DNA from: Escherichia phage BYEP01
Length of the DNA: 64,000 bases
Reading direction: 5' to 3' (one strand)
Sequence record: OR757453.1
Shown one piece after another: positions 1 through 64,000 of the stretch. A program made the position numbers and the translations under genes. The notes beneath the pieces were generated by a model. That model ran no database searches and was not told where the DNA came from. It saw only the letters and a list, made by a program, of their open reading frames with translations. Positions within the stretch are counted from its first letter, which is position 1; each line of letters begins with the position of its first letter.

Positions 1-136
1 CATAATCCAAAAATTCATTTTGACCATTAAGCCATTCAATGAGGTTTTGTTTTATTTCAGCAAATGTACCCCCGACGAATATCTCGGGAATAGCATTTGC
101 TGTTCTTGTTAATTGATAATTTACAGGAGTTGTCAT
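1..136 (-). CDS. 6: baseplate wedge subunit gp6, N-terminal fragment (runs off window)
   Basis: Reverse complement of 1-136 translates MTTPVNYQLTRTANAIPEIFVGGTFAEIKQNLIEWLNGQNEFLDY, matching remembered T4 gp6 N-terminus; ATG at 136-134 one nt after stop of upstream ORF. Confidence 0.75.
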   Translation of the reverse strand, partial: MTTPVNYQLTRTANAIPEIFVGGTFAEIKQNLIEWLNGQNEFLDY

Positions 137-137
137 T

Positions 138-2174
138 TTAATTCCTCATAGGAGTTTTTAAGCATGGAATGCATATTGATACTGTTGGAAATGTAATACT
201 TAATCCAAATATTCCAAGCATTTTATTAATCCATTGCACAACCTTACTCAAACATAAAGTCGAAATTTGATTGTATAATGATTTGCATAGATCTTTCATT
301 GACCGAGCGCCATCGGTGAATTCGTGATATAATGATTTTGCTTTAGTAACGCTATTTTCATATACTTTCATTATATCATCGATAGATGCTCCAGCTAAAG
401 ATAATAATGATTCCATTTGTGAAATTAATGGAATTTTTCGAAATTCAGTCAAAGCTAAATCTAATACATCAGACACAGAAATCTGTTTATTTTTTATCAA
501 GTCTTTAATACTGTTATATTTATCCTTTAAAACATTTAAAGCGGATTCAGCTTCTTGTAACGCTTTCTTTTTTGCTATAGTTATTTCATCTTCAACCTTT
601 TCAGCCATTCCTGATAAATATTGTTTAAATTCAATCGTTTGCTTTTTATATTCCTGTGTTTTTAGTTTAATTTCATTCCATACATCCAATGCTTGGGTTT
701 TTAATGATTCTATTTCAGTATAAACTTGTTTAATTTTTTCAGATACGATAGACATAACCATCTGATATACATCAGAAGCAGTAAATCCAGGAAAATTACC
801 TGACATAATCATATCTAATGGAGGAATTTGTTTCATCATTTCCTTCACTAAAGTGATAACAGACCACACTGGATTTGGAATAATTGGTGGCATGCTCCAG
901 ATTTGTGCTAAATCAACACATAATTTTGATAAAGCGACACCGGCCATCATTAATTTTGACCAGGCCCAATCATATAAATCTGTTATTGCATCAACTAAAT
1001 CCCGCGAATACATTTTAACGCGTTCTATAGAATAGTCATATGCAGAACCCATTGCAGAATAAATTGAACTAATAGTATCTTCCAGATTAAAATTTTCAAA
1101 GGTTTCCTTCAATTTTTGAACACCATCTGTTGATGTACATAAATCTTCAATATCAATAGATATGCCCATTATTGTTATTTTAGGTAAAAAACTTTTTAAT
1201 AAATCCCATCCGCCACCGACAATATTTAGAACTTGTGAAACAGAATTTTTAAAAACCATAAAGGCTTGTTGCTGAACATATTGACACATGGCAATTGCCG
1301 AATTTCCAAGCTCTTCCATTGCTACAGATAAATGTGTATATGCCGAATTAAAATATTTTTCAAAATCACTTCCGCTAATTGCCGGCATACCAGGCAACAT
1401 ATCCCAATATAGTTTAAATGAATCTCTTGAGGTGTTCCAAGCCTCAATAATTGCAGATGTTAAGCCATTGTATGGAAATTGGGCAGTAAAATTAACGCAT
1501 GAAATTGCATTAAGTGGAAGCTCTCCAATAATTGATGGAGGTGAATAAGGAATACCGGGAATTGATGTATCTATATTTAAATTTAGTGTTAAACCGACAT
1601 ATGTGCATGGTTTATCTTCATAATATTTTAAATATGCTCTTCGATAATCTCCTAAACCGTTAAAGTTAACATACATTGTATAGTCATTGTTAACACCGAT
1701 CATTGTCCTAGCATCTATTCTAGGACCCGTATGATGCCATGTACCTCCGCGATTTTCAATGCGATACATATCATATTCAATTTCAGTTTTAAAAAATTCA
1801 CGTTTCGATAAATCAGCACCATACCAAGTATTACCTGGAAGTAAAGTTGCACCAATTTGTTCAACGTAATCTTCTAACGCAGTTTGAGTTGGAAAATACA
1901 CGCCGATTTTATGACAAAAAACACCAGTTTGGGTTTCTCCATCAGATGATTCAGTAAATGTATCAGAAGAATGACCAAATGGATTTTCGGTGTAAAGATG
2001 GGTATCTAATTTAATAATTTCAGTGTCCCATTCAACCCCATTATCGGGTTGAATCATTTCTTTATTGGGATTGTATAATTCCCATTTAACTCGTCTATAA
2101 TAACCTTCGGGAATAATTGAACAAGCTGATTGTATGGTATCAACTAATTCATCAACAATTTCGTTATAATTCAT
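138..2174 (-). CDS. large hypothetical protein (678 aa) between gene 5 and gene 6; N-terminal globular part, C-terminal coiled-coil region and hydrophobic Cys-containing tail
   Basis: Uninterrupted 2 kb ORF in AT-rich DNA; ATG at 2174 one nt after gp5 stop (2176-2178); stop 138-140 one nt before gp6 ATG; no recognised motif. Confidence 0.7.
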   Translation of the reverse strand: MNYNEIVDELVDTIQSACSIIPEGYYRRVKWELYNPNKEMIQPDNGVEWDTEIIKLDTHLYTENPFGHSSDTFTESSDGETQTGVFCHKIGVYFPTQTALEDYVEQIGATLLPGNTWYGADLSKREFFKTEIEYDMYRIENRGGTWHHTGPRIDARTMIGVNNDYTMYVNFNGLGDYRRAYLKYYEDKPCTYVGLTLNLNIDTSIPGIPYSPPSIIGELPLNAISCVNFTAQFPYNGLTSAIIEAWNTSRDSFKLYWDMLPGMPAISGSDFEKYFNSAYTHLSVAMEELGNSAIAMCQYVQQQAFMVFKNSVSQVLNIVGGGWDLLKSFLPKITIMGISIDIEDLCTSTDGVQKLKETFENFNLEDTISSIYSAMGSAYDYSIERVKMYSRDLVDAITDLYDWAWSKLMMAGVALSKLCVDLAQIWSMPPIIPNPVWSVITLVKEMMKQIPPLDMIMSGNFPGFTASDVYQMVMSIVSEKIKQVYTEIESLKTQALDVWNEIKLKTQEYKKQTIEFKQYLSGMAEKVEDEITIAKKKALQEAESALNVLKDKYNSIKDLIKNKQISVSDVLDLALTEFRKIPLISQMESLLSLAGASIDDIMKVYENSVTKAKSLYHEFTDGARSMKDLCKSLYNQISTLCLSKVVQWINKMLGIFGLSITFPTVSICIPCLKTPMRN

Positions 2175-2175
2175 A

Positions 2176-3948
2176 TTAACCAACCTGTACGTTTCCACCT
2201 GATACTTTAGAAAGAACCCCGCCATCCATATGAACAGTATTAGATGCACTTAAATTAATATTTGTCGCTGAAAAATTTAAATCTTGCTCAACGTTGACAT
2301 CCATATTTTCAGCATTAACAGTTGCTTTATTTTTAACACTTATGTCTGCGTTTTGGTTAACATTAACAGTCGTGTCTTTTTCAACAGTTATGTATGCTTC
2401 CTGTTCAACAGTTATATCTGCTGTTCCTTGAATAACTACTTTAACATTACCTTTAACTAGGATAGTTCCATTACCTTCAACAGTTTTCGTTTCGTCGCCA
2501 CGCACAAATATTGTATTGCTTCCATCTATTTGGTGGAGACGATTATCCATGTTGTAATAAATTTCTGATCCACCGACGTTAGTCTTTTTATCACCGGCTA
2601 CCAAAAAATTACCATCAGCATTTGTTATATCATACAAATTATCAACAGTTTTTCTTGTTCTTCTTCCTGACGGTGATACTTCCTCATATGTTCCAGTCGG
2701 ATGAACTAATCTGTATCGTTCTTGTCCCGGGGTATCGTCAAATTCCTGAATATGACCGCTTTCAGTTTCCATTGTGTGAACATACGGATATTCACCTTTA
2801 TATGAAGAAACAGGTTCTTTGAATAAAATTCTCGAATCATTCGGAATAGGAGGGTCAGCTGGATCAGAAGACTTTGCTACAGCAGCAGCCATTGCTGACA
2901 AAGACCTAGCTGGTGTTTTAACTTCAATACCGTATGATTCCAAATTCCCTGTAAGAATAATCATGGTAACACGGGATGCACGGCCTTTTGTTTGTTGATA
3001 CCACAATGAATCACGACCAGCTTTATATGCTTTTTCCCAATCTCCGGCTAACATAGCAGTTAACATTGTGTTAAATTTAGCTACACCGCCAACGCCCATC
3101 TGAAATGCCATATTTTCTAATGCCATTTGACGAGAACGATTAACCGCTTGCCAAACTGGGCCAACTTTAGAATGTGATTTAATGTCGCGTTGCATATCAG
3201 CTAAATCACGTTCAAATAAAGTTACCGCTTCTTCCATTGTAATAGAACCTGGATTTCCGGTAATTTCACGACCAACTTGTTTTGATAAAACTTTATTAAT
3301 TTGGGTCATATCACGAACTGGCTGTTTCATGATAAGATGACCAATACCAATTGTCGGATATCCTTCGGTATCCCAATAAACTTTTAGTCTTAATCCTTCG
3401 TCACGGCGAAGCATTTCAGCCATTGACATATTTGGATTATCATCAGTTGGAATCTCTGATAGCGGTCTATCATCGGGATTTATCGCAGTGTCTAGATTAC
3501 TGTCTTGGATAATATTAGAAGACGAATCATATCCTACTTCTCCGCCTTGGTTTAATACGTTAGTATCATTTCCTAGACGTCTAGGATACTGACCAGTTGG
3601 GTCAGAAAATCCTTCAAGTCTATTAGGTTTTTCGCGAACTATTCCGCCATAAGTACCAAGGACAATTCCGTTAGTTTTCCATTTGTCTAAAAAATGACCA
3701 TAAACTCTAGTTCCTTCTACTGGTCCAGTAACGGAACCTCCAATTCCAGACATTGCTGCAGAAGTTATAGGTTGAATAACTGACATCCATGGTAATTTAT
3801 CGGTTGGAATACCCATTACGTCGCCTTGCGCTCTTTGAGGTGGATGCAGACCAACCACACGAACACGAACACGACCTAATTTTAATGGGTCCATTCTATC
3901 TTCAACAACACCAACAAACCAGTTGAGGTTATTACTTATCATTTCCAT
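2176..3948 (-). CDS. 5: baseplate hub subunit and tail lysozyme gp5 (590 aa)
   Basis: Lysozyme-like central domain (EMLRRDEGLRLKVYWDTEGYPTIGIGHL) and C-terminal V-x-G-rich beta-helix repeats; synteny with 53. Confidence 0.92.
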   Translation of the reverse strand: MEMISNNLNWFVGVVEDRMDPLKLGRVRVRVVGLHPPQRAQGDVMGIPTDKLPWMSVIQPITSAAMSGIGGSVTGPVEGTRVYGHFLDKWKTNGIVLGTYGGIVREKPNRLEGFSDPTGQYPRRLGNDTNVLNQGGEVGYDSSSNIIQDSNLDTAINPDDRPLSEIPTDDNPNMSMAEMLRRDEGLRLKVYWDTEGYPTIGIGHLIMKQPVRDMTQINKVLSKQVGREITGNPGSITMEEAVTLFERDLADMQRDIKSHSKVGPVWQAVNRSRQMALENMAFQMGVGGVAKFNTMLTAMLAGDWEKAYKAGRDSLWYQQTKGRASRVTMIILTGNLESYGIEVKTPARSLSAMAAAVAKSSDPADPPIPNDSRILFKEPVSSYKGEYPYVHTMETESGHIQEFDDTPGQERYRLVHPTGTYEEVSPSGRRTRKTVDNLYDITNADGNFLVAGDKKTNVGGSEIYYNMDNRLHQIDGSNTIFVRGDETKTVEGNGTILVKGNVKVVIQGTADITVEQEAYITVEKDTTVNVNQNADISVKNKATVNAENMDVNVEQDLNFSATNINLSASNTVHMDGGVLSKVSGGNVQVG

Positions 3949-4522
3949 AAGATTTCTCCATTATACGTATAAGGTCGTTCATAAATGAATTGATGTCTGA
4001 TTTTGCTATTATTTTTATTTGACGAAGTTTTTCATTTTCAAGAACAGCCGATTCATACGTATCGACCGCAGCAAGTGCTCCTTCATATTGAGGATATTTT
4101 CTAGCTTTATCGCCTTTGTCATACCAAACATATGGATTATCATCGTATGATATTAAATTATAAAATTTTTCACCGTTCTCATTCACATGATATACTATTT
4201 GGTCTCCACCTACGTTTTTGTATTTTTGTATAGATGCTTGATAAGCAGCTTCTTGCGAAGTAATCCATCCATAATACGGATCATAATTATCATTACACAT
4301 CAATAAAACCCAATACAACTGCGGATTTCCATATATAGCATTTGCTAATTCTTCCGGGCGTGGTGAACCTTTAATATAATAAGTACGTAATCGGTATCCC
4401 GCAAGAGCGCGTTTGAAATAGTCTTTATAGTTTCTAAAAATATCTGTCATAGGAATAGTCGGCGCGTTTTTATTCACCGTTTTGGCCGCATATTCAATCG
4501 GATCAAAAAATGTAAAGAGCAT
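3932..4522 (-). CDS. 53: baseplate wedge subunit gp53 (196 aa)
   Basis: Length and sequence match remembered T4 gp53; upstream of gene 5 on same strand. Confidence 0.85.
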   Translation of the reverse strand: MLFTFFDPIEYAAKTVNKNAPTIPMTDIFRNYKDYFKRALAGYRLRTYYIKGSPRPEELANAIYGNPQLYWVLLMCNDNYDPYYGWITSQEAAYQASIQKYKNVGGDQIVYHVNENGEKFYNLISYDDNPYVWYDKGDKARKYPQYEGALAAVDTYESAVLENEKLRQIKIIAKSDINSFMNDLIRIMEKSYGNDK

Positions 4523-4535
4523 GGGCCCTCCTGTT

Positions 4536-4543
4536 TATAAATA
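4536..4543 (+). promoter_or_regulatory. late promoter TATAAATA for gene 4
   Basis: Exact TATAAATA about 27 nt upstream of gene 4 ATG. Confidence 0.6.
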
Positions 4544-4550
4544 TATTATC

Positions 4551-4558
4551 TATTTATA
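4551..4558 (-). promoter_or_regulatory. late promoter TATAAATA (minus strand) for gene 53
   Basis: tatttata on plus strand = TATAAATA on minus, about 30 nt upstream of gene 53 ATG; divergent with gene 4 promoter. Confidence 0.6.
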
Positions 4559-4569
4559 AGGAGAATCCA

Positions 4570-5022
4570 ATGGCATATTCTGGAAAATGGGTTCCTAAAA
4601 ATATATCAAAGTATAGAGGTGACCCTAAAAAAATTACGTATAGATCAAATTGGGAAAAATTCTTTTTTGAATGGTTAGATAAAAATCCAGAAATTATTGC
4701 ATGGGGTAGTGAAACAGCAGTAATTCCTTATTTTTGTAATGCAGAAGGGAAAAAACGTAGATACTTCATGGATATTTGGATGAAAGATTCTTCTGGACAA
4801 GAATTTTTTATTGAAATAAAACCTAAAAAAGAAACACAACCACCAGTTAAACCAGCACATCTAACGACCGCAGCGAAGAAAAGATTTATGAATGAAATTT
4901 ATACATATTCTGTTAATACTGACAAATGGAAAGCAGCGCAATCTTTAGCTGAAAAGCGTGGAATAAAATTTAGAATTCTAACAGAAGATGGATTACGAGC
5001 TCTTGGCTTTAAGGGGGCATAA
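4570..5022 (+). CDS. 4: head completion protein gp4 (150 aa)
   Basis: 150 aa, SD AAGGAG upstream, synteny 53/4/2/3/1. Confidence 0.85.
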
Positions 5023-5846
5023 TGGCTATTTTTCAAATAATTAATGAAAGCACTCCCCAAGTTCCAAAGGTTAAGCAATCATTAAACGAAAAGAAATGGA
5101 TTCAGATAGGTCTTGAATACAAAAAAGCCAAAGCAAAAGGAATGACAGGAAAGCAATTTGCTGAAGAAAGAGGAATCAAATACTCTACGTTTACTTCAGC
5201 GATGTCAAAATATGCTTCAGGAATTAAAACGGCTGAAAAGATTCAAAAGCTTGAATCAAAACCAATGAATAAACTTAATAAGCAAGAAAGACAACTGCTT
5301 ATGATAAATTCATTCAGGCAAACGTTGCGTGATAAAATTCGTAATGAAGGTGCAGCAATTAATAATAAAACCAGAAAGTGGTTTGCTGAAACTATTAAGC
5401 AAGTAAAAGGACATAAAGTTGTTCGCCCGCAGCCGGGACGAATATATGCTTTTGCTTACGATGCTAAACACAAAGAAACTCTTCCTTACTGGGATAAATT
5501 TCCTTTGATAATTTACCTCGGTTTAGGTAAACATAATTTAATGTATGGATTGAACTTGCACTATATTCCACCTAAAGCTCGTCAACAGTTTCTAGAAGAG
5601 CTTTTAAAGCAATATGCAAATACACCTACTATTACTAATAAAACGAAATTAAAAATTGATTGGAGTCAAGTGAAAGGATTTAGGGGTGCAGACCAAATGA
5701 TTAAGGCATATATACCCGGTAATATCATGGGTAGCCTAGTTGAAATCGCCCCAAAAGACTGGGCGAACGTTGTGTTAATGCCACTTCAAAGCTTTTACTC
5801 CAAAGGAAAACGTTTCTCTGCAAACAAAGTCTGGTCAAATATCTAA
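5022..5846 (+). CDS. 2: DNA end protector protein gp2 (274 aa)
   Basis: 274 aa; TAATG stop/start overlap with gene 4; synteny. Confidence 0.85.
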
Positions 5847-5952
5847 TTCTATTATCTTCCATTCTTTTCTGTTGTTTGTTCTAATTGGAATTGAATGGAA
5901 GGGACTTAGACCCATTATACCACCAACATTTATAAAGCATTATGAGGAATAT

Positions 5953-6483
5953 ATGTCACAAGCTCTGCAACAAATTTTTAACCAAGCAAATACAACTAAC
6001 TTTGTAGTATCAATACCACATAGTAATACTACATCTGCTTTTACTTTAAATGCTCAGTCAGTTCCTATTCCGGGAATTAGGATACCTGTTACTGATACCG
6101 TGACTGGGCCGTTTGGACTGGGCCGAGCACAACGTCCAGGTGTTACATTTGAGTATGATCCACTCATTGTGAGATTTATAGTTGATGAAGAGCTTAAGTC
6201 GTGGATAGGAATGTATGAATGGATGCTAGGAACTAGTAACTATCTTACAGGCGAAAATACTGCCCAAAAAACAGGTCCTGAATACATTACGCTTTACATT
6301 TTAGATAATAGTAAAACTGAAATCGTGATGTCAATAAATTTTTATAAGCCTTGGGTTTCTGACTTGTCTGAAGTAGAATTTAGCTACACGGAAGATTCAG
6401 ACCCAGCTTTAGTATGTACAGCAACGATTCCTTACACCTATTTTCAAGTAGAAAAAGATGGAAAAATTATAGCAGAAGTTTAA
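5953..6483 (+). CDS. 3: tail completion and sheath stabilizer gp3 (176 aa)
   Basis: Start chosen at ATG 5953 (MSQALQQIFNQ, SD GAGGAA upstream), giving the T4 gp3 length; ORF track start 5872 likely too early. Confidence 0.8.
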   Translation: MSQALQQIFNQANTTNFVVSIPHSNTTSAFTLNAQSVPIPGIRIPVTDTVTGPFGLGRAQRPGVTFEYDPLIVRFIVDEELKSWIGMYEWMLGTSNYLTGENTAQKTGPEYITLYILDNSKTEIVMSINFYKPWVSDLSEVEFSYTEDSDPALVCTATIPYTYFQVEKDGKIIAEV

Positions 6484-6532
6484 TGCTTCAGTTTTGTGTG
6501 TTATAATCTTAACTAAATTTGAGGAGAAACAC

Positions 6533-7257
6533 ATGAAACTAATCTTTTTAAGCGGTGTAAAGCGTAGTGGAAAAGATACTACTGCTGATTTTATCATGAG
6601 CAATTATTCTGCAGTTAAATACCAACTTGCTGGTCCTATTAAGGATGCATTGTCTTATGCATGGGGCGTATTTGCAGAAAACACTGACTATCCTTGCTTA
6701 ACTCGTAAAGAGTTTGAAGGAATTGACTATGATCGTGAGACTAATTTAAATCTGACTAAATCAGAAGTAATCACGATTATGGAACAAGCATTTTGCTATC
6801 TTAATAGCAAAAGCCCAATTAAAGGCGTGTTTGTTTTTGAGGACGAAGGACAAGAATCAGTTGATTCCGTAGCATGTAACAAGATTATTGACGTTATAAA
6901 TAATATTGAAGATCAATGGTCAGTCCGTCGTCTGATGCAAGCCCTAGGTACGGATTTGATTGTTAATAACTTCGACCGCATGTATTGGGTAAAATTATTT
7001 GCTTTAGATTATCTTGATAAATTTAACTTAGGTTATGATTATTATATCGTTCCTGATACTCGTCAAGATCATGAAATGGATGCGGCTAGGGCGATGGGTG
7101 CTACAGTAATTCATGTAGTTCGTCCTGGTCAAAAATCCAATGATACTCATATTACAGAAGCTGGATTGCTAATTCGTGATGGCGATTTAGTAATTACAAA
7201 CGATGGTTCTCTTGAAGAACTTTTTTCTAAAATTAAAAATACACTAAAGGTACTATA

Positions 7258-7258
<1 letters not shown>
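6533..7258 (+). CDS. 1: deoxynucleoside monophosphate kinase gp1 (241 aa)
   Basis: P-loop GVKRSGKDT; start at MKLIFLSG with SD GAGGAG; 241 aa as in T4. Confidence 0.88.
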
Positions 7259-7955
<697 letters not shown>

Positions 7956-7967
7956 TTTCACAAAGTT

Positions 7968-7997
7968 GTTTACACGTTGATGAGGTAATGATACTAT
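7968..7997 (+). promoter_or_regulatory. early promoter (GTTTAC -35, TACTAT -10) overlapping a perfect 10-bp inverted repeat
   Basis: gtttac..N18..tactat; gatgaggtaa/ttacctcatc flank the -10. Confidence 0.5.
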
Positions 7998-8027
7998 TAC
8001 CTCATCAAAATTAATTAGGAAAATAAA

Positions 8028-8300
8028 ATGAAAACTTTCAAAGAATTTATCAATGAAGCTGCTTTTAACGAAAAAGTAAAAATTAGCAAAGCTGTCAAGA
8101 CTATGATTGATAACATCAATTACCTATATGGTATTGATTTAACTGACTATGTAACAGTTGGTAACAAACGTAACTATTTCGTGTTTGACATCTCTGAACT
8201 TGACCAGAATCAAATTAACAACATTGAGCGTTTTGCTAATGATAAGGGTCTTCGACACGAGCCTGGTGGCTATAAAAAATACGCAATTTATTTAAAATGA
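8028..8300 (+). CDS. ipI: internal head protein (IPI-like) with capsid targeting sequence
   Basis: N-terminus MKTFKEFINEA resembles T4 CTS MKTYQEFIAE; position after 57B. Confidence 0.7.
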   Translation: MKTFKEFINEAAFNEKVKISKAVKTMIDNINYLYGIDLTDYVTVGNKRNYFVFDISELDQNQINNIERFANDKGLRHEPGGYKKYAIYLK

Positions 8301-8330
8301 GTTTACTTTTAGATAGGGTAGTGATACTAT
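8301..8330 (+). promoter_or_regulatory. early promoter overlapping inverted repeat
   Basis: gtttac..tactat; gatagggta/taccctatc inverted repeat around the -10. Confidence 0.5.
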
Positions 8331-8358
8331 TACCCTATCAACTACTGAGGAGAATAAA

Positions 8359-8541
8359 ATGAAACGTTGTGAATTAATTCGAAATGTTGCTATTGCAATT
8401 TCTGCTTCTGCTTTTAGTTTTTCAATGTTTGTTGGATTTATATGTGGATTATTAACTACAGCAGAAAATGTGTTTTCACTTGTAGTAGCATTTTTAATTG
8501 GTTTAATCGCTATCGTTATGGATAAAATTTCTAAAGGTTAA
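8359..8541 (+). CDS. small hydrophobic membrane protein (60 aa)
   Basis: Strong SD GAGGAG; two predicted transmembrane stretches. Confidence 0.55.
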   Translation: MKRCELIRNVAIAISASAFSFSMFVGFICGLLTTAENVFSLVVAFLIGLIAIVMDKISKG

Positions 8542-8543
8542 TA

Positions 8544-8831
8544 ATGATTCTTTATGCGAAAGTATCGTCCGTTGAAAATGGATATAAATATGATCAAGAT
8601 GCGGCTAAAGCCTTGATTGATGATTATGGCATTTTAACATGTTTTGAAGTTGAAAAGGTTTACATTGACCGTTCATCTTCTCAAGTTAAATTAGTAAAGG
8701 AAGACCGTAAATTTAATACAGTAAATTTTGATTTCTTTATTGAAACAGAAAAAGGTCCTCTTGAATATGATATTTTCAAGAATCCTTTGGGTCTTGAATG
8801 CATCGTAAATATGTATTATCATAAATGGTAA
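8544..8831 (+). CDS. hypothetical protein (95 aa)
   Basis: ORF abutting previous gene. Confidence 0.5.
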   Translation: MILYAKVSSVENGYKYDQDAAKALIDDYGILTCFEVEKVYIDRSSSQVKLVKEDRKFNTVNFDFFIETEKGPLEYDIFKNPLGLECIVNMYYHKW

Positions 8832-8941
8832 ATATGCTTTAAGAATTATTTGTTATTATTAACTCATATCGCACTGATTAATACCCTCTATCATCAAGGG
8901 TTCTTGCTTGAGAGCCTTTGTTAATAATTGGGAATCATATT

Positions 8942-9550
8942 ATGGATACTAAATTAGCTGAAATTTTTGAAGGAAAACATCCAAATTTTAGTACAGGAAA
9001 GCTGAAAGATAAAATAATAAAAGAAAATATTTTTCCATATGAGTGTGCAATTTGTAAAATTTCAAAATGGCAAAATAAGCATATTGTTCTGCAATTAGAC
9101 CATATTGACGGAAATAACAAAAATCATCTTAAATCAAATTTAAGATTATTATGTCCAAATTGCCATTCGCAAACTGATACTTTTGCTGGTAAAAATATTA
9201 AAAATAATAAAAAGCGTTATAATGTTAGTGATGAAGAAATTTTAAACGCATTATTAAATTCTGCTACTATATCATCTGCAATTACTTCATTAGGTTTAAG
9301 TAAAGGCGGAAACTATAAAAGATTCATTAAAATTGCTAATGATAATAAATTATATCATTTACTGGTAAATATTAATGAAAACATTTTAACTGATGAAATT
9401 TACGAAGAATTAGTTAAAATTGATTATTCTAAATTTGGATGGGTTAGTAAAGCTGCTAAAATAATAGGTATAAGCCCACAAAAAGCTAGAAAATGGATAG
9501 AACGAAAGTGTCCAGAATTGATAGAACAATCTTTTTCACGTAATAAATAA
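8942..9550 (+). CDS. HNH homing endonuclease
   Basis: HNH motif LDHIDGNNKNH...LRLLCPNCH; sits immediately upstream of tRNA cluster. Confidence 0.8.
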   Translation: MDTKLAEIFEGKHPNFSTGKLKDKIIKENIFPYECAICKISKWQNKHIVLQLDHIDGNNKNHLKSNLRLLCPNCHSQTDTFAGKNIKNNKKRYNVSDEEILNALLNSATISSAITSLGLSKGGNYKRFIKIANDNKLYHLLVNINENILTDEIYEELVKIDYSKFGWVSKAAKIIGISPQKARKWIERKCPELIEQSFSRNK

Positions 9551-9556
9551 TATAGA

Positions 9557-9643
9557 GCGAGAATGGTCAAATTGGTAAAGGCACAGCACTTAAAATGCTG
9601 CGGAATGATTTCCTTGTGGGTTCGAGTCCCACTTCTCGTACCA
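9557..9643 (+). tRNA. tRNA-Leu (anticodon UAA), long variable arm, CCA encoded
   Basis: Manual cloverleaf: acceptor gcgagaa/ttctcgt, anticodon stem cagca/tgctg, loop cttaaaa. Confidence 0.8.
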
Positions 9644-9649
9644 AAGTTT

Positions 9650-9721
<72 letters not shown>

Positions 9722-9733
9722 AAATTTAATTTA

Positions 9734-9807
9734 CTCCGTGTAGCTCAGTTTGGTAGAGCGTCTGCTTTGGGAGCAGAATGTCGCAGGTTCAAATCCTGCC
9801 GCGGAGA
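9734..9807 (+). tRNA. tRNA-Pro (anticodon UGG)
   Basis: Acceptor ctccgtg/cgcggag; anticodon loop tttggga; T-loop ttcaaat. Confidence 0.8.
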
Positions 9808-9809
9808 CT

Positions 9810-9896
9810 GGAGGCGTGGCAGAGTGGTTTAATGCACCGGTCTTGAAAACCGGCAGTCGCTCCGGCGACTCATAGGTTCAAATCCTATCGCCTCCG
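9810..9896 (+). tRNA. tRNA-Ser (anticodon UGA), long variable arm
   Basis: Acceptor ggaggcg/cgcctcc; anticodon loop cttgaaa. Confidence 0.8.
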
Positions 9897-9903
9897 TAAT
9901 TTC

Positions 9904-9976
9904 GCTGATTTAGCTCAGTAGGTAGAGCACCTCACTTGTAATGAGGATGTCGGCGGTTCGATTCCGTCAATCAGCA
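9904..9976 (+). tRNA. tRNA-Thr (anticodon UGU)
   Basis: Acceptor gctgatt/aatcagc; anticodon loop cttgtaa. Confidence 0.8.
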
Positions 9977-9982
9977 TATCAA

Positions 9983-10054
9983 GGCCCTGTAGCTGGAAGG
10001 TTCAAGCAAGCGACTCATAATCGCCAGATGGTGGTTCAATTCCACCCAGGGCCA
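9983..10054 (+). tRNA. tRNA-Ile (anticodon CAU, presumably modified to read AUA)
   Basis: Acceptor ggccctg/cagggcc; anticodon loop ctcataa with 4-bp stem. Confidence 0.7.
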
Positions 10055-10095
10055 TATTTTGAGAACATAAATACTCTTAGAAATAGGAGATATTT

Positions 10096-10761
10096 ATGTT
10101 CCATTACATTTATAAAATAACAAATAAAATTAATAATAAAATCTATATAGGCGCTCATTCTACCGAAAATTTAGATGATGGATATATGGGTTCTGGTAAA
10201 TTATTAAAAAGAGCCCAAGATAAGTATGGTATAGAAAATTTTTCTAAAGAAATATTAGAGTTCTTTGACGATAAAACCTCTATGTTTGAGTCAGAAAAGA
10301 ATATTGTGACTGAAGAGTTTTTAAAACGCCCTGATGTTTATAATTTGAAATTAGGTGGTGAAGGTGGTTGGGACCATTTAAACACTAAAGAATATTTGGA
10401 TAAAAAGAAAGAAGCTTCCTTAAAAGGAGCTGCCGCTTTTAAAACCAGATTTGAGAACGACCCAGACCTTAAAGAAAAATATCGTAAAATGGGTTCAGAA
10501 AGGTTTAAACAGCTTTGGGATAATCCTAAGTATAGAGAGAAATTTTTAAATACTAAATCTTTCTTGGGTAAGACCCATACTCCTGAAACTATTAATAAAA
10601 TGAAAGAAATTCACGCTAAAAATAATCACCAGAAAGGAGAAAAGAATTCCCAATTTGGTATGATGTGGATTCATTCATTAGATGAAAAAGTTTCTAAACG
10701 TATTAAGAAAACTGACCCAATTCCAGAAGGATGGTTTAAAGGTCGAAAAATGAAATTTTAA
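10096..10761 (+). CDS. segB: GIY-YIG homing endonuclease SegB (221 aa) inside tRNA cluster
   Basis: GIY-YIG motif YIYKITNKINNKIYIGAHS; NUMOD-like repeats; between tRNA-Ile and tRNA-Arg as in T4. Confidence 0.85.
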   Translation: MFHYIYKITNKINNKIYIGAHSTENLDDGYMGSGKLLKRAQDKYGIENFSKEILEFFDDKTSMFESEKNIVTEEFLKRPDVYNLKLGGEGGWDHLNTKEYLDKKKEASLKGAAAFKTRFENDPDLKEKYRKMGSERFKQLWDNPKYREKFLNTKSFLGKTHTPETINKMKEIHAKNNHQKGEKNSQFGMMWIHSLDEKVSKRIKKTDPIPEGWFKGRKMKF

Positions 10762-10764
10762 TTA

Positions 10765-10841
10765 CGGGGCATAGCTCAATTGTATAGAGCAACGGATTTC
10801 TAATCCGTTGGTTGAAGGTTAGAATCCTTCTGCCTCGACCA
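10765..10841 (+). tRNA. tRNA-Arg (anticodon UCU), CCA encoded
   Basis: Anticodon stem acgga/tccgt, loop tttctaa; acceptor cggggca/tgcctcg. Confidence 0.75.
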
Positions 10842-10849
10842 AACAAGAA

Positions 10850-11112
10850 ACCGGGTCGCTACCGGTAAGTCGTCGGAATGATGTTCCCTGGAGTATAGTT
10901 TCTCCCACAGTTTTACTGTGTTCTGATTCTTTACTATCACAGCAGAAACGGCGCACCGAATTATCGATTCGAGGAAATATCTTTGCCGTAAGCCGAGTAG
11001 CGTTTTTGACGGAACGTTCGGATATGGTCGAGATATGGCCTTTTAAAAATATTGAGTAGCGTCAACTGCTTAATAACCGGGTTCGAATCCCGGCGTTTCG
11101 TACAAACACTTG
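10850..11112 (+). ncRNA. putative small stable RNAs (T4 species 1/2-like), tRNA-like 3-prime end
   Basis: No ORF; tRNA-like T-arm ggttcgaatcccgg near 11090; position after tRNA-Arg; boundaries approximate. Confidence 0.35.
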
Positions 11113-11150
11113 CCTTAGCAGGTGGAACCCCGACAAGGTTGCCGCAAGGC

Positions 11151-11183
11151 TTAGCCCCGACCGAAAGGTTGGGGCTTTTTGGT
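11151..11183 (+). terminator. intrinsic terminator hairpin + T run
   Basis: agcccc...ggggct stem followed by ttttt. Confidence 0.6.
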
Positions 11184-11312
11184 ATCTAGGCCTTTCTGGA
11201 CCTCTCTAGGCATCATTTAGTTTATACCCTTTATAATATATTATCCTATCCTTTAATTGCCCATCCCTGCCCTAGAATTCCCTAAAACTAACTACTGATA
11301 CAGAAAAACAAC

Positions 11313-11588
11313 TTGGAGAATGAAATGGATAATTACGGCGAACTGTTCAACTTCTTTATGAAATGCGTTTCAGAAGATTTCGGTCGTACAGTGAATGATA
11401 TTAAAGTTATCGGTCCTGACCATCCGATGTTTGAAACTTACGCAGTAATGGGTAATGAAGATGGTCAGTGGTATACTGTAAAGGTTGTGATTAACATGTT
11501 CACAGCAGAAGGTTATGTTAAACTGTCTTCTAAAGTTTACCATGATAACGACGAAATCGCAGAAGAATATTTCAATAATATGAAATAA
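11313..11588 (+). CDS. hypothetical protein (91 aa)
   Basis: ORF with SD GGAGAA. Confidence 0.55.
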   Translation: MENEMDNYGELFNFFMKCVSEDFGRTVNDIKVIGPDHPMFETYAVMGNEDGQWYTVKVVINMFTAEGYVKLSSKVYHDNDEIAEEYFNNMK

Positions 11589-11876
11589 ATGTGTACAAAC
11601 ACCAAGGATGGTGTTATTATAGACTTATCAAAACAAATACAGAAACGGAGAAATAAATGACTACTTTAATTATTTGGTTCGACGAGAATGAAGAAACATA
11701 CTGCGTGAATATTGGTGAAAGCCCAATGCCTGATTTTGAATCTTCAGATAAAAACTCGGTTGTATCTTGGGCTGAAGGCTATAAAGCAGCAAAAGGAGAT
11801 GTTAAAATAGTTTATAAACTCTTTGGAGTATAATACTCCCACGGATTTTAAATCTTAATCAACCTAAGGAAATACT

Positions 11877-12470
11877 ATGAACACACTGAAGAAAATTGTT
11901 GAGTTTATTCGCACTAAACTTGGTTCTGCTATGGCTAAAAATCTATCTGTTGAAGAACAGTATACTGCTGCAGCAGCAAAACTGCTTGATAAAATTAAAG
12001 ACCTAAAAACTGCTTCTGTTAAATCTATTAATGAAGAAAAACGTATTCGTGAACTTGTTATCGAAAAGAATCGACAAGCCGAATCAAAAGAGCGTGAAAT
12101 TCGCAAACTTCTTTCCGAAGGTCAAGATGTAACAATGCATGCTAAGCTCGGTTTACTATATCGTCGAACAGCTGAGCAGTTGACTACTAAAGCTGATGGT
12201 TATGCTGAAATGCGAATTGAAATCGCCAAGAAAGTAGTTGAGTTAGATGATGCTCGTCAAGAACTTGCAGTTAAATTGGAATATATCCGTGAAACTCGTG
12301 CGGCAAATGCCCTTGGAATTAGTACTGCTGATGATGTAGTTGAAATCGCAGCACTGACTAAGGTTGATATTGAAGATACTCTTGCTCGAGTTGAAACCTT
12401 TAACGGTAATATTTCCGGGGTTGAAACTACCTCTGCCGATGTTCAGGAATACATTAATTCTCTGAAATAA
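11877..12470 (+). CDS. hypothetical coiled-coil protein (197 aa)
   Basis: SD AAGGAA; long helical heptad-like sequence. Confidence 0.6.
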
Positions 12471-12474
12471 TGAT

Positions 12475-12492
12475 AAGGGGCTTCGGCCCCTT
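12475..12492 (+). terminator. UUCG-tetraloop hairpin
   Basis: ggggc-ttcg-gcccc. Confidence 0.6.
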
Positions 12493-12511
12493 ATACTTGG
12501 AGTAAATAGGA

Positions 12512-13126
12512 ATGAAAATGAAAATGCAAAGTGATTTCAATTCAATGTTTGAAGAGTTCCAAAGACAAGTTGATGTTCCAGACCAATTACTAAATGCTCT
12601 TAAACGTATGGCAGAAGGACGTAATTACTATTGGGGCTCTTCATATGAAACTGATGAAAGTCTTTCTGGAAGATTTTCTAGAGGTAAAAAGTCTTTAATA
12701 CGCCCTGGAATACTCATTAAAAGTATTGAATCAATTCATTCATTGACATGTGATTTTGATGTTGAATTTACTGATTTCATTTCTCCTGAATGGACAGTTT
12801 GTTATTTAAACGACGATTATGATTATCTTGGCGTTTATAGTTTAAGTGACGCATGGTTTAAGCGTAATTTACAAAAGTCAAATTTATTTTATATTGATAC
12901 TACGGTAAAATTTCAAGGCAAGAAATATTTCTTTACTCTTATAGTTGACTCTGAAACAAAATATGAAAATAAGCGTATTCTTAATAAAAGGAATATCTTG
13001 ACTATTATTGATGATCTTTTTGATAAATTCGTGAAAAATCCTAATTTTGAAAGCGATTTATTACTAGAAAAATTTGTTAAGGAATGTAGAGAATATGTCA
13101 AAGCCATCACTATACCTTCCAAGTAA
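12512..13126 (+). CDS. hypothetical protein (204 aa)
   Basis: ORF after terminator. Confidence 0.55.
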   Translation: MKMKMQSDFNSMFEEFQRQVDVPDQLLNALKRMAEGRNYYWGSSYETDESLSGRFSRGKKSLIRPGILIKSIESIHSLTCDFDVEFTDFISPEWTVCYLNDDYDYLGVYSLSDAWFKRNLQKSNLFYIDTTVKFQGKKYFFTLIVDSETKYENKRILNKRNILTIIDDLFDKFVKNPNFESDLLLEKFVKECREYVKAITIPSK

Positions 13127-13487
13127 ACCTTTGAAGTATGAATTAAAGCGCCAGCTAATTTCTACCGATGTATTAATAGGTCCTGTGACAGCTATATCAT
13201 TTGTAATTCTATTGATTATTGGAATGGTTATAGACGTTATGACTGATATTGAATCTGGTGTAATATTTCTGTCAGTATTAATTCTTCCATTAGTAGTTCC
13301 ATTTTTATTAGTACCTGTAAATTGGGTAGGATACTGGTATCAAGGAAGACATTATCGTAAACGTGTACGCGAATGGAAAGCTCAGTGTAAAAAGATTAAA
13401 AAGGAATATCAGCTTAAACTTGCTGCGTATGAATTTGATGAAATTATGAAATTTGTTAAGGAATCACGATGCAAAAGCCAAAACTAA
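13095..13487 (+). CDS. small membrane protein, paralog 1 of 3
   Basis: Start at MSKPSL (SD AGAGAA); 2 TM helices; C-terminal KESRCKSQN motif shared with next two genes. Confidence 0.55.
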   Translation: MSKPSLYLPSKPLKYELKRQLISTDVLIGPVTAISFVILLIIGMVIDVMTDIESGVIFLSVLILPLVVPFLLVPVNWVGYWYQGRHYRKRVREWKAQCKKIKKEYQLKLAAYEFDEIMKFVKESRCKSQN

Positions 13488-13831
13488 ATAAAGTCAAATA
13501 TTCGCTTCCTGAGTCATTTTTAATTTTTGCTGTGGCGTTGGCTGTAGCTCTTGCTGGTAGTCTTATTGGATTAATGATTGACTGTATTATTTTAAACATC
13601 GATGGCACAGTAATTATAACAGATGTTTGGAGTGAACTTCGTTTTACTATAGCGATTTCATTATTTTCATTCTTTGGTACCATGTTATATTTTCATTATG
13701 ATAATTTTAAAATAAATTGGCAAAGAAAAAAGGATTACAAAATACAATTAAAAGAATATAATAGCTACATGTCTTATATTGAAAATGAATCAATGAAAGA
13801 GTTTGTGAGTGATTGTAGGAAAATCAGATGA
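13469..13831 (+). CDS. small membrane protein, paralog 2 of 3
   Basis: 2 TM helices; C-terminal EFVSDCRKIR. Confidence 0.55.
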   Translation: MQKPKLNKVKYSLPESFLIFAVALAVALAGSLIGLMIDCIILNIDGTVIITDVWSELRFTIAISLFSFFGTMLYFHYDNFKINWQRKKDYKIQLKEYNSYMSYIENESMKEFVSDCRKIR

Positions 13832-14312
13832 TTTTAAAAACTCGCTGGTATGATTTAGATGATGGGGATGATGGCATTCCAGTTGATAGAGTTGACTGGA
13901 ATGGCTGTTCCGAAGATATGAAAAATTTGCTGATTAGGGAGTTTAGAATGGGATATCAACCAGTTAAGCCATCTACCGCAACAGATGATAAATTCGTGTG
14001 TATTCATAATGGTCGCGCTAAATTAACGAACGCTGATTGGTTCACAGATAAAATTATGATTTTGTGGTATATTATTAGTCTTCCTGTGACATCATTCGTA
14101 TTTTACTTTTTTATAAAAAATCCAATGGACAGAATAGGAGATTGGATTCTTTTAACCATACTTGTTAATATTTTTACAGCAGCAATATTATCTGGGATAT
14201 GGTACACGTTCATTGAAATGCCATGGCGGCTACGCAGACAACAAAAGATTTTTGATGAAAAGAAATATACTCAAAATTTAAATAACTTTATCACTGAATG
14301 CAGGAAATTAAA

Positions 14313-14316
<4 letters not shown>
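13828..14316 (+). CDS. membrane protein, paralog 3 of 3
   Basis: 2 TM helices; C-terminal FITECRKLK. Confidence 0.55.
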
Positions 14317-15285
<969 letters not shown>

Positions 15286-15289
15286 AGTT

Positions 15290-15319
15290 GTTTACTTTCT
15301 CTTAGAATTGTGATAGTAT
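15290..15319 (+). promoter_or_regulatory. early promoter of denV
   Basis: gtttac..N18..tagtat. Confidence 0.55.
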
Positions 15320-15344
15320 ATTCACAGTTACTTGGAGGGATAAA

Positions 15345-15761
15345 ATGACTCGTATTAATTTGACTTTAGTATCTGAACTTGCTGATCAACATTTAATCGC
15401 AGAATACCGCGAATTGCCACGCGTTTTTGGTATAGTTCGTAAACATGTGGCAAATGGTAAACGGGTTAAAGATTTTAAAATATCTTCCGAGTTTATTTTA
15501 GGTTCTGGTCATGTTACGTTCTTTTATGATAAGTTAGAATTTTTGCGAAAGCGTCAATCAGACATTATAACGGAATGCTTAAAACGTGGGTTTAGTATAA
15601 AAGATACTGAAGTTCCTGACATCAGCGATATTCCAGCAGAATGGAAAAATGATTATAATCCATGCAAATCAGCTATTAAATTGAGTCAACAACGACTCGA
15701 TGAAAAAATTTTAATGAAGCCACACTGGTATAAATACTACGGTAAAACTATTTACATTTAA
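15345..15761 (+). CDS. denV: endonuclease V, pyrimidine dimer DNA glycosylase (138 aa)
   Basis: [17 protein letters not shown]...WYKYYGK matches remembered T4 endo V; 138 aa. Confidence 0.92.
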
Positions 15762-15772
15762 AGGAAACAAAA

Positions 15773-16087
15773 ATGAAAACATATAAAGAATTTATTGCAG
15801 AATCCGCCAACCAACGCGTTGAAGGTGGTTATATTTGGATTGAACAAGTTGAGCCACCGAGCCGCACTTCTACAGGTAAATGGAAAATTACTGTTGATGG
15901 TCCTGGTGGTAAACGTAGGACTCTTAAAGAAATTAATGGGTACTATGAAGAAGCTCTTTCTGACGCGGGTACTTATATGATGCAAATCATGATTAAAAAC
16001 CCAGAAAATCGTTTTGCGGCTAGAGTTTTCCGCCGTATTGGAAATAAGCTTTATGATGCATATTCTAAAAACTTCCCTAAAGAATAA
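15773..16087 (+). CDS. internal head protein with capsid targeting sequence (IPII/IPIII-like)
   Basis: N-terminus MKTYKEFIAE. Confidence 0.7.
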   Translation: MKTYKEFIAESANQRVEGGYIWIEQVEPPSRTSTGKWKITVDGPGGKRRTLKEINGYYEEALSDAGTYMMQIMIKNPENRFAARVFRRIGNKLYDAYSKNFPKE

Positions 16088-16105
16088 AAATTAAAGGATA
16101 CACAC

Positions 16106-16408
16106 ATGAAAACATGTCAAGAATTTATTACTGAAGCGCGAGTGAGTGCAGGTAAATTAGAAGCCGCTATAAATAAAAAGGCCCATTCATTTCATGATTT
16201 GTCCGATAAAGACCGTAAGAAACTTGTAAGCCTTTATATTGACAAAGAGCGTATTCTCGCTCTTCCTGGTGCTAATGAAGGTAAACAGGCCAAGCCTTTG
16301 AATGCTGTCGAAAAGAAAATTGATAACTTTGCTTCTAAATTCGGTATGTCTATGGATGACCTTCAGCAAGCGGCTATCGAAGCAGCTAAAGTAATTAAAG
16401 GTAAATAA
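16106..16408 (+). CDS. internal head protein with capsid targeting sequence (IPII/IPIII-like)
   Basis: N-terminus MKTCQEFITEA. Confidence 0.7.
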   Translation: MKTCQEFITEARVSAGKLEAAINKKAHSFHDLSDKDRKKLVSLYIDKERILALPGANEGKQAKPLNAVEKKIDNFASKFGMSMDDLQQAAIEAAKVIKGK

Positions 16409-16410
16409 CA

Positions 16411-16440
16411 GTTTACTTTCTCCTAAAATTGTGATAGTAT
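16411..16440 (+). promoter_or_regulatory. early promoter, near-duplicate of denV promoter
   Basis: gtttactttctcctaaaattgtgatagtat vs 15290-15319. Confidence 0.5.
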
Positions 16441-16465
16441 ATTCATAATTACTTGGAGAGGTAAA

Positions 16466-16529
16466 ATGACTCGATGAAAAAATTTTAACGAAGCCACACT
16501 GGTATAAGTATTACGGCAAAAATATTTAC
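16466..16529 (+). pseudogene. denV remnant: start codon + 2 codons fused to last ~55 nt of a second denV copy
   Basis: atgactcg then atgaaaaaattttaacgaagccacactggtataag..., aligning to denV 15345-15352 and 15701-15760; deletion junction at repeat GACTCG; reads M-T-R-stop. Confidence 0.7.
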
Positions 16530-16680
16530 ATTCAAATAACATGGGAACAAGCTGGACCTCATGATTCTGTGAGGGATTCCCGCCAACCTGTAATAAGGTC
16601 GAGCCCAAGTGCGGTAATGGGTAAATACAGAAATGGACGATTCATGCGCCATGGAATGGCCCAAATTTAGAGAGAATAAA

Positions 16681-17220
16681 ATGAGAACATTTTTAACTGG
16701 TCCTTATCTATCCCTGATGAATGCTTTTACACACCATTCTGATGCTAGAGTAGAAGAAATTTGTAAAAACGATTATATCCCACCATTTGAAGACTTACTC
16801 AAACAGTATTGCACACTTCGACTAGATGGTGGACGTCAATCCGGTAAATCAACTGCTGCGACCAATTTTGCTGCTAATTGGTTGTATGACGGTGGAACAG
16901 TTATTGTTCTTTCTAATACTTCAGCTTACGCTAAAATTTCTGCAGGCCACATTAAAAAAGAATTTTCTCGTTATTCTAGCGATGATATTCGATTCCGTTT
17001 ATTTACTGATTCTGTCCGTAGTTTTGTTGGTAATAGAGGTAGCAAGTTCAGAGGTTTATCGCTTTCTCGAATTTTGTATATAATCGATGAGCCTGTTAAA
17101 TCTCCTGATATGGATAAAATTTACGATATTCATATTGAAACTGTGCAACACTGCTGCAATAGTAAATTCTGCATTGGTGGTATTACTCGTCCACAGTTTT
17201 TCATAATCGGAATGCAATGA
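16681..17220 (+). CDS. P-loop NTPase-like hypothetical protein
   Basis: Walker A GGRQSGKST, Walker B-like LYIIDEP; SD upstream of MRTF. Confidence 0.55.
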   Translation: MRTFLTGPYLSLMNAFTHHSDARVEEICKNDYIPPFEDLLKQYCTLRLDGGRQSGKSTAATNFAANWLYDGGTVIVLSNTSAYAKISAGHIKKEFSRYSSDDIRFRLFTDSVRSFVGNRGSKFRGLSLSRILYIIDEPVKSPDMDKIYDIHIETVQHCCNSKFCIGGITRPQFFIIGMQ

Positions 17221-17546
17221 TGACAGACACGCAACTTTTCGAATATCTTTATTTTTCGCCAAAAACTATTAAAAATAAATTGGTGAATCATTTTGAAATT
17301 TTGGCAAATAACAACGTCTTGAGCGAATTTTATCCTAAGCAATACAAATTACAAAAAGGCGTATTCAAAGGATGCAGAGTTTTGTGCACTGCTCCTAATG
17401 CACGGCTAATGAATAAAATTCCATATTTTACCATGGAATTTATTGATGGGCCTTTTAAAGGACTAATCACACAGAGTTTAATGGCATATGATTCTGAGCC
17501 ATTTTTAATTAAAGAACAATCTTGGATAAATTTATTTTCTAATTGA
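17217..17546 (+). CDS. hypothetical protein (109 aa)
   Basis: ATGA overlap with upstream gene. Confidence 0.5.
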
Positions 17547-17554
17547 GAGGTTAT

Positions 17555-17917
17555 ATGAAAGCATATCAAATTCTTGAAGGCACACATAAAGGTACTATTT
17601 ATTTTGAAGATGGTATTCAAGCACGAATTATTGTATCTAAAACCTTTAAAGAGGACTCTTTTGTAGACCCAGAAATTTTCTATGGTTTGCATGCCCGTGA
17701 AATTGAAATTGAGCAACAGCCTACAGTTAAAATTGAAGGTGGTCAACACCTGAACGTTAACGTTCTGCGTCGCGAAACTCTGGAAGATGCAGTTAAGCAT
17801 CCGGAAAAATATCCGCAGCTGACCATCCGTGTATCCGGTTATGCAGTTCGCTTTAACTCTCTGACTCCGGAACAGCAGCGCGACGTTATCGCTCGTACCT
17901 TTACCGAGAGTTTGTAA
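17555..17917 (+). CDS. autonomous glycyl radical cofactor (GrcA/YfiD-like)
   Basis: C-terminal ~60 aa identical to remembered E. coli GrcA including RVSGY glycyl radical motif; this half has host-like codon usage. Confidence 0.8.
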
Positions 17918-18138
17918 TGGCAAAGATAATTATTGAAGGTTCTGAAGATGTGCTAAATGCTTTCGCCGAATGGTTTAGTAATTCAGGCGAACAGCAATTT
18001 AATGAAGCGTGGAATATGGGCGATATTGATGGAATTTATCCCACGACAGAAATTTCTGTTCAGGGATATGGCATTCATGAACCTATTCGTTTAGTTGAAT
18101 ATGATTTATGTACTGGTGAGGAAGTCAAATATGATTGA
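17917..18138 (+). CDS. hypothetical protein (73 aa)
   Basis: ORF. Confidence 0.5.
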   Translation: MAKIIIEGSEDVLNAFAEWFSNSGEQQFNEAWNMGDIDGIYPTTEISVQGYGIHEPIRLVEYDLCTGEEVKYD

Positions 18139-18397
18139 AGATATTAAGGGTTATAAGCCGCACACTGAAGAGAAAATCGGTAAAGTGAATGCTATCAAAG
18201 ACGCTGAAGTTCGTTTAGGACTTATCTTTGATGCTTTATACGATGAATTTTGGGAAGCACTAGATAATTGTGAAGACTGTGAATTCGCGAAGAATTATGC
18301 TGAAAGCCTCGATCAGTTAACTATTGCTAAAACGAAACTCAAAGAAGCCAGTATGTGGGCTTGTCGTGCTGTGTTCCAACCAGAGGAAAAATATTAA
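18131..18397 (+). CDS. hypothetical protein (88 aa) in the vs.4-equivalent position
   Basis: Position only; in T4 vs.4 is the Acb2 cyclic-oligonucleotide sponge, not verifiable here. Confidence 0.45.
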
Positions 18398-18675
18398 TGG
18401 CTCAATTAAGCGCAGGGTTTGGTTATGAGTATTATACTGCCCCTCGTCGTGTATCTGTTGCTCCTAAGAAAATTCAAAGTCTTGATGACTTCCAGGAAGT
18501 AGTCCGTAAAGCTTTCCAGGACTATGCACGTTATCTTAAAGAAGATTCGCAGGACTGTCTCGAAGAAGATGAAATTGCTTACTATGAGCAGCGTCTTGAA
18601 CAGCTCAAAAACCTACATGAGGTTCGTGCAGAAGTTTCAAAGTCTATGAATAAATTGATTAGATTTAAAGAATAA
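18397..18675 (+). CDS. hypothetical protein (92 aa)
   Basis: TAATG overlap. Confidence 0.5.
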
Positions 18676-18678
18676 CTT

Positions 18679-18708
18679 GTTTACTTTTCCTCTTGACTGT
18701 GGTATAAT
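18679..18708 (+). promoter_or_regulatory. early promoter
   Basis: gtttac..tgtggtataat. Confidence 0.6.
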
Positions 18709-18735
18709 TTTTCTATCAGTTAAGAGGAGAATAAC

Positions 18736-19197
18736 ATGACTATCAATACAGAAGTTTTTATCCGTCGAAATAAGCTTCGTCGTCACTTTGAGTCGGAGTT
18801 TCGTCAAATTAACAATGAGATTCGTGAGGCATCAAAAGCAGCAGGGGTCTCATCGTTTCATCTAAAATATTCTCAACATCTTCTTGATCGTGCAATTCAA
18901 CGGGAGATTGATGAGACATATGTTTTTGAATTATTCCATAAAATAAAAGACCATGTTTTAGAAGTTAATGAATTCCTGAGTATGCCTCCGCGTCCTGACA
19001 TTGACGAGGATTTTATTGATGGGGTTGAATATCGTCCTGGGCGTTTAGAAATCACTGATGGAAATCTTTGGCTTGGATTTACAGTTTGTAAACCTAATGC
19101 GAAGTTCAAAGACCCGTCACTTCAGTGCAGGATGGCAATTATCAATAGTCGTCGTTTACCGGGAAAGGCTTCTAAAGCAGTAATTAAAACTCAATGA
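18736..19197 (+). CDS. regB: RegB site-specific endoribonuclease (153 aa)
   Basis: Matches remembered T4 RegB over full length. Confidence 0.9.
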   Translation: MTINTEVFIRRNKLRRHFESEFRQINNEIREASKAAGVSSFHLKYSQHLLDRAIQREIDETYVFELFHKIKDHVLEVNEFLSMPPRPDIDEDFIDGVEYRPGRLEITDGNLWLGFTVCKPNAKFKDPSLQCRMAIINSRRLPGKASKAVIKTQ

Positions 19198-19204
19198 GGT
19201 AAGC

Positions 19205-19750
19205 ATGAGAAAAGCACTACTCGCTGGTCTATTGGCCATTTCTATGATGGCACATAGCTCCGAGCATACTTTCAGTAATGTCCAACTCGATAACATGCGT
19301 TACGCGTATCAATTCGGGGAACAATTTTCTAAGGATGGAAAATATAAAACACATAAAAATATCCACAAAAGCGGATTAGGTCATATAATGGCTGCTATTT
19401 TATGGCAAGAAAGCTCTGCCGGAGTTAATTTAAAATCTAAACCAAAGCATCATGCCTATGGAATGTTCCAAAATTATTTGCCGACAATGCGAGCAAGAGT
19501 TAAGGAACTTGGTTATAATATGACCGATGCTGAAATAAAAAGAATGTTGAATAAACGATCCAATTCAGCTTCCTGGGCGTACATTGAACTTTCTTATTGG
19601 TTAAATATACATAAGGGCGATATAAAAAAGGCAATATCCTCTTATAATTCGGGATGGAATGTTAAAGCAGGTTCTAAATATGCTTCTGAAGTCCTAGAAA
19701 AGGCTAACTACCTTAAAAATAATAAACTTTTGGAAATAGTAAATGACTAA
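19205..19750 (+). CDS. secreted protein (Vs.1-like), signal peptide
   Basis: N-terminal signal sequence MRKALLAGLLAISMMAHS. Confidence 0.55.
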   Translation: MRKALLAGLLAISMMAHSSEHTFSNVQLDNMRYAYQFGEQFSKDGKYKTHKNIHKSGLGHIMAAILWQESSAGVNLKSKPKHHAYGMFQNYLPTMRARVKELGYNMTDAEIKRMLNKRSNSASWAYIELSYWLNIHKGDIKKAISSYNSGWNVKAGSKYASEVLEKANYLKNNKLLEIVND

Positions 19751-20090
19751 AATTTTGGTTTTATGTATAGGATTAATTTCATTTTCTGCTTCTGCGTCAG
19801 CAGATACATCATATACTGAAATTAGAGAATATGTAAATCGCACTGCGGCAGATTATTGTGGGAAAAATAAAGCATGCCAAGCTGAATTTGCGCAGAAATT
19901 AATATATGCATATAAAGACGGAGAAAGAGATAAATCAAGCAGATACAAAAACGATACATTATTAAAACGATATGCTAAAAAGTGGAATACTTTAGAATGT
20001 TCAGTTGCGGAGGAGAAAGATAAAGCCGCTTGTCATTCAATGGTTGACCGTTTGGTAGATTCTTATAATCGAGGATTGAGTACTAGATGA
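19743..20090 (+). CDS. vs: Vs, valyl-tRNA synthetase modifier-like (115 aa)
   Basis: 115 aa, position next to regB; N-terminal signal-like segment. Confidence 0.6.
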   Translation: MTKILVLCIGLISFSASASADTSYTEIREYVNRTAADYCGKNKACQAEFAQKLIYAYKDGERDKSSRYKNDTLLKRYAKKWNTLECSVAEEKDKAACHSMVDRLVDSYNRGLSTR

Positions 20091-20554
20091 TTGTAAAATA
20101 TATCAAGGGCGATATTGTCGCCCTTTTCGCTGAAGGTAAAAATATTGCGCATGGATGCAATTGTTTTCATACTATGGGTTCAGGAGTAGCGGGTCAATTA
20201 ACCAAAGCTTTCCCTAAAATTTTGGAAGCTGATAAATTACAGACTGAATGGGGTGATGTAACTAAACTCGGTTCTTACTCAGTCTATGAAAAATACTTTA
20301 GGACTCATAAAGCGTATTGCTTCAACCTTTATACTCAATTTCAACCAGGGCCAAATTTTGAGTATTCCGCTTTAATGAATTGTATGTTAGAATTAAATGA
20401 GTTTGGTGAAAATAAACTGATTAAACCTACAATCTATATGCCTAGGATTGGTGCAGGCATAGGTAAAGGGAACTGGGATATTATTGAGGGGATTTTAGAT
20501 ACATATTCCTCTAAATTAGAAATTGTGATTGTTGATTGGGAACCATTATTATGA
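20087..20554 (+). CDS. macro domain protein (putative ADP-ribose binding/hydrolysing)
   Basis: Motif GDIVALFAEGKNIAHGCNCFHTMGSGVAGQL typical of macro domains. Confidence 0.6.
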   Translation: MIVKYIKGDIVALFAEGKNIAHGCNCFHTMGSGVAGQLTKAFPKILEADKLQTEWGDVTKLGSYSVYEKYFRTHKAYCFNLYTQFQPGPNFEYSALMNCMLELNEFGENKLIKPTIYMPRIGAGIGKGNWDIIEGILDTYSSKLEIVIVDWEPLL

Positions 20555-20763
20555 ATATACATTATCCACATCCATATGACCCAAAGAATAAGGCAGTAAT
20601 TATTCGTCAATGGGAACGCATTTGCCGTACTAAATGCCCAATTAATAGTCCACATGACGTAGATAAAGACTACATTGGAACATTCGTTGAATATACCTTT
20701 ATTGATAAGAAAGGTCGTAAACAGCATGTAGAAGAATACTGCTTAAAGGTGACATGGTTATGA
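20551..20763 (+). CDS. hypothetical protein (70 aa)
   Basis: ATGA overlap. Confidence 0.45.
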   Translation: MNIHYPHPYDPKNKAVIIRQWERICRTKCPINSPHDVDKDYIGTFVEYTFIDKKGRKQHVEEYCLKVTWL

Positions 20764-20969
20764 GCCAAACTAGTATTCTTAAAAATGCCCACTGTGAAAA
20801 GTGTAAATGGCCGGTTGTTTTTGCTTTATGCAACGATGAAATGGCTTGTGATTTCGATTATTGGTGCTATTGTTCTAATAAAGGATGCATCAATCATAAA
20901 GGTGAAGGATTTTATTCGGGATTTTATCCTTATCCAGATTTCGTTAAGAAGGTAAACCGAAATGAATAG
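20754..20969 (+). CDS. cysteine-rich small protein (putative Zn-binding)
   Basis: CEKCKW...CNDEMACDFDYWCYCSNKGC. Confidence 0.5.
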   Translation: MVMSQTSILKNAHCEKCKWPVVFALCNDEMACDFDYWCYCSNKGCINHKGEGFYSGFYPYPDFVKKVNRNE

Positions 20970-21135
20970 TTCTGAGTTACAATATGAAGTGTTACGTGAA
21001 CTTGATAATTTAATTGAACTCGCTGTCAATAAAGGTTTTGCCATTGGAATCGGTCAAAAAGATACTGATCATTTAACTATGGAAATATTTAAGCAAAAGC
21101 GAATTATTTTAAAACTTCTGGAAATTAATATATGA
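20962..21135 (+). CDS. hypothetical small protein (57 aa), not in ORF track
   Basis: Read manually; ATGA overlaps on both ends. Confidence 0.4.
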   Translation: MNSSELQYEVLRELDNLIELAVNKGFAIGIGQKDTDHLTMEIFKQKRIILKLLEINI

Positions 21136-21317
21136 GCCTAAGCAAAGAACAAAAAGATAAATTGTTTGAGCTTATCCATGAACTTCTAGATGAGCATACA
21201 GAAGCAAACACCTTTTATGATGAATACGGCCCGCTATCTCCCGAACAGCAAGAAGAATTTGCTGATCGGTTTGATAAGAAAGAAAACGAATTAATAGCTT
21301 ATGTGAATATGCTTTAA
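21132..21317 (+). CDS. hypothetical protein (61 aa)
   Basis: ORF. Confidence 0.5.
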   Translation: MSLSKEQKDKLFELIHELLDEHTEANTFYDEYGPLSPEQQEEFADRFDKKENELIAYVNML

Positions 21318-21326
21318 GAAGGTGAT

Positions 21327-21908
21327 ATGGCGAGTTTAATTTTTACTTACGCAGCAATGAATGCTGGAAAATCTGCTTCTCTTTTGACTGCTGCGCATAA
21401 TTATAAAGAACGTGGAATGAGTGTATTAGTTCTTAAGCCTGCTATTGATACTCGCGATTCTGTCTGTGAAGTCGTTTCTCGCATTGGAATTAAGCAGGAA
21501 GCAAATATTATTACAGATGATATGGATATTTTCGAGTTCTATAAATGGGCTGAAGCACAAAAAGATATTCATTGCGTATTTGTAGATGAAGCCCAGTTTT
21601 TAAAAACTGAACAGGTGCATCAATTGAGCCGAATTGTTGATACATATAATGTTCCTGTTATGGCTTATGGATTAAGGACTGATTTCGCTGGAAAATTGTT
21701 TGAAGGTTCTAAAGAACTTTTGGCGATTGCAGATAAACTTATTGAACTAAAGGCAGTTTGTCATTGTGGTAAAAAAGCTATTATGACAGCTCGATTAATG
21801 GAAGATGGAACACCAGTTAAAGAAGGTAATCAAATCTGTATTGGTGATGAAATTTATGTTTCTTTGTGTAGAAAACATTGGAATGAATTAACTAAAAAGC
21901 TCGGTTAG
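21327..21908 (+). CDS. tk: thymidine kinase (193 aa)
   Basis: P-loop AMNAGKSASL; C-terminal Zn-binding CHCGKKA...C; 193 aa as in T4. Confidence 0.9.
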   Translation: MASLIFTYAAMNAGKSASLLTAAHNYKERGMSVLVLKPAIDTRDSVCEVVSRIGIKQEANIITDDMDIFEFYKWAEAQKDIHCVFVDEAQFLKTEQVHQLSRIVDTYNVPVMAYGLRTDFAGKLFEGSKELLAIADKLIELKAVCHCGKKAIMTARLMEDGTPVKEGNQICIGDEIYVSLCRKHWNELTKKLG

Positions 21909-21918
21909 TGCAAAAGTT

Positions 21919-21926
21919 ATAAATAG
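21919..21926 (+). promoter_or_regulatory. late promoter TATAAATA
   Basis: Exact TATAAATA upstream of rI region. Confidence 0.5.
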
Positions 21927-21950
21927 GTTTATCTAACTAAAGGGGTATAT

Positions 21951-22163
21951 ATGCTACAATTAACTGAAAAGCAACTTCGCAATCTTACTGTTCTTCAATT
22001 AGATGAAATTCGTAGGGAAGTTGGAAATATCATTTCAGCTTTGCGTCGAGAAGTATCACTCAACCAATCTCCGGCAGACTATACTAGATTGCGAAATTTT
22101 GAAAAATACCTTGATAAAGTTAAGGCCGTGCATCGGCATAAAGTAAATACAGGACAAAAATGA
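21951..22163 (+). CDS. hypothetical protein (70 aa), rI.-1 position
   Basis: ORF with SD. Confidence 0.5.
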
Positions 22164-22175
22164 TAGGAGGCCTTT

Positions 22176-22469
22176 ATGGCCTTAAAAGCAACGGCACTAT
22201 TTGCCATGCTAGGATTGTCATTTGTTTTATCTCCATCGATTGAAGCGAATGTCGATCCTCATTTTGATAAATTTATGGAATCTGGTATTAGGCACGTTTA
22301 TATGCTTTTTGAAAATAAAAGCGTAGAATCGTCTGAACAATTCTATAGTTTTATGAGAACGACCTATAAAAATGACCCGTGCTCTTCTGATTTTGAATGC
22401 ATAGAACGAGGCGCGGAGATGGCACAATCATACGCTAGAATTATGAACATTAAATTGGAGACTGAATGA
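22176..22469 (+). CDS. rI: lysis inhibition regulator RI (97 aa)
   Basis: MALKATALFAMLGLSFVLSPSIEA signal-anchor; 97 aa; matches remembered T4 RI. Confidence 0.85.
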   Translation: MALKATALFAMLGLSFVLSPSIEANVDPHFDKFMESGIRHVYMLFENKSVESSEQFYSFMRTTYKNDPCSSDFECIERGAEMAQSYARIMNIKLETE

Positions 22470-22852
22470 AATTCAGCGACTTTTCACAAAGTGGAAAACC
22501 TTCAAAGGCAGATGAATACTTAGGTTTATTAATGGCTGCACAAGCTTATTTTCATTCTGCACATTTTGAAACTAAAAATTATGCTAGACACAAAGCATAC
22601 GATTTTATTTTCTCCGAGTTGCCAGATTTGATTGATAAATTTGGTGAGCAATATTTGGGGTATTCTGGTAGAAAATACACACCTTCAATTCCAGATGCCA
22701 GTAAACTTCCTACCGACACAATTAAAATGATTGATCGCATACTAGACCAATCTAACAGCATTTATAAAGAAATGCCTCCAGCCATCCAAAGCACGATAGA
22801 TGATATTACTGGAATGTTTTACCAGAGTAAGTATCTTCTTTCCCTCGAATAA
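22466..22852 (+). CDS. hypothetical protein (128 aa)
   Basis: ATGA overlap with rI. Confidence 0.5.
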
Positions 22853-22855
22853 CAT

Positions 22856-22878
22856 TAGTCTCCTTCGGGAGACTTTTT
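22856..22878 (+). terminator. UUCG-loop terminator hairpin + T run
   Basis: agtctcc-ttcg-ggagact-ttttt. Confidence 0.65.
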
Positions 22879-22887
22879 CATTTTACC

Positions 22888-22917
22888 GGTTTACTTTCCG
22901 TTTGAACTGTGGTACTA
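22888..22917 (+). promoter_or_regulatory. early promoter
   Basis: gtttac..tgtggtactat. Confidence 0.55.
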
Positions 22918-22946
22918 TACAACCATCGGATAAAGAGGAGAACATC

Positions 22947-23135
22947 ATGAAAATTGAAGCACTTAATCAAGAAGGAAATATCTACGTCATCATTAATGGT
23001 GATTTTTTCGTCGACATGGATGAAGTTACTAGTGAAGAACTTGTAGAACTTCTTAAGAAACGTTATAATATGTGTGATGAAGTTGCAACTCACATGGCGT
23101 GTGCAATATTCTCTCTTTCATATGTGGTGGAATAA
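22947..23135 (+). CDS. hypothetical protein (62 aa)
   Basis: SD AGAGGAG. Confidence 0.5.
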
Positions 23136-23338
23136 TGATTAGCATTGAACAAGCAGATAAAATTAAAGAATTGGTAGCTTTAATTCGCAAAGCAGATGAG
23201 GAACTTAGTGACTTTGCTTGGTTTTCGGCAGGCATTGCAAATAAAGGCGCTGAAGAACTTGAAGCTAAAGTTGATAATGCTGTAGAAGCTTTAGATATGT
23301 TTCTTGATGAAATTATCGATCATAATACGAGAGTTTAA
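23135..23338 (+). CDS. hypothetical protein (67 aa)
   Basis: TAATG overlap. Confidence 0.45.
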   Translation: MISIEQADKIKELVALIRKADEELSDFAWFSAGIANKGAEELEAKVDNAVEALDMFLDEIIDHNTRV

Positions 23339-23340
23339 GT

Positions 23341-23535
23341 ATGCTGACATGCGAACAGTTTGAAAAAATCATTAAATTAGTACGTGATGTTGAAATAGAT
23401 TCATATCAATTAGCAATTGAGCATTGTGAAGGATATTCATACGAAGGTATAGCAGCAGCTAAAAGAGATTTGGATAAATCTAAAGCTAAGTTAGTTCAAT
23501 ATCTTGAAATGATTAGGTGGAATAATGAAAACTGA
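23341..23535 (+). CDS. hypothetical protein (64 aa)
   Basis: ORF. Confidence 0.45.
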   Translation: MLTCEQFEKIIKLVRDVEIDSYQLAIEHCEGYSYEGIAAAKRDLDKSKAKLVQYLEMIRWNNEN

Positions 23536-23698
23536 AAAGCAGATGTTTTTAATGAAGCTAATTGAAGAATATGCTAATGCAGTTTCTGACTATGAGTGTT
23601 CTTCTCGTGAAAGGGGTATAGCTTTCGCAAAAGAAGAAATGAAAATCATGGTTGATGCTCACACAAAGCTTCAGAATTTTATTGAAAACGTCATTTAA
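23525..23698 (+). CDS. hypothetical protein (57 aa), not in ORF track
   Basis: Read manually. Confidence 0.35.
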   Translation: MKTEKQMFLMKLIEEYANAVSDYECSSRERGIAFAKEEMKIMVDAHTKLQNFIENVI

Positions 23699-23701
23699 CG
23701 G

Positions 23702-23731
23702 TTTACAAGTTGGCAAGGTTATGGTATAGTA
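23702..23731 (+). promoter_or_regulatory. early promoter
   Basis: gtttac..tatggtatagt. Confidence 0.5.
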
Positions 23732-23865
23732 ATCTTGTCAACTGCTAAGGAGAAGAGAATGAAAATTTTGTTTGTTGTGTATGTGATGATTCAATATAAT
23801 TACCCAATGTTTACTTATAATCTGGTGAACAACATTATTGATATTATTCAAAGGAGTATGTAATT

Positions 23866-24423
23866 GTGAGTGAGTCGAAGAGAATCAATATGAAACGATT
23901 AGTATTAGAAGTTAGTTCACTTTTTGGTGAATTGGCTATAGAAAAAGTAAATAATATGTATCGTTTGACGCAAGAAGACGATATGCTATATTTTACGCCT
24001 AGTGAAATCATTCATTTAACCCAAATTGAAAATCCTTATACTGATAAAATTGTAAGCATTAATGATGAGCATAAAATTCATTTTTATTCTTCATGCCCAG
24101 GATTTAATATTGAAAGCGAGTCAATATGCTTATCAGTTATCCATTGGGATAGTTTTATAGATAAGATTAAATATTTTTATTATTCTAATGAAAGAAAACA
24201 TAGTTTAAAATGGCTCAAAAATTGCAATGCTATTATTACTAACGCTTGCAATCAGAATGATGAAACTGCTTTAAATGTATCAAAATGTTATGAAGAAGGA
24301 GATGTCTTAACTATTCGTCAAATTGACGATTTTCGATCACATATTGTCACATTTACCAAAGACGAAGCTATTGCGTTAAAGACTTATCTTGATTCTGTCA
24401 TTCCAACTATGACTTCAAAGTGA
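23866..24423 (+). CDS. hypothetical protein (185 aa), GTG start
   Basis: SD AAGGAG upstream. Confidence 0.5.
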   Translation: MSESKRINMKRLVLEVSSLFGELAIEKVNNMYRLTQEDDMLYFTPSEIIHLTQIENPYTDKIVSINDEHKIHFYSSCPGFNIESESICLSVIHWDSFIDKIKYFYYSNERKHSLKWLKNCNAIITNACNQNDETALNVSKCYEEGDVLTIRQIDDFRSHIVTFTKDEAIALKTYLDSVIPTMTSK

Positions 24424-24497
24424 GGAAATATGTTTATTTCAAGTGGAACAGACATGTGTTATAAATGCAAAGCAAAATTAAATGAGACGAAGAACCA

Positions 24498-25277
24498 ATG
24501 AATTATACTAAAGTATATAATAATTTAATTAAGAAAGGAAAACTCAGAAAATTAGATAAATCTAAATTAAATTTTTATACGGAAAAGCATCATATTATTC
24601 CATCTTGTATTGGTGGTAATGATGATTCTGATAATTTAGTTTTATTAACAGCTAGAGAGCATTTTATAGCCCATTGGCTTTTAGCTAAAATTCATTATAA
24701 TTCGCCTGGATTAATTTATGCATGGTGGTCATTTTATAATTTTGGAGAAGATTCTTTAGGAAGAAATCTCAAATTAACTTCAAGAGGATATCAGTTAGTT
24801 AGAGAAAAATTTTCAAAAATACATTCTAATACAATGAAAGAAATGTGGAAGTCTAATGAATACAGAGAAAAACGTTCGATAACATTAAGTCTTCCTGAAA
24901 TAAGGGCTAAAATTTCAGAATCCCAGTTAGAAGCACAAAACAAACCGGAAGTTAAAGAAAAAATATCTAAAGGGGTGAAAGCTGCTTTTAAACGACCGGG
25001 AGTTAAAGAAAAACACTCTGCTGCAGTCAAAAAATCTTTGAATAATTTTGAAACTAAAAAGAAACAATCAAATTCATCTAAAATTAGACAAAGAACTGGT
25101 AAACATTGGCAAGACTATGACTTACTTTATAAGTTATGGATTAAATTAAATAGACCTAAACGTGGGTCATTCGGAACTTATATAAGTAAATTAGGATATC
25201 CAAAATCTAATTATCATCGATTGATTGTACAATTTAATGAAGATTATGAAAGGTCTAATAATGAAAACTGTAGTTAA
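24498..25277 (+). CDS. HNH homing endonuclease (MobD-like) with NUMOD repeats
   Basis: EKHHIIPSCIGGNDDSDNLVLLTAREHFIAHW; repeated KPEVKEKISKG / RPGVKEKHSAA. Confidence 0.8.
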   Translation: MNYTKVYNNLIKKGKLRKLDKSKLNFYTEKHHIIPSCIGGNDDSDNLVLLTAREHFIAHWLLAKIHYNSPGLIYAWWSFYNFGEDSLGRNLKLTSRGYQLVREKFSKIHSNTMKEMWKSNEYREKRSITLSLPEIRAKISESQLEAQNKPEVKEKISKGVKAAFKRPGVKEKHSAAVKKSLNNFETKKKQSNSSKIRQRTGKHWQDYDLLYKLWIKLNRPKRGSFGTYISKLGYPKSNYHRLIVQFNEDYERSNNENCS

Positions 25278-26271
25278 GTCTTATTTTGGTAGTCATCTTT
25301 ATGGAACTTCTACTCCAGAATCTGATGTAGATTTTAAAGAAATCTTTGTTCCTCCTGCTCGTGATATTCTTATTGGAAATGTTAAAGAGCATATGAGCAA
25401 AAACACTAACAACACATCATCTAAAAACACTAAAGATGATATTGACCATGAACTATACAGTCTTAAGTATTTCTTTAAATTAGCAGCAGATGGTGAAACC
25501 GTAGCATTGGATATGCTCCACACTCCACCTGAACTAGTAGTTAAATCTGATTTGCCTGATGTATGGAAATTTATCCAAGACAATCGTTCACGGTTTTATA
25601 CAACTAGCATGAAAGCCTATTTAGGATATGTCCGCAAGCAAGCTTCTAAATACGGTGTCAAGGGTTCTCGTTTGGCCGCATTGCGTGATGTATTGAAAGT
25701 AGTTAATCAAATCCCTGAGCAATGGGTTGATTACCAAGAAGATGGTTCTATTAAGCAACGTCGCACTAAAGTTGAAGATATTAAGCATCGTCTTCCAGAG
25801 AACGAATTCTGCGAATGGGTATTCCATAATCATGAGAAAACAGGCCCGCAAACGTTTTACACTGTGTTGGGTCGTAAATATCAGACAACGCTTTCTCTTA
25901 TCGAGCTTAAGCAGTCACTGAACAAATTAGATGCTGAATACGGCGAACGCGCTCGTAAGGCTGAAGCGAATGAGGGCATTGACTGGAAAGCTTTGAGCCA
26001 TGCTTGCCGTGGTGGACTCCAACTATTGGAAATTTACAAAACTGGTGACTTAGTCTATCCACTTCAAGACGCTCCATTTATTCTCGACGTGAAGTTGGGT
26101 AAACATCCATTTAAAACTGTTCAAGAGTTTTTGGAAGATGTGGTCGATCAAGTAGAAGCAGCATCCATTGAAGCTTCTAAGAACGGTATGCAGCAAAAAG
26201 TAGACATGGGTTTCTGGGATGACTTCCTTGAGAGGGTTTATCTTGAAAACCACCGAAGTTATTATAAATGA
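25261..26271 (+). CDS. nucleotidyltransferase-fold protein (pol-beta superfamily NTase)
   Basis: N-terminal GSHLYGTSTPESDVDF (GS..x..[DE]x[DE]) NTase signature. Confidence 0.55.
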   Translation: MKTVVKSYFGSHLYGTSTPESDVDFKEIFVPPARDILIGNVKEHMSKNTNNTSSKNTKDDIDHELYSLKYFFKLAADGETVALDMLHTPPELVVKSDLPDVWKFIQDNRSRFYTTSMKAYLGYVRKQASKYGVKGSRLAALRDVLKVVNQIPEQWVDYQEDGSIKQRRTKVEDIKHRLPENEFCEWVFHNHEKTGPQTFYTVLGRKYQTTLSLIELKQSLNKLDAEYGERARKAEANEGIDWKALSHACRGGLQLLEIYKTGDLVYPLQDAPFILDVKLGKHPFKTVQEFLEDVVDQVEAASIEASKNGMQQKVDMGFWDDFLERVYLENHRSYYK

Positions 26272-26275
26272 TAGG

Positions 26276-26300
26276 GAGCCTTCGGGCTCCCTTTTTTATT
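26276..26300 (+). terminator. UUCG-loop terminator hairpin + T run
   Basis: gggagcc-ttcg-ggctccc-tttttt. Confidence 0.65.
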
Positions 26301-26333
26301 TCAAAATTTTTTCACAAAACTTTGGAGAATAAA

Positions 26334-27302
26334 ATGAAAACTGTAACTATCAATAAGGGTATCTACTTCGGTAAAGAAATATCTGGAACTTTTGAGCTCT
26401 TAGGCGAATGGTTCCCAGATAATGCTCCGGTAGATGCACAAGGAGATGGTAAAGTTTTTGTTGAAATTGACGGTAAACGTCGCGGTGTTTGGGTTTACAA
26501 ATCAGATATTTCATATGATGGTGTAAAAGTTGAAGAAGTTAAAGAATCATATGAAGATATGAAAACCCGCATTAATAAAAGATTTAATGTTATGGGAATG
26601 ATGACGAATGGTATTATTAATGGAAATATTCGTTCATTAATTATCTCTGGCGCAGCAGGTATTGGTAAAACGTATTCTTTAGATAAAGCTTTAAATAAAG
26701 CAAATGATAATGGATACATTGAATATAAAAGCATTAATGGTAAAATCTCTGGTATTGGTCTTTATGAACAGCTTTGGAATAATCGTGAAGAGAATTCTGT
26801 GCTTTTGATTGATGATGTGGATGTTTTCTCTGATATGGACATTCTTAATCTTCTGAAAGCTGCTCTGGACACTGGAGAGACCCGTAAAGTTTGCTGGAGC
26901 ACTGCATCTTCTTACTTAGAAGAAAAAGGCATTGACCGTGAGTTTGAATTTAAAGGAACGATTGTTTTTATCACAAACGTTGACATTGACCGCGAATTAG
27001 ACCGTGGTACTAAACTTGCTCCACATTTACAAGCATTAGTGTCCCGCTCAGTTTATTTGGATTTGGGTGTTCATACTAATGAAGAAATTATGGTCAGGGT
27101 TGAAGATGTTATTCTTTCAACTGACATGATGCAAAAGCGCGGTCTTTCTGATGAAGAAACTTATAAAGCATTATCATGGATGAAAGTCAATGTTAACCGT
27201 TTACGTAATGTTTCACTGCGTACTGCACTTTATCTTGCTGACTTTATTATGACCGACAAAAACGGTTGGCAAGAAATCGCTGAGGTTACTCTTCTGAAAT
27301 AA
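26334..27302 (+). CDS. AAA+ / P-loop ATPase (322 aa)
   Basis: Walker A GAAGIGKT, Walker B LLIDDVD; start at MKTV after terminator. Confidence 0.65.
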   Translation: MKTVTINKGIYFGKEISGTFELLGEWFPDNAPVDAQGDGKVFVEIDGKRRGVWVYKSDISYDGVKVEEVKESYEDMKTRINKRFNVMGMMTNGIINGNIRSLIISGAAGIGKTYSLDKALNKANDNGYIEYKSINGKISGIGLYEQLWNNREENSVLLIDDVDVFSDMDILNLLKAALDTGETRKVCWSTASSYLEEKGIDREFEFKGTIVFITNVDIDRELDRGTKLAPHLQALVSRSVYLDLGVHTNEEIMVRVEDVILSTDMMQKRGLSDEETYKALSWMKVNVNRLRNVSLRTALYLADFIMTDKNGWQEIAEVTLLK

Positions 27303-27405
27303 AATTCATAAGAGGCCTTCTAAGACAAAAAGGCAGTTCAGAAATAGATTATATGGACTGCCATTAAAAAGATGACTAGAATTAAACTGGTGAATGGAGG
27401 TAGTG

Positions 27406-27708
27406 ATGTTATACTCAAAGGCTCGTGAAATTTACGAAACTAAAATTAAAGAAGCAGTATTTCAGTTCGCAACGACAATGCGATGGACAAATGACTGGGA
27501 GTATTCAAAAAATCATAAGAAGCCCATGGTGACAAGAAAGGCTCATATGTTAGTGTTAATAGACCGTGAGCAGATTAAAGCCCGAGAAGCCCTCCAGAAT
27601 CATAAAAAGGCTGCCTTTGAATGGTTTATGGATAACACTGCTCCTGAGACTAAGAAAGCAGTGAGCGCATGGTTCAGTGGAAAAAATTGTGAAAGAAGTT
27701 TCTTTTAG
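27406..27708 (+). CDS. hypothetical protein (100 aa)
   Basis: SD GGAGG 5 nt upstream. Confidence 0.5.
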   Translation: MLYSKAREIYETKIKEAVFQFATTMRWTNDWEYSKNHKKPMVTRKAHMLVLIDREQIKAREALQNHKKAAFEWFMDNTAPETKKAVSAWFSGKNCERSFF

Positions 27709-27710
27709 TG

Positions 27711-27740
27711 GTTTACAAGACTGCTCCTCTGTGGTACTAT
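27711..27740 (+). promoter_or_regulatory. early promoter (near-identical copy at 54408)
   Basis: gtttacaagactgctcctctgtggtactat. Confidence 0.55.
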
Positions 27741-27768
27741 ACAACTATCAACTACGGAGGAACAGAAA

Positions 27769-28296
27769 ATGAACGCTAAAGATATTTTCAACTTGGTAAA
27801 TTACAACGATGGTAAATTTAAATCTGAAGCACAAAGCAAGTTCTTTAACGACATCTCAATCGGAGGTGAAATCACGGTTGATGGAGGACAAATTTACAAA
27901 TCCCGTTGGAATTGGATCGTTATTATCGATGAGATTGGTATTGTAGAAATTTACAAAAATACGAATAAAAATCGTACATTACACTGGTCTCGTGATACTA
28001 ACGAACAGTACAAAAAGGATAAAGCATCTAAATTATCTCGTGTAACTCAAGAAGATATTGAGTTCATCAAGAAAGATATTTTAATGTATGATAACTTAAT
28101 TGCTGAAGAGCAAGCTGTTATTGATAAATTTGACGAGATTAAAGCTTCTCGTGAAATTCCTGATTTTATGAAAGAATCAGTAAATGAACGATACACTCTC
28201 ATTTCAGAGCGTATTGAAACTTACAAAAAGCAAAGAGCTGAACGCCAAAATACTCTTCGGAAGTTTGAAGAACGGTTAAAGACGGTACTCGCATAA
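27769..28296 (+). CDS. hypothetical protein (175 aa)
   Basis: ORF after promoter with SD. Confidence 0.55.
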   Translation: MNAKDIFNLVNYNDGKFKSEAQSKFFNDISIGGEITVDGGQIYKSRWNWIVIIDEIGIVEIYKNTNKNRTLHWSRDTNEQYKKDKASKLSRVTQEDIEFIKKDILMYDNLIAEEQAVIDKFDEIKASREIPDFMKESVNERYTLISERIETYKKQRAERQNTLRKFEERLKTVLA

Positions 28297-28351
28297 CCGC
28301 TTTATACCAAGGATGGTATAATGGTTCTAAGCCCTTTTAATTGAGATTATT

Positions 28352-28759
28352 ATGAAACAGTTGATAATTAAAAGATTGAATTTATTGATATGTTGTTTAT
28401 GTATAGCAATTGCATACGGTTATTACGCAATTAATGATTATATGCATTATAAAGATTATGATGTTACTGTAGTTAATACCATTACAGGAACACAAGGAAA
28501 AGGGTCTAGTTTATCGTTTATTGCCGTATATGAACTCAAAGACGGTTATAGATTTAGTGAATATATTTCCCCAGAGATGTATTCTTCAATAGAAAAAGGT
28601 GATAATATTACTGTAAGTTTACGTCCTTTCGACGTAAAACAGACACTGTTTGATAATATTGTTTGGTTCTTTGGGATGGTATTAGTTCAATCCGTGTGTG
28701 GCGCTTATGTAGTCTGTTCAATCATATTCTGTGTATTTAGTAAAATTGAAAATGAGTGA
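28352..28759 (+). CDS. membrane protein (135 aa)
   Basis: N- and C-terminal hydrophobic helices. Confidence 0.5.
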   Translation: MKQLIIKRLNLLICCLCIAIAYGYYAINDYMHYKDYDVTVVNTITGTQGKGSSLSFIAVYELKDGYRFSEYISPEMYSSIEKGDNITVSLRPFDVKQTLFDNIVWFFGMVLVQSVCGAYVVCSIIFCVFSKIENE

Positions 28760-28766
28760 GGAAAAT

Positions 28767-29657
28767 ATGTCAGTAGTAATTAATAATGTCAATGCAGTAA
28801 TTAAATCATTAGTTAATAAAAAAATGATGAATGAATGGACTGTACTTCGTCGTGGAGAGCCAGATAAATTTTTTCATAGATTTAACCCAACTTTGGATTT
28901 GAATGTTATTGACAGAGATGTTCATGCCGAAATTTTAGATAAGTTTAAAGTTGATATTGGATTTGGATTAGAAAAACATTTACAGCGAACAAATGGGTCT
29001 GGAATGAGTTTATCTAATCGCATTATGAAAGCCCTTAATAAAATTGGAGCATTGTCTCGTATTAATGCGAGTGAAATCCTTCGTAATTACAATAAAGGAT
29101 ATGACCTTTATGGTCGACTAATGCCAAAATTATCATTCGACCAAATGATTGCAGATTTGTGGGAAAATCAACGACGATTATTAGCATTGGGCGCTCGATT
29201 AGCTAAAGGTCTAGATAAACAAATGATTTTTAAGACCAATAATACAGAAGACCTTAAATGCTTTAAATTCAGTATTCGCGGAGATGATTATTACATCAGA
29301 GCTCGCTCTACAGATTATGTTAATATGGGGCATCATCTCTGTTTAGCTTTTGAAGTTTTAAAAGAAGCTGGAACATTAGAATATTCATCTGGTGCAAAAT
29401 GCCCTATTGGTTCAAGCTGTATTTTAATTTATCGCCCGAATGAATCCAGTTCAACTACATTGCCTACAAAACCTGTACTAGTTCGTAGTAACGAAAAACA
29501 TTCTGAACAAATTGATTATTTTAATAAACAGATTGAAGAGCTGAATATTTCTATTCAACAATATGACGATGAAATTTTCAGACTATCTGGATTGAGTAGT
29601 AAAGCTAAATCTGAACGTGAAAAGTTAATTAAAATTGTTGATTTACTTAAATCTTAA
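28767..29657 (+). CDS. hypothetical protein, tandem paralog 1 of 4 (C-terminal coiled coil)
   Basis: SD GAGG; shares central helix pattern and C-terminal coiled coil with next three genes. Confidence 0.6.
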   Translation: MSVVINNVNAVIKSLVNKKMMNEWTVLRRGEPDKFFHRFNPTLDLNVIDRDVHAEILDKFKVDIGFGLEKHLQRTNGSGMSLSNRIMKALNKIGALSRINASEILRNYNKGYDLYGRLMPKLSFDQMIADLWENQRRLLALGARLAKGLDKQMIFKTNNTEDLKCFKFSIRGDDYYIRARSTDYVNMGHHLCLAFEVLKEAGTLEYSSGAKCPIGSSCILIYRPNESSSTTLPTKPVLVRSNEKHSEQIDYFNKQIEELNISIQQYDDEIFRLSGLSSKAKSEREKLIKIVDLLKS

Positions 29658-29665
29658 GGAACACC

Positions 29666-30679
29666 ATGAAAACTCGTTCTCAAATTGAAGATATGGTTCG
29701 TAATGCCAGTTATACTCGTGATGTTATGACATTTTTGTGCGAAAATAATTTAGACCCTGATAAAGTTAATCGTGATATTCACTTTAAATATATGAATAGC
29801 AGTGAATGGGTGCGTCATTTTAGTAAAGCGGGGTATATTACACAAATGACTGCTCGTGAGCAACTCACCGATTTCTGTAAAACTATTGATTATAAAAATC
29901 CTCTATTTGTTCAAGGCGTTGGTCAAAGTAAGGTCGATTTATCATCTGGATTTTTCAATCCAAATCATTATCGTATTGAATGGAGATTTATTGCTCTATT
30001 CCGTAAACAATTAAAGCAAATTTTGTCGACGGCTAGTCGATTAAAAGGTTCTGACATTAACTTAAAGAACCTGAAATTTGATGGTTATACTCTTCAGATG
30101 GAAGTAAGACCATTAAAAGAAAATAATAGAACTGCACGAATTAGCTTTAAACCTAATACAAAAAATTCTCTTTCAATTTGCGAATGCCTTAAATCGCAGT
30201 TGACAGAAGCATTTAAGTATATGGATGTTGTTGCCGCTGTTCAGTCTAAGATTTTACCTCGTTTATTAGACACAACAACATATGAACTTGATATGATCGT
30301 TTCATTTAAATACGATTTTTTGAGAAAGGATGAAGTCGCGCAAGAGAAAAAGCAAGAAGTGCAAGATAACTTAAATTTAAATTTATCCAATTACTCATCA
30401 AACGATCCTAAATTTTGGATGTATAGTTCAGGTAATAAGGATGCATGGAAATTCAATAAAGTGAATTTTCTTCCTGTTGAAAATCCGAGTCTTAAACCTG
30501 TTGAAAAATGGCATGCAGATGCGATTGAGAATTCTCTTAAAGCAGTAGATGATGAACTGGTTAAAGCAACTAATGAAGTGTTAGAAGTTGAAAAGATGCT
30601 AGAAAAAGCTCAAGAAAAAGTCAAAAATCTTACGAAGCAACGTTCTAAACTGAACAATGCACTAAATGCACTAAACTAG
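29666..30679 (+). CDS. hypothetical protein, tandem paralog 2 of 4
   Basis: 337 aa; C-terminal coiled coil. Confidence 0.6.
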   Translation: MKTRSQIEDMVRNASYTRDVMTFLCENNLDPDKVNRDIHFKYMNSSEWVRHFSKAGYITQMTAREQLTDFCKTIDYKNPLFVQGVGQSKVDLSSGFFNPNHYRIEWRFIALFRKQLKQILSTASRLKGSDINLKNLKFDGYTLQMEVRPLKENNRTARISFKPNTKNSLSICECLKSQLTEAFKYMDVVAAVQSKILPRLLDTTTYELDMIVSFKYDFLRKDEVAQEKKQEVQDNLNLNLSNYSSNDPKFWMYSSGNKDAWKFNKVNFLPVENPSLKPVEKWHADAIENSLKAVDDELVKATNEVLEVEKMLEKAQEKVKNLTKQRSKLNNALNALN

Positions 30680-30708
30680 TTTACTTTGCCACAAGGATGT
30701 GGTATAAT
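30679..30708 (+). promoter_or_regulatory. early promoter
   Basis: gtttac..tgtggtataat; spacer contains ccaca-agga-tgtgg palindrome. Confidence 0.55.
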
Positions 30709-30736
30709 GTTCTTACTTTCTACTGAGGAGATTAAT

Positions 30737-31738
30737 ATGACTCGTAACGAATATATCAAATCATTCAATAGTGTTATTGATGATAAAGTTAAACCTAAGT
30801 CTAGTCAGAATAGTGTTCTTTCCATTATCAATCAATGGCTCAATAATATTGATGTAAGCATTGTTTCTTCCGGCAAATTTATCCATGAAGTTCATAAAAT
30901 TTCTAGTCGCGAAGATAAAGATGATATTAAGGAAACCTTTAAAGGTTCTCGTCTTCTTTCATATTTAGTTAATCAGGATATTCTTGGTAAATTTGGGAAA
31001 GAAATTAAACGAACTAAAGATGTAGTAGGATATAATTGGTTCGGTGATGTTAATTCTTATCATCTTAACATTAAAGAAGACCCTGAGAATATTTTTACTC
31101 GTCGTTGGATTAGTAATTTCAGACTTTTCAAAAAGCAAATTCTAAAATCAGCTTCTAAATTATGCTATGGCGGTTATCGTCAAATTCATCCTTGGGCTTC
31201 TGATATGATTATCATAAAAGAATATGAACTTGATAAAAATAAAGCAGCTATTTTTGTGAATTATGGATTTTTTACACCAGAAGCTAATCAAAAGAACATT
31301 AATAAATTTTTCTCAATTGCTAGTGATATAACTTGGCAATTAGAGACTGCATTACTTTGTATGGAAACGGTAGAAAATATTCATACTTATCCTTTTAAAA
31401 ATACGTGCGGTTGGGAAGGATACAAAATTGTAGTTAGTCTTCGTGAAGTAAAATGCGCGTACTCACCGACTAATAAAGAAATTTATCAACAAAAATGTGA
31501 GGAAATTGTGAATACTCCTAAAGAAGAAACTACCCTTGAGGAACTAATGGATAATCTTGATGATTCACCTGAATCGGTAGAAATTCGTCCAGAAGTTATT
31601 GCACTAGAAAAAGCTTATAAAGAAGTTCTAGAAATTTCTAATAAAGCGCAGAAAGAATATGAGAAGGCTAAAAGGATTTGGGAAGAATCTGTTAATCGCC
31701 TTGATCGTTTGGAACAAGCTTTACAGTTAATTAAGTAA
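30737..31738 (+). CDS. hypothetical protein, tandem paralog 3 of 4
   Basis: Start at MTRNEY after promoter, SD GAGGAG. Confidence 0.6.
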   Translation: MTRNEYIKSFNSVIDDKVKPKSSQNSVLSIINQWLNNIDVSIVSSGKFIHEVHKISSREDKDDIKETFKGSRLLSYLVNQDILGKFGKEIKRTKDVVGYNWFGDVNSYHLNIKEDPENIFTRRWISNFRLFKKQILKSASKLCYGGYRQIHPWASDMIIIKEYELDKNKAAIFVNYGFFTPEANQKNINKFFSIASDITWQLETALLCMETVENIHTYPFKNTCGWEGYKIVVSLREVKCAYSPTNKEIYQQKCEEIVNTPKEETTLEELMDNLDDSPESVEIRPEVIALEKAYKEVLEISNKAQKEYEKAKRIWEESVNRLDRLEQALQLIK

Positions 31739-31790
31739 TTTAAAGCCAAGGATGGCTCGGAGTATAAATCATTAACAAAGTGAGAAGAAC

Positions 31791-32720
31791 ATGAAAACTC
31801 GTAAACATTATATTGATTATTTTGACAGTCTTATTACTAAACATCGTAATTATCAGATAGGACACAGGGCAGTAATCAATAATATTCTTCGTGATTTCCT
31901 TCAATATGTTGGCCAGGAAAATCATATCTGTAAAGATACTCAAAACGCTTATTCTCATTCGTTAGGCAATTTGCTTCAATGGTTTAAACGTTCTCGTCTG
32001 TTATCTTCTACTGTAGCTAGTGATAACATTAAAAACTTTATGAAGCCGAGCTTCATTAAATCTGAGACATCTATAACCGATTTGGTTGAATTTACTATTG
32101 TTAACGATGTTAAAAAGACCCATTTGGCTGATTGGTTATCTACCATTCCCGAAACTAAATTTGCTGATAAATTCGCTTGTCAATTCAATGACCAAGTGAA
32201 TATGCTTTTTAAGCATGCTCGTAAACTATTTACCGCGGGCGATGACCGTACAAATACAGTTCATGTTAAGGATTGGGTTATTGCTGATGAAGTAACACAC
32301 AAGCCAGGTGGTTCATCAGTATTAATTAATATCCAGGTTCCTTATTATTACTCACGTAATCTCGGCACCATGACAGCTAGAGAAATTAATAAGCACAACA
32401 AAATTATTCGTTCGTTGTCTTATAAACTCTGCACGATGGTGGAGATGATGGACGTAGTAGAAATGTATGACGAAACCGAAGATAATGGTTCAATGCTGTA
32501 CAGTTCACGCATTCTAATTAAACTGAAGAACCCTAATACATATAAGACAGTTGTAAAAGAGCCTAAAGTAGAAAAGATTGATAACTTGAGCGAAGAACGC
32601 GAATATCTCAATGCTCGTTTGATTGAAGTTGAAGCCCAAATTGCAGAACACACCAAATTGTTAAAAGCTCTTAATGCAAAAGCAAATGGTTTACGTAATG
32701 CTATTGAGGTATTGAAATGA
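31791..32720 (+). CDS. hypothetical protein, tandem paralog 4 of 4
   Basis: 309 aa; C-terminal coiled coil. Confidence 0.6.
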   Translation: MKTRKHYIDYFDSLITKHRNYQIGHRAVINNILRDFLQYVGQENHICKDTQNAYSHSLGNLLQWFKRSRLLSSTVASDNIKNFMKPSFIKSETSITDLVEFTIVNDVKKTHLADWLSTIPETKFADKFACQFNDQVNMLFKHARKLFTAGDDRTNTVHVKDWVIADEVTHKPGGSSVLINIQVPYYYSRNLGTMTAREINKHNKIIRSLSYKLCTMVEMMDVVEMYDETEDNGSMLYSSRILIKLKNPNTYKTVVKEPKVEKIDNLSEEREYLNARLIEVEAQIAEHTKLLKALNAKANGLRNAIEVLK

Positions 32721-33031
32721 AAAAGCGTCTATTAGAAGACATTGCAGCTTCAAGTAATTCCAGTTTAATTAAAATTATTATGGCCGGTGAAGAAGACGAT
32801 CTGGAAATGCGTGGAAAGATTCATGGTTGTGATGATTATAGCAGCCCTATTAATTGGGATTCTGTAATGGTCATGGTTAAACGTCGCGAACGTGCTTCTA
32901 AAAACGTTCCTAATTGCCCTGAATGTGGAACTGAACAGGTGCAATTGGTCCATTGGCAGACTAATAATCTTCGTTATAAATGTCGCCATTGTAAACACCG
33001 ATTTGACCGAGAAGAAAATGACCAAGCGTAA
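32717..33031 (+). CDS. zinc-ribbon protein (104 aa)
   Basis: CPECG...CRHC. Confidence 0.5.
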
Positions 33032-33260
33032 AGAATATATGGAGACTGCTGAAAAGGCAGTCCGTGAATTAGTAATAGCTTATTATAATGAACATGGTAA
33101 ATTTCCTGATAGATACAGCGTGCTTAAATCTGCTTTAACTCGTTCATATAAAAATATGCTATCAGAAGTAAGTGATATTATATACAAACATAAAGAACAA
33201 ACGGGCCAAAGTCTTGATTACGACGAGACTTTTAAACAAGTACTAGGAATTAAGGAATAA
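33018..33260 (+). CDS. hypothetical protein (80 aa)
   Basis: Internal ATG of ORF 32892; start uncertain. Confidence 0.4.
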
Positions 33261-33261
33261 T

Positions 33262-33525
33262 ATGTTTAAAGTATATGGTTATGATAGCAACATCCATAAA
33301 TGCGTGTATTGTGATAATGCAAAACGTCTTTTGACCGTGAAGAAACAGCCATTTGAATTTATCAACATTATGCCGGAAAAAGGTGTTTTTGATGATGAGA
33401 AAATTGCTGAGCTTCTGACTAAACTAGGTCGTGATACTCAAATCGGCTTGACAATGCCTCAGGTATTTGCTCCTGATGGAAGTCATATTGGCGGCTTTGA
33501 CCAATTGCGGGAATACTTTAAATGA
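33262..33525 (+). CDS. nrdC: glutaredoxin/thioredoxin NrdC (87 aa)
   Basis: Active site CVYC; matches remembered T4 NrdC. Confidence 0.88.
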   Translation: MFKVYGYDSNIHKCVYCDNAKRLLTVKKQPFEFINIMPEKGVFDDEKIAELLTKLGRDTQIGLTMPQVFAPDGSHIGGFDQLREYFK

Positions 33526-33737
33526 TGCTCGAAGGAACTGATTATATCCATGACTACCGCGGAAGCGCGGTATATGTAGGTGATGAAGTTGCAGTTTACT
33601 ATGGATATGGAACTTTGATGACAGCCAAAGTTATTCAAATTAAAAATAACCGTGCTAAACTTGAAGTTTATTATTCTAATGGCGAAAAGTCTATTTCTAA
33701 GTGGAAATACGGCGATTGTATGGTCAAACTGGGGTAA
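33522..33737 (+). CDS. hypothetical protein (71 aa)
   Basis: ATGA overlap. Confidence 0.45.
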   Translation: MMLEGTDYIHDYRGSAVYVGDEVAVYYGYGTLMTAKVIQIKNNRAKLEVYYSNGEKSISKWKYGDCMVKLG

Positions 33738-33739
33738 AT

Positions 33740-33910
33740 ATGATTTACGATATTAGTGTAGCAAGAACTCCATCAATGGTTACTATTCCAGCTGAAGAAT
33801 TAGATCGTCTTCATAAAATTGAAGAACTTCTTTGGGAAATTGAATCTGATTTGCCATCAGGACTAGAATCCTGGATTGATTATGAAGAACTTAATAAGCT
33901 TCGGGGTTAA
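33740..33910 (+). CDS. hypothetical protein (56 aa)
   Basis: Internal start of ORF 33701. Confidence 0.4.
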   Translation: MIYDISVARTPSMVTIPAEELDRLHKIEELLWEIESDLPSGLESWIDYEELNKLRG

Positions 33911-34032
33911 ATCCTGGTGGGCGGCTAGATGGGAAACAGTAGAGCCAGAGCCGGAAGAACCGGTTTACACTGATGAAGAAACAGTATATAATGAACCAAC
34001 GATAAATGACTTAATTGATATGGAGATGGGAC

Positions 34033-34479
34033 ATGATTACAGTAGATAAGTGGTTTAGAATTAATCGTGCTGATAAAGGGCTGTGTAATTACTGGCCGGA
34101 ACTTAGTGCAGGTACTGTCTTTAAAGTTCGTGAACTTGCAAAAGAATGCGAAGATGATATAGAACCTGATACTGGAATTATTGAAATTGAACTTTCTGAC
34201 GGAAAGGTTATTAACATCTATGATAAGCCAATTACGTATTGGTGCTTGTGGAATACTGAATCAGTAGAAAATGGCGAAATTGAAGAAGTTGTAGAACGAG
34301 CTGATCAAGCTCTTCATAAACCTAAAGCCGCTTTTCAAGGTGAACGCATTTCATACGCATTAGCTAAATTAGCTGCACAAGAAAATAACGATGGTTATGA
34401 AGGAAATTTGATGCAAGCTGCGGCAGAATATATTGAATGGCTTGAAACTCAAATTTCTTTTTCTGACCGAGCGTTTTAA
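34033..34479 (+). CDS. hypothetical protein (148 aa)
   Basis: ORF upstream of gene 49; start uncertain. Confidence 0.45.
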   Translation: MITVDKWFRINRADKGLCNYWPELSAGTVFKVRELAKECEDDIEPDTGIIEIELSDGKVINIYDKPITYWCLWNTESVENGEIEEVVERADQALHKPKAAFQGERISYALAKLAAQENNDGYEGNLMQAAAEYIEWLETQISFSDRAF

Positions 34480-34527
34480 TACTTGAAAATAATAAATACC
34501 CTTATCTATTTAAGGTAAGGGTTTATT

Positions 34528-35001
34528 ATGTTATTGACTGGCAAATTATATAAAGAAGAAAAACAGAAATTTTATGATGCACAAAATGGTAAATGCTTAA
34601 TTTGCCAACGAGAACTAAATCCTGATGTTCAAGCTAATCACCTTGACCATGACCATGAATTAAATGGACCAAAAGCAGGAAAGGTACGTGGATTGCTCTG
34701 TAATCTCTGTAATGCAGCAGAAGGTCAAATGAAGCATAAATTCAATCGTTCTGGCTTAAAGGGACAAGGTGTTGATTATCTTGAATGGTTAGAAAATTTA
34801 CTTACTTATTTAAAATCCGATTACACCCAAAATAATATTCACCCTAACTTTGTTGGAGATAAATCAAAGGAATTTTCTCGTTTAGGAAAAGAGGAAATGA
34901 TGGCTGAGATGCTTCAAAGAGGATTTGAATATAATGAATCTGACACTAAAACACAATTAATAGCTTCATTTAAGAAGCAGCTTAGAAAGAGTTTAAAATG
35001 A
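34528..35001 (+). CDS. 49: endonuclease VII, Holliday junction resolvase (157 aa)
   Basis: Zn-binding CLICQ...HLDHDH...CNLCN; 157 aa as in T4. Confidence 0.9.
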   Translation: MLLTGKLYKEEKQKFYDAQNGKCLICQRELNPDVQANHLDHDHELNGPKAGKVRGLLCNLCNAAEGQMKHKFNRSGLKGQGVDYLEWLENLLTYLKSDYTQNNIHPNFVGDKSKEFSRLGKEEMMAEMLQRGFEYNESDTKTQLIASFKKQLRKSLK

Positions 35002-35529
35002 CGATTGAAAAAGAAATTGAAGGATTAATTCATAAAACTAATAAAGACCTTTTAAACGAGAATGCTAATAAAGATTCTCGTGTTTTTCCAACTCAACGGG
35101 ACCTTATGGCTGGTATTGTGTCTAAACATATTGCCAAAAATATGGTCCCGTCTTTTATTATGAAAGCGCATGAAAGCGGAATTATTCACGTGCACGATAT
35201 TGATTATTCCCCTGCTCTTCCATTTACTAATTGCTGTTTAGTAGATTTAAAAGGAATGCTTGAGAATGGATTTAAGCTCGGTAATGCACAGATTGAAACT
35301 CCTAAATCAATCGGTGTTGCTACTGCAATTATGGCACAAATTACTGCGCAGGTTGCTTCTCATCAATATGGCGGAACGACTTTTGCGAATGTAGATAAAG
35401 TACTTTCTCCTTATGTTAAACGCACCTATGCAAAACATATTGAGGACGCAGAAAAATGGCAAATCGCTGACGCGTTGAATTATGCCCAATCTAAAACAGA
35501 AAAAGACGTATACGATGCATTCCAAGCTT
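34998..35529 (+). CDS. nrdD: anaerobic ribonucleotide reductase NrdD, exon 1 (3-prime junction approximate)
   Basis: N-terminal region of class III RNR; ORF ends at stop 35541-35543 inside intron-like sequence. Confidence 0.7.
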
Positions 35530-35868
35530 ATGAGTTAATTTAATTCAGGCTCATGTAAAACCGGTCTAAACGGGGAACCTCTCTAGTAGACAATCCCGTG
35601 CTAAATGTTCTTTTGAACTAAATGCCTAACGACTAACCGTGATGAATGTAGCGGTGTAGAATAGAAGCTAATGCTATTCGAAACGGCCGGCATCGAAAGA
35701 TGAAGATATAGTCTAATCTGCATGGCGACATGCAGCAGTCATCTTGTATAAATAAGATTATCTTATGAATACGAGGTGAAACAATGAAATGGATAAAAGA
35801 CGTTGCATATCTATGGACTATCCAAATTTTGTTGTTTCATATAAACGGGCATGAATTTGCGTCTCATG
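35530..35868 (+). mobile_element. group I intron in nrdD without endonuclease ORF (boundaries +/- 20 nt)
   Basis: Same-frame exons separated by stop-rich ~340 nt with group I S-element aagatatagtct, P9 hairpin ctgcatggcgacatgcag and internal TATAAATA. Confidence 0.6.
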
Positions 35869-37160
35869 CTGAATATAATGATGAAGTAAATACACTTTTC
35901 AGCTCTAATGGACAAACGCCTTTTGTAACAATTACGTTTGGTACGGGAACCGACTGGACTGAACGAATGATTCAGAAAGCAATTCTTAAAAACCGCATTA
36001 AAGGCCTTGGTCGTGATGGGATAACTCCTATTTTCCCTAAGCTTGTTATGTTCGTTGAAGAGGGTGTTAATCTTTATAAAGACGATCCGAACTATGATAT
36101 TAAGCAGCTTGCTTTAGAGTGCGCAAGCAAAAGGATGTATCCTGATATTATTTCAGCTAAGAACAATAAAGCTATCACGGGTTCATCTATTCCTGTTTCT
36201 CCAATGGGTTGTCGTAGTTTCTTGGGCGTATGGAAAGATTCCACTGGTAATGAAATTCTTGATGGACGTAATAATCTTGGCGTTGTAACACTGAATCTTC
36301 CTCGTATTGCGTTAGATTCTTATATTGGAACACAGTTCAATGAACAGAAATTTGCCGAATTGTTCAATGAACGAATGGATTTATGTTTTGAAGCTTTGAT
36401 GTGTAGAATTAGTTCCTTAAAAGGAGTTAAAGCGACTGTTGCTCCTATTCTTTATCAAGAAGGTGCATTCGGGGTTCGTCTTAAACCTGATGACGATATA
36501 ATTGAGTTATTTAAAAACGGTAGAAGTTCAGTGTCCCTAGGATACATTGGTATTCACGAATTGAATATTCTTGTCGGTCGTGATATTGGACAAGAAATTT
36601 TAACTAAAATGAATGCTCGTCTTAAGCAGTGGACTGAAAGAACCGGTTTTGCTTTTAGTTTGTATTCTACTCCTGCTGAAAACCTGTGCTATCGCTTCTG
36701 TAAACTTGATACCGAAAAATATGGAAGTGTAAAAGATGTTACCGATAAAGGCTGGTACACTAACAGTTTCCACGTTTCAGTAGAAGAAAATATTACTCCG
36801 TTTGAAAAGATTTCTCGCGAAGCCCCGTATCATTTCATTGCGACAGGTGGTCACATTTCTTATGTTGAACTTCCTGATATGAAAAATAACTTAAAAGGCC
36901 TTGAGGCCATATGGGATTATGCTGCACAACATTTAGATTATTTTGGTGTTAACATGCCGGTAGATAAATGTTTTACATGCGGAAGTACCCATGAAATGAC
37001 TCCTACTGAAAACGGATTTGTTTGTTCTATTTGTGGAGAAACTGATCCTAAAAAGATGAACACAATAAGAAGAACATGCGGATATCTTGGAACTCCTAGC
37101 GTTGTTCCATGGAATTTAGGTAAAATGAAAGAAATGGTAAAACGAGTAAAACATGCATAG
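35869..37160 (+). CDS. nrdD: anaerobic ribonucleotide reductase NrdD, exon 2 (5-prime junction approximate)
   Basis: NTLFSSNGQTPF aligns to remembered E. coli NrdD NSMHSRGGQVPF; C-terminal glycyl radical region and Zn site CFTCG...CSICG; exon1+exon2 about 600 aa. Confidence 0.7.
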
Positions 37161-37983
37161 GTATTATATAATTTATAAAATAACAAATATAATTAATTCA
37201 AAGGAATATATCGGTGCGCATAGCACCGATAACATAAATGACGGTTATATGGGGTCAGGAACATTGATTCGTGCCGCTTTATTAAAATATGGTAGAAAAA
37301 ATTTTAATAAAGAAATTTTACATGTTTTTGATAATGAAAAACAAATGTATGATAAAGAAGCTGAACTTGTAACCGAAGAGTATTGTCTAAAAGAAAATAC
37401 ATATAATATTAAACCTGGTGGAAAAGGTGGAACTGCCTATGAACAGACACTTGAACATCGCCGCAAAAATAGTTTAGCAAATAAAGGTAAAAAGAGAACA
37501 GAAGAAACTAAAATAGCTATTTCACGTGCTTTAAAGAAATATAAACGTACGCCAGCGCATCAAGCAAATTTAAATAAAGCCGTAAGCATAGCTATGAAGC
37601 GAAAAGATGTTAGAAGTAAATTAGCTGGAGAGCGGTCTGAGAAAGATAAATTATCTATATCAAACGGTGTTAAAAAATATTACAATTCTTTGAGTGAAGA
37701 AGAACGCGAACTTCATCGCAAGCGAATTATTGAAGGTAAAAAGAATTCTCCCATGTCATTGGAATCTAGACAAAAGCTTTCAAAAGCTTTAAAAGGACTT
37801 CAAGTTGGTTCAAAAAATCCAATGTATGGAAAAATTTCTCCAACTAGCAAAACCGTTTCAGTTGACGGTATTAAATATGATTCAATTAAAAAGTGCTCAA
37901 ATGCCATAAAAGTTTCTAGACATCTTATACTAAAACGCTGTAATTCTACTGATGAAGCTTGGAAAAATTGGATATTATTATGA
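37153..37983 (+). CDS. GIY-YIG homing endonuclease (Seg-like, 276 aa)
   Basis: YIIYKITNIINSKEYIGAHS; overlaps nrdD stop by 8 nt and nrdG start by ATGA. Confidence 0.8.
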   Translation: MHRYYIIYKITNIINSKEYIGAHSTDNINDGYMGSGTLIRAALLKYGRKNFNKEILHVFDNEKQMYDKEAELVTEEYCLKENTYNIKPGGKGGTAYEQTLEHRRKNSLANKGKKRTEETKIAISRALKKYKRTPAHQANLNKAVSIAMKRKDVRSKLAGERSEKDKLSISNGVKKYYNSLSEEERELHRKRIIEGKKNSPMSLESRQKLSKALKGLQVGSKNPMYGKISPTSKTVSVDGIKYDSIKKCSNAIKVSRHLILKRCNSTDEAWKNWILL

Positions 37984-38450
37984 ATTATGACAGAATATAC
38001 CCGTGCTGCTTTGTTAATGGTCCTGGATGCAGGACAGTTCTTTTCGTTACAGGTTGTTTGCATAAATGCGAAGGGTGTTATAATAAATCAACATGGAATG
38101 CTAGAAATGGCGTTCCATTTACTGGTGAAACACTAGAACAATTAATTGAATGTTTGAATAATGATTATATAGAAGGATTAACTATAACTGGAGGTGACCC
38201 TCTTTATCCTGATAACCGAGATGATGTTCATTGCATTGTTCAAACTGTAAAAAATCTTTATCCAAATAAAAGCATTTGGTTGTGGACAGGGTACAAGTTT
38301 GAAGATATTAAACAACTAGAAATGCTTAAATATGTTGATGTTATTATTGATGGGAAGTATGAGAAAAATCTTCCAACCAAAAAGCTGTGGCGAGGTTCAG
38401 ATAATCAGCGACTTTGGTCAAATACCGATGGGGTGTGGAAACATGATTAA
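37980..38450 (+). CDS. nrdG: anaerobic RNR activating enzyme NrdG (radical SAM, 156 aa)
   Basis: CLHKCEGCYN cysteine cluster. Confidence 0.85.
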   Translation: MNYDRIYPCCFVNGPGCRTVLFVTGCLHKCEGCYNKSTWNARNGVPFTGETLEQLIECLNNDYIEGLTITGGDPLYPDNRDDVHCIVQTVKNLYPNKSIWLWTGYKFEDIKQLEMLKYVDVIIDGKYEKNLPTKKLWRGSDNQRLWSNTDGVWKHD

Positions 38451-38564
38451 ACTGAATTATATTATTGATACTATAAATGATATGATTTTTCATTTTGGTC
38501 CAGAATTTTATTCGCAGTATAGTTTAGTACTTATCAATGCTTGGTTAATCAATTAAGGGTAAAT

Positions 38565-38780
38565 ATGTATAAATTTCGTAAAGGTTTAGCTGATTTTCTT
38601 ACAACTGTAACGTTCTTTTTGTTTATGGCAGTTGGTGCTATTTTTCTTATTCCTTTTATTGCTATATTTTTCGTAATTAGCTTAATTTCTCCAGAAAAAG
38701 GCTTATCTTCTAGCGAGTTCAATGAGCGTCTGGATAAAATTACTAACAAGCTTAATGCTGTTCTTGATAAAAAGGCTTAA
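38565..38780 (+). CDS. small membrane protein (71 aa)
   Basis: TM segment FFLFMAVGAIFLIPFIAIFFVISLI. Confidence 0.5.
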   Translation: MYKFRKGLADFLTTVTFFLFMAVGAIFLIPFIAIFFVISLISPEKGLSSSEFNERLDKITNKLNAVLDKKA

Positions 38781-38782
38781 TT

Positions 38783-39094
38783 ATGATTAGTTTTGAGCAG
38801 TATGTGGTAGAGAGTTGGAAGGGGTTTGATATGTTTGGTAATGACTATTATTTCTATGAATGTAGTCTAAATCCTAGTTTTTGGGCTGGACGTGAACGAG
38901 ATCTCGAAGAAATTAATGCTCGTGCTGAATTGTTAGGTGAACTGCCTACGGTTTATTTTACCTTTGATGCATCTGGATTTGTTATCCAGGTTTATTTTCC
39001 TGAAGAAAATTCTGGCGATGATTCTGTTAACCCGCCATACTGGGCTTATCAAGGAATTATTTCTCGTGGAACAAAACTCGAACTTAAAGAATAA
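38783..39094 (+). CDS. hypothetical protein (103 aa)
   Basis: ORF. Confidence 0.5.
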   Translation: MISFEQYVVESWKGFDMFGNDYYFYECSLNPSFWAGRERDLEEINARAELLGELPTVYFTFDASGFVIQVYFPEENSGDDSVNPPYWAYQGIISRGTKLELKE

Positions 39095-39389
39095 GATTGA
39101 AGTCTATGGAATTCCAGATGAAGTAGGTCGTTGTCCTGGATGTCAATCAGTTACAAAACTTCTAAAGGAGCTCAATGCTCCTTTTATTTTCTATAAAGTT
39201 CTTACAAATAATGGTAAGATTGAGTATGATCGTCCACTGATTGTATCTCTTGCTAAACGAGCTGGATTCACATCTCTTAACATTCGTTATCCAGTCATTT
39301 TCATTAATGATTCTAGACAAAAGAACATTAAACACTTCAAAGAAACTCTCATTTCGCTTGGATATGATAGAGATATCATAGAAGATTAA
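39066..39389 (+). CDS. nrdH: glutaredoxin-like NrdH (start uncertain, possibly GTG)
   Basis: CPGC active site; no in-frame ATG near conserved N-terminus. Confidence 0.6.
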   Translation: MEQNSNLKNKIEVYGIPDEVGRCPGCQSVTKLLKELNAPFIFYKVLTNNGKIEYDRPLIVSLAKRAGFTSLNIRYPVIFINDSRQKNIKHFKETLISLGYDRDIIED

Positions 39390-39392
39390 GAC

Positions 39393-39420
39393 GGGCCCTC
39401 TGGGCCTTTCTTTCTCACAT
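39393..39420 (+). terminator. terminator hairpin
   Basis: ggccc-tct-gggcc followed by T-rich run. Confidence 0.55.
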
Positions 39421-39487
39421 TCTGTATATTACCATTCTAAGCTATCGTTCCTTTCTTATCATTCCCTAAAATATTTTTCACAAAGTT

Positions 39488-39517
39488 GTTTACAACGAGC
39501 TCAAACTGTGGTATTAT
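39488..39517 (+). promoter_or_regulatory. early promoter
   Basis: gtttac..tgtggtattat. Confidence 0.55.
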
Positions 39518-39547
39518 TAACATATGAATTGCCTTTGAGGATTTGAT

Positions 39548-39730
39548 ATGGTTGTGGTTGATAAAGAAATTAAAAAGGGACAGTATTATTTTATTAATGG
39601 TAGTGTTGTTCGTGTTACTTATGTAAACGGTTTTGAAGTTTATTATCTTATACTCAAGTTACATAAACAGATGATTTGTGACCGTGCTGTATTTAGTTCA
39701 GTTGCTAAGGAAATTAAACTCCATGGGTAA
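39548..39730 (+). CDS. hypothetical protein (60 aa)
   Basis: ORF. Confidence 0.45.
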   Translation: MVVVDKEIKKGQYYFINGSVVRVTYVNGFEVYYLILKLHKQMICDRAVFSSVAKEIKLHG

Positions 39731-40016
39731 AACGTATCGTCGTAAAGACTTGAAAGTTCGTGATTATGACTATTTCGGAAAGCGTAAAGCTCCTGATGGT
39801 GTAAGTCATAAAGATATGGTTGAAAACATTTTTCGCTCTGATAAATGGCGTAGAATGAAAGGCATTGATTCAGAAGTTAAAGATGAGCTAAATCGTCAAT
39901 TACGTAGTGAAGTAAGAAAGTTGAAAAAATCAGTTTACATTGACGATGATTTTGATTATAATACTTCTCAACGAGTTGCTAAACGTAAATCAAACGAGTG
40001 TTATCGTTACAGCTGA
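39723..40016 (+). CDS. basic hypothetical protein (97 aa)
   Basis: Lys/Arg-rich. Confidence 0.45.
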   Translation: MGKTYRRKDLKVRDYDYFGKRKAPDGVSHKDMVENIFRSDKWRRMKGIDSEVKDELNRQLRSEVRKLKKSVYIDDDFDYNTSQRVAKRKSNECYRYS

Positions 40017-40023
40017 GGAAAAT

Positions 40024-40155
40024 ATGAATATCAAACGAATGCTTTTTAAACAAGGATTATACACTTTAAATGTTACTCCAAAAGGTGATACAACTAAGTG
40101 GTCAGTAAATGACTGGATTAAATTTATTGATGAAAACGGTAACTGGAAAATTTAA
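40024..40155 (+). CDS. hypothetical small protein (43 aa)
   Basis: SD GAGGAAAA. Confidence 0.4.
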   Translation: MNIKRMLFKQGLYTLNVTPKGDTTKWSVNDWIKFIDENGNWKI

Positions 40156-40356
40156 ATGAATCCTGAATCTAAATTATCACAACGAATTGCCGAAGCTCGT
40201 CGTCAGTTCTTTGAAAATATGATAGCCCAAGGTATTGATGATGAAGTTTTTCTAAACTGGTTTTGGAATCACAAATATTCAAGTTGCTCAGGAGCAATAT
40301 TAATATCAGCCGCAATGATGTACGAAGGCTGGAAGGGTGCCAAACGGTTTAGCTAA
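40156..40356 (+). CDS. hypothetical protein (66 aa)
   Basis: ORF ending at terminator. Confidence 0.5.
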   Translation: MNPESKLSQRIAEARRQFFENMIAQGIDDEVFLNWFWNHKYSSCSGAILISAAMMYEGWKGAKRFS

Positions 40357-40375
40357 GGGCTTCGGCCCTTTTTGG
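40356..40375 (+). terminator. UUCG-loop terminator hairpin
   Basis: agggc-ttcg-gccct-ttttt. Confidence 0.65.
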
Positions 40376-40408
40376 ATAATAAAATTTTAACGTAATTGAG
40401 GATAATGT

Positions 40409-40729
40409 ATGACTATTCAAATTAAAAACGTCATTAATTCTTACGCATATGATAAAGTAGTTTCTTTGCTAGAAAAAGGCGATATTGTAACTCCTCAAAT
40501 TTTGGATAAATGGGAAAAAGAGCTTCATCAAATGATGAAACAGAATGATCAGAAGATTGGACGCAATACTGTCCGTGAATTGTTGGTTCAATATATCTTG
40601 TCAGAATTTGATGTTAAAGCTTTTGGTGTAGAATCTAAAGCTTATCAAAAGCATGAAATTTCCGATAAAACTATTCGTCGCATGAAAAATCAACGCAAGA
40701 AAAAATTTGCAGACCTGAAAAATTGCTAA
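40409..40729 (+). CDS. hypothetical protein (106 aa)
   Basis: ORF. Confidence 0.5.
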   Translation: MTIQIKNVINSYAYDKVVSLLEKGDIVTPQILDKWEKELHQMMKQNDQKIGRNTVRELLVQYILSEFDVKAFGVESKAYQKHEISDKTIRRMKNQRKKKFADLKNC

Positions 40730-40732
40730 GGT

Positions 40733-40954
40733 ATGAATATGAACGAAGCTCTTATTAACGATTTGCGTCTTGCCGGATATGAAGTAAATACAAACGGCAT
40801 TGGTTTAACTCAAATTGAAGGAAATGGATTCATCCTTGAGTATGAATTTAGCCAATGGTGGTTATACGCTAATTACGGCGAATTGATTGAATACGTTGAC
40901 CAATTTGATTCACTAGATGCAGCTCTTGAAGCGGCTAAGTTGATGAATGCATGA
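40733..40954 (+). CDS. hypothetical protein (73 aa)
   Basis: ORF. Confidence 0.5.
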   Translation: MNMNEALINDLRLAGYEVNTNGIGLTQIEGNGFILEYEFSQWWLYANYGELIEYVDQFDSLDAALEAAKLMNA

Positions 40955-41220
40955 AATTTATTAATATTTCTATTACTATTGAAAATTATGGAATTTTCTA
41001 TGTTGACCAATATATGAAAATTTCATTTTTCCCAAATAAGACTGGTGTTGGATATTGGGAAAGCCATGTTTCTGAATTAAATGAAAGCGAATATGTTAGC
41101 ACACATGAAAAGTTTTTAGACTTTTTATATCATGCTGATTTAACTAGTCATTATATAGATATTCATGAATTTAAAAAGATGATGGAGAAAGTATTCCAAG
41201 CATACTGTTTACTTAGATAA
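40951..41220 (+). CDS. hypothetical protein (89 aa)
   Basis: ATGA overlap. Confidence 0.5.
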   Translation: MKFINISITIENYGIFYVDQYMKISFFPNKTGVGYWESHVSELNESEYVSTHEKFLDFLYHADLTSHYIDIHEFKKMMEKVFQAYCLLR

Positions 41221-41298
41221 CTGATATCCTCTATGCTTTAAGATAGATCTTCAAATATTATGATATAATAGATCTATGAATTGAGCTAAGAGGTGAAA

Positions 41299-41856
41299 AT
41301 GTCAGAAACTAAGCCTAAATATAATTACGTAAACAATAAAGAGCTTTTACAAGCTATTATTGATTGGAAAACAGAATTAGCAAATAATAAAGACCCAAAT
41401 AAAGTAGTTCGTCAGAATGATACTATCGGATTAGCCATTATGCTTATTGCAGAAGGCTTATCTAAACGTTTCAACTTTTCAGGATACACCCAGTCTTGGA
41501 AACAAGAAATGATTGCAGATGGTATAGAAGCTTCTATTAAGGGGCTTCATAATTTTGATGAAACGAAATATAAAAACCCACATGCATATATAACTCAAGC
41601 TTGTTTTAATGCATTCGTCCAACGTATTAAAAAAGAACGTAAGGAAGTTGCAAAGAAATATAGTTACTTCGTTCACAATGTCTATGACAGTCGTGACGAC
41701 GATATGGTTGCGTTAGTAGATGAAACTTTTATTCAAGACATCTACGATAAAATGACGCATTACGAAGAATCAACCTATAGAACACCAGGGGCTGAAAAGA
41801 AAAGTGTTGTAGACGATTCTCCTAGTTTGGATTTTTTATATGAGGCTAACGATTAA
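41299..41856 (+). CDS. 55: late sigma factor gp55 (185 aa)
   Basis: [35 protein letters not shown] matches remembered T4 gp55. Confidence 0.92.
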
Positions 41857-42058
41857 CCTCTCCGGATTCTTGGAAGAAATACCTGAAGTTGAAGCTATTC
41901 CCTATTTACTTAAAATGTATCTCAGGGAAGTTTTAGCTCTTGACATTGATATTGATCCAGAAAATCCGTATGATACCGCTTTTAAATCTAATGGTGTAGA
42001 ATTAAACTATCGGTATCATTTAACAGATGATGATTTTTATTTTATATTAGAGAAATAA
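41840..42058 (+). CDS. hypothetical protein (72 aa)
   Basis: ORF. Confidence 0.45.
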
Positions 42059-42059
42059 T

Positions 42060-42377
42060 ATGACTGATAAACCCGAAATTAATGATGAAGTGGAAAAGCT
42101 TATTTCTTCTATTGAAGAAAAGAAGCGTCTTGAAGCAGAAAGAAAAGCAAATAAGTTATTGTCTAAAAATAAACGCGAACTGAACCGTCTTTATAAACAC
42201 GCTCAGATTGCAGCTGAAAACAATAATTTTGCTCAATACGAATATGCTATCAAGAAAAGTCGGGATATTCTAAAACAGCCATATAATGATGAACTCATTA
42301 GTATTCTTTGGAAGACTACTAGATCGCAGATTGAGGATATGATTGATGCTTACACACGTAAAATTCAAGCGTCTTAA
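42060..42377 (+). CDS. hypothetical protein (105 aa)
   Basis: ORF. Confidence 0.5.
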   Translation: MTDKPEINDEVEKLISSIEEKKRLEAERKANKLLSKNKRELNRLYKHAQIAAENNNFAQYEYAIKKSRDILKQPYNDELISILWKTTRSQIEDMIDAYTRKIQAS

Positions 42378-42549
42378 AATTAATGCAGGATTTACTGAAT
42401 CTTTGAACGGTCATCTTTGTGTGAAAATTTCTGAAAAAGAATACCATGATAGTTCAATTAAAGAAGTTAATCCTCCTATTGTAAGAGCAGATCCTAATAT
42501 GAAAGTGTGGGTTGATTCTTATCAAGTCAAAAAATGGTGGCAACTGTGA
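42343..42549 (+). CDS. hypothetical protein (68 aa)
   Basis: ORF. Confidence 0.4.
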   Translation: MMLTHVKFKRLKINAGFTESLNGHLCVKISEKEYHDSSIKEVNPPIVRADPNMKVWVDSYQVKKWWQL

Positions 42550-42552
42550 AAG

Positions 42553-42723
42553 ATGAACACCCAGACTTCTGAAAATTTCGATAAAATCCGTAAAGGCAAA
42601 GCAGAAAGAATGAGACGTTTTAAAGAGTCTTATGATAAAGCTAAAGCCGAAGGAACTATTACGTACAAGCCCATTCGATTTAAAAGTTCAAATGAGCCTC
42701 TGTATGACGTATTATGTGGATAG
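42553..42723 (+). CDS. hypothetical small protein (56 aa), not in ORF track
   Basis: Read manually; ends at hairpin. Confidence 0.4.
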   Translation: MNTQTSENFDKIRKGKAERMRRFKESYDKAKAEGTITYKPIRFKSSNEPLYDVLCG

Positions 42724-42738
42724 GAGCTTCGGCTCCTA
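42721..42738 (+). terminator. UUCG-loop hairpin
   Basis: taggagc-ttcg-gctccta. Confidence 0.55.
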
Positions 42739-42789
42739 TATTGCTTTATAAATTTTTGGTAAAATAAACCAAAACAATGAGGACATTAA

Positions 42790-43992
42790 ATGAAAGTATG
42801 TATTTTTATGGCTCGAGGTCTTGAAGGTTGCGGTGTAACTAAATTTTCTCTTGAGCAACGTGATTGGTTTATTAAAAATGGTCATGAAGTAACTTTGGTT
42901 TATGCTAAAGATAAATCATTTACTCGTAATTGCGCGCATGATTATAAATCATTTTCAATTCCGGTTTTATTGGCAAAAGAATACGATAAAACACTTAAGC
43001 TGGTAAATGATTGTGATATTCTAATTATCAATTCAGTTCCTGCTACTTCAGTAGAAGAAGACACAATTAATAACTATAAAAAAATTATTGATAATATTAA
43101 ACCTTCGGTTCGTGTTGTAGTTTATCAGCATGACCATTCTTCTCTTTCTTTACGCCGAAATTTGGGATTAGAAGAAACTGTTCGTCGAGCTGATGTTATT
43201 TTTAGTCATTCTGATAATGGCGATTTTAATAAAGTTTTAATGAAAGAATGGTATCCAGAAACAGTTTCTCTGTTTGATGATATTGAAGAAGCACCGACCG
43301 TATATAACTTTCAGCCTCCTATGGATATTGCGAAGGTTCGATCAACCTACTGGAAAGATGTTTCTGAAATTAACATGAATATCAACCGTTGGATTGGTCG
43401 TACTACTACATGGAAAGGCTTTTATCAGATGTTTGATTTTCACGAAAAACATCTTAAACCTGCAGGACTAAGTACTATTATGGAAGGTCTGGAACGTTCT
43501 CCAGCGTTCATTCCTATTAAAGAAAAAGGAATTCCATACGAGTATTATCGTCTTCACCAAGTAGACCAAATTAAAATTGCTCCTAATTTGCCGACGCAAA
43601 TTCTCGACCGTTATGTAAATAGCGAAATGCTTGAACGCATGAGTAAATCCGGATTTGGTTATCAGCTGAGTAAGTTGGACAAAAAATATCTACAACGTTC
43701 TTTAGAATATACTCATCTCGAGCTTGGTGCATGTGGAACAATTCCGGTATTTTGGAAATCTACTGGCGAAAATTTAAAATTCCGTGTTGATAATACTCCA
43801 TTAATTTCACACGATAGCGGTATCGTTTGGTTTGATGAAAATGACATGGAATCAACATTTGAACGTATTAAAGAACTGTCATCTGACCGAGCTCTTTATG
43901 ACCGTGAACGTGAAAAAGCTTATGAATTTTTGTATCAGCATCAAGATTCAAGCTTCTGCTTTAAAGAACAGTTTGACATTATTACAAAATAA
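42790..43992 (+). CDS. a-gt: DNA alpha-glucosyltransferase (400 aa)
   Basis: 400 aa; MKVCIFMARGLEGCGVTKFSLEQRDWFIKNGHEV matches remembered T4 alpha-gt. Confidence 0.88.
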   Translation: MKVCIFMARGLEGCGVTKFSLEQRDWFIKNGHEVTLVYAKDKSFTRNCAHDYKSFSIPVLLAKEYDKTLKLVNDCDILIINSVPATSVEEDTINNYKKIIDNIKPSVRVVVYQHDHSSLSLRRNLGLEETVRRADVIFSHSDNGDFNKVLMKEWYPETVSLFDDIEEAPTVYNFQPPMDIAKVRSTYWKDVSEINMNINRWIGRTTTWKGFYQMFDFHEKHLKPAGLSTIMEGLERSPAFIPIKEKGIPYEYYRLHQVDQIKIAPNLPTQILDRYVNSEMLERMSKSGFGYQLSKLDKKYLQRSLEYTHLELGACGTIPVFWKSTGENLKFRVDNTPLISHDSGIVWFDENDMESTFERIKELSSDRALYDREREKAYEFLYQHQDSSFCFKEQFDIITK

Positions 43993-44012
43993 AGGGCTTC
44001 GGCCCTTTAGCT
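43992..44012 (+). terminator. UUCG-loop hairpin
   Basis: agggc-ttcg-gccct. Confidence 0.55.
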
Positions 44013-44031
44013 TTATACGGAGTTTGATATA

Positions 44032-44172
44032 ATGATATTTCTTGGATATGTGATACTTTTTCTTGCATTTTATCTATTCACTAGAGCATGTTGGATTGGG
44101 TTCTTTAGCACTCCAGATGGATTTATTTCAATAATTTTATTTTGCATTTCAATGACGGTTCTTGATATATGA
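44032..44172 (+). CDS. small membrane peptide (46 aa), not in ORF track
   Basis: Hydrophobic; ATGA overlap with gene 47 start. Confidence 0.4.
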   Translation: MIFLGYVILFLAFYLFTRACWIGFFSTPDGFISIILFCISMTVLDI

Positions 44173-45188
44173 AAATTTTAAATTTAGGTGATTGGCATTT
44201 AGGCGTTAAAGCTGATGATGAGTGGATTCGCGGTATTCAAATTGATGGAATTAAGCAAGCGATAGAATATTCTAAGAAAAACGGAATTACTGTATGGATT
44301 CAATATGGTGATATTTTTGATGTGCGAAAAGCGATCACGCATAAAACTATGGAGTTTGCTCGCGAAATAGTTCAAATGCTTGATGACGTTGGAATCACAT
44401 TACATACTATTGTAGGAAATCACGATCTCCACTATAAAAATGTAATGCATCCAAATGCCTCTACTGAGCTTTTGGCTAAATATCCTAATGTTAAAGTATA
44501 TGATAAGCCTACTACAGTAGATTTTGACGGATGTTTGATTGATTTAATTCCTTGGATGTGCGAAGAAAATACTGGTGAAATTCTTGAACACATCAAAACT
44601 TCATCTGCTTCTTTTTGTGTTGGTCACTGGGAGTTGAATGGATTTTATTTTTATAAAGGAATGAAATCTCACGGTCTTGAACCTGATTTCCTTAAGACTT
44701 ATAAAGAGGTGTGGTCTGGTCACTTCCATACTATCTCTGAGGCTGCTAACGTCAGATATATTGGGACACCATGGACACTAACTGCAGGTGACGAGAATGA
44801 CCCTCGCGGGTTCTGGATGTTTGATACAGAAACAGAACGAATGGAATTTATTCCAAACAACACTACCTGGCATCGTCGAATTCAGTATCCATTTAAGGGA
44901 AAAATTGACTATAAAGATTTTACAAATCTATCAGTGCGTGTTATAGTAACTGAGGTAGACAAAAATCTAACGAAGTTCGAATCTGAACTAGAAAAAGTTG
45001 TGCATTCATTACGAGTTGTGTCAAAGATTGATAACTCTGTCGAGTCAGATGATAGCGAAGAAGTTGAAGTTCAATCTCTTCAGACGTTGATGGAAGAATA
45101 CATTAATGCAATTCCAGACATCACTGATTCTGATCGCGAAGCACTTATTCAATATGCAAATCAGTTATATGTAGAGGCAACACAATGA
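44169..45188 (+). CDS. 47: recombination endonuclease subunit gp47 (Mre11-like, 339 aa)
   Basis: Phosphoesterase motifs DWHLG, GDIFD, GNHD; 339 aa. Confidence 0.9.
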   Translation: MKILNLGDWHLGVKADDEWIRGIQIDGIKQAIEYSKKNGITVWIQYGDIFDVRKAITHKTMEFAREIVQMLDDVGITLHTIVGNHDLHYKNVMHPNASTELLAKYPNVKVYDKPTTVDFDGCLIDLIPWMCEENTGEILEHIKTSSASFCVGHWELNGFYFYKGMKSHGLEPDFLKTYKEVWSGHFHTISEAANVRYIGTPWTLTAGDENDPRGFWMFDTETERMEFIPNNTTWHRRIQYPFKGKIDYKDFTNLSVRVIVTEVDKNLTKFESELEKVVHSLRVVSKIDNSVESDDSEEVEVQSLQTLMEEYINAIPDITDSDREALIQYANQLYVEATQ

Positions 45189-45448
45189 CTTTTGATGAAT
45201 TTAAAAATGTTATGATGAGTCAGCATTTTGAATGTGAAGTAAAAGATGATATTGGGCATAAAGAAATTATTGAATATTGGTTTGAACCGTTAGAGGTTGA
45301 AGATAATTGTATTAAAAAGGTCACGGTCTGCACTGACTGGGCTGTATCTTTTAACTTCAACATTTTAGATAATGACACACCTAAATCATTACAAGATATG
45401 GCTGTATCTTGTATTAAGGATGCATACTGTGAAGTTTTCGACATTTGA
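45185..45448 (+). CDS. hypothetical protein (87 aa)
   Basis: ATGA overlap with 47. Confidence 0.5.
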   Translation: MTFDEFKNVMMSQHFECEVKDDIGHKEIIEYWFEPLEVEDNCIKKVTVCTDWAVSFNFNILDNDTPKSLQDMAVSCIKDAYCEVFDI

Positions 45449-45635
45449 CATTAACGATGAATTCATAGCAAATATTGATTACACCGAAGAAGATTCTAGA
45501 TATGTTGGAATAATTTATATCACATCAAAAGCAGCACAAGGTGTTGTTTGCATGGCTGAATTTGATGAATACTTTTTAGATTATGATGATATGATAGAAT
45601 GGTCTAAAAGATACATTAAAAGGAATCTTTTGTGA
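45419..45635 (+). CDS. hypothetical protein (start uncertain)
   Basis: ORF; contains FDINDEF segment repeated at N-terminus of downstream HNH gene. Confidence 0.4.
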
Positions 45636-46486
45636 AGAATTTTAAACTTGATATTAATGATGAATTTTTAATAAAGGAATTAGTTGAAAAATTAGTGTTG
45701 AGCGAAGAAGACGCCAAGTCTTACATTAATTTTATTTCTATGAATTCAACTGTTAAAACTCCAGGTAAAACGGAAGCACATCACGTGCTTCCTAAATCAA
45801 TATTTCCTGAATATTTAAAATCTACATGGAATTTAGTTAATTTAAGTCATTTCAATCATTTCAAAGCACATTTCTTATTAGCAAAAGGTAAAAATGGAAA
45901 AATGCTAAATGCTTTAAATAGAATGATGTCAGGAAAAACATATAAAAATTTATCTTTAGCCGAAGTTGATTTAATAGCTGCTGAATATAGTTTTATAAAA
46001 CAAGATGTAAGTGACACAATATCAAAAAGGCTTCAACAGTATTATTCAAATCCGCAAAATAGAAATGCTGCTAGAGAAAGGGCATTAAAATATTTTTCAG
46101 TAGCAAAAAATAGAAAAGATAACAAAGAAAGATTAAATAATTTTAAAACAAAACAAAAAATTTCAATGGCTTCAAGGGAATGGTTTAATAACGAAGAAAA
46201 TAAAATTAAACACCAAAGGGCTGTTCGCGCTGCTTTATCAAAACCTGAATATAAAATAGCTATATCAAATTCAGTAGCTGCTAGTTGGAAAAATCCGGAG
46301 ATTAGAAAAGCTCATATAGCATCTCGACGAAAAGGCTATCATTGGGATAATAAAGATAAATTGTATGAATTGTGGATATCATATAATCGTCCTAAACATG
46401 TGATGTTTAGGAAAATGTTAGTTAAGAATGGATATCCAATAGAGGCTTCATTACAGGCTTTAGTTAAAGAATTTTCTTCATTGTGA
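45632..46486 (+). CDS. HNH homing endonuclease (Mob-like), GTG start
   Basis: EAHHVLPKS...NLVNLSHFNHFKAHF; NUMOD-like repeats. Confidence 0.8.
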   Translation: MKNFKLDINDEFLIKELVEKLVLSEEDAKSYINFISMNSTVKTPGKTEAHHVLPKSIFPEYLKSTWNLVNLSHFNHFKAHFLLAKGKNGKMLNALNRMMSGKTYKNLSLAEVDLIAAEYSFIKQDVSDTISKRLQQYYSNPQNRNAARERALKYFSVAKNRKDNKERLNNFKTKQKISMASREWFNNEENKIKHQRAVRAALSKPEYKIAISNSVAASWKNPEIRKAHIASRRKGYHWDNKDKLYELWISYNRPKHVMFRKMLVKNGYPIEASLQALVKEFSSL

Positions 46487-46501
46487 ACAATTGGATACAA
46501 A

Positions 46502-48184
46502 ATGAAATCATTTAAACTTAATAGAGTAAAATATAAAAATATAATGTCAGTTGGTCAAAATGGAGTTGACATTCAATTAGATAAGGTTCAAAAAACTCTT
46601 ATTACTGGACGAAATGGCGGTGGTAAGTCTACTATGTTAGAAGCCATCACATTTGGGCTTTTTGGCAAGCCATTCCGTGATGTAAAGAAAGGTCAATTAA
46701 TAAACAGCACAAATAAGAAAGAACTTTTAGTTGAACTGTGGATGGAATATGATGAGAAAAAGTACTATATCAAAAGAGGACAAAAACCAAACGTTTTCGA
46801 AATCACCGTTAACGGTACACGTCTTAATGAATCTGCCAGCAGTAAAGATTTCCAAGCAGAATTTGAACAGCTTATCGGAATGTCATATGCCAGTTTCAAG
46901 CAGATTGTTGTCCTTGGTACAGCAGGGTATACCCCTTTCATGGGTTTGTCGACCCCTGCGCGAAGAAAGCTTGTGGAAGACCTGCTTGAGGTAGGAACAT
47001 TAGCTGAAATGGATAAGCTTAATAAAGCACTAATACGTGAATTAAATTCACAAAACCAAGTGCTTGATGTTAAAAAAGATAGTATTATCCAACAAATTAA
47101 AATATATAATGATAACGTTGAACGCCAGAAAAAATTAACTGGTGATAACCTTACTCGTCTGCAGAATATGTATGATGATTTGGCAAAAGAAGCTAGAACG
47201 CTAAAATCGGAAATAGAAGAAGCTAATGAAAGATTAGTTAATATTGTTTTGGATGAAGACCCGACTGATGCATTTAATAAAATCGGTCAAGAAGCATTTT
47301 TAATTAAATCAAAAATTGACTCGTATAATAAAGTCATTAATATGTATCACGAAGGTGGATTATGTCCAACCTGTTTGTCACAATTAAGTTCCGGTGATAA
47401 AGTTGTTTCTAAAATTAAAGATAAAGTTTCTGAATGCACGCATTCATTTGAACAGCTTTCAACACATCGTGATAATTTAAAAGTTCTTGTTGATGAATAC
47501 CGAGATAATATTAAAACCCAACAGTCGTTGGCAAATGATATTCGCAATAAAAAGCAATCTCTGATCGCAGCAGTAGATAAAGCTAAAAAGGTTAAAGCGG
47601 CTATAGAAAAAGCATCTTCTGAGTTTATTGACCATGCTGATGAAATAGCACTGCTTCAAGAAGAACTTGATAAAATTGTTAAGACAAAAACTAATTTAGT
47701 AATGGAAAAATACCACCGAGGAATTTTGACTGATATGCTCAAAGATTCTGGTATTAAAGGTGCTATTATTAAAAAGTACATTCCATTATTTAATAAGCAG
47801 ATTAACCATTATCTTAAAATAATGGAAGCGGATTATGTGTTTACATTAGATGAAGAATTTAATGAGACAATTAAATCCCGTGGTCGTGAAGATTTTAGTT
47901 ATGCTTCATTTAGTGAAGGTGAAAAAGCACGAATTGATATTGCTCTTTTATTTACTTGGCGTGATATTGCTTCTATTGTATCTGGTGTTAGTATTAGTAC
48001 ATTAATTCTTGATGAAGTGTTTGATGGGTCATTTGATGCCGAAGGTATTAAAGGTGTAGCTAATATTATAAATTCAATGAAAAATACTAATGTTTTTATA
48101 ATTTCGCATAAAGACCATGACCCGCAAGAATATGGTCAGCATCTTCAAATGAAGAAAGTTGGTCGATTTACTGTAATGGTTTAA
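46502..48184 (+). CDS. 46: recombination endonuclease subunit gp46 (Rad50/SbcC-like, 560 aa)
   Basis: Walker A GRNGGGKST, central coiled coil with CPTC zinc hook, C-terminal signature; 560 aa. Confidence 0.9.
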   Translation: MKSFKLNRVKYKNIMSVGQNGVDIQLDKVQKTLITGRNGGGKSTMLEAITFGLFGKPFRDVKKGQLINSTNKKELLVELWMEYDEKKYYIKRGQKPNVFEITVNGTRLNESASSKDFQAEFEQLIGMSYASFKQIVVLGTAGYTPFMGLSTPARRKLVEDLLEVGTLAEMDKLNKALIRELNSQNQVLDVKKDSIIQQIKIYNDNVERQKKLTGDNLTRLQNMYDDLAKEARTLKSEIEEANERLVNIVLDEDPTDAFNKIGQEAFLIKSKIDSYNKVINMYHEGGLCPTCLSQLSSGDKVVSKIKDKVSECTHSFEQLSTHRDNLKVLVDEYRDNIKTQQSLANDIRNKKQSLIAAVDKAKKVKAAIEKASSEFIDHADEIALLQEELDKIVKTKTNLVMEKYHRGILTDMLKDSGIKGAIIKKYIPLFNKQINHYLKIMEADYVFTLDEEFNETIKSRGREDFSYASFSEGEKARIDIALLFTWRDIASIVSGVSISTLILDEVFDGSFDAEGIKGVANIINSMKNTNVFIISHKDHDPQEYGQHLQMKKVGRFTVMV

Positions 48185-48239
48185 TTTATAAGAGATTATG
48201 CTTTAATTTATTAGAGTATAATCTCTATGGAGGAAAAAC

Positions 48240-48428
48240 ATGGAATATTCAACTGGACAGCATCTATTAACTATTCCTGAAATAAAACGATATATTCTGA
48301 GAAATAATTTTTCTAATGAAGAGCATATAGTTACTGAATCTATGCTTAAGAATGCATTTAAATCAGAATATACGAAAATAATGTCCAACAGAAATGAAGC
48401 TTGGACTGTTACTGATTATTATGACTAA
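48240..48428 (+). CDS. hypothetical protein (62 aa)
   Basis: SD GGAGGAAAA. Confidence 0.5.
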   Translation: MEYSTGQHLLTIPEIKRYILRNNFSNEEHIVTESMLKNAFKSEYTKIMSNRNEAWTVTDYYD

Positions 48429-48437
48429 AGGTGTATT

Positions 48438-48827
48438 ATGACTAAAATTACTGTGAATTATACTGTTGATGTAAAAGATATTCAGCCAAAACACGTGCGT
48501 TCTGATTCAAATCCACAAAACCAAAATAAAATTCGTCGAGCATGGGTTTTGTCTCTTTCTGATAACGCAATGGAAGTTATTCAGAACAAAATTAAATCTG
48601 CACCTGCTCGTCATGCGTATTATGAAGCTATCGATCGTGAAGTAAGTAATAAATGGATTGAACTAATGCGCAAACATACTACAGAATCCCTAAACGCCGG
48701 TGCTAAATTTATTATGACTTCATGTGGTGAACGCCTTGAAGATGAATATTGCGGTAATGCAGATGAACGTCTAATTGTTGCTGCTCAACTTGTTGCGGAA
48801 ACAATTGCGGCTGATTTTAATCGTTAA
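48438..48827 (+). CDS. rpbA: RNA polymerase binding protein RpbA-like (129 aa)
   Basis: Position between 46 and 45; 129 aa. Confidence 0.6.
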
Positions 48828-48882
48828 TTGCTTTATTAAATTAGTTATAAAATTAAATCTCATTTGAATTGAAGGAAATTAC

Positions 48883-49569
48883 ATGAAACTGTCTAAAGAT
48901 ACACTGAATATTTTGAAAAATTTCGCTACTATTAACTCCGGTATTATGCTTAAATCCGGTCAATTTATTATGACTCGCGCGGTTAATGGTACCACTTATG
49001 CGGAAGCAAATATTTCTGACGTTATTGATTTTGATGTAGCGATTTACGATTTGAACGGTTTTCTCGGTATTCTGTCTCTAGTTAATGATGATGCAGAAAT
49101 TTCCCAGTCAGAAGATGGTAATATTAAAATTGCTGATGCTCGCTCAACAATTTTTTGGCCAGCAGCCGATCCGAGTACAGTAGTTGCTCCTAATAAACCA
49201 ATTCCATTCCCGGTAGCATCTGTTGTTACTGAAATTAAAGCTGAAGACCTTCAACAACTGTTGCGTGTATCTCGTGGTCTGCAAATTGATACAATTGCTA
49301 TCACGGTAAAAGAAGGTAAAATCGTAATTAACGGTTTTAATAAAGTAGAAGATTCTGCTTTGACCCGTGTTAAATATTCTTTGACTCTTGGTGATTATGA
49401 TGGTGAAAATACATTTAATTTCATTATCAATATGGCAAATATGAAAATGCAACCAGGAAATTATAAACTTCTGCTCTGGGCAAAAGGTAAACAAGGTGCT
49501 GCTAAATTTGAAGGTGAACACGCGAATTATGTGGTAGCTCTTGAAGCTGATTCTACCCACGATTTTTAA
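48883..49569 (+). CDS. 45: sliding clamp gp45 (228 aa)
   Basis: Full-length match to remembered T4 gp45. Confidence 0.93.
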   Translation: MKLSKDTLNILKNFATINSGIMLKSGQFIMTRAVNGTTYAEANISDVIDFDVAIYDLNGFLGILSLVNDDAEISQSEDGNIKIADARSTIFWPAADPSTVVAPNKPIPFPVASVVTEIKAEDLQQLLRVSRGLQIDTIAITVKEGKIVINGFNKVEDSALTRVKYSLTLGDYDGENTFNFIINMANMKMQPGNYKLLLWAKGKQGAAKFEGEHANYVVALEADSTHDF

Positions 49570-49586
49570 TAGAGGGCTTCGGCCCT
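49566..49586 (+). terminator. UUCG-loop hairpin
   Basis: gagggc-ttcg-gccctt. Confidence 0.6.
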
Positions 49587-49620
49587 TTATAATTTACACT
49601 AAAACTTGAATGAGGAAATT

Positions 49621-50580
49621 ATGATTACCGTAAATGAAAAAGAACACATTCTTGAACAGAAATATCGTCCATCTACTATCGATGAATGTATTCTTCCCGC
49701 CTTTGATAAAGAAACCTTTAAATCTATTACAAGTAAAGGTAAGATTCCACATATTATTCTTCATTCTCCTTCTCCAGGAACAGGTAAAACAACTGTAGCA
49801 AAAGCATTGTGTCATGATGTAAATGCTGATATGATGTTTGTGAATGGATCAGATTGTAAAATTGATTTCGTTCGTGGTCCTTTGACTAATTTTGCCAGCG
49901 CCGCTTCATTTGATGGTCGTCAAAAAGTAATCGTTATTGATGAATTTGACCGTTCAGGGTTAGCAGAGTCTCAGCGACATCTTCGTTCCTTTATGGAAGC
50001 TTATAGTTCAAACTGTAGTATTATTATTACTGCTAACAATATTGATGGTATTATTAAACCACTTCAGTCACGCTGTCGAGTTATTACGTTCGGTCAACCG
50101 ACCGATGAAGATAAAATTGAAATGATGAAGCAGATGATTCGTCGATTGACTGAAATCTGTAAGCATGAAGGAATTGCTATAGCTGATATGAAAGTTGTAG
50201 CAGCTTTGGTTAAAAAGAATTTTCCTGATTTTCGTAAAACTATTGGTGAGCTCGATAGTTATTCATCTAAAGGTGTTTTGGATGCTGGTATTTTATCACT
50301 GGTTACTAACGATCGTGGTGCTATTGATGATGTTCTTGAGTCTCTCAAAAATAAAGATGTTAAACAACTCAGAGCTTTAGCACCAAAATATGCGGCTGAT
50401 TATTCGTGGTTCGTAGGTAAACTTGCCGAAGAAATCTATACACGCGTAACTCCGCAAAGTATTATTCGTATGTATGAAATTGTTGGTGAAAATAACCAGT
50501 ATCATGGAATTGCGGCTAATACTGAATTACATTTAGCATATCTTTTCATTCAATTGGCATGTGAAATGCAGTGGAAGTGA
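49621..50580 (+). CDS. 44: clamp loader large subunit gp44 (319 aa)
   Basis: Walker [11 protein letters not shown]; start MITVNEKEH. Confidence 0.92.
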
Positions 50581-50581
50581 T

Positions 50582-51145
50582 ATGAGCTTATTTGAAGATG
50601 ATATTCAATTAAACGAGCATCAAGTTGCTTGGTATTCTAAAGATTGGACAGCTGTCCAATCCGCTGCTGATTCTTTTAAAGAAAAAGCTGAAAATGAGTT
50701 TTTTGAAATAATTGGAGCTATTAATAATAAAACTAAATGCTCTATTGCTCAAAAAGATTATTCAAAATACATGGTTGAGAATGCATTATCACAATTTCCA
50801 GAGTGCATGCCAGCTGTATATGCTATGAATTTAATTGGATCAGGTTTAAGTGATGAAGCTCATTTTAATTATCTGATGGCTGCTGTTCCTCGGGGTAAAA
50901 GATATGGTAAATGGGCAAAACTGGTTGAAGATTCCACCGAAGTATTGATTATTAAGTTACTTGCTAAACGGTATCAAGTTAATACAAATGATGCAATTAA
51001 CTATAAATCAATTCTTACTAAAAACGGAAAACTACCTTTAGTATTAAAAGAACTAAAAGGATTAGTCACGGATGATTTTTTGAAAGAAGTGACTAAGAAC
51101 GTAAAAGAACAGAAACAACTCAAAAAACTAGCATTGGAATGGTAA
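50582..51145 (+). CDS. 62: clamp loader small subunit gp62 (187 aa)
   Basis: Start [18 protein letters not shown]; 187 aa. Confidence 0.9.
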
Positions 51146-51146
51146 A

Positions 51147-51515
51147 ATGATTGAAATTACTCTTAAAAAACCTGAAGATTTTCTGAAAGTAAAAGAAACT
51201 TTGACTCGTATGGGAATTGCTAATAATAAAGATAAAGTTCTGTATCAATCCTGTCATATTCTTCAGAAAAAAGGACTATACTATATCGTTCATTTTAAAG
51301 AAATGCTTCGTATGGATGGTCGCCAGGTTGAAATGACAGAAGAAGATGAAGTTCGTCGTGATTCAATCGCATGGCTATTAGAAGATTGGGGACTAATTGA
51401 AATCGTTCCTGGTCAAAGAACTTTTATGAAAGATTTAACTAATAACTTCCGAGTTATTTCTTTTAAACAAAAACATGAATGGAAACTCGTTCCTAAATAT
51501 ACGATTGGTAATTAA
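51147..51515 (+). CDS. regA: translational repressor RegA (122 aa)
   Basis: Full-length match to remembered T4 RegA. Confidence 0.92.
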   Translation: MIEITLKKPEDFLKVKETLTRMGIANNKDKVLYQSCHILQKKGLYYIVHFKEMLRMDGRQVEMTEEDEVRRDSIAWLLEDWGLIEIVPGQRTFMKDLTNNFRVISFKQKHEWKLVPKYTIGN

Positions 51516-51518
51516 GCA

Positions 51519-51538
51519 AGGGGCTTCGGCCCCTTAAT
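51519..51538 (+). terminator. UUCG-loop hairpin
   Basis: aggggc-ttcg-gcccct. Confidence 0.6.
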
Positions 51539-51593
51539 TGGAGTATAATATATCAAGAGCCTAATAACTCGGGCTATAAACTAAGGAATATCT

Positions 51594-54290
51594 ATGAAAG
51601 AATTTTATATCTCTATTGAAACAGTCGGAAATAACATTGTTGAACGTTATATTGATGAAAACGGAAAGGAACGTACTCGTGAAGTAGAATATCTTCCGAC
51701 TATGTTTAGGCATTGTAAGGAAGAGTCAAAGTACAAAGACATTTACGGTAAAAACTGTGCTCCTCAAAAATTTCCATCAATGAAAGATGCACGAGATTGG
51801 ATGAAACGAATGGAAGACATCGGTCTCGAAGCTCTCGGTATGAACGATTTTAAACTCGCTTATATCAGTGATACATATGGTTCAGAAATTGTTTATGACC
51901 GAAAATTTGTTCGTGTAGCTAACTGCGACATTGAGGTTACTGGTGATAAATTTCCTGACCCAATGAAAGCAGAATATGAAATTGATGCTATCACTCATTA
52001 TGATTCAATTGACGACCGTTTTTACGTCTTTGATTTGTTGAATTCAATGTACGGTTCAGTATCAAAATGGGATGCAAAGTTAGCTGCTAAGCTTGACTGT
52101 GAAGGTGGTGATGAAGTTCCTCAAGAAATTCTTGACCGAGTAATTTATATGCCATTTGATAATGAGCGTGATATGCTCATGGAATATATTAATCTCTGGG
52201 AACAGAAACGACCTGCTATTTTTACCGGTTGGAATATTGAGGGATTTGACGTTCCGTATATCATGAATCGTGTTAAAATGGTTCTCGGTGAACGTAGTAT
52301 GAAACGCTTCTCTCCAATCGGTCGAGTAAAATCTAAACTAATTCAAAATATGTACGGTAGCAAAGAAATTTATTCTATTGATGGCGTATCTATTCTTGAT
52401 TATTTAGATTTGTACAAAAAATTCGCATTTACTAATTTGCCATCATTCTCTTTGGAATCAGTTGCTCAACACGAAACCAAAAAAGGTAAATTGCCGTACG
52501 ATGGTCCTATTAATAAACTTCGTGAGACTAATCATCAACGATACATTAGTTATAACATCATTGACGTAGAATCAGTTCAAGCAATTGATAAAATTCGTGG
52601 GTTTATCGATCTAGTTTTAAGTATGTCTTATTACGCTAAAATGCCTTTTTCTGGCGTAATGAGTCCTATTAAAACTTGGGACGCTATTATTTTTAACTCA
52701 CTGAAAGGTGAACATAAAGTTATTCCTCAACAAGGTTCGCACGTTAAACAGAGTTTTCCAGGTGCATTTGTATTTGAACCTAAACCGATTGCTCGTCGAT
52801 ACATTATGAGTTTTGACTTGACATCTCTGTATCCTAGCATTATTCGTCAGGTTAACATTAGTCCTGAGACTATTCGTGGACAATTTAAAGTTCATCCAAT
52901 TCATGAATATATCGCAGGAACAGCTCCTAAGCCAAGTGATGAATATTCTTGCTCTCCGAATGGATGGATGTATGATAAGCACCAAGAAGGTATCATTCCA
53001 AAGGAAATCGCTAAAGTATTTTTCCAGCGTAAAGACTGGAAAAAGAAAATGTTCGCTGAAGAAATGAATGCCGAAGCTATTAAAAAGATTATTATGAAAG
53101 GTGCAGGGTCTTGTTCAACTAAACCAGAAGTTGAACGATATGTTAAGTTCAATGATGATTTCTTAAACGAATTATCGAATTACACTGAATCTGTTCTTAA
53201 TAGTCTGATCGAAGAATGTGAAAAAGCAGCTACACTTGCTAACACAAATCAGCTGAACCGTAAAATTCTTATCAACAGTCTTTATGGTGCTCTTGGTAAT
53301 ATTCATTTCCGTTACTATGATTTGCGAAATGCTACTGCTATCACAATTTTCGGTCAAGTCGGTATTCAGTGGATTGCTCGCAAAATTAATGAATATCTGA
53401 ATAAAGTATGTGGAACTAATGGTGAAGATTTCATCGCCGCGGGTGATACTGATTCGGTATATGTTTGTGTAGATAAAGTAATTGAAAAAGTAGGTCTTGA
53501 CCGCTTTAAAGAACAAAATGATTTAGTTGAATTCATGAATCAGTTCGGTAAGAAAAAGATGGAACCTATGATTGATGTTGCATATCGTGAGTTATGTGAT
53601 TATATGAATAACCGCGAGCATCTGATGCATATGGACCGTGAAGCTATTTCTTGCCCTCCACTTGGTTCAAAGGGTGTTGGTGGATTTTGGAAAGCGAAAA
53701 AGCGTTATGCTCTGAACGTTTATGATATGGAAGATAAGCGATTTGCTGAACCACATCTAAAAATCATGGGTATGGAAACTCAGCAGAGTTCAACACCAAA
53801 AGCAGTACAAGAAGCTCTCGAAGAAAGTATTCGTCGTATTCTTCAGGAAGGCGAAGAGTCTGTCCAAGAATACTATAAGAACTTTGAGAAAGAATATCGT
53901 CAACTTGATTATAAAGTTATTGCTGAAGTAAAAACTGCGAACGATATAGCGAAATATGATGATAAAGGTTGGCCAGGATTTAAATGCCCATTCCACATTC
54001 GTGGGGTGCTAACTTATCGTCGAGCTGTTAGTGGTCTAGGTGTAGCTCCAATTTTGGATGGAAATAAGGTAATGGTTCTTCCATTACGTGAAGGAAATCC
54101 ATTTGGTGACAAGTGCATTGCTTGGCCGTCGGGTACAGAACTTCCAAAAGAAATTCGTTCTGATGTACTATCTTGGATTGACCACTCAACTTTGTTCCAA
54201 AAATCGTTTGTTAAACCGCTTGCGGGTATGTGTGAATCGGCTGGCATGGATTATGAGGAAAAAGCTTCGTTAGACTTCCTGTTTGGCTGA
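51594..54290 (+). CDS. 43: DNA polymerase gp43 (family B, 898 aa)
   Basis: 898 aa; exonuclease and polymerase motifs (DxE, YGDTDS); MKEFYISIETVGNNI. Confidence 0.95.
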   Translation: MKEFYISIETVGNNIVERYIDENGKERTREVEYLPTMFRHCKEESKYKDIYGKNCAPQKFPSMKDARDWMKRMEDIGLEALGMNDFKLAYISDTYGSEIVYDRKFVRVANCDIEVTGDKFPDPMKAEYEIDAITHYDSIDDRFYVFDLLNSMYGSVSKWDAKLAAKLDCEGGDEVPQEILDRVIYMPFDNERDMLMEYINLWEQKRPAIFTGWNIEGFDVPYIMNRVKMVLGERSMKRFSPIGRVKSKLIQNMYGSKEIYSIDGVSILDYLDLYKKFAFTNLPSFSLESVAQHETKKGKLPYDGPINKLRETNHQRYISYNIIDVESVQAIDKIRGFIDLVLSMSYYAKMPFSGVMSPIKTWDAIIFNSLKGEHKVIPQQGSHVKQSFPGAFVFEPKPIARRYIMSFDLTSLYPSIIRQVNISPETIRGQFKVHPIHEYIAGTAPKPSDEYSCSPNGWMYDKHQEGIIPKEIAKVFFQRKDWKKKMFAEEMNAEAIKKIIMKGAGSCSTKPEVERYVKFNDDFLNELSNYTESVLNSLIEECEKAATLANTNQLNRKILINSLYGALGNIHFRYYDLRNATAITIFGQVGIQWIARKINEYLNKVCGTNGEDFIAAGDTDSVYVCVDKVIEKVGLDRFKEQNDLVEFMNQFGKKKMEPMIDVAYRELCDYMNNREHLMHMDREAISCPPLGSKGVGGFWKAKKRYALNVYDMEDKRFAEPHLKIMGMETQQSSTPKAVQEALEESIRRILQEGEESVQEYYKNFEKEYRQLDYKVIAEVKTANDIAKYDDKGWPGFKCPFHIRGVLTYRRAVSGLGVAPILDGNKVMVLPLREGNPFGDKCIAWPSGTELPKEIRSDVLSWIDHSTLFQKSFVKPLAGMCESAGMDYEEKASLDFLFG

Positions 54291-54303
54291 TAGAATAAAT
54301 CTA

Positions 54304-54326
54304 GGGACCTCCGGGTCCCTTTTTCA
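54304..54326 (+). terminator. terminator hairpin + T run
   Basis: gggacc-tccg-ggtccc-ttttt. Confidence 0.65.
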
Positions 54327-54407
54327 TACAAGTAATATAAATCTATACTTAGGAAAAATAGATGATTCTAGGACCTTTGAATTCATTAAAAAATTTTTCA
54401 CAAAGCT

Positions 54408-54437
54408 GTTTACAAGACTGTTCCTCTGTGGTACTAT
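54408..54437 (+). promoter_or_regulatory. early promoter (near-identical to 27711)
   Basis: gtttacaagactgttcctctgtggtactat. Confidence 0.55.
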
Positions 54438-54471
54438 ACAACTATCAACCAATACAAATTTGGAGAATGAA

Positions 54472-54852
54472 ATGAAAATCGCTATTTTGGTTATTGCATT
54501 GGGTCTTACTGGTTGTGTAGCTCAAGGACCAGTAGTAAATCAGTCTGATGCAGGAAAAATTGTAAACTGTTCAAGCAAATTTTATAATCCTAATGTCAAG
54601 TGTTATAAAGAAGCTCCAAAACAGACAGTAGAACAAATGCAGGCGAATTTTGACGAAGCTATTCGTCCAGATGAATCTGCTCAAGCATATCGTAATTCGG
54701 ATGTAATTACACGCGAAGAAAAAATTGAAAACTACTGTGCAGAACTTTGGGCAAATTGGGCTAATAATTACCAGTGGCGTACTGGTAAAAATGCTCCGAT
54801 GGAGTATGTAGTAAATTCTTATAATTCATGTGTAAAAAATTTGACTAAGTGA
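54472..54852 (+). CDS. putative lipoprotein (127 aa)
   Basis: Lipobox LTGC after signal peptide MKIAILVIALG; start chosen after promoter/SD. Confidence 0.55.
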   Translation: MKIAILVIALGLTGCVAQGPVVNQSDAGKIVNCSSKFYNPNVKCYKEAPKQTVEQMQANFDEAIRPDESAQAYRNSDVITREEKIENYCAELWANWANNYQWRTGKNAPMEYVVNSYNSCVKNLTK

Positions 54853-54859
54853 GGAAAAC

Positions 54860-55111
54860 ATGGAAACTTTAGTAGCAGGTTCAATTTTTATGGTTTTAGT
54901 TTCAGGCGTGTTGGCTATTATTATATACATGCTTCCTTGGTTCATCGCCTTGATGCGCGGGTCAAAATCGACAGTAGGAATCTTTTTCACATCTTTACTG
55001 TTTAACTGGTCAATTATTGGTTGGTTTATTACATTTATTTGGTCAATTGCGGGTGAAACTAAAAAATCTGTACAGCAAAATCAAGTAATTATCATCAGAG
55101 AGAAGGAATGA
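54860..55111 (+). CDS. imm: superinfection immunity protein Imm (83 aa, membrane)
   Basis: 83 aa, two TM helices, position between 43 and 42. Confidence 0.7.
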   Translation: METLVAGSIFMVLVSGVLAIIIYMLPWFIALMRGSKSTVGIFFTSLLFNWSIIGWFITFIWSIAGETKKSVQQNQVIIIREKE

Positions 55112-55257
55112 AAAGCAAAATTTTAGCAGTATTGCTTTTAATCTTGATGATTATAATAAGTATATACTATAGCGTAACGGTTCCTTGCATGATTCCGACA
55201 CTTATTATAGGTTGGGGTTTATTACTGTTACAAGTTAAATATGAATGTATCAATTGA
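55108..55257 (+). CDS. small membrane protein (49 aa), not in ORF track
   Basis: Hydrophobic; ATGA overlap with imm. Confidence 0.4.
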   Translation: MKSKILAVLLLILMIIISIYYSVTVPCMIPTLIIGWGLLLLQVKYECIN

Positions 55258-55264
55258 GGTTTAA

Positions 55265-56005
55265 ATGATTAATGACTCTATGACAGTTGAAGAAATCCGT
55301 CTTCATTTGGGAATTGCATTAAAGGAAAAAGATTTCGTAGTTGATAAAACTGGTGTTAAAACTATTGAAATTATTGGCGCATCATTTGTAGCAGATGAAC
55401 CGTTTATTTTTGGCGCTCTTAATGATGAATACATTCAGCGTGAACTTGAATGGTATAAATCTAAAAGCTTGTTTGTTAAAGATATTCCAGGTGAAACACC
55501 GAAGATTTGGCAACAAGTAGCATCTTCTAAAGGCGAAATTAACTCGAATTATGGTTGGGCTATCTGGTCAGAAGATAACTATGCCCAGTATGATATGTGT
55601 TTAGCTGAACTTGGTCAAAATCCTGATTCTCGACGTGGTATCATGATTTATACTCGTCCATCCATGCAGTTTGACTACAATAAAGATGGTATGTCAGATT
55701 TCATGTGTACGAATACAGTACAGTACCTGATTCGTGATAAGAAAGTCAATGCAGTTGTTAATATGAGAAGCAATGACTGCTGGGCAGGCTATCGTAATGA
55801 TTATGCATGGCAAAAATACGTACTAGATAAATTAGTATCTGATTTGAATGCAGGCGACCCATCGCGGCAATATAAAGCAGGTTCTATTATATGGAACGTT
55901 GGAAGTCTCCATGTGTACGAAAATCAGTTTTATTTAGTTGACCATTGGTGGAAAACTGGCGAAACTCATATTGCGAAAAAAGATTATAATGGTGAGTGGA
56001 AATGA
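55265..56005 (+). CDS. 42: dCMP hydroxymethylase gp42 (246 aa)
   Basis: Thymidylate-synthase-like; full-length similarity to remembered T4 gp42. Confidence 0.9.
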   Translation: MINDSMTVEEIRLHLGIALKEKDFVVDKTGVKTIEIIGASFVADEPFIFGALNDEYIQRELEWYKSKSLFVKDIPGETPKIWQQVASSKGEINSNYGWAIWSEDNYAQYDMCLAELGQNPDSRRGIMIYTRPSMQFDYNKDGMSDFMCTNTVQYLIRDKKVNAVVNMRSNDCWAGYRNDYAWQKYVLDKLVSDLNAGDPSRQYKAGSIIWNVGSLHVYENQFYLVDHWWKTGETHIAKKDYNGEWK

Positions 56006-56844
56006 TTCAATTCGTAATTCCAAGCTATCAACGCGTAGGGGCAGTTTCTGCCCTTGATATGTTTCCATCTGATTATGAACCTCATATTGTAGTACGTAAA
56101 CACGAAGAAAAAGCTTATTATGACGCTTATGGGTCTAGAGCTAAAATTATAACTATTCCTGATGATGTCAATGGAATTGCTGGTACTCGTAAAGCAATTA
56201 CTGATATGTATGCAGGTCAACGAATCTGGATGATTGATGATGATACTACTATTCGTATGAGTTCAATGCGAAAGAAAGATGATCGTCGCTGCGTAGATAA
56301 AATTAATCAATTAACCCGTGAACAGTTCTATGAATTGATTCAATACGTTGAAGATGCCATGGATTGCGGGTATTATCATGGTCATGCTCGTCTACCTATT
56401 TTTAAAATTACTTCATCTTGGGGTAATTATCGTGAAAATTCATATGGATTCACAAATACATGGTATGACCTTGGAAAACTTACAACAGAACAAATTGGGT
56501 ATGGAAAAATTGATTTATGCGAAGATATGTATGCATTTCTCAATTTAATTAATCAAGGTTATCCGCATTTGGCCTTGTTCAAATATCTGGTTGTATCCGG
56601 AAAAGCACAAGCTCCTGGCGGATGTAGTTCAATTCGTAGTAATTCAAAACATAATAGAGCGCTCGAGCAAATCAATAGAGAGTTTCCAGAGCAAGCTCGT
56701 TGGAAAACTTCTAATATTGAAAAGAGAAAATCATTGGGTGAAGAAGACGAGCCATTAAAGGTTCTTCGCATGTGTGTTTCACGTAAAGAAAAATCAGAAG
56801 CGTTTCATAAGTTTAATGCTATTCATCCAATAGCAGTTGATTAA
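56002..56844 (+). CDS. putative glycosyltransferase in the beta-gt position (T2/T6-type beta-alpha-gt?)
   Basis: Not T4 beta-gt; DxD-like IWMIDDDT; location between 42 and uvsX. Confidence 0.45.
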   Translation: MIQFVIPSYQRVGAVSALDMFPSDYEPHIVVRKHEEKAYYDAYGSRAKIITIPDDVNGIAGTRKAITDMYAGQRIWMIDDDTTIRMSSMRKKDDRRCVDKINQLTREQFYELIQYVEDAMDCGYYHGHARLPIFKITSSWGNYRENSYGFTNTWYDLGKLTTEQIGYGKIDLCEDMYAFLNLINQGYPHLALFKYLVVSGKAQAPGGCSSIRSNSKHNRALEQINREFPEQARWKTSNIEKRKSLGEEDEPLKVLRMCVSRKEKSEAFHKFNAIHPIAVD

Positions 56845-56921
56845 TGCCTAAATTTATTGTGTTATAATTACCCTATCTTTAACCAGTGAGGAAAATATAA
56901 TGATGCCTATGGAAAAAATGA

Positions 56922-57851
56922 ATGTCTATTGCAGATTTAAAATCCCGTTTGATTAAAGCTTCCACTTCTAAAATGACTGCTGAACTGACTACATCTAAAT
57001 TCTTTAATGAAAAGGATGTAATTCGTACAAAAATCCCAATGCTTAATATCGCTATTTCTGGCGCGATTGATGGTGGTATGCAGTCTGGTTTAACCATTTT
57101 TGCAGGTCCTTCTAAACACTTTAAATCAAATATGTCTTTGACTATGGTTGCGGCGTATTTGAACAAATATCCTGACGCGGTTTGTCTATTTTATGATAGC
57201 GAATTTGGTATTACTCCAGCTTATTTGCGGTCCATGGGAGTTGACCCTGAACGAGTAATTCATACGCCAATTCAGTCAGTTGAACAACTGAAAATTGATA
57301 TGGTGAATCAGCTTGAAGCTATTGAGCGTGGTGAAAAAGTTATTGTATTCATCGACTCAATCGGTAATATGGCTTCTAAGAAAGAAACGGAAGATGCCTT
57401 GAATGAAAAATCTGTGGCAGATATGACTCGTGCTAAATCACTGAAGTCATTATTCCGTATTGTTACTCCTTATTTTAGCATTAAAAATATTCCATGTGTT
57501 GCGGTTAACCATACAATTGAAACAATTGAAATGTTTAGTAAAACCGTGATGACAGGTGGTTGTGTTATTGCTGGTACTAAAATCCAGATGTCCGATGGTT
57601 CTACTAAAGCAGTTGAAGATATTCGTCCAGGTGAGCGTGTTAAAACCATGGTCGGTGATAATGAAGTAACTTATGTTTGGGACCCCGAAACTCTGGCTGA
57701 AGGTACTCCTGAATGTTTCGAAATTGAATTCGAAGACGGTTATAAAGTAACTACTTCAGATACTCACAAGTTCCTGGTAATGGTTAAAGACATTCCAACT
57801 TGGGTTGAAGCTAAAGATTTAGTAGCTGGAATGGATTGTGTTGTAAGGTAA
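56922..57851 (+). CDS. uvsX: UvsX recombinase N-terminal extein (213 aa) fused to N-terminal split-intein half (96 aa)
   Basis: RecA-like sequence to MFSKTVMTGG, then Cys-initiated Hint block (CVIAGTKIQMSDGS...TTSDTHKFLV) ending in stop. Confidence 0.85.
   Translation: MSIADLKSRLIKASTSKMTAELTTSKFFNEKDVIRTKIPMLNIAISGAIDGGMQSGLTIFAGPSKHFKSNMSLTMVAAYLNKYPDAVCLFYDSEFGITPAYLRSMGVDPERVIHTPIQSVEQLKIDMVNQLEAIERGEKVIVFIDSIGNMASKKETEDALNEKSVADMTRAKSLKSLFRIVTPYFSIKNIPCVAVNHTIETIEMFSKTVMTGGCVIAGTKIQMSDGSTKAVEDIRPGERVKTMVGDNEVTYVWDPETLAEGTPECFEIEFEDGYKVTTSDTHKFLVMVKDIPTWVEAKDLVAGMDCVVR
57561..57848 (+). mobile_element. split intein, N-terminal half (IntN)
   Basis: Starts with Cys at extein junction; Hint blocks A/B. 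Confidence 0.7.
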
Positions 57852-57855
57852 TAAA

Positions 57856-57896
57856 TATGGGTACCGGACTAATGTATATTTTTGAGGTACCCATAT
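57856..57896 (+). promoter_or_regulatory. 11-bp perfect inverted repeat sequestering SD and start codon of endonuclease gene
   Basis: atatgggtacc ... ggtacccatat; ATG 57895 begins inside 3-prime arm; near-consensus late promoter AATAAATA just upstream. Confidence 0.5.
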
Positions 57897-58617
57897 GAAT
57901 TTTGTCTATAAAATTGTGTTCAACGATAGAATTAAAAACGGCACTCCGCCATATTACTACATAGGGAGCAAGACAAATGCTTCTTATGTAGATGGTAAGA
58001 TTATTGACGCCCACGGTCGTGAGTACTATGGCTCATCGAGATATCCCGGATATCATGATTTTATCAATAATGTTACTGTTGAAATATTGGAGCAATATGA
58101 TGATATTAAACACACTAAACTGCTAGAGCGCGAAAATTTCTATCAGAAACAAGTAAATGTTAAAACAAATCCAGATTATTTTAATTTAGATTATGCTTGT
58201 GGGCATAATTCATATGCTAATGCTGATTTTGCATCATACAAGCATTATATAACAGGTAAATGTATTCGTCTTGAAAGAAACCATCCGCTTGTTAAATCTG
58301 GTGTGTATGTTGGCGTCACAAAAGGCGTGAAATCTTCTGATGAACACCGTAAGCACATATCAGAAGGTATTACCGGAGAAAACAATGGGTTCTATGGTAA
58401 GAAACACACTAAAGAAACAATTAATAAAATATCAGAAAAAGCAAAGAAAAGATTAAAGCATTCCCATCCTAGACAAAAAGGTGTTATCATAAACGGTATT
58501 GAATACCGGGGCGTCAGACCTGCTGCAAGAGCGTTGGGAATTAATCCTAACACAATTATCAACAAAATTAAAGCTAATATAAAAGGATGGGCTTATGCAG
58601 TAGATGCACGCGGTTAA
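57895..58617 (+). CDS. free-standing GIY-YIG-like homing endonuclease between the two uvsX halves
   Basis: FVYKIVFNDRIKNGTPPYYYIGSK motif; NUMOD-like NNGFYGKKHTKETINKISE; C-terminal HTH-like. Confidence 0.75.
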   Translation: MNFVYKIVFNDRIKNGTPPYYYIGSKTNASYVDGKIIDAHGREYYGSSRYPGYHDFINNVTVEILEQYDDIKHTKLLERENFYQKQVNVKTNPDYFNLDYACGHNSYANADFASYKHYITGKCIRLERNHPLVKSGVYVGVTKGVKSSDEHRKHISEGITGENNGFYGKKHTKETINKISEKAKKRLKHSHPRQKGVIINGIEYRGVRPAARALGINPNTIINKIKANIKGWAYAVDARG

Positions 58618-58725
58618 GGCATTCGAAGATATGGTAAAAGAATTTGGAATGAACATGACAATCAAGATTATGCTTTCATGAAATATGTATATTGAAACTA
58701 GCTACTACGAAACACAAGGTAAAGT

Positions 58726-59373
58726 ATGAAAATTAAATCTGTTAAATCTGTTGGTAAAAAAGAAGTCTATGATTTGTCTGTTGCTGACGTCGAGCATTAT
58801 GTTTTAGAAAATGGTATCGTTACACACAACACAGGCGTAATGTATTCGGCTGATACTGTATTCATTATCGGTAAACGTCAGATTAAAGATGGTTCTGATC
58901 TTCAGGGGTATCAATTTGTTCTAAATGTAGAAAAATCTCGTACCGTTAAAGAAAAAAGTAAATTCTTTATTGATGTTAAATTTGACGGTGGTATCGATCC
59001 TTATTCTGGATTATTAGATATGGCTCTTGAATTAGGATTTGTGGTAAAACCTAAAAATGGCTGGTATGCTCGTGAATTTCTTGACGAAGAAACCGGCGAG
59101 ATGATTCGCGAAGAAAAATCTTGGCGTGCAAAAGATACCAATTGCACTACATTCTGGGGTCCTTTATTTAAGCATCAACCATTCCGAGATGCTATTAAAC
59201 GCGCTTATCAGTTAGGTGCTATTGATAGTAATGAAATTGTTGAAGCTGAAGTTGATGAATTAATTAACTCAAAGGTTGAAAAATTTAAATCTCCAGAAAG
59301 TAAAAGTAAATCAGCAGCTGATTTAGAAACTGACCTAGATCAGTTAAGTGATATGGAAGAATTTAATGAATAA
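58726..59373 (+). CDS. uvsX: C-terminal split-intein half (35 aa) fused to UvsX C-terminal extein (180 aa)
   Basis: MKIKSVKSVGKKEVYDLSVADVEHYVLENGIVTHN then TGVMYSADTVFIIGKRQ... matching UvsX C-terminus. Confidence 0.85.
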   Translation: MKIKSVKSVGKKEVYDLSVADVEHYVLENGIVTHNTGVMYSADTVFIIGKRQIKDGSDLQGYQFVLNVEKSRTVKEKSKFFIDVKFDGGIDPYSGLLDMALELGFVVKPKNGWYAREFLDEETGEMIREEKSWRAKDTNCTTFWGPLFKHQPFRDAIKRAYQLGAIDSNEIVEAEVDELINSKVEKFKSPESKSKSAADLETDLDQLSDMEEFNE

Positions 59374-59710
59374 AAATGATTTAGATTTAGATTTAGAAAT
59401 TATCGACGAATCCCCCTCTTCGGAGGGGGAAGAAGAAAGAAAAGAACGTCTTTTTAATGAATCTCTTAAGATAATTAAATCTGCCATGGAAAATGTTATC
59501 CAGGAGATTGTCATTAAACTAGAAGACGGTTCTACACACATTGTGTATGTGACAAAATTAGATTGGGTTGATGGAAAAGTCGTAATGGACTTTGCTGTTC
59601 TTGACCAAGAAAGAAAAGCTGAGTTAGCTCCTCATGTAGAAAAATGTATTACAATGCAACTACAAGATGCATTTAATAAAAGGTCAAAGAAAAAATTTAA
59701 ATTCTTTTAA
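59366..59710 (+). CDS. 40: gp40-like protein (114 aa)
   Basis: Position between uvsX and 41. Confidence 0.55.
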   Translation: MNKNDLDLDLEIIDESPSSEGEEERKERLFNESLKIIKSAMENVIQEIVIKLEDGSTHIVYVTKLDWVDGKVVMDFAVLDQERKAELAPHVEKCITMQLQDAFNKRSKKKFKFF

Positions 59711-59719
59711 GGAGTAAGT

Positions 59720-61147
59720 GTGGTAGAAATTATTCTTTCTCATCTCATATTTGATCAAGCTTATTTTTCAAAAGTTTGGCCATATATGGATTCAGAATAT
59801 TTTGAAAGTGGTCCAGCTAAAAATACATTCAAATTAATTAAATCTCATGTTAATGAGTACCATAGCGTTCCATCCATTAATGCGTTAAATGTTGCATTAG
59901 AAAATAGTTCATTTACTGAAACAGAATATTCTGGTGTAAAAACACTTATTTCAAAACTAACCGATTCTCCGGAAGACCACAGCTGGTTAGTAAAAGAAAC
60001 AGAAAAATATGTTCAGCAAAGGGCGATGTTTAATGCTACGTCTAAAATAATTGAAATTCAAACTAATGCTGAGCTTCCTCCGGAAAAACGAAATAAGAAA
60101 ATGCCAGATGTAGGTGCTATTCCTGACATCATGCGCCAAGCATTATCAATTTCATTTGATAGCTACGTTGGTCATGATTGGATGGATGACTACGAAGCAC
60201 GTTGGCTATCTTATATGAATAAAGCTCGTAAGGTTCCATTTAAACTCAAAATTCTAAATAAAATTACTAAAGGCGGAGCTGAAACTGGAACACTGAACGT
60301 TTTAATGGCTGGTGTTAACGTTGGTAAGTCATTAGGTCTGTGTTCATTGGCAGCAGATTATTTACAGCTCGGTCATAATGTTCTTTACATTTCAATGGAA
60401 ATGGCAGAAGAAGTCTGTGCTAAGCGTATTGACGCTAATATGCTTGATGTTTCTCTTGATGACATTGATGATGGGCATATTTCTTACGCTGAGTATAAAG
60501 GAAAAATGGAAAAATGGCGTGAGAAATCTACTCTCGGCCGTTTAATCGTTAAACAGTATCCTACTGGTGGAGCAGACGCTAATACATTTCGGTCGCTTTT
60601 AAATGAATTAAAGCTCAAGAAGAATTTTGTTCCAACAATCATTATTGTTGACTATCTGGGTATTTGTAAATCTTGCCGCATCAGAGTTTATTCAGAAAAT
60701 AGTTACACAACTGTTAAAGCTATCGCAGAGGAATTGCGTGCTCTGGCTGTTGAAACCGAAACTGTTCTTTGGACTGCAGCACAGGTTGGTAAACAAGCTT
60801 GGGACTCTTCCGATGTTAACATGAGCGATATTGCAGAATCTGCTGGTCTTCCAGCGACAGCTGATTTTATGCTTGCGGTCATTGAAACCGAGGAGCTAGC
60901 AGCTGCTGAACAGCAACTCATTAAGCAAATCAAATCACGATACGGTGATAAGAATAAATGGAATAAGTTTTTGATGGGTGTTCAAAAAGGAAATCAGAAA
61001 TGGGTAGAAATTGAACAAGATTCTACTCCAACTGAAGTGAGTGAAGTAGCAGGTTCACAGCAGATTCAGGCTGAGCAGAATCGCTATCAAAGAAACGAAT
61101 CGACTCGAGCTCAGTTAGATGCTTTGGCGAATGAATTAAAATTTTAG
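59720..61147 (+). CDS. 41: replicative DNA helicase gp41 (475 aa), GTG start
   Basis: DnaB-like Walker A GVNVGKS; full-length match to remembered T4 gp41. Confidence 0.93.
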   Translation: MVEIILSHLIFDQAYFSKVWPYMDSEYFESGPAKNTFKLIKSHVNEYHSVPSINALNVALENSSFTETEYSGVKTLISKLTDSPEDHSWLVKETEKYVQQRAMFNATSKIIEIQTNAELPPEKRNKKMPDVGAIPDIMRQALSISFDSYVGHDWMDDYEARWLSYMNKARKVPFKLKILNKITKGGAETGTLNVLMAGVNVGKSLGLCSLAADYLQLGHNVLYISMEMAEEVCAKRIDANMLDVSLDDIDDGHISYAEYKGKMEKWREKSTLGRLIVKQYPTGGADANTFRSLLNELKLKKNFVPTIIIVDYLGICKSCRIRVYSENSYTTVKAIAEELRALAVETETVLWTAAQVGKQAWDSSDVNMSDIAESAGLPATADFMLAVIETEELAAAEQQLIKQIKSRYGDKNKWNKFLMGVQKGNQKWVEIEQDSTPTEVSEVAGSQQIQAEQNRYQRNESTRAQLDALANELKF

Positions 61148-61176
61148 TTTACAAGCTGACAAGACTATGGTATAGT
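61147..61176 (+). promoter_or_regulatory. early promoter
   Basis: gtttac..tatggtatagt. Confidence 0.55.
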
Positions 61177-61205
61177 AGTCTTGTTGGTTAAATGAGGAGA
61201 TTGTT

Positions 61206-61388
61206 ATGGAATTGGTAAAGGTAGTTTTTATGGGGTGGTTTAAGAATGAAAGCATGTTTACTAAAGAAATCACAATGATGAAAGATGACGTTCAATGGGC
61301 TACTACTCAATATGCTGAAGTTAATAAAGCACTAGTTAAAGCTTTCATTGATGACAAGAAAGTATGCGAAGTGGATTGCCGAGGATAA
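61206..61388 (+). CDS. dmd: Dmd-like antitoxin (60 aa; inhibitor of RnlA/LsoA in T4)
   Basis: 60 aa, position immediately after 41; sequence consistent with remembered T4 Dmd. Confidence 0.65.
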   Translation: MELVKVVFMGWFKNESMFTKEITMMKDDVQWATTQYAEVNKALVKAFIDDKKVCEVDCRG

Positions 61389-61389
61389 T

Positions 61390-61647
61390 ATGCACATTGT
61401 TTTATTTAAACCTACTCCGTATAATGTCAGGAAAAATACTCAATTCAAAGCACTTGTTGCAGATACGTGGGAATTGGTGTTAGATATTCCAGCAGAAGAA
61501 AGTCCTCCATTTGGTCGAGTGGAATTTATTAAATTTGCTGTGCGCCCTACGAAGCGACAGATTCGTCAATGCAAAAGATACTTTCGTAAAATCGTCAAGT
61601 TAGAGAAACAGTTTGTAACATGTGATTATGCAGAAGTTTTAAAATAA
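61390..61647 (+). CDS. hypothetical protein (85 aa)
   Basis: Start after dmd stop. Confidence 0.45.
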   Translation: MHIVLFKPTPYNVRKNTQFKALVADTWELVLDIPAEESPPFGRVEFIKFAVRPTKRQIRQCKRYFRKIVKLEKQFVTCDYAEVLK

Positions 61648-61649
61648 GT

Positions 61650-61679
61650 GTTTACTTTTGTTGAAAATTGAGATACTAT
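61650..61679 (+). promoter_or_regulatory. early promoter
   Basis: gtttac..gagatactat. Confidence 0.5.
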
Positions 61680-61705
61680 AAACATAAACTACTGAGGAGA
61701 TTATC

Positions 61706-61999
61706 ATGAAAAAATTTGTTTTTGCTGCAATTTTTGCTTTGGCTTCTTGTGCTGCTCAGCCTGCTATGGCAGGTTATGATAAAGATTTGTGTGAATGGTC
61801 TATGACCGCAGATCAGACTGAGGTTGAAACTCAAATTGAAGCGGATATTATGAATATCGTTGAGCGTGATCGTCCTGAAATGAAAGCTGAAGTACAAAAA
61901 CAACTTAAGTCTGGTGGTGTAATGCAGTATAATTATGTTCTGTATTGCGATAAAAACTTTAATAATAAAAATATCATCGCTGAAGTGGTAGGTGAGTAA
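61706..61999 (+). CDS. sp: Spackle-like periplasmic protein (97 aa)
   Basis: Signal peptide MKKFVFAAIFALASCAAQPAMA; 97 aa; position between dmd and 61. Confidence 0.65.
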   Translation: MKKFVFAAIFALASCAAQPAMAGYDKDLCEWSMTADQTEVETQIEADIMNIVERDRPEMKAEVQKQLKSGGVMQYNYVLYCDKNFNNKNIIAEVVGE

Positions 62000-62011
62000 T
62001 TAGAGGCTAAT

Positions 62012-62176
62012 ATGAAAACATATAAAGAATTTATCAAAGAAGATATGGTCGCTGGAGATTCAGGTGGTAATCCTGAAAATATCTCTACTGGAACAACGTC
62101 AGGTGCTGTAGTAAATAAAGGTCCTGAACAGATTCCTAAAAAGAAAAAAGAGGAATCTAAAGAAAAAGAAGAGTAA
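62012..62176 (+). CDS. small protein (54 aa) with capsid-targeting-like N-terminus, not in ORF track
   Basis: MKTYKEFIKE then low-complexity charged tail; SD GAGG. Confidence 0.45.
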   Translation: MKTYKEFIKEDMVAGDSGGNPENISTGTTSGAVVNKGPEQIPKKKKEESKEKEE

Positions 62177-62178
62177 AA

Positions 62179-63207
62179 ATGTCATCAATACCTTGGATTG
62201 ATAATGAGTTTGCATACCGTGCATTAGCTCATTTACCTAAATTCACACAAGTAAATAATAGTTCAACTTTTAAATTACGGTTTAGATGCCCTGTTTGTGG
62301 AGATTCAAAAACCGACCAAAATAAAGCCCGTGGATGGTATTATGGCGATAATAATGAAGGAAATATTCATTGTTATAACTGCAACTATCATGCACCAATC
62401 GGAATATATTTAAAGGAGTTTGAACCTGATTTATATCGTGAGTATATCTTTGAAATAAGAAAAGAAAAAGGTAAAAGTCGTCCAGTAGAAAAACCTAAAG
62501 AACTTCCTAAACAACCTGAGAAGAAAATAATTAAATCTCTTCCGTCATGCATTAGATTAGATAAACTGGCGGAAGACCATCCAATTATAAAATACGTAAA
62601 AGCTCGCTGTATTCCAAAGGATAAATGGAAATATCTTTGGTTTACAACCGAATGGCCTAAATTAGTTAATAGCATAGCACCAGGAACATACAAAAAGGAA
62701 ATACCTGAGCCTCGTCTTGTTATTCCAATTTATAATGCTAATGGAAAAGCTGAGTCTTTTCAAGGACGTGCATTAAAGAAAGATGCTCCTCAAAAATATA
62801 TCACCATCAAAGCTTATCCTGAGGCAACAAAAATCTATGGAGTCGAACGAGTCAAAGATGGTGATGTATATGTTCTAGAAGGACCTATAGATTCACTTTT
62901 TATTGAAAATGGTATAGCTATTACAGGTGGTCAATTAGACCTAGAAATTGTTCCATTTAAAGATAGACGTGTATGGGTTTTAGATAATGAACCTCGTCAC
63001 CCTGATACTATTAAACGAATGACTAAATTAGTTGATGCAGGAGAAAGGGTTATGTTTTGGGACAAATCTCCCTGGAAATCAAAAGATGTTAATGATATGA
63101 TTAGAAAGGAAGGTGCAACCCCTGAACAAATTATGGAATATATGAAAAATAATATTGCGCAGGGGTTAATGGCTAAAATGCGGCTATCTAAATATGCTAA
63201 GATTTAA
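62179..63207 (+). CDS. 61: DNA primase gp61 (342 aa)
   Basis: Zn-binding CPVCGDS...C..C; TOPRIM region; 342 aa. Confidence 0.92.
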   Translation: MSSIPWIDNEFAYRALAHLPKFTQVNNSSTFKLRFRCPVCGDSKTDQNKARGWYYGDNNEGNIHCYNCNYHAPIGIYLKEFEPDLYREYIFEIRKEKGKSRPVEKPKELPKQPEKKIIKSLPSCIRLDKLAEDHPIIKYVKARCIPKDKWKYLWFTTEWPKLVNSIAPGTYKKEIPEPRLVIPIYNANGKAESFQGRALKKDAPQKYITIKAYPEATKIYGVERVKDGDVYVLEGPIDSLFIENGIAITGGQLDLEIVPFKDRRVWVLDNEPRHPDTIKRMTKLVDAGERVMFWDKSPWKSKDVNDMIRKEGATPEQIMEYMKNNIAQGLMAKMRLSKYAKI

Positions 63208-63404
63208 ATTAACCCAACTAAAGCAAATGCTAAATCTACGAATGTATCAAGAGTAACTACTGGAATACTAACGCCATGAGCAATAGCAACTGGCGATAAA
63301 ACAAAATTCCAAAGTAAAATTCCTACCATAGCAGAAATAGTAAAAGCTATACGTTTTTTATTACCTTTTATGGCATTAACAAGTGCCATTAATTTTTGTA
63401 CCAT
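63204..63404 (-). CDS. small membrane protein (66 aa) on late strand, convergent with gene 61
   Basis: Strong SD AAGGAGG; hydrophobic throughout; near-consensus late promoter GATAAATA upstream on minus strand. Confidence 0.5.
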   Translation of the reverse strand: MVQKLMALVNAIKGNKKRIAFTISAMVGILLWNFVLSPVAIAHGVSIPVVTLDTFVDLAFALVGLI

Positions 63405-63452
63405 GTGTCGTCCTCCTTTAAATTAATATTTATCGCAAATTTTACAAAATTT

Positions 63453-63482
63453 GTTTACTTTCTCAGCTTGTTATGGTATTAT
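63453..63482 (+). promoter_or_regulatory. early promoter
   Basis: gtttac..ttatggtattat. Confidence 0.5.
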
Positions 63483-63507
63483 AAAATAAACTGCTGAGGA
63501 TAATATA

Positions 63508-64000
63508 ATGATTAATAAAATTGTGCATGAAATGGCTTTAAACGGAGATTCATATAAAATATCTGCCGTAGTTGAGAATTTCATACTTAATAAAGTAAAA
63601 GAATATTTCACTGATTGTTCAGTTAGTTATCAAGAAAAAATGGTTTTAACTGACGATACTGAAAAATCAAATAATTTGTTTTGTTCGAATTTTACAACTA
63701 AGAAGCGTACTAGAAGATTTGATATTGTTATTTCTCGCAACGGTAAAAAGCATATAATTGAAATCAAACATCAAGTTGGTGGAGGTACAGCTATTGATTC
63801 TGTTGGAATATATTTAGAAGATAAAGATAAATTAAAAGAATACACAAAAACTGAAAATCCTGTGTCATTGATGATATTAGATTTTTTGCCATGTGGTTAT
63901 TATCCACGCAATAAATGGACAAAAAGAGAATCATTTACTGATAATCCAACCATCCAAGCAAGGTTTAATGAATATGCTAAATCACAAAACGTGTTAGTAT
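63508..64000 (+). CDS. hypothetical protein, partial (runs off window); possible PD-(D/E)xK nuclease fold
   Basis: Open frame from ATG 63508 to window end; D...E-I-K motif (RFDIVISRNGKKHIIEIKHQ). Confidence 0.4.
   Translation, partial: MINKIVHEMALNGDSYKISAVVENFILNKVKEYFTDCSVSYQEKMVLTDDTEKSNNLFCSNFTTKKRTRRFDIVISRNGKKHIIEIKHQVGGGTAIDSVGIYLEDKDKLKEYTKTENPVSLMILDFLPCGYYPRNKWTKRESFTDNPTIQARFNEYAKSQNVLV

Follow-up and report, generated by a model that had tools for sequence, protein, structure and literature searches.

Four consecutive genes of Escherichia phage BYEP01 belong to one family, for which we propose the name NrdC.3-.6 superfamily. The window that we analysed, a 64,000-nucleotide stretch of sequence record OR757453.1, is a piece of a Tequatrovirus genome, and its array genes, here called A, B, C and D, are the orthologs of T4 nrdC.6, nrdC.5, nrdC.4 and nrdC.3, respectively. 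The anti-Dsr1 activity of NrdC.5 in T4 is already known; shown below are the four-way paralogy and common architecture of these proteins, how narrowly the family is distributed and how fast it evolves.

Gene assignments and homology

Gene A (28767-29657, 296 aa), gene B (29666-30679, 337 aa), gene C (30737-31738, 333 aa) and gene D (31791-32720, 309 aa) all lie on the plus strand, with the order and lengths that the initial annotation had given, and in each a GAGG-type ribosome-binding site lies upstream of the ATG start. Beyond reading frame and ribosome-binding site, the assignments draw on the T4 annotation for A, Pfam DUF7235 for B and PHROG 1435 for C and D. B matches DUF7235 (PF23882) over its full length (residues 1-337) with 397.8 bits, the gathering score being 30 bits; it falls in phrog_2351 in the PHROG HMM scan and is 92.8% identical to T4 NrdC.5 over 333 aa, in a conserved slot between nrdC.6 and nrdC.4. 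The PHROG 1435 (NrdC.3/NrdC.4) HMM matches C and D over the full length (4.9e-163 and 7.9e-116), A belongs to PHROG 2257, and relatives of A and C carry the precomputed Pfam families PF26899 and PF26897, respectively. Pfam and PHROGs therefore file the four in separate families, with C and D together in PHROG 1435. The absence of any match of A, C and D to the DUF7235 model in the Pfam scan places them outside DUF7235 at the Pfam level, as kin only within a superfamily. Profile searches of Pfam, NCBIfam, PADLOC and PDB gave nothing informative for A, C and D, only coiled-coil and designed-repeat noise, and no clear match to a housekeeping family, which the initial annotation had named as evidence against its reading, was found there. 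An Rfam scan of the array found no RNA element.

Pairwise similarity among the four had been described as low but recognisable. This is true of C and D, which match in BLASTP at 2.5e-7, and not of the other pairs, which are mostly marginal, with no match at all between A and B and identities between paralogs below 25%. BLASTP is too insensitive to settle four-way homology, so more sensitive methods are needed. Comparison of single-family profiles related C to D at 98% (E 3e-14) and B to C at 45%, with weak hhalign results for A (E 0.005-0.07); a merged C+D profile matched B at 93% (E 2.9e-7). An exhaustive search supplied bridging sequences that match two or three of the single-family HMMs at once, among them P0242 (1.4e-11 with the B HMM, 7e-12 with the CD HMM) and P0233 (5e-16 with the A HMM, 3e-8 with the B HMM). 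Once these had been added, hhalign of the enlarged profiles gave 96.2% for A-B (E 2.5e-9), 93.4% for A-CD (E 2.4e-7) and 95.6% for B-CD (E 1.3e-8), and 97-99% to intermediate sequences, while reversed-sequence controls gave E-values of at least 0.04. The aligned columns (86-160 for A-CD, 77-265 for B-CD) fall in the globular part, outside the coiled coil. Profile comparison thus relates all pairs at 93-96%, the opposite of the lack of significant alignment that would have counted against the paralogy first proposed, and the relationship outside the coiled coil extends to all four families. We conclude that A, B, C and D are one family, of which A is the most divergent paralog; the membership of B is indicated by the profile comparisons and the bridging sequences. 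These results also suggest that database families PF26899, PF23882 and PF26897 belong together. The accessible literature on all nrdC.x names makes no mention of the four-way paralogy.

Architecture and predicted fold

Each protein begins with a helical N-terminal part that varies fast; a conserved core of two motifs and an alpha/beta sandwich follows, then a variable linker and finally a long C-terminal helix with a putative heptad pattern. Motif 1, NKIGALSRINASEILRNYNK in A (29037-29096), has its equivalents at 29822-29881 in B, 30941-31000 in C and 31986-32045 in D, and falls in the same register in every independent pairwise profile alignment as well as in a plain MAFFT alignment. Motif 2 is the central helix that the initial annotation had picked out, and it is present in all four: LWENQRRLLALGARLAKG in A (29157-29210), where W replaces F, LFRKQLKQILSTASRLKG in B (29996-30049), NFRLFKKQILKSASKLCYG in C (31115-31171) and QFNDQVNMLFKHARKLFTAG in D (32181-32240), again located by profile alignments and MAFFT. 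It holds the sole basic residue that is conserved superfamily-wide and forms a helix-helix unit in the structure models (H119-142 in C, H124-145 in A). A third conserved helix with the pattern L..AL..M..V lies inside the alpha/beta sandwich of C (31319-31372), as part of model helix H185-208 with beta-hairpins on either side; the alignment places its equivalents at 29325-29372 in A, 30179-30232 in B and 32406-32459 in D.

The C-terminal long helix spans 31589-31735 in C (residues 285-332 of the AlphaFold model), 29502-29654 in A (residues 243-295), 30509-30676 in B and 32586-32717 in D, and ends in an L..AL.LLK tail that is common to the four and aligns across families. The initial annotation had called this region a coiled coil. 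AlphaFold predicts the long helix in both A and C, and the best heptad window sits in the C-terminal helix of all four proteins with a peak z of only 2.0-3.2 against shuffles; a coiled coil is thus a plausible prediction from a simple heptad score and monomer models.

Structure models were made for A and C, each from its own family's alignment (pLDDT 77.8 and 84, respectively), and the two have an identical order of secondary-structure elements. A Foldseek search with the C model retrieved JS10 NrdC.6, a member of A's family (E 5e-5), and the two models have six further significant matches in common. Profile comparison, bridging sequences and these models lead us to conclude that the four proteins have a single fold in common. 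Nearly all positions that are conserved superfamily-wide are hydrophobic, the others being one R/K, a polar Ser position, a Gly, an N-terminal T-R and a C-terminal Lys. We found no catalytic constellation among them, and A-D have no enzyme-family match in Pfam, NCBIfam or PDB.

It could still be argued that the four are not homologous and resemble each other through chance motifs and a helical or coiled-coil make-up, given the missing or marginal BLASTP matches, the weak single-family hhalign of A and the separate families in Pfam and PHROGs. However, it is the globular part, not the coiled coil, that aligns significantly, reversed controls fail, independently built models match each other's families, bridging sequences connect them and MAFFT aligns both motifs, so that this explanation is effectively refuted and retains very little probability.

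Distribution, neighbourhood and divergence

An exhaustive search of 1.84 billion proteins recovered 28 cluster representatives of the family. Every named or structurally matched member comes from a T4-like phage, and, to the extent that members can be placed, the family is confined to these phages. It occupies a single syntenic slot with one to four copies, varying by genus. Among the variants are a B-like copy in SP18 that is split (pseudogenised), a fusion copy, a contig (P0162) that has lost nrdC.4 by deletion, and the T4 reference nrdC.6, which is frameshifted ahead of the C-terminal helix, which suggests that T4 may do without at least this copy or carry it in an inactive form. The genes nrdC.1-6 can also be lost from T4 en bloc (PMC9825161). 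In hundreds of Tequatrovirus genomes, A-D are found intact with conserved cores.

The initial annotation had read the array as an old duplication followed by diversification, and this is borne out. Each of the four genes has a clade of its own that includes orthologs from other genera (Mosigvirus, Gaprivervirus), so the duplications are older than these genus splits. Compared with T4, the flanking genes are 98-100% identical, B 93-95%, C 89% and D 60%; compared with other genera, the flanks are 67-92% identical and the paralogs 25-51% or absent, and dN of the paralogs is 3-10 times that of the flanks. D has a dS of about 1.0 against T4, shares only 60% identity with T4 NrdC.3 but 76% with the Mosigvirus allele, and clusters with the latter in a neighbour-joining tree; the D of this phage is a divergent replacement allele. 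In the paralogs, variation is densest within the first ~60 residues and in the linker. Gene-wide dN/dS of the paralogs is 0.11-0.30, which points to purifying selection rather than decay and, being below 1, leaves positive selection undemonstrated. We count fast divergence, the allele replacement in D and copy-number change as a probable arms-race signature.

The B-C spacer contains a putative early promoter of T4 type on the plus strand (30680-30708; GTTTAC, a 17-nt spacer and TGgTATAAT, by consensus match), followed by a GAGGAG ribosome-binding site and the ATG of C. Promoter and terminator scans as a whole showed no enrichment over shuffles, and this was the only element retained. T4 nrdC.5 has been described as an early gene (PMC9391042). 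Downstream of the array, nrdC.2 (32717-33031, plus strand) encodes a 104-aa zinc-ribbon protein, with zinc-ribbon Pfam matches that score under the cut-offs; its start codon and the stop codon of D run into each other as ATGA. The gene adjoins the last family member in nine of nine loci from seven genera, with a 1-4-nt overlap at the junction in eight of these and a 20-nt gap in KP179, so that nrdC.2 is conserved as the partner downstream of the last paralog.

Anti-defence function and competing explanations

An anti-defence role, which the initial annotation had raised as a possibility without assigning a function, is supported for B. Genetic work on T4 showed that nrdC.5 overcomes Dsr1: a T4 deletion mutant plates again on Dsr1-carrying cells once nrdC.5 is supplied, and it was the only paralog cloned in that study (PMC9391042; Srikant, Guegler and Laub 2022). 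B is the syntenic ortholog of the tested gene at the identity given above and would be expected to share this activity, which was demonstrated with the T4 protein. A, C and D differ in being remote paralogs with the architecture in common, which Pfam and PHROGs assign to other families; this kinship makes them good candidates for similar roles. The surroundings are consistent with such a reading: T6 encodes an OLD inhibitor, Gp49.2, a short way downstream of nrdC (PMC13096335), and Pin, the Lon inhibitor, is encoded close by. On the strength of Gp49.2 and Pin, this stretch acts as an island of anti-defence genes, and the effects of NrdC.5 on Dsr1 and of Gp49.2 on OLD together support anti-defence for B and suggest it for A, C and D. 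Other T-even islands and families (the anti-TA dmd-tifA-adfA, the anti-OLD gp49.2 and IPI-IPIII) are likewise early or injected, non-essential and fast-evolving, and likewise cluster in hyperplastic regions where selection leads to their loss or amplification. These are, however, unrelated small inhibitors, whereas the present array is one family in four copies of ~300 aa with a C-terminal heptad helix.

Taken as a whole, the account that we favour, and hold to be fairly probable, is that these genes are ancient tandem duplicates of T4-like phages whose products are non-enzymatic binders neutralising host immune proteins. A-D would be early-expressed accessory genes, dispensable in laboratory hosts, and binding is the most likely mode of action of their proteins. 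NrdC.5 of T4 counteracts the NAD-depleting sirtuin Dsr1, probably by binding it directly, in the way that DSAD1, a phage accessory protein, binds and neutralises the SIR2-type NAD-depleting defence protein DSR2. DSAD1 is a functional analogy, sequence or structural similarity of A-D to it not having been found, and NrdC.5 could also act on Dsr1 indirectly, for example by hiding its trigger. A, C and D may be diversified copies directed against other defence proteins or other variants of Dsr1, the C-terminal heptad helix probably mediating dimerisation or another oligomeric contact, and host range might be tuned by changes in copy number between one and four, by allele swapping and by deletion.

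The strongest competitor is that nrdC.5 alone serves anti-defence, the others having unrelated roles in host takeover or regulation (host proteases, transcription, phage-phage exclusion) or being copies in decay. The literature on nrdC.x names holds functional data for nrdC.5 and none for A, C and D, paralog identities are low, and the frameshifted T4 nrdC.6, the split SP18 copy and the P0162 deletion would all fit such a view. Intact genes with conserved cores in hundreds of genomes and the purifying selection described above argue against decay, while the common architecture and hot spots of variation suggest a common mode of action. We regard this explanation as a serious though clearly less probable one.

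A second possibility is that A-D are relatives or mimics of tail terminator or completion proteins (lambda gpU, SPP1 gp17-like, DUF3168), either as minor structural or assembly proteins or as decoys for sensors. The C model does match such proteins, but in one subdomain only, under the usual level of fold significance and with no counterpart in the A model, and the array genes appear to be early and dispensable; we consider it improbable. In its decoy form, which we rate just as low, the alpha/beta sandwich would pass for the tail terminator or completion fold seen by DSR-type sirtuins and similar defence sensors, paralogs and alleles would each tie up a sensor of their own before the genuine structural proteins are present, and the conserved C-terminal helix, possibly with the zinc-ribbon NrdC.2, would serve as a common oligomerisation or docking module. 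Finally, a redox or nucleotide-metabolism accessory role, to which the name 'thioredoxin' given in many GenBank records and the adjoining nrdC, nrdD and nrdG might point, is highly improbable, as the Pfam scan matched neither thioredoxin nor glutaredoxin, no cysteine pair is conserved and the predicted fold is not thioredoxin-like; the label is a name propagated from nrdC.

T4 is the best-studied phage, yet among these four genes a function is known for nrdC.5 alone. Under the favoured account of immune-protein binders, paralogy with nrdC.5 yields the testable prediction that A, C and D inhibit other defence systems or other Dsr1 variants. The value of the finding lies in this experimental lead more than in surprise, and the array, with one to four copies, offers a natural system in which counter-defence may diversify by duplication, allele exchange and loss.

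Gene array and its surroundings

The window derives from a Tequatrovirus (T4-like phage): over 28700-32800 it shares 95-96% identity with many T4-like phages of Escherichia, Shigella and Salmonella. Its + strand reads as the complementary strand of the T4 map. Four consecutive + strand genes are orthologs of T4 nrdC.6 (A, 28767-29657, 296 aa), nrdC.5 (B, 29666-30679, 337 aa), nrdC.4 (C, 30737-31738, 333 aa) and nrdC.3 (D, 31791-32720, 309 aa). Their lengths and starts were correct in the initial annotation, and a GAGG-type ribosome-binding site precedes each ATG. A predicted T4 early promoter of textbook form (30680-30708, GTTTAC-17-TGgTATAAT) lies directly before C. In the C-D spacer, just upstream of nrdC.3 (D), TATAAATC (31763-31770) agrees with the T4 late promoter consensus, TATAAATA, at 7 of 8 positions.

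On the 5' side the array is flanked by nrdC.11, nrdC.10 and nrdC.9 to nrdC.7, and on the 3' side by nrdC.2 (a zinc-ribbon gene adjoining D, 32717-33031), nrdC.1, glutaredoxin NrdC, Pin and endonuclease VII. Within 25261-27302, nrdC.11 has its match in the RlaP nucleotidyltransferase family, which belongs to an RNA repair pathway, and a strong hairpin terminator lies after the gene (26273-26292). Matches of nrdC.10 to AAA/STAND-type NTPases are weak. The two genes could provide further accessory or counter-defence functions. The nrdC-gp49.1 interval (33522-33910) is filled by two other small ORFs of 71 and 69 aa, of which one encodes a DUF7205 protein, and counterparts of T4 gp49.2, whose ortholog in T6 is a reported OLD inhibitor, and of gp49.3 were not found anywhere in the window. 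The group I intron in nrdD (35500-35735; Rfam RF00028, 72 bits) is only ~240 nt long, leaving no room for a homing-endonuclease ORF; T4's own nrdD intron contains the annotated I-TevII gene.

Homology of the four proteins

Similarity among the four had been described as low but recognisable. Pairwise BLASTP supported C-D alone (E 2.5e-7, 25% identity over 226 residues), with A-D and B-C marginal and no match for A-B. PHROGs places C and D together in phrog_1435 and A and B each in another family; a Pfam scan matched only B (DUF7235), and precomputed Pfam labels span three different families. Given these splits, the similarity needed testing. With profiles built from database homologs and five other T4-like loci, single-family comparisons gave 98% for C-D, 45% for B-C and weak values for A, every weak alignment containing the same two motifs in identical register: a G-x-L-S...IL..F.K stretch (motif 1) and the central helix previously proposed as conserved (motif 2). 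Both motifs were also aligned by plain MAFFT (25 sequences, all four families), together with a third helix and a shared C-terminal ending, L..AL.LLK. The central helix is common to all four. Merging the C and D profiles (CD) gave 93% against B (E 2.9e-7).

When 1.84 billion cluster representatives were searched exhaustively with an HMM of the superfamily, only 28 proteins were returned, and for several of them two or three single-family HMMs independently gave scores. These include a Klebsiella phage F48 protein (P0242; B HMM 1.4e-11, C+D HMM 7e-12), P0233 (A HMM 5e-16, B HMM 3e-8) and P0239 (A, B and C+D HMMs). When the family profiles were enlarged with such bridging proteins, the links were A-B at 96.2% (E 2.5e-9, 206 columns), A-CD at 93.4% (E 2.4e-7) and B-CD at 95.6% (E 1.3e-8), with 97-99% against the intermediates. 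Most of the aligned sequence falls within the globular part, and reversed-sequence controls gave E 0.04 or worse.

AlphaFold models of A (pLDDT 77.8) and C (pLDDT 84) were each made from a single-family alignment, so cross-family matches could not arise by construction. The predicted element order is identical in both: N-terminal helices come first, then a helix pair with motif 1 and a helix-helix-short-helix unit with motif 2; a long helix between two beta-hairpins follows, and after a low-confidence linker the chain ends in a long C-terminal helix. Searched against viral models with Foldseek, C gave 19 significant matches and A gave 9, and all named matches are T4-like phage proteins of 155-378 aa (mostly 280-375 aa). 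The C model matched JS10 NrdC.6, from A's family (E 5e-5), and six more matches are common to both models (PM2, IME523, Acj61, Acj9, Mineola and fHe-Yen9-01). The arbitrary placement of the long terminal helix in the models keeps TM-scores modest.

For nrdC.3-.6 orthologs, the label 'thioredoxin' in many GenBank records, and 'Mur ligase domain-containing protein' or 'cell wall hydrolase' in some, found no support in domain searches and appear to be propagated names.

Distribution, divergence and allele exchange

In the loci compared, the family occupies one syntenic slot, holding four copies in Tequatrovirus, three in Mosigvirus (.6,.5,.3) and Gaprivervirus (.6,.5,.4), and one each in Marfavirus, Kanagawavirus and Jiaodavirus; the 64-kb window contains no fifth member. 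The.5-like copy of Shigella phage SP18 (Gaprivervirus; 6956-7860 of its locus) is split into two ORFs of 170 and 106 aa, an apparent pseudogene. A neighbour-joining tree separates A, B, C and D into clades that each include orthologs from other genera, and the duplications are thus old, as had been suggested. In 9/9 loci (7 genera) nrdC.2 adjoins the last family member, overlapping it by 1-4 nt in eight and following a 20-nt gap in KP179, which hints at translational coupling and perhaps at the two acting as functional partners. The arrangement holds whichever paralog is last and points to an ancestor with a single family gene paired with nrdC.2, the array then growing upstream. One 299-aa protein from a metagenomic contig (P0162) is a chimera of NrdC.5 residues 145-269 and NrdC.3 from ~residue 135, corresponding to a deletion of nrdC.4 in which recombination joined the short similar stretches FNKVN / FNDQVN, which are out of homologous register.

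The diversification originally proposed is evident in that the paralogs diverge much faster than flanking genes. Identity to T4 is 98-100% for the flanks, 93% (tblastn) to 95% (global alignment) for B, 89% for C and 60% for D; in the comparison with Mosigvirus and Gaprivervirus the flanks keep 67-92% identity, and the paralogs reach 25-51% or are missing. Paralog dN is 3-10 times higher than that of the flanks, yet gene-wide dN/dS remains at 0.11-0.30. Among close relatives, variation is focused in the N-terminal ~60 residues and the linker, and the core is nearly invariant. D has a dS near 1 and clusters with the Mosigvirus allele in the tree, indicating an origin by allele replacement rather than in-place divergence. 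At least three nrdC.3 allele classes are in circulation, and sequence comparison points to exchange between genera. The D allele (31791-32720) is 60% identical to T4 nrdC.3 and 76% to the Mosigvirus allele, with flanks 95-100% identical to T4. Relative to the window (29540-29560), T4 reference nrdC.6 (about 5875-5885 of the AF158101 locus) has a 1-nt deletion (ctg-atatt vs ctgaatatt) that frameshifts it to 275 aa with loss of the C-terminal helix; an intact helix is still encoded in the +1 frame, so the deletion is either a lesion of the lab strain or an error of sequencing.

Function and anti-defence setting

Neither ECOR17 nor MG1655 with ECOR17 dsr1 supports plating of a T4 clone that has compensatory deletions, and expression of T4 nrdC.5, the only one of the four genes cloned in that study, restores it (Srikant, Guegler, Laub, eLife 2022, PMC9391042). 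The anti-defence pattern suspected for the array is therefore supported for B, the 93% identical syntenic ortholog of nrdC.5, and would extend by inference to A, C and D. The nrdC region also behaves as an anti-defence island: T6 Gp49.2, encoded directly 3' of nrdC, inhibits OLD (PMC13096335). Loss of nrdC.1-6 from T4 can occur en bloc (PMC9825161).

The best-supported reading is that the family consists of non-enzymatic, probably oligomeric binding proteins that would neutralise host immune proteins. B would target Dsr1, by analogy with DSAD1, which acts on DSR2 (PMC10981675, PMC11087589), and for A, C and D the targets may be different ones; we infer binding, oligomerisation and what these three do. 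A reading built on the resemblance to tail terminators has a low probability. B is already known as a gene with a phenotype, and A, C and D as ORFs without assigned function; we found no statement in the accessible literature relating the four as one family. What is new here is the uniting of families split by Pfam and PHROGs, and the resulting prediction that A, C and D may likewise counter host immunity.

Follow-up and report, generated by a model that had tools for sequence, protein, structure and literature searches.

Is an intron that has no endonuclease gene of its own, and a free-standing one for a neighbour, halfway between two ways of carrying a homing endonuclease, or has it simply lost the one that it had? 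The nrdD locus of Escherichia phage BYEP01 (OR757453.1), a T4-like Tequatrovirus, raises this question. Coordinates given here are positions within the window, the 64,000-nt stretch of this genome that was analysed. A preliminary description took the layout for a stage between an endonuclease carried by an intron and a free-standing one. The comparisons reported here lead elsewhere: the locus very probably holds a decayed T4-type nrdD intron, its endonuclease deleted and its splicing retained, alongside an independent SegH.

As previously described, nrdD is divided in the ORF list into two same-frame ORFs, 34998-35543 and 35784-37160. I set the exon boundaries by alignment to the intronless nrdD of phage T6 and to T4 nrdD, which is annotated as a two-piece join.

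34998..35535, + strand: nrdD exon 1, codons 1-179 and 1 further nt (aligned with T4 nrdD and with the intronless gene of T6; ORF list)
35881..37160, + strand: nrdD exon 2 (gapless alignment of spliced NrdD to T6 and T4 NrdD)

The last nucleotide of exon 1, U35535, is the partner in the U·G wobble of P1, and the exon-1 reading frame runs on into the intron as far as a TAA stop at 35541-35543. Joining U35535 to A35881 gives a predicted spliced NrdD of 605 aa that keeps the frame and aligns without gaps to NrdD of T6 (98.8% identity) and of T4 (97.2%), the junction peptide ...QAYEYEV... matching both. The preliminary description had proposed a splice at 35529/35868, 6 and 12 nt away from the U35535 and G35880 given by the alignment. 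I rejected that placement: it would produce a 607-aa protein reading ...QASEYNDEV... at the junction, with two extra residues and a Tyr to Ser change relative to T4 and T6 NrdD.

The interruption itself is a group I intron, as had been suspected. A covariance scan with Rfam RF00028 matched 35500-35735 over the full model (1-253) at 72 bits, above the gathering score of 50 (E = 2.7e-16).

35536..35880, + strand: group I intron, 345 nt, T4 nrdD/sunY lineage, same insertion site (Rfam RF00028; T6/T4 alignment; pairing compared with T4)
35529..35555, + strand: P1, exon end UAUGAGU (35529-35535) paired with the internal guide GCUCAUG (35549-35555), read from the sequence
35561..35735, + strand: catalytic core P3, P4, P5, P6/P6a, P7, P7.1, P7.2, P8 and P9 (RF00028 alignment; pairing compared with T4)
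35849..35869, + strand: P9.2-like 3'-terminal hairpin GCAUGA...UCAUGC, where T4 has GUAGAG...CUCUAC at the same place

The intron begins with UAAUUU, ends with G35880 and sits at TATGAGT/ATGAAGT, an insertion site that is identical in BYEP01 and T4 nrdD; this site, together with the extra helices P7.1 and P7.2, places it in subgroup IA. P1 comprises 7 bp with U35535·G35549 at the splice site, and 7/7 of its pairs are identical in T4. Rfam draws this helix in another register, pairing AGACGUAUA with UUAUGAGUU, which I set aside because the splice site then falls outside the helix, whereas UAUGAGU/GCUCAUG puts the U·G pair at the junction. The S element AAGATATAGTCT and the P9 hairpin CTGCATGGCGACATGCAG, both pointed out earlier, lie at 35703-35714 and 35718-35735; the former is the core element AAGAUAUAGUCU and contains the 3' strand of P7 (UAGUC, 35709-35713). 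Across P1-P9 and P9.2, 55/55 tested pairs form in both the BYEP01 and the T4 intron, 13 of them compensatory in what is a comparison of two lineages, while controls in which the partner was slid by 1-3 columns gave 31-39% pairing. Five of the compensatory pairs come from P7.1 and P7.2, and the P3-P8 core, including the P3/P7 pseudoknot, is backed by covariation between these two distinct lineages only. The P9.2-like hairpin has one compensatory pair in register relative to T4, its remaining pairs having been checked by eye in each sequence. The core base pairs are intact and 13 changes are compensatory, so splicing is likely: the intron probably still excises itself in vivo to give a normal 605-aa NrdD.

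What, then, has become of the endonuclease? The ORF list and alignment to full-length introns confirm the earlier observation that no endonuclease ORF lies in the intron. What the intron does retain is a 21-codon vestige and several parts of such a gene, namely a late-promoter motif, a hairpin masking the ribosome-binding site, the Shine-Dalgarno sequence itself, start codons, and the final 15 codons with their stop, these parts being ~98-99% identical to those of full-length relatives.

35739..35779, + strand: regulatory hairpin, a remnant of the endonuclease gene (folding at -17.3 kcal/mol, z = -4.4), homologous to the region upstream of I-TevII in T4
35789..35854, + strand: vestigial endonuclease ORF of 21 codons, MDKRRC followed by ISMDYPNFVVSYKRA and a stop (match to both ends of the F27 protein)
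35793..35805, + strand: deletion junction ATAAAAGACGTTG, with the crossover within CGTTG at 35801-35805 (alignment to full-length introns)

The hairpin holds the late-promoter motif TATAAATA (35747-35754), which the preliminary description rightly called an orphan, its gene being gone; the Shine-Dalgarno GAGG (35773-35776) lies sequestered in the 3' arm of the same hairpin. The regulatory scheme of such a promoter/hairpin/Shine-Dalgarno cassette has been described (PMC2988022). How often TATAAATA occurs was rejected as promoter evidence, with 10 copies in the window against 10.8 expected; its likely significance rests on its position, homologous to that of the motif upstream of I-TevII in T4.

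The vestige consists of the first 6 and the last 15 codons (plus stop) of an I-TevII-like gene of the type found in vB_Eco_F27, whose endonuclease begins MDKRRCTKIKD and ends KERCISMDYPNFVVSYKRA before its stop. Full-length introns contain the direct repeats ATAAAA(A)GACGTTG and ATAAAAGAACGTTG about 700 nt apart, at codons 3-6 and 15-18 codons from the gene end; the repeats are imperfect, matching at 13/14 nt. The BYEP01 junction is exactly an F27-type 5' repeat fused to the 3' repeat, and relative to the F27 and N2 introns 699-700 nt are missing. With its four A's, the F27-type 5' repeat accounts for the junction exactly. A simple N2-type parent, which would have had to lose 700 nt out of frame and form an odd chimeric junction as well, was rejected. 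On sequence grounds, then, the endonuclease-less state is secondary and goes back to an in-frame 699-nt deletion from a vB_Eco_F27-type allele; the repeats at its ends point to recombination or slippage between them as the mechanism. The parental allele is identified as F27-like in type, and the crossover between the repeats is narrowed down to 5 nt. The deletion is confined to the former coding loop and leaves the core and the 3'-terminal elements untouched.

Tracing the intron through related phages places this allele among its relatives. The T4 nrdD (sunY) intron has the same insertion site, helices P1-P9 with P7.1/P7.2, and 3' hairpin as that of BYEP01; its ribozyme parts are 81-84% identical in nucleotide sequence, and the promoter motif/hairpin/Shine-Dalgarno cassette is common to both. 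However, the T4 intron is 1033 nt long and encodes the 258-aa I-TevII, whereas that of BYEP01 has 345 nt and the 21-codon vestige, and derives from a sister variant, the enzyme of which shares 56% identity with I-TevII. Closer relatives are the introns of N2, ELT1, Isf-Pm2 and vB_Eco_F27, ~98-99% identical to BYEP01 across the 345 retained nt, but 1044-1046 nt long and equipped with the 254-256-aa endonuclease gene that BYEP01 lacks. Besides the 700-nt gap, BYEP01 and N2 differ at ~2/345 aligned intron positions, and the nrdD-segH-nrdG flank of N2 is nearly identical as well. The I-TevII-type intron variant occurs in ~45 Tequatrovirus and Mosigvirus genomes. In a search of 50,697 phage genomes, the intron-bearing matches listed each had ~700 extra bases, except for 215Ecol030PP (PP328843), which had 134. 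This phage carries the same variant as BYEP01, with the endonuclease gene likewise destroyed by an internal deletion, but that deletion is an independent one of 566 nt with other end points, leaving a 479-nt intron with mobC, not segH, downstream. In vB_EcoM_F1 the endonuclease gene is split by a frameshift.

The exact BYEP01 junction was absent from the 50,697 phage records (BLAST) and, as a 24-mer, from IMG/VR, JGI metagenomes and GTDB genomes. A 24-mer from P7-P9 was found in >120 IMG/VR contigs, one T4-type contig among them, and none of the matches inspected was ORF-less at the BYEP01 junction. The scan also gave six weaker core matches (70-78% over ~135-200 nt); the other matches inspected covered a segment of ~40-85 nt only and were not nrdD alleles.

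Between nrdD and nrdG lies the 276-aa GIY-YIG gene that had been reported to overlap both, and it does so by 8 nt at the nrdD 3' end and by 4 nt at nrdG (ATGA; nrdG ATG at 37980).

37153..37983, + strand: segH, free-standing GIY-YIG homing endonuclease gene, 276 aa (identity to T6 SegH and position; PHROG 314; NUMOD3)
37980..38450, + strand: nrdG, anaerobic reductase activating enzyme, 156 aa (Pfam Fer4_12, E = 4e-48; Radical_SAM; T6 annotation)

Compared with Seg proteins, the product is SegH: 270/276 residues (98%) are identical to T6 SegH, encoded at the same position. The motif IIY(6-8)...YIG(19-21) is visible and NUMOD3 scores above the Pfam cut-off, while GIY-YIG-type models stay below their curated cut-offs (PF19835, 18.6 against 25; TIGR01453, 50.6 against 56). 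SegH matches PHROG 314, 'homing endonuclease', with E = 1.4e-59. SegH of T6, RB3 and PP01 was reportedly described by Sandegren, Nord and Sjoberg in 2005, and is said in that work to cleave site-specifically near its own locus and to home in mixed infection. In these three phages segH fills the same nrdD-nrdG slot beside an intronless nrdD, with the same 8-nt and 4-nt overlaps; the 6 substitutions in 276 residues make no material difference. In N2, GRNsp7 and others, segH occupies this slot beside an endonuclease-intact intron. Since segH accompanies intronless, full and deleted introns, and 215Ecol030PP has mobC, the two elements assort independently. By these comparisons segH is an already described, independent element, apparently unrelated to the loss of the intron's endonuclease.

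How might the locus have arrived at its present state? Beginning from the identity, boundaries and conserved pairing of the intron, its deletion origin and the identity of SegH, all established here, the sequence of events would be as follows. BYEP01 carries the classical nrdD/sunY intron in the sequence variant common to N2, ELT1 and vB_Eco_F27. Beyond P9, in its 3' periphery, this intron once held an I-TevII-type GIY-YIG gene. The imperfect 13/14-nt repeats would then have recombined, or replication would have slipped between them, with the loss of 699 nt, leaving the 345-nt intron, the 21-codon vestige and a promoter-motif/hairpin/Shine-Dalgarno cassette that would serve no purpose. With core and 3'-terminal elements intact, the pre-mRNA would still self-splice U35535 to A35881 and yield normal NrdD. 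An intron without its endonuclease would be unable to home by itself and has presumably lost its mobility; it would persist because only precise excision restores nrdD, and because the occupied site cannot be cut by I-TevII. SegH, on this account a separately mobile endonuclease, occupies the slot between the two reductase genes in many phages, irrespective of the status of the intron.

Could the intron instead be primitively ORF-less, or an intermediate whose endonuclease has moved out or is about to move in? The absence of an ORF, the adjacent GIY-YIG gene and the match of both endonucleases to the broad PHROG 314 would suit such a history, but the intron keeps the start codons, Shine-Dalgarno, hairpin and promoter motif of an I-TevII-type gene, together with its final 15 codons and stop. 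Furthermore, SegH aligns only partially with the intron enzyme, at no more than 29% identity, and SegH is unchanged where the intron enzyme is intact, all of which makes this history barely credible. The reverse course, full-length introns arising by insertion into a BYEP01-type allele, appears implausible given the in-frame truncated codons. Of the earlier interpretation, then, the ORF-less intron homologous to that of T4, the orphan motif and the free-standing neighbour stand, whereas the splice sites and the intermediate layout do not: the ends of the gene survive in the intron, and the neighbour is the independent SegH. It is also very unlikely that splicing has been abolished, with nrdD a pseudogene that makes two NrdD fragments or none. 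The deletion does bring the 3' terminal domain ~700 nt nearer to the core, and a remnant ATG at 35784 shares the frame of exon 2 and could start a 458-aa fragment, for which an exact-protein look-up returned no record. Moreover, aerobic growth in the laboratory does not require nrdD, and an allele that fails to splice could therefore survive. Yet the core and 3'-terminal pairings are all intact, the deletion falls wholly within the former coding loop, and both exons remain open and match functional homologues at 97-99% identity. Self-splicing in vitro has also been reported for engineered T4 sunY introns without the ORF, by Xu and Shub in 1989 and by Doudna and Szostak in their studies of the sunY ribozyme. 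The junction, being unique to BYEP01 among all collections searched, may reflect a recent mutation of the laboratory stock, a minority variant or an assembly error. That the deletion is an artefact, whether of assembly or as a minority variant of the stock, I nevertheless regard as highly improbable: imperfect repeats of 13 nt are much too short for a normal assembly to collapse on them, real deletions typically leave just such a clean, in-frame junction between repeats, and 215Ecol030PP has an independent deletion.

A more attractive alternative, though still an unlikely one, is that SegH mobilises the intron in trans, cutting near nrdD/nrdG in a co-infecting phage, with co-conversion of the upstream intron during repair. 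In that role SegH would stand in for the missing I-TevII-type enzyme, in the way that mobE mobilises in trans the T4 nrdB intron with its truncated, defunct I-TevIII (PMC2988022, PMC1865063, PMC2790892). Like BYEP01 nrdD, T4 nrdB is a T-even reductase gene with an intron whose endonuclease was inactivated by deletion and with a free-standing endonuclease gene close by; however, it is another gene with another intron, its endonuclease belongs to a different family (HNH), and trans homing is demonstrated there and conjecture here. In favour of such homing in BYEP01, segH starts no more than 1.27 kb beyond the 3' splice site, and free-standing endonucleases cut hundreds to thousands of bp away and co-convert flanks, trans homing by mobE being documented (PMC2988022, PMC2790892); BYEP01 and N2 are, besides, near-identical across 36000-39300. 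Against this, T6, RB3 and PP01 have segH yet no intron, and the deleted intron of 215Ecol030PP has mobC downstream. The T6-BYEP01 low-divergence tract around segH spans only ~37000-38000, and exon 2 upstream of it differs by 3-9%; therefore natural segH tracts seem not to reach the intron site. Papers citing Sandegren et al. 2005 gave no SegH cleavage site. If true, trans homing by SegH would add a second natural example from T-even reductase genes and offer introns a way to outlive their own endonucleases.

For annotation, 34998-35535 should be joined with 35881-37160 as a single nrdD CDS rather than called as two reductase fragments, and the 458-aa ORF from the vestigial ATG should not be called. 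The 345-nt allele is new; this kind of intron and SegH were already known, and no new mechanism is involved. Its meaning lies in the series to which it belongs: BYEP01, the frameshifted F1 and the partly deleted 215Ecol030PP form a decay series of one intron. The nrdD locus thus offers a natural snapshot of the homing-endonuclease cycle, from invasion through fixation and endonuclease decay to an ORF-less intron, and the BYEP01 allele supplies the textbook decay stage in the best-studied phage intron system.

The gene order of the locus is T4-type (nrdC, four small ORFs, gene 49 for endonuclease VII, nrdD in two pieces, a 276-aa ORF, nrdG and small ORFs), and megablast places the phage in Tequatrovirus. 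Its top match across the locus is Escherichia phage N2 (98.6%) and over 24 kb the RB3 group (~96%); BYEP01 itself is therefore absent from the 50,697-record phage collection searched.

An Rfam scan of the whole window returned a single group I intron match (35500-35735; bit score 72, gathering threshold 50, E = 2.7e-16, full model covered), confirming that nrdD carries a group I intron. Its boundaries were set by aligning the window nrdD with the intronless nrdD of T6, the T4 nrdD (annotated join) and that of N2, which puts the insertion point between ...TATGAGT and ATGAAGTA....

Boundaries of the nrdD intron, from alignment to T6, T4 and N2
Ending at U35535, + strand: 5' exon of nrdD
35536-35880, + strand: group I intron, 345 nt, with a terminal G
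Starting at 35881, + strand: nrdD exon 2

Once joined, the exons make up a reading frame of 1818 nt and encode an NrdD of 605 aa that aligns without gaps to NrdD of T6 (98.8% identity) and T4 (97.2%), and the junction peptide QAYEYEVNTLF is the same in all three. Unspliced, the frame of exon 1 ends at a TAA (35541-35543) barely inside the intron. The preliminary description had placed the splice sites at 35529 and 35868. Alignment to T4 and T6 NrdD upholds its claim that splicing keeps the frame, yet those coordinates are wrong because the product would be QASEYNDEVNTLF, with 607 aa instead of 605.

Helices P1, P3, P4, P5, P6, P6a, P7, P7.1, P7.2, P8, P9 and P9.2 were mapped onto an alignment of the window intron with the T4 intron, the latter trimmed to the same extent. 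The 7-bp P1 (UAUGAGU/GCUCAUG) is closed at its end by the pair U35535-G35549, P7 is pseudoknotted with P3, and P9.2 forms the 3' hairpin. Every pair forms in both introns (55/55 in each), and 13 are changed on both sides between these two lineages. No shuffle matched these values, and pairing falls to 31-39% in a control with the partner slid by 1-3 columns. The compensatory changes lie in P3, P4, P6a, P7.1, P7.2 and P9.2, a distribution that, for two lineages only, looks as expected of a conserved ribozyme; P7.1 and P7.2 together are consistent with subgroup IA, to which the T4 intron belongs. The 24-mer GAAGATATAGTCTRAWCTGCATGG, running from the P7 3' strand through P9, has exact matches in at least 120 viral contigs of IMG/VR (loci L010-L129). 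Most of the matches inspected resemble the window intron over no more than a segment of ~40-85 nt, so this short P7-P9 stretch seems common to an extensive family of group I introns in phages.

As first noticed, no endonuclease ORF lies inside the intron. The retained 345 nt are near-identical to N2, and 700 nt are absent, starting right after ATGAAATGGATAAAA and stopping right before GACGTTGCATATC. This stretch codes for the main part of a 256-aa GIY-YIG/NUMOD protein, 56% identical to I-TevII, the endonuclease of the T4 nrdD intron. In full-length introns the endonuclease gene contains a pair of imperfect direct repeats: ATAAAAAGACGTTG, at codons 4-7, and ATAAAAGAACGTTG, 15-18 codons before the gene's end. 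In phage vB_Eco_F27 (OP870146) the first repeat has four A's, and because this run is one A shorter the endonuclease begins at the second ATG (MDKRRC...). The window junction, ATAAAAGACGTTG joined to CATATC, matches the F27-type first repeat exactly, continued by the sequence that lies beyond the second repeat, and corresponds to a 699-nt in-frame deletion with its crossover in CGTTG (35801-35805). The cassette that governs endonuclease expression in T4 is still present upstream of the remnant.

Retained cassette and endonuclease remnant
35739-35779, + strand: hairpin (-17.3 kcal/mol, z = -4.4), 3' arm over the Shine-Dalgarno
35747-35754, + strand: late-promoter motif TATAAATA
35773-35776, + strand: Shine-Dalgarno GAGG
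Downstream of these, + strand: two ATGs
35789-35854, + strand: vestigial endonuclease ORF, MDKRRC-ISMDYPNFVVSYKRA-stop, matching both ends of the F27 protein

The near-identity to N2, the repeat junction and the survival of both gene ends and the cassette argue that the ORF-less state is secondary and recent. The listed intron-bearing records of the phage collection are ~700 bases longer than the window across the intron, with 215Ecol030PP (PP328843) the sole exception (+134), and the exact junction has no other copy in phage records, IMG/VR, JGI metagenomes or GTDB genomes. The window thus holds a new allele, the first wholly ORF-less copy among ~70 intron-bearing records seen. Two other alleles show earlier stages of endonuclease gene decay: in vB_EcoM_F1 (MT682712, 605-1376) the gene is frameshifted by a 1-nt length change and annotated as two ORFs, and the 215Ecol030PP intron (2657-3135) has an independent 566-nt deletion between short AAGAC repeats. 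F27, which is classed as Mosigvirus, carries the same nrdD intron variant (~96% identity), suggesting intron transfer across genera.

The motif TATAAATA occurs 10 times in the whole window against 10.8 expected and by itself carries no evidential weight; 9 of the 10 copies are on the + strand, although the total equals chance expectation, and this bias is compatible with late promoters on the strand transcribed here. From the first vestigial start (ATG 35784, 7 nt past GAGG) an uninterrupted frame continues into nrdD exon 2 (35784-37160, + strand), giving a 458-aa ORF made of a 32-aa leader and exon 2, glycyl-radical end included. Late transcription starting at the orphan promoter would yield RNAs without the ribozyme core and with the Shine-Dalgarno free, and these could be translated into an NrdD truncated at its N terminus. 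An exact-protein look-up found no record of the fused ORF; gene callers are likely to annotate it.

The GIY-YIG gene downstream overlaps nrdD and nrdG much as initially reported.

Gene between nrdD and nrdG
37153-37983, + strand: segH, 276-aa ORF, overlapping nrdD by 8 nt and the nrdG start (truly ATG 37980) by 4 nt

Its product is 98% identical to the SegH annotated in T6, whose gene has the same position and overlaps, and it shares only 29% identity with the intron enzyme, over part of its length. It matches PHROG 314 'homing endonuclease' (E = 1.4e-59), with NUMOD3 above cut-off and GIY-YIG-type models slightly under curated cut-offs. In T4 the slot is filled by mobC, not segH. When segH-type phages (window, N2, T6) are compared with mobC-type phages (T4, 215Ecol030PP) over 37100-38300 (+ strand), divergence across the 5' two-thirds of nrdG (~38000-38300) is 15-46% in 100-nt bins, peaking at 37-46% in 38100-38300, against only 2-4% in the flanks. 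The endonuclease cassette thus seems to move together with a diverged nrdG piece, and that piece may indicate where SegH or MobC has its target or immunity region.

State of the nrdD intron and gene between nrdD and nrdG
T6, RB3, PP01: no intron; segH
N2, GRNsp7, CE1 and others: full-length intron; segH
T4: full-length intron; mobC
215Ecol030PP: intron with deleted endonuclease gene; mobC
Window: intron with deleted endonuclease gene; segH

That all these combinations occur argues that the intron and segH are independent elements. The layout had been read as an intermediate between an intron-borne and a free-standing endonuclease, which is unsupported, segH being found with intronless, full-length and deleted introns alike. 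Co-conversion by SegH might mobilise the endonuclease-less intron, in the way that mobE acts on the defunct nrdB intron (PMC2790892; PMC2988022). However, intronless segH-positive phages are common, and in a comparison of T6 with the window near-identity around segH is confined to ~37000-38000, with exon 2 differing by 3-9%, so I consider this improbable.

Far upstream of the intron, Rfam found seven tRNA genes (9557-10838, + strand), and a gap between them holds a 221-aa GIY-YIG ORF (10096-10761, + strand). Its place in the cluster is the segB position of T4.

Early and middle transcripts reading through nrdD would most likely adopt the ribozyme fold, ribosomes would halt at the TAA that lies six bases past the 5' splice site, and NrdD would be made once the intron had excised itself, as the intact structure and open exons suggest. 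Engineered T4 sunY introns with the ORF deleted splice in vitro. The window intron would no longer be capable of homing by itself, and it would be protected from loss because nrdD is restored only by precise excision, an argument already made for intron persistence (PMC2988022). The intron feature is real and was rightly spotted, with its splice sites mis-set and its evolutionary reading unsupported. The system is already thoroughly known, and the window allele represents a step in the endonuclease life cycle that is familiar from textbooks.

Follow-up and report, generated by a model that had tools for sequence, protein, structure and literature searches.

The uvsX locus of Escherichia phage BYEP01 (OR757453.1) raises the question of how one recombinase could be obtained from a gene that is broken in two. 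In the 64,000-nt stretch of DNA that was analysed (hereafter the window), uvsX is present as two genes with a mobile cassette between them. The first ORF (56922-57851, plus strand, 309 aa) comprises residues 1-213 of UvsX, ending ...MFSKTVMTGG, followed by 96 aa starting from a Cys and then a stop, and the second (58726-59373, plus strand, 215 aa) comprises 35 aa ending ...VTHN, followed by TGVMYSADTVFIIGK... to the C-terminus of UvsX. Several in-frame stops make them separate ORFs, the gap from the stop of the first to the start of the second is 874 bp, close to the ~870 bp given in the initial annotation, and a middle ORF of 240 aa (57895-58617) lies between them on the same strand. That annotation, which described uvsX as split into two genes carrying intein halves with a GIY-YIG-like gene between them, proved accurate in both position and sequence. 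The cassette covers 57561-58830 (1270 bp), is located between Gly213 and Thr214 of UvsX, and contains a 96-aa Cys-initiated N-terminal intein half (IntN), a free-standing 240-aa GIY-YIG endonuclease and a 35-aa C-terminal intein half (IntC) ending THN. The features of the locus are as follows.

56922..57560, plus strand: uvsX N-extein, codons 1-213, ending ...TVMTGG; equal to HY01 UvsX 1-213; Pfam RecA 9e-09; matches T4 UvsX 3io5.
57561..57851, plus strand: IntN, 96 codons from Cys1 plus TAA (57849-57851); block B T-S-D-T-H; NCBIfam TIGR01445.
57850..57857, plus strand: late-promoter-like box AATAAATA, a 7/8 match to the T4 late box TATAAATA.
57855..57896, plus strand: RNA hairpin with 11-bp stem and 20-nt loop, from folding and compensatory changes.
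57895..58617, plus strand: putative homing endonuclease, 240 aa, from SegG identity, NUMOD3 and I-TevI fold matches.
57895-58203, plus strand: GIY-YIG catalytic domain of the endonuclease, ~aa 1-103, from SegG identity and motif residues.
58330-58434, plus strand: NUMOD3 of the endonuclease, aa 146-180 (3.3e-10).
58501-58572, plus strand: helix-turn-helix of the endonuclease, aa 203-226.
58618..58725, plus strand: spacer, 108 nt, with the IntC gene's own Shine-Dalgarno (AAGG, 58716-58719).
58726..58830, plus strand: IntC, 35 codons, MKIKSVKSVGKKEVYDLSVADVEHYVLENGIVTHN, blocks F and G, terminal His-Asn; NCBIfam TIGR01443.
58831..59373, plus strand: uvsX C-extein, codons 214-393 plus stop, from Thr+1 (TGVMYSAD...); equal to HY01 UvsX 214-393; Pfam T4_UVSX_C 1.9e-39.

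Removal of the cassette restores the uninterrupted host protein, i.e., the interruption is precise and in frame. The joined exteins are identical to the uninterrupted UvsX of phage HY01 at 393/393 residues, and the DNA around the cassette is the same as HY01 uvsX over the 30 nt checked on each side; such precision of insertion together with the extein match is far beyond chance. As well, the match of the spliced sequence to the crystal structure of T4 UvsX (3io5) runs through the junction without a break, and the concatenated exteins do equal an intact UvsX as had been suggested. In the alignment with E. coli RecA, the insertion site falls on a conserved GG|N, where the aligned region ends (...ETTTGG in RecA), and the cassette is positioned where UvsX aligns with the DNA-binding L2 loop. 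The anatomy of the locus, the exact in-frame replacement and the family membership of its parts are direct findings of this analysis; it is very likely that uvsX was invaded by a mobile cassette, a class-1 mini-intein that is naturally split and has a free-standing GIY-YIG homing endonuclease gene at its split point, and the UvsX halves would be joined by protein trans-splicing.

The catalytic domain of the endonuclease is 46% identical to T4 SegG (E 1e-27), which is an active GIY-YIG endonuclease according to a T4 review (PMC2988022). In alignment A1, E80 is invariant, Y5, Y22, I23, G24 and N97 are nearly invariant, and R49 lines up with the corresponding Arg in P0048 and P0050, two GIY-YIG proteins that bear Pfam PF01541. 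The protein also matches the I-TevI DNA-binding domain 1i3j (E 2e-4). Its AF2 model (pLDDT 86.9) has among its top three Foldseek matches in the PDB both 1i3j (I-TevI DNA-binding, probability 1.00) and 1ln0 (I-TevI catalytic, 0.97, TM 0.63), with weak E-values of 1e-3 to 0.1, and suggests a fold consisting of a GIY-YIG domain, a linker and a modular DNA-binding domain. The score against TIGR01453 is 53.9 bits, below the cut-off of 56.05, and the Pfam GIY-YIG model does not match the endonuclease even at E up to 10, which is uninformative because T4 SegG is missed as well. Taken as GIY-YIG-like in the initial annotation, the middle ORF is GIY-YIG according to its SegG identity, the conserved GIY, YIG, R, E and N residues, and the I-TevI domains as top fold matches. 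Of the NUMOD repeats that were also mentioned there, one NUMOD3 was recovered, and the other element is not a further repeat but a NUMOD1-like helix-turn-helix. We infer that the endonuclease would specifically cleave cassette-free uvsX.

The intein is carried by 18 distinct phages, and the three-gene order was verified in 15 phages belonging to at least six Straboviridae genera, with hosts including E. coli, Salmonella, Klebsiella, Proteus, Yersinia, Vibrio and others; the same arrangement is found on dozens of metagenomic contigs. Carrier sequences have been present in GenBank since 2015, and in public annotations the UvsX halves are named 'DNA repair protein' and 'recombinase', the C-half being a 'portal protein' in one record. 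Four of the six carriers in Tequatrovirus have cassettes with 99-100% identity, against differences of up to 10% in the adjoining uvsX. The cassettes of the window and SYGD1 are 100% identical, and that of SP21535 is 99.9% identical with changes only within the endonuclease gene, the endonuclease protein being 100% identical in all three. The HY03 cassette is 97-99% identical to that of the window, whereas its flanking N-extein is only 89.7% identical, and the differences cluster >320 nt from the cassette boundary, a pattern that looks like a co-conversion tract. A cassette more conserved than its flanks is a signature of homing, and these comparisons show its horizontal spread.

Between genera, the endonuclease is far more divergent than the intein (26-68% identity), and it has decayed in some carriers: in Yersinia phage TG1 a frameshift has broken its ORF in two, and in Vibrio phage VmeM-32 the ORF is truncated, the intein halves being intact in both phages. 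These observations would suit a cassette that is a vertically inherited relic, in which the intein still splices and the window endonuclease is inactive or domesticated. However, the window endonuclease ORF is full length and has every GIY-YIG catalytic residue, and its identity in the three phages named above, the higher conservation of cassette than flanks and the co-conversion-like tract of HY03 all speak against a relic. Moreover, a near-identical cassette occurs in 8 of 772 related records, and this carriage of ~1% agrees with an element whose spread or cycling continues. Vertical inheritance of a relic is, therefore, considered unlikely, although it is the most probable of the alternatives.

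The gap between the intein halves is occupied by different enzymes. In Shewanella phage Thanatos-1, a SegA homologue (52% identity, E 1e-70) fills the same gap, and HNH enzymes do so in metagenomic loci L006 and L009; as for the window, segA is absent upstream of uvsX. Some phages possess a second split intein 13 codons upstream of this insertion site, and in these the part of UvsX that aligns with the RecA L2 loop forms a separate 13-residue extein, which would have to be joined by two trans-splicing reactions. The swapping of endonuclease families (SegG-like/I-TevI-like, SegA-like GIY-YIG, and HNH) into one gap could indicate that the split intein, beyond being a tolerated parasite, provides a lasting 'safe harbour' and acts as a switch at the position where UvsX is most conserved. 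This reading is speculative and rather improbable; if it were true, UvsX activity would be gated by fragment association, the timing of recombination would be tied to an element whose spread needs UvsX, and the cassette could shield uvsX from rival cutters such as SegA.

The preferred reading, a split intein invading uvsX together with its endonuclease, depends on whether the two halves belong to a genuine intein. IntN matches NCBIfam TIGR01445 (intein_Nterm) at 25.5 bits (cut-off 24.5) and IntC matches TIGR01443 (intein_Cterm) at 27.6 bits (cut-off 15.6), so that the profile check places both halves above the NCBIfam curated cut-offs; Pfam Hint/Vint matches of IntN are below threshold. Among PDB sequences, IntC aligns over its full length with chains 4qfq_B and 4lx3_B of the Npu DnaE IntC, and the fused halves align with gp41-1 (6qaz) over residues 6-131 and with Npu DnaE over residues 47-131, the matches covering both halves (Npu DnaE 1.4e-5, gp41-1 3e-4). 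Mtu RecA and Pho RadA intein structures were also among the sequence or fold matches. For the AF2 model of a contiguous homologue, P0001, all top 50 Foldseek matches are inteins or HINT domains, the best being gp41-1 (E 4e-8); the final 17 residues of the model are of low confidence, as the alignment lacked IntC sequences. The block B of gp41-1 is presumably of the SxxH form, which it would have in common with the uvsX intein.

In the 16 sequences compared (the window plus 15 phages), Cys1, the block B His, the terminal His-Asn and Thr+1 are invariant, and the block B (S/T/C)xxH motif accompanies Cys1 in 16/16; Cys1 and the terminal His-Asn are kept in metagenomic relatives too. The C-half ends ...THN|T, i.e., the +1 residue is Thr, but it is Ser in metagenomic locus L009. 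As a +1 nucleophile, Thr is less reactive than Cys or Ser, and splicing could be slow or partial. In the window, IntN has a net charge of -9 and the N-terminal strand of IntC is basic (+4), and in all carriers the charge of IntN lies between -8 and -14 and that of IntC residues 1-13 between +3 and +6.

Such electrostatic complementarity would serve simple association too. If the intein halves were no more than an affinity clamp, the UvsX fragments being joined non-covalently like those of Aeh1 NrdA, this would have precedents in the non-spliced functional split genes of T4-like phages, Aeh1 nrdA/mobE and split gp43 (PMC2677866). Thr+1 belongs to the conserved UvsX GGTG motif, so its conservation alone is no proof of a role in splicing. 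However, Cys1 and the terminal His-Asn are useless for association, yet they are invariant in the compared phages, retained in the metagenomic relatives and subject to purifying selection, and a retained 131-residue domain in the L2-aligned region would probably disturb filament function. We regard a mere clamp as quite improbable.

The dN/dS of the intein is 0.02-0.15, which shows that both halves are translated and constrained. RPN226 differs from the window intein at 12 synonymous sites and one non-synonymous site, and intein conservation equals or exceeds that of the extein in 12/15 comparisons with the window, so the intein halves are under strong purifying selection. These values also bear on the idea that uvsX is a pseudogene created by insertion of a mobile element in a phage using host RecA, which might be conceived since uvsX is missing from some Acinetobacter and Aeromonas phages (PMC4177764, PMC3037559). 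With both exteins intact, a protein 100% identical to functional-type UvsX and an architecture that persists in at least six genera, a pseudogene is very improbable, and it was rejected on the dN/dS. Hardly any weight can be given to an artefact of sequencing or assembly, to a group I intron or to a frameshifted contiguous intein, even though 1270 bp is not divisible by three and group I introns with GIY-YIG genes exist in T4, because the same architecture in genomes that were sequenced independently and come from various countries and hosts, and on dozens of metagenomic contigs, excludes an assembly artefact (the refutation named in the initial annotation), several in-frame stops occur between the ORFs, and the intein halves are recognised by curated profiles.

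The expression of the endonuclease may be controlled by the structure at its start. Two arms that form an exact inverted repeat of 11 bp (57855-57865 ATATGGGTACC; 57886-57896 GGTACCCATAT) enclose a loop of 20 nt, giving a hairpin with a centroid structure of -16.9 kcal/mol and a z-score of only -1.9 in its 86-nt context, and its pairing is kept via two compensatory double changes in RPN226, Lion_ER11, UFV01 and Pm5461. The ribosome-binding site and ATG of the endonuclease had been thought to be buried in this hairpin; the stem is indeed exact, but of the GAGG Shine-Dalgarno (57884-57887) it covers just the GG, and of the ATG (57895-57897) just the AT, so the ribosome-binding site is covered only in part. 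The box AATAAATA overlaps the first bases of the hairpin 5' arm, the equivalent position has NATAAATA in RPN226, Lion_ER11 and UFV01, and a perfect TATAAATA is found inside the hairpins of TG1 and PspYZU05. A hairpin together with a late promoter has been documented for I-TevI, segB and mobE (PMC2988022), and the same design was found in 15/16 endonucleases of fractured genes (PMC2677866). By analogy with the former three, a late-promoter role of AATAAATA and hairpin control of endonuclease expression are proposed. An exact T4 late promoter within the cassette was considered and rejected: all 10 window matches of TATAAATA are elsewhere, and their count equals chance. A group I intron or other structured RNA was likewise rejected, with no Rfam match at E up to 1 in 56800-59500.

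The spacer in front of the IntC gene contains a weak candidate middle promoter, TATGCTTTC (58669-58677) followed by TATATT (58688-58693); the window has an excess of the pattern TGCTTY...TANNNT (31 observed vs. 14 expected), with one occurrence in the spacer. The spacer is 142 nt in HY03, ELT1 and pSe01, the HY03 sequence having no match outside the carriers, whereas that of RPN226 measures 38 nt. Other genera lack it, and in these the endonuclease stop overlaps the C-half start (Lion_ER11, UFV01, SEA1, TG1 and EniLVp02), so the candidate promoter is not essential. Scanning of 55900-59800 revealed no excess of sigma-70-like promoters (14 vs. 16.7 in shuffled sequence) and no plus-strand terminator-like sites between the ORFs.

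According to the mechanism we propose, the three ORFs, being on the plus strand with no terminator-like site between them, would be co-transcribed, and each UvsX fragment would be translated from its own ribosome-binding site. The acidic IntN and the basic strand of IntC would associate into one HINT domain, after which an acyl shift at Cys1, transfer of the extein to Thr+1 and cyclisation of the terminal Asn would leave a peptide bond. The expected product is a scarless 393-aa UvsX of ~44 kDa, the same as in cassette-free relatives, with the junction peptide TVMTGGTGVMYSADTVFIIGK. The endonuclease would be silent on long early and middle transcripts, because the 11-bp hairpin would occlude its Shine-Dalgarno and AUG, and would be made late, from transcripts starting within the hairpin 5' arm at AATAAATA. 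In a mixed infection it would cut cassette-free uvsX, and recombinational repair would copy the cassette, with part of the uvsX around it, into the genome that was cut, i.e., homing.

Judged by its sequence, the locus is a textbook fractured gene in the sense of Dassa et al. (2009); uvsX is new as a host gene, and coliphages that can be cultured are new as carriers. Searches of the open-access literature yielded no report that connects an intein with uvsX or with one of the carrier phages; the initial annotation knew of no fractured T-even recombinase, which agrees with this lack of an open-access description, but the case is not unique, as ~18 deposited genomes have it. A 2024 paper reported no inteins in coliphages (PMC11162368), which the carrier genomes contradict. 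Fractured genes were defined from ocean metagenome reads and, therefore, could not be tested in a native virus until now, whereas the same design is now available in T4-like phages growing on E. coli K-12, and T4, which lacks the cassette, is a ready recipient with decades of uvsX genetics. The supply of a recombinase by trans-splicing, homing of an endonuclease together with a split intein, the use of the hairpin and late promoter, and the origin and decay of split inteins thereby become accessible to experiments. The cassette interrupts the very recombinase that double-strand-break repair, and hence homing, needs (PMC2988022). In addition, this compact natural split intein (96 + 35 residues), with Gly-Gly / Thr-Gly junctions and ~18 variants, has potential as a tool for protein ligation.

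The closest known systems are the fractured genes gp41-1, gp41-8, NrdJ-1, IMPDH-1, NrdA-2 and their relatives (Dassa et al. 2009, PMC2677866), which have split inteins with a free-standing endonuclease between the halves. Common to them and uvsX are the order on one strand (N-part with IntN, a GIY-YIG or other endonuclease, IntC with C-part), a hairpin just upstream of the endonuclease start, there often with TATAAATA, a split at the canonical endonuclease-insertion loop, oppositely charged halves, and a host gene for DNA metabolism in a T4-like phage; gp41-1 is the best structural match of the uvsX intein family in the P0001 model. Unlike in those genes, the host gene here is uvsX, whose product in PMC2677866 is the intact neighbour of fractured gp41, and the +1 residue is Thr rather than Ser or Cys; the carriers are cultured, genetically tractable phages instead of metagenomic reads. 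The window also differs from most fractured genes in its 108-nt spacer, with no overlap between the endonuclease stop and the downstream start. Such an overlap is frequent in fractured genes and is not a defining feature.

Similar to Npu and Ssp DnaE, the uvsX intein is a naturally split class-1 intein with an IntC of ~35-36 aa, Cys1, a terminal Asn and charge-driven association, which for uvsX is predicted. However, the DnaE halves are encoded at distant loci of a cellular host, with no endonuclease and with Cys at +1. Cellular RecA-family inteins have been counted as 56 in RecA and nine in RadA (PMC4760082), and the Mtu RecA and Pho RadA inteins share with uvsX a RecA-family recombinase as host and insertion in conserved core motifs, but their matched PDB structures are single contiguous chains.

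The endonuclease resembles T4 SegG in its catalytic domain (46%) and I-TevI in its NUMOD3 and helix-turn-helix DNA-binding half, and the proposed translational control by a hairpin plus late promoter resembles that of I-TevI and segB. T4 SegA adjoins uvsX and cuts it (PMC2988022). In contrast to the uvsX cassette, the T4 Seg genes are intergenic and I-TevI is in an intron, none of them residing in a split intein. Finally, Aeh1 nrdA/mobE and the split gp43 of Aeromonas phage 25 are, like uvsX, essential DNA-metabolism genes of T4-like phages split by a free-standing endonuclease, and mobE of Aeh1 also has a regulatory hairpin. Unlike uvsX, these genes have no intein halves, and their fragments assemble non-covalently (PMC2677866, PMC3045599).

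The uvsX locus of Escherichia phage BYEP01 comprises three same-strand ORFs, which are flanked by a glucosyltransferase gene and gene 40:
56922-57851, plus strand: N-terminal part of uvsX followed by the intein N-half (IntN), 309 aa
57895-58617, plus strand: middle endonuclease ORF, 240 aa
58726-59373, plus strand: intein C-half (IntC) followed by the C-terminal part of uvsX, 215 aa

In the first ORF, UvsX residues 1-213 (...MFSKTVMTGG) precede a stretch of 96 residues with Cys first, and the third ORF opens with a 35-residue stretch that ends in ...IVTHN and continues with TGVMYSADTVFIIGK... up to the UvsX C-terminus, which confirms the initial annotation of uvsX as two genes bearing intein halves. 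In Escherichia phage HY01 uvsX is uninterrupted, and alignment to that gene delimits an insertion of 1270 bp (57561-58830); the 30 nt on either side of this cassette are identical to the HY01 sequence. The parts of UvsX, or exteins, were proposed to rebuild a contiguous UvsX motif, and they do: once joined, they are identical to HY01 UvsX (393/393), and their match to the T4 UvsX crystal structure (3io5) is unbroken over the junction. The tryptic junction peptide predicted from this join is TVMTGGTGVMYSADTVFIIGK. When aligned with E. coli RecA, the break falls after the conserved GG and before the next residue (...ETTTGG, then NALKFY), a position which we take to be the end of the DNA-binding loop L2.

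As judged by sequence comparison, the two flanking halves are an intein. The profile check that had been proposed for both halves gave scores above the NCBIfam cut-offs for the fused sequence, with 25.5 bits for intein_Nterm (cut-off 24.5) and 27.6 bits for intein_Cterm (cut-off 15.6), and the Pfam models Hint, Vint and Intein_splicing gave sub-threshold matches on each half-bearing ORF. The best real sequence matches in the PDB were Npu DnaE (2keq, 1.4e-5), gp41-1 (6qaz, 3e-4, covering fused-half residues 6-131) and the Pho RadA inteins; Tako8, which occupied the top two places in the table, was rejected as a repeat-protein artefact. Isolated Npu IntC chains and the 35-residue C-half align over their full lengths, and the split point is therefore canonical. 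The predicted structure of a contiguous metagenomic homologue (P0001, 54% identical; core pLDDT 85-94) had the gp41-1 intein as its closest Foldseek match (E 4e-8), with nothing but inteins and HINT domains among the top 50. None of the 16 sequences compared lacks Cys1, the block B (S/T/C)xxH motif, block F, the terminal HN or Thr+1. Moreover, the intein dN/dS is 0.02-0.15, and the intein is at least as similar to that of the window as the extein is in 12 of 15 carriers, for instance Pm5461 (84% against 76%) and VmeM-32 (67% against 54%). Across all carriers, the charge of IntN ranges from -8 to -14 and that of the 13 N-terminal residues of IntC from +3 to +6, the same acidic-IntN/basic-IntC pattern that Dassa et al. 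described for split inteins (PMC2677866). Together, these features suggest functional halves.

The middle ORF, also by its sequence, is a GIY-YIG homing endonuclease, in agreement with the initial annotation. Its residues 1-103 share 46% identity with the T4 SegG catalytic domain (E 1e-27), residues 146-180 carry a NUMOD3 motif (3.3e-10), and residues 159-234 match the DNA-binding domain of I-TevI (1i3j, 2e-4). The NCBIfam group I intron endonuclease model scored 53.9 bits, below its cut-off of 56.05, and the Pfam GIY-YIG model had no match on this ORF and likewise none on T4 SegG. Alignment with PF01541-bearing homologues places Y5, Y22-I23-G24, R49, the invariant E80 and N97, with E80 lying in ERENFY as against ERENFW in I-TevI. 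For the AF2 model (pLDDT 86.9), the three best fold matches in the PDB are to the two domains of I-TevI, with weak E-values.

An 11-bp hairpin had been noted at the endonuclease start, and a structure check of the window sequence found it to be real. Its pairing is kept through two compensatory double changes, from GGGTACC/GGTACCC to GGATACC/GGTATCC in RPN226, Lion_ER11 and UFV01, and to AGATACC/GGTATCT in Pm5461. A AATAAATA box (57850-57857) overlaps the 5' arm, and in TG1 and PspYZU05 differing hairpins each enclose a perfect TATAAATA. A late transcript starting a few bases past the AATAAATA box would begin within the 5' arm, which would free the ribosome-binding site. We infer that the endonuclease may be regulated by this hairpin together with the late start, a control documented for I-TevI, segB and mobE (PMC2988022); hairpin control was described for 15 of 16 fractured-gene endonucleases, ten of them with TATAAATA (PMC2677866). 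The C-half is preceded by an SD of its own, no terminator-like site was found on the plus strand between the ORFs, and the spacer holds a weak middle-promoter-like match in a part that RPN226 lacks. Over the whole window, the MotA-box-like middle promoter pattern TGCTTY-N(10-14)-TANNNT occurs 31 times versus 14 +/- 3.7 in shuffled sequence (about twofold), several times directly upstream of ORF starts (e.g. 6484, 42742, 48199, 48829 and 55133).

Megablast returned 772 matching records, eight of which, representing six phages (SYGD1, SP21535, pSe_SNUABM_01, ELT1, HY03 and RPN226), contain the whole arrangement, and an assembly artefact is thereby ruled out. The other 764 lack it; among the matches listed, their alignment is restricted to the uvsX flanks, as expected of an uninterrupted uvsX. 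A tblastn search with IntN extended the carriers to 18 distinct phages, those beyond the six being phages of Klebsiella, Salmonella, Enterobacter, Proteus, Shewanella, Pseudomonas, Yersinia and Vibrio. The order N-half, endonuclease, C-half was confirmed in 15 of the 18, belonging to Tequatrovirus, Gelderlandvirus, Karamvirus, Bragavirus, Jiangsuvirus, Tegunavirus, the subfamily Emmerichvirinae and unclassified Straboviridae. All three exact window proteins are present in NCBI, with 12-23 contigs each. GenBank labels for the uvsX fragments vary among carriers (L001, L011-L021), such as "DNA repair protein" plus "recombinase", "uvsX_1" and "uvsX_2", or "hypothetical protein"; the SYGD1 record labels the C-half "portal protein", the VmeM-32 record notes a "HintC" domain on it, and PHROGs keeps separate families for the fragments (phrog_8337 and phrog_18112).

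Several observations speak for mobility of the cassette. The window and SYGD1 have identical cassettes (100%), that of SP21535 is 99.9% identical, with the differences confined to the endonuclease gene, and IntN and IntC of HY03, ELT1 and pSe_SNUABM_01 are 98-99% identical to those of the window. The uvsX N-extein is 97-99% identical in most carriers, but only 89.7% in HY03, where differences are few within ~300 nt of the cassette and dense past 320 nt, the pattern that a co-conversion tract would give. Endonuclease identity to the window is far lower than that of the intein, at 26-68% across carriers. In the Yersinia phage TG1 (L019 2845-3799) a frameshift divides the endonuclease into two ORFs, one catalytic (133 aa) and one DNA-binding (201 aa), and in the Vibrio phage VmeM-32 (L005 3263-3812) a truncation leaves 140 aa of it, besides an 89-aa remnant bearing a zinc finger; both intein halves are intact in each phage, and this decay fits the usual cycle of endonuclease invasion and then decay. 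In the Shewanella phage Thanatos-1 (L004 3278-3931), the endonuclease lodged between the intein halves of uvsX is 52% identical over its full length to T4 SegA (E 1e-70; L023 4549-5386, minus strand), and therefore the same intein gap houses differing endonuclease types by phage. In T4, SegA is a free-standing endonuclease adjoining uvsX, which it cuts (PMC2988022). As well, an extra 213-aa homing-endonuclease ORF (phrog_314, 2e-31; distantly SegA-like) lies between gene 42 and the glucosyltransferase gene in four of the six Tequatrovirus carriers, HY03 (L011 304-945), RPN226, SYGD1 and ELT1; it is absent from the window (equivalent junction near 56005), SP21535 and pSe_SNUABM_01.

Other split uvsX loci were observed in metagenomes. 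In a T4-like phage on three contigs from three samples (L006 3346-6747, L007 and L008; Logan SRR30164251, SRR30164232 and SRR30207033), uvsX consists of three pieces and carries two split inteins, ordered in L006 as follows:
Piece 1: UvsX-N ending in ...NHTYQ plus IntN1, 296 aa
First endonuclease ORF: HNH, 256 aa
Piece 2: IntC1, the 13-residue extein TQEMYSKTVVSGG and IntN2, 142 aa
Second ORF: HNH/NUMOD3, 239 aa
Piece 3: IntC2 plus UvsX-C, 190 aa

The middle extein corresponds in essence to the stretch that aligns with the L2 loop of RecA. In another locus (L009 257-5486, also L010; ENA ERZ15610583, 35.8-kb contig), the halves are separated by two large ORFs of HNH type (554 and 500 aa), and the +1 residue is Ser rather than Thr. 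Directly downstream in L009, overlapping the uvsX-C end in another frame, lies P0001, a 161-aa ORF; it encodes a mini-intein that is contiguous and belongs to the same family, flanked by only 27 and 4 residues.

No further inteins were found in the window, which holds these other free-standing homing-endonuclease-like ORFs and tRNA genes:
9557-10841: tRNA cluster of seven genes (Leu, Gly, Pro, Ser, Thr, Met, Arg), the last set apart from the others by an endonuclease gene
10096-10761, plus strand: SegA/SegB-like GIY-YIG gene in the tRNA cluster, between tRNA-Met and tRNA-Arg
24498-25277, plus strand: HNH ORF, its first 72-89 residues 45-49% identical to the L006 HNH enzymes
37153-37983, plus strand: second SegA-like GIY-YIG ORF
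About 46319-46480 (near 46.4 kb), plus strand: Seg-like C-terminal match

Both the observation and its split-intein interpretation stand, and the split-intein/endonuclease cassette at this locus is real, under selection and probably still mobile. It brings the fractured-gene kind into tractable T-even coliphages, and it interrupts the recombinase on which homing itself depends. In the open-access literature, we found nothing linking an intein to uvsX or to any carrier phage, and a 2024 paper stated that no inteins had been reported in coliphages (PMC11162368). RecA and RadA inteins are known from cells (PMC4760082). The fractured genes described previously are those of gp41, IMPDH, DnaE, NrdA, NrdJ, ligase and terminase, with UvsX appearing only as an intact neighbour (PMC2677866). 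As a split-intein gene with an intervening free-standing endonuclease, the uvsX locus falls within the definition of a fractured gene given there, and departs from that kind in one frequent feature only: in the window there is no overlap between the endonuclease stop and the start of the downstream ORF, whereas this overlap is present in the uvsX cassettes of other genera.
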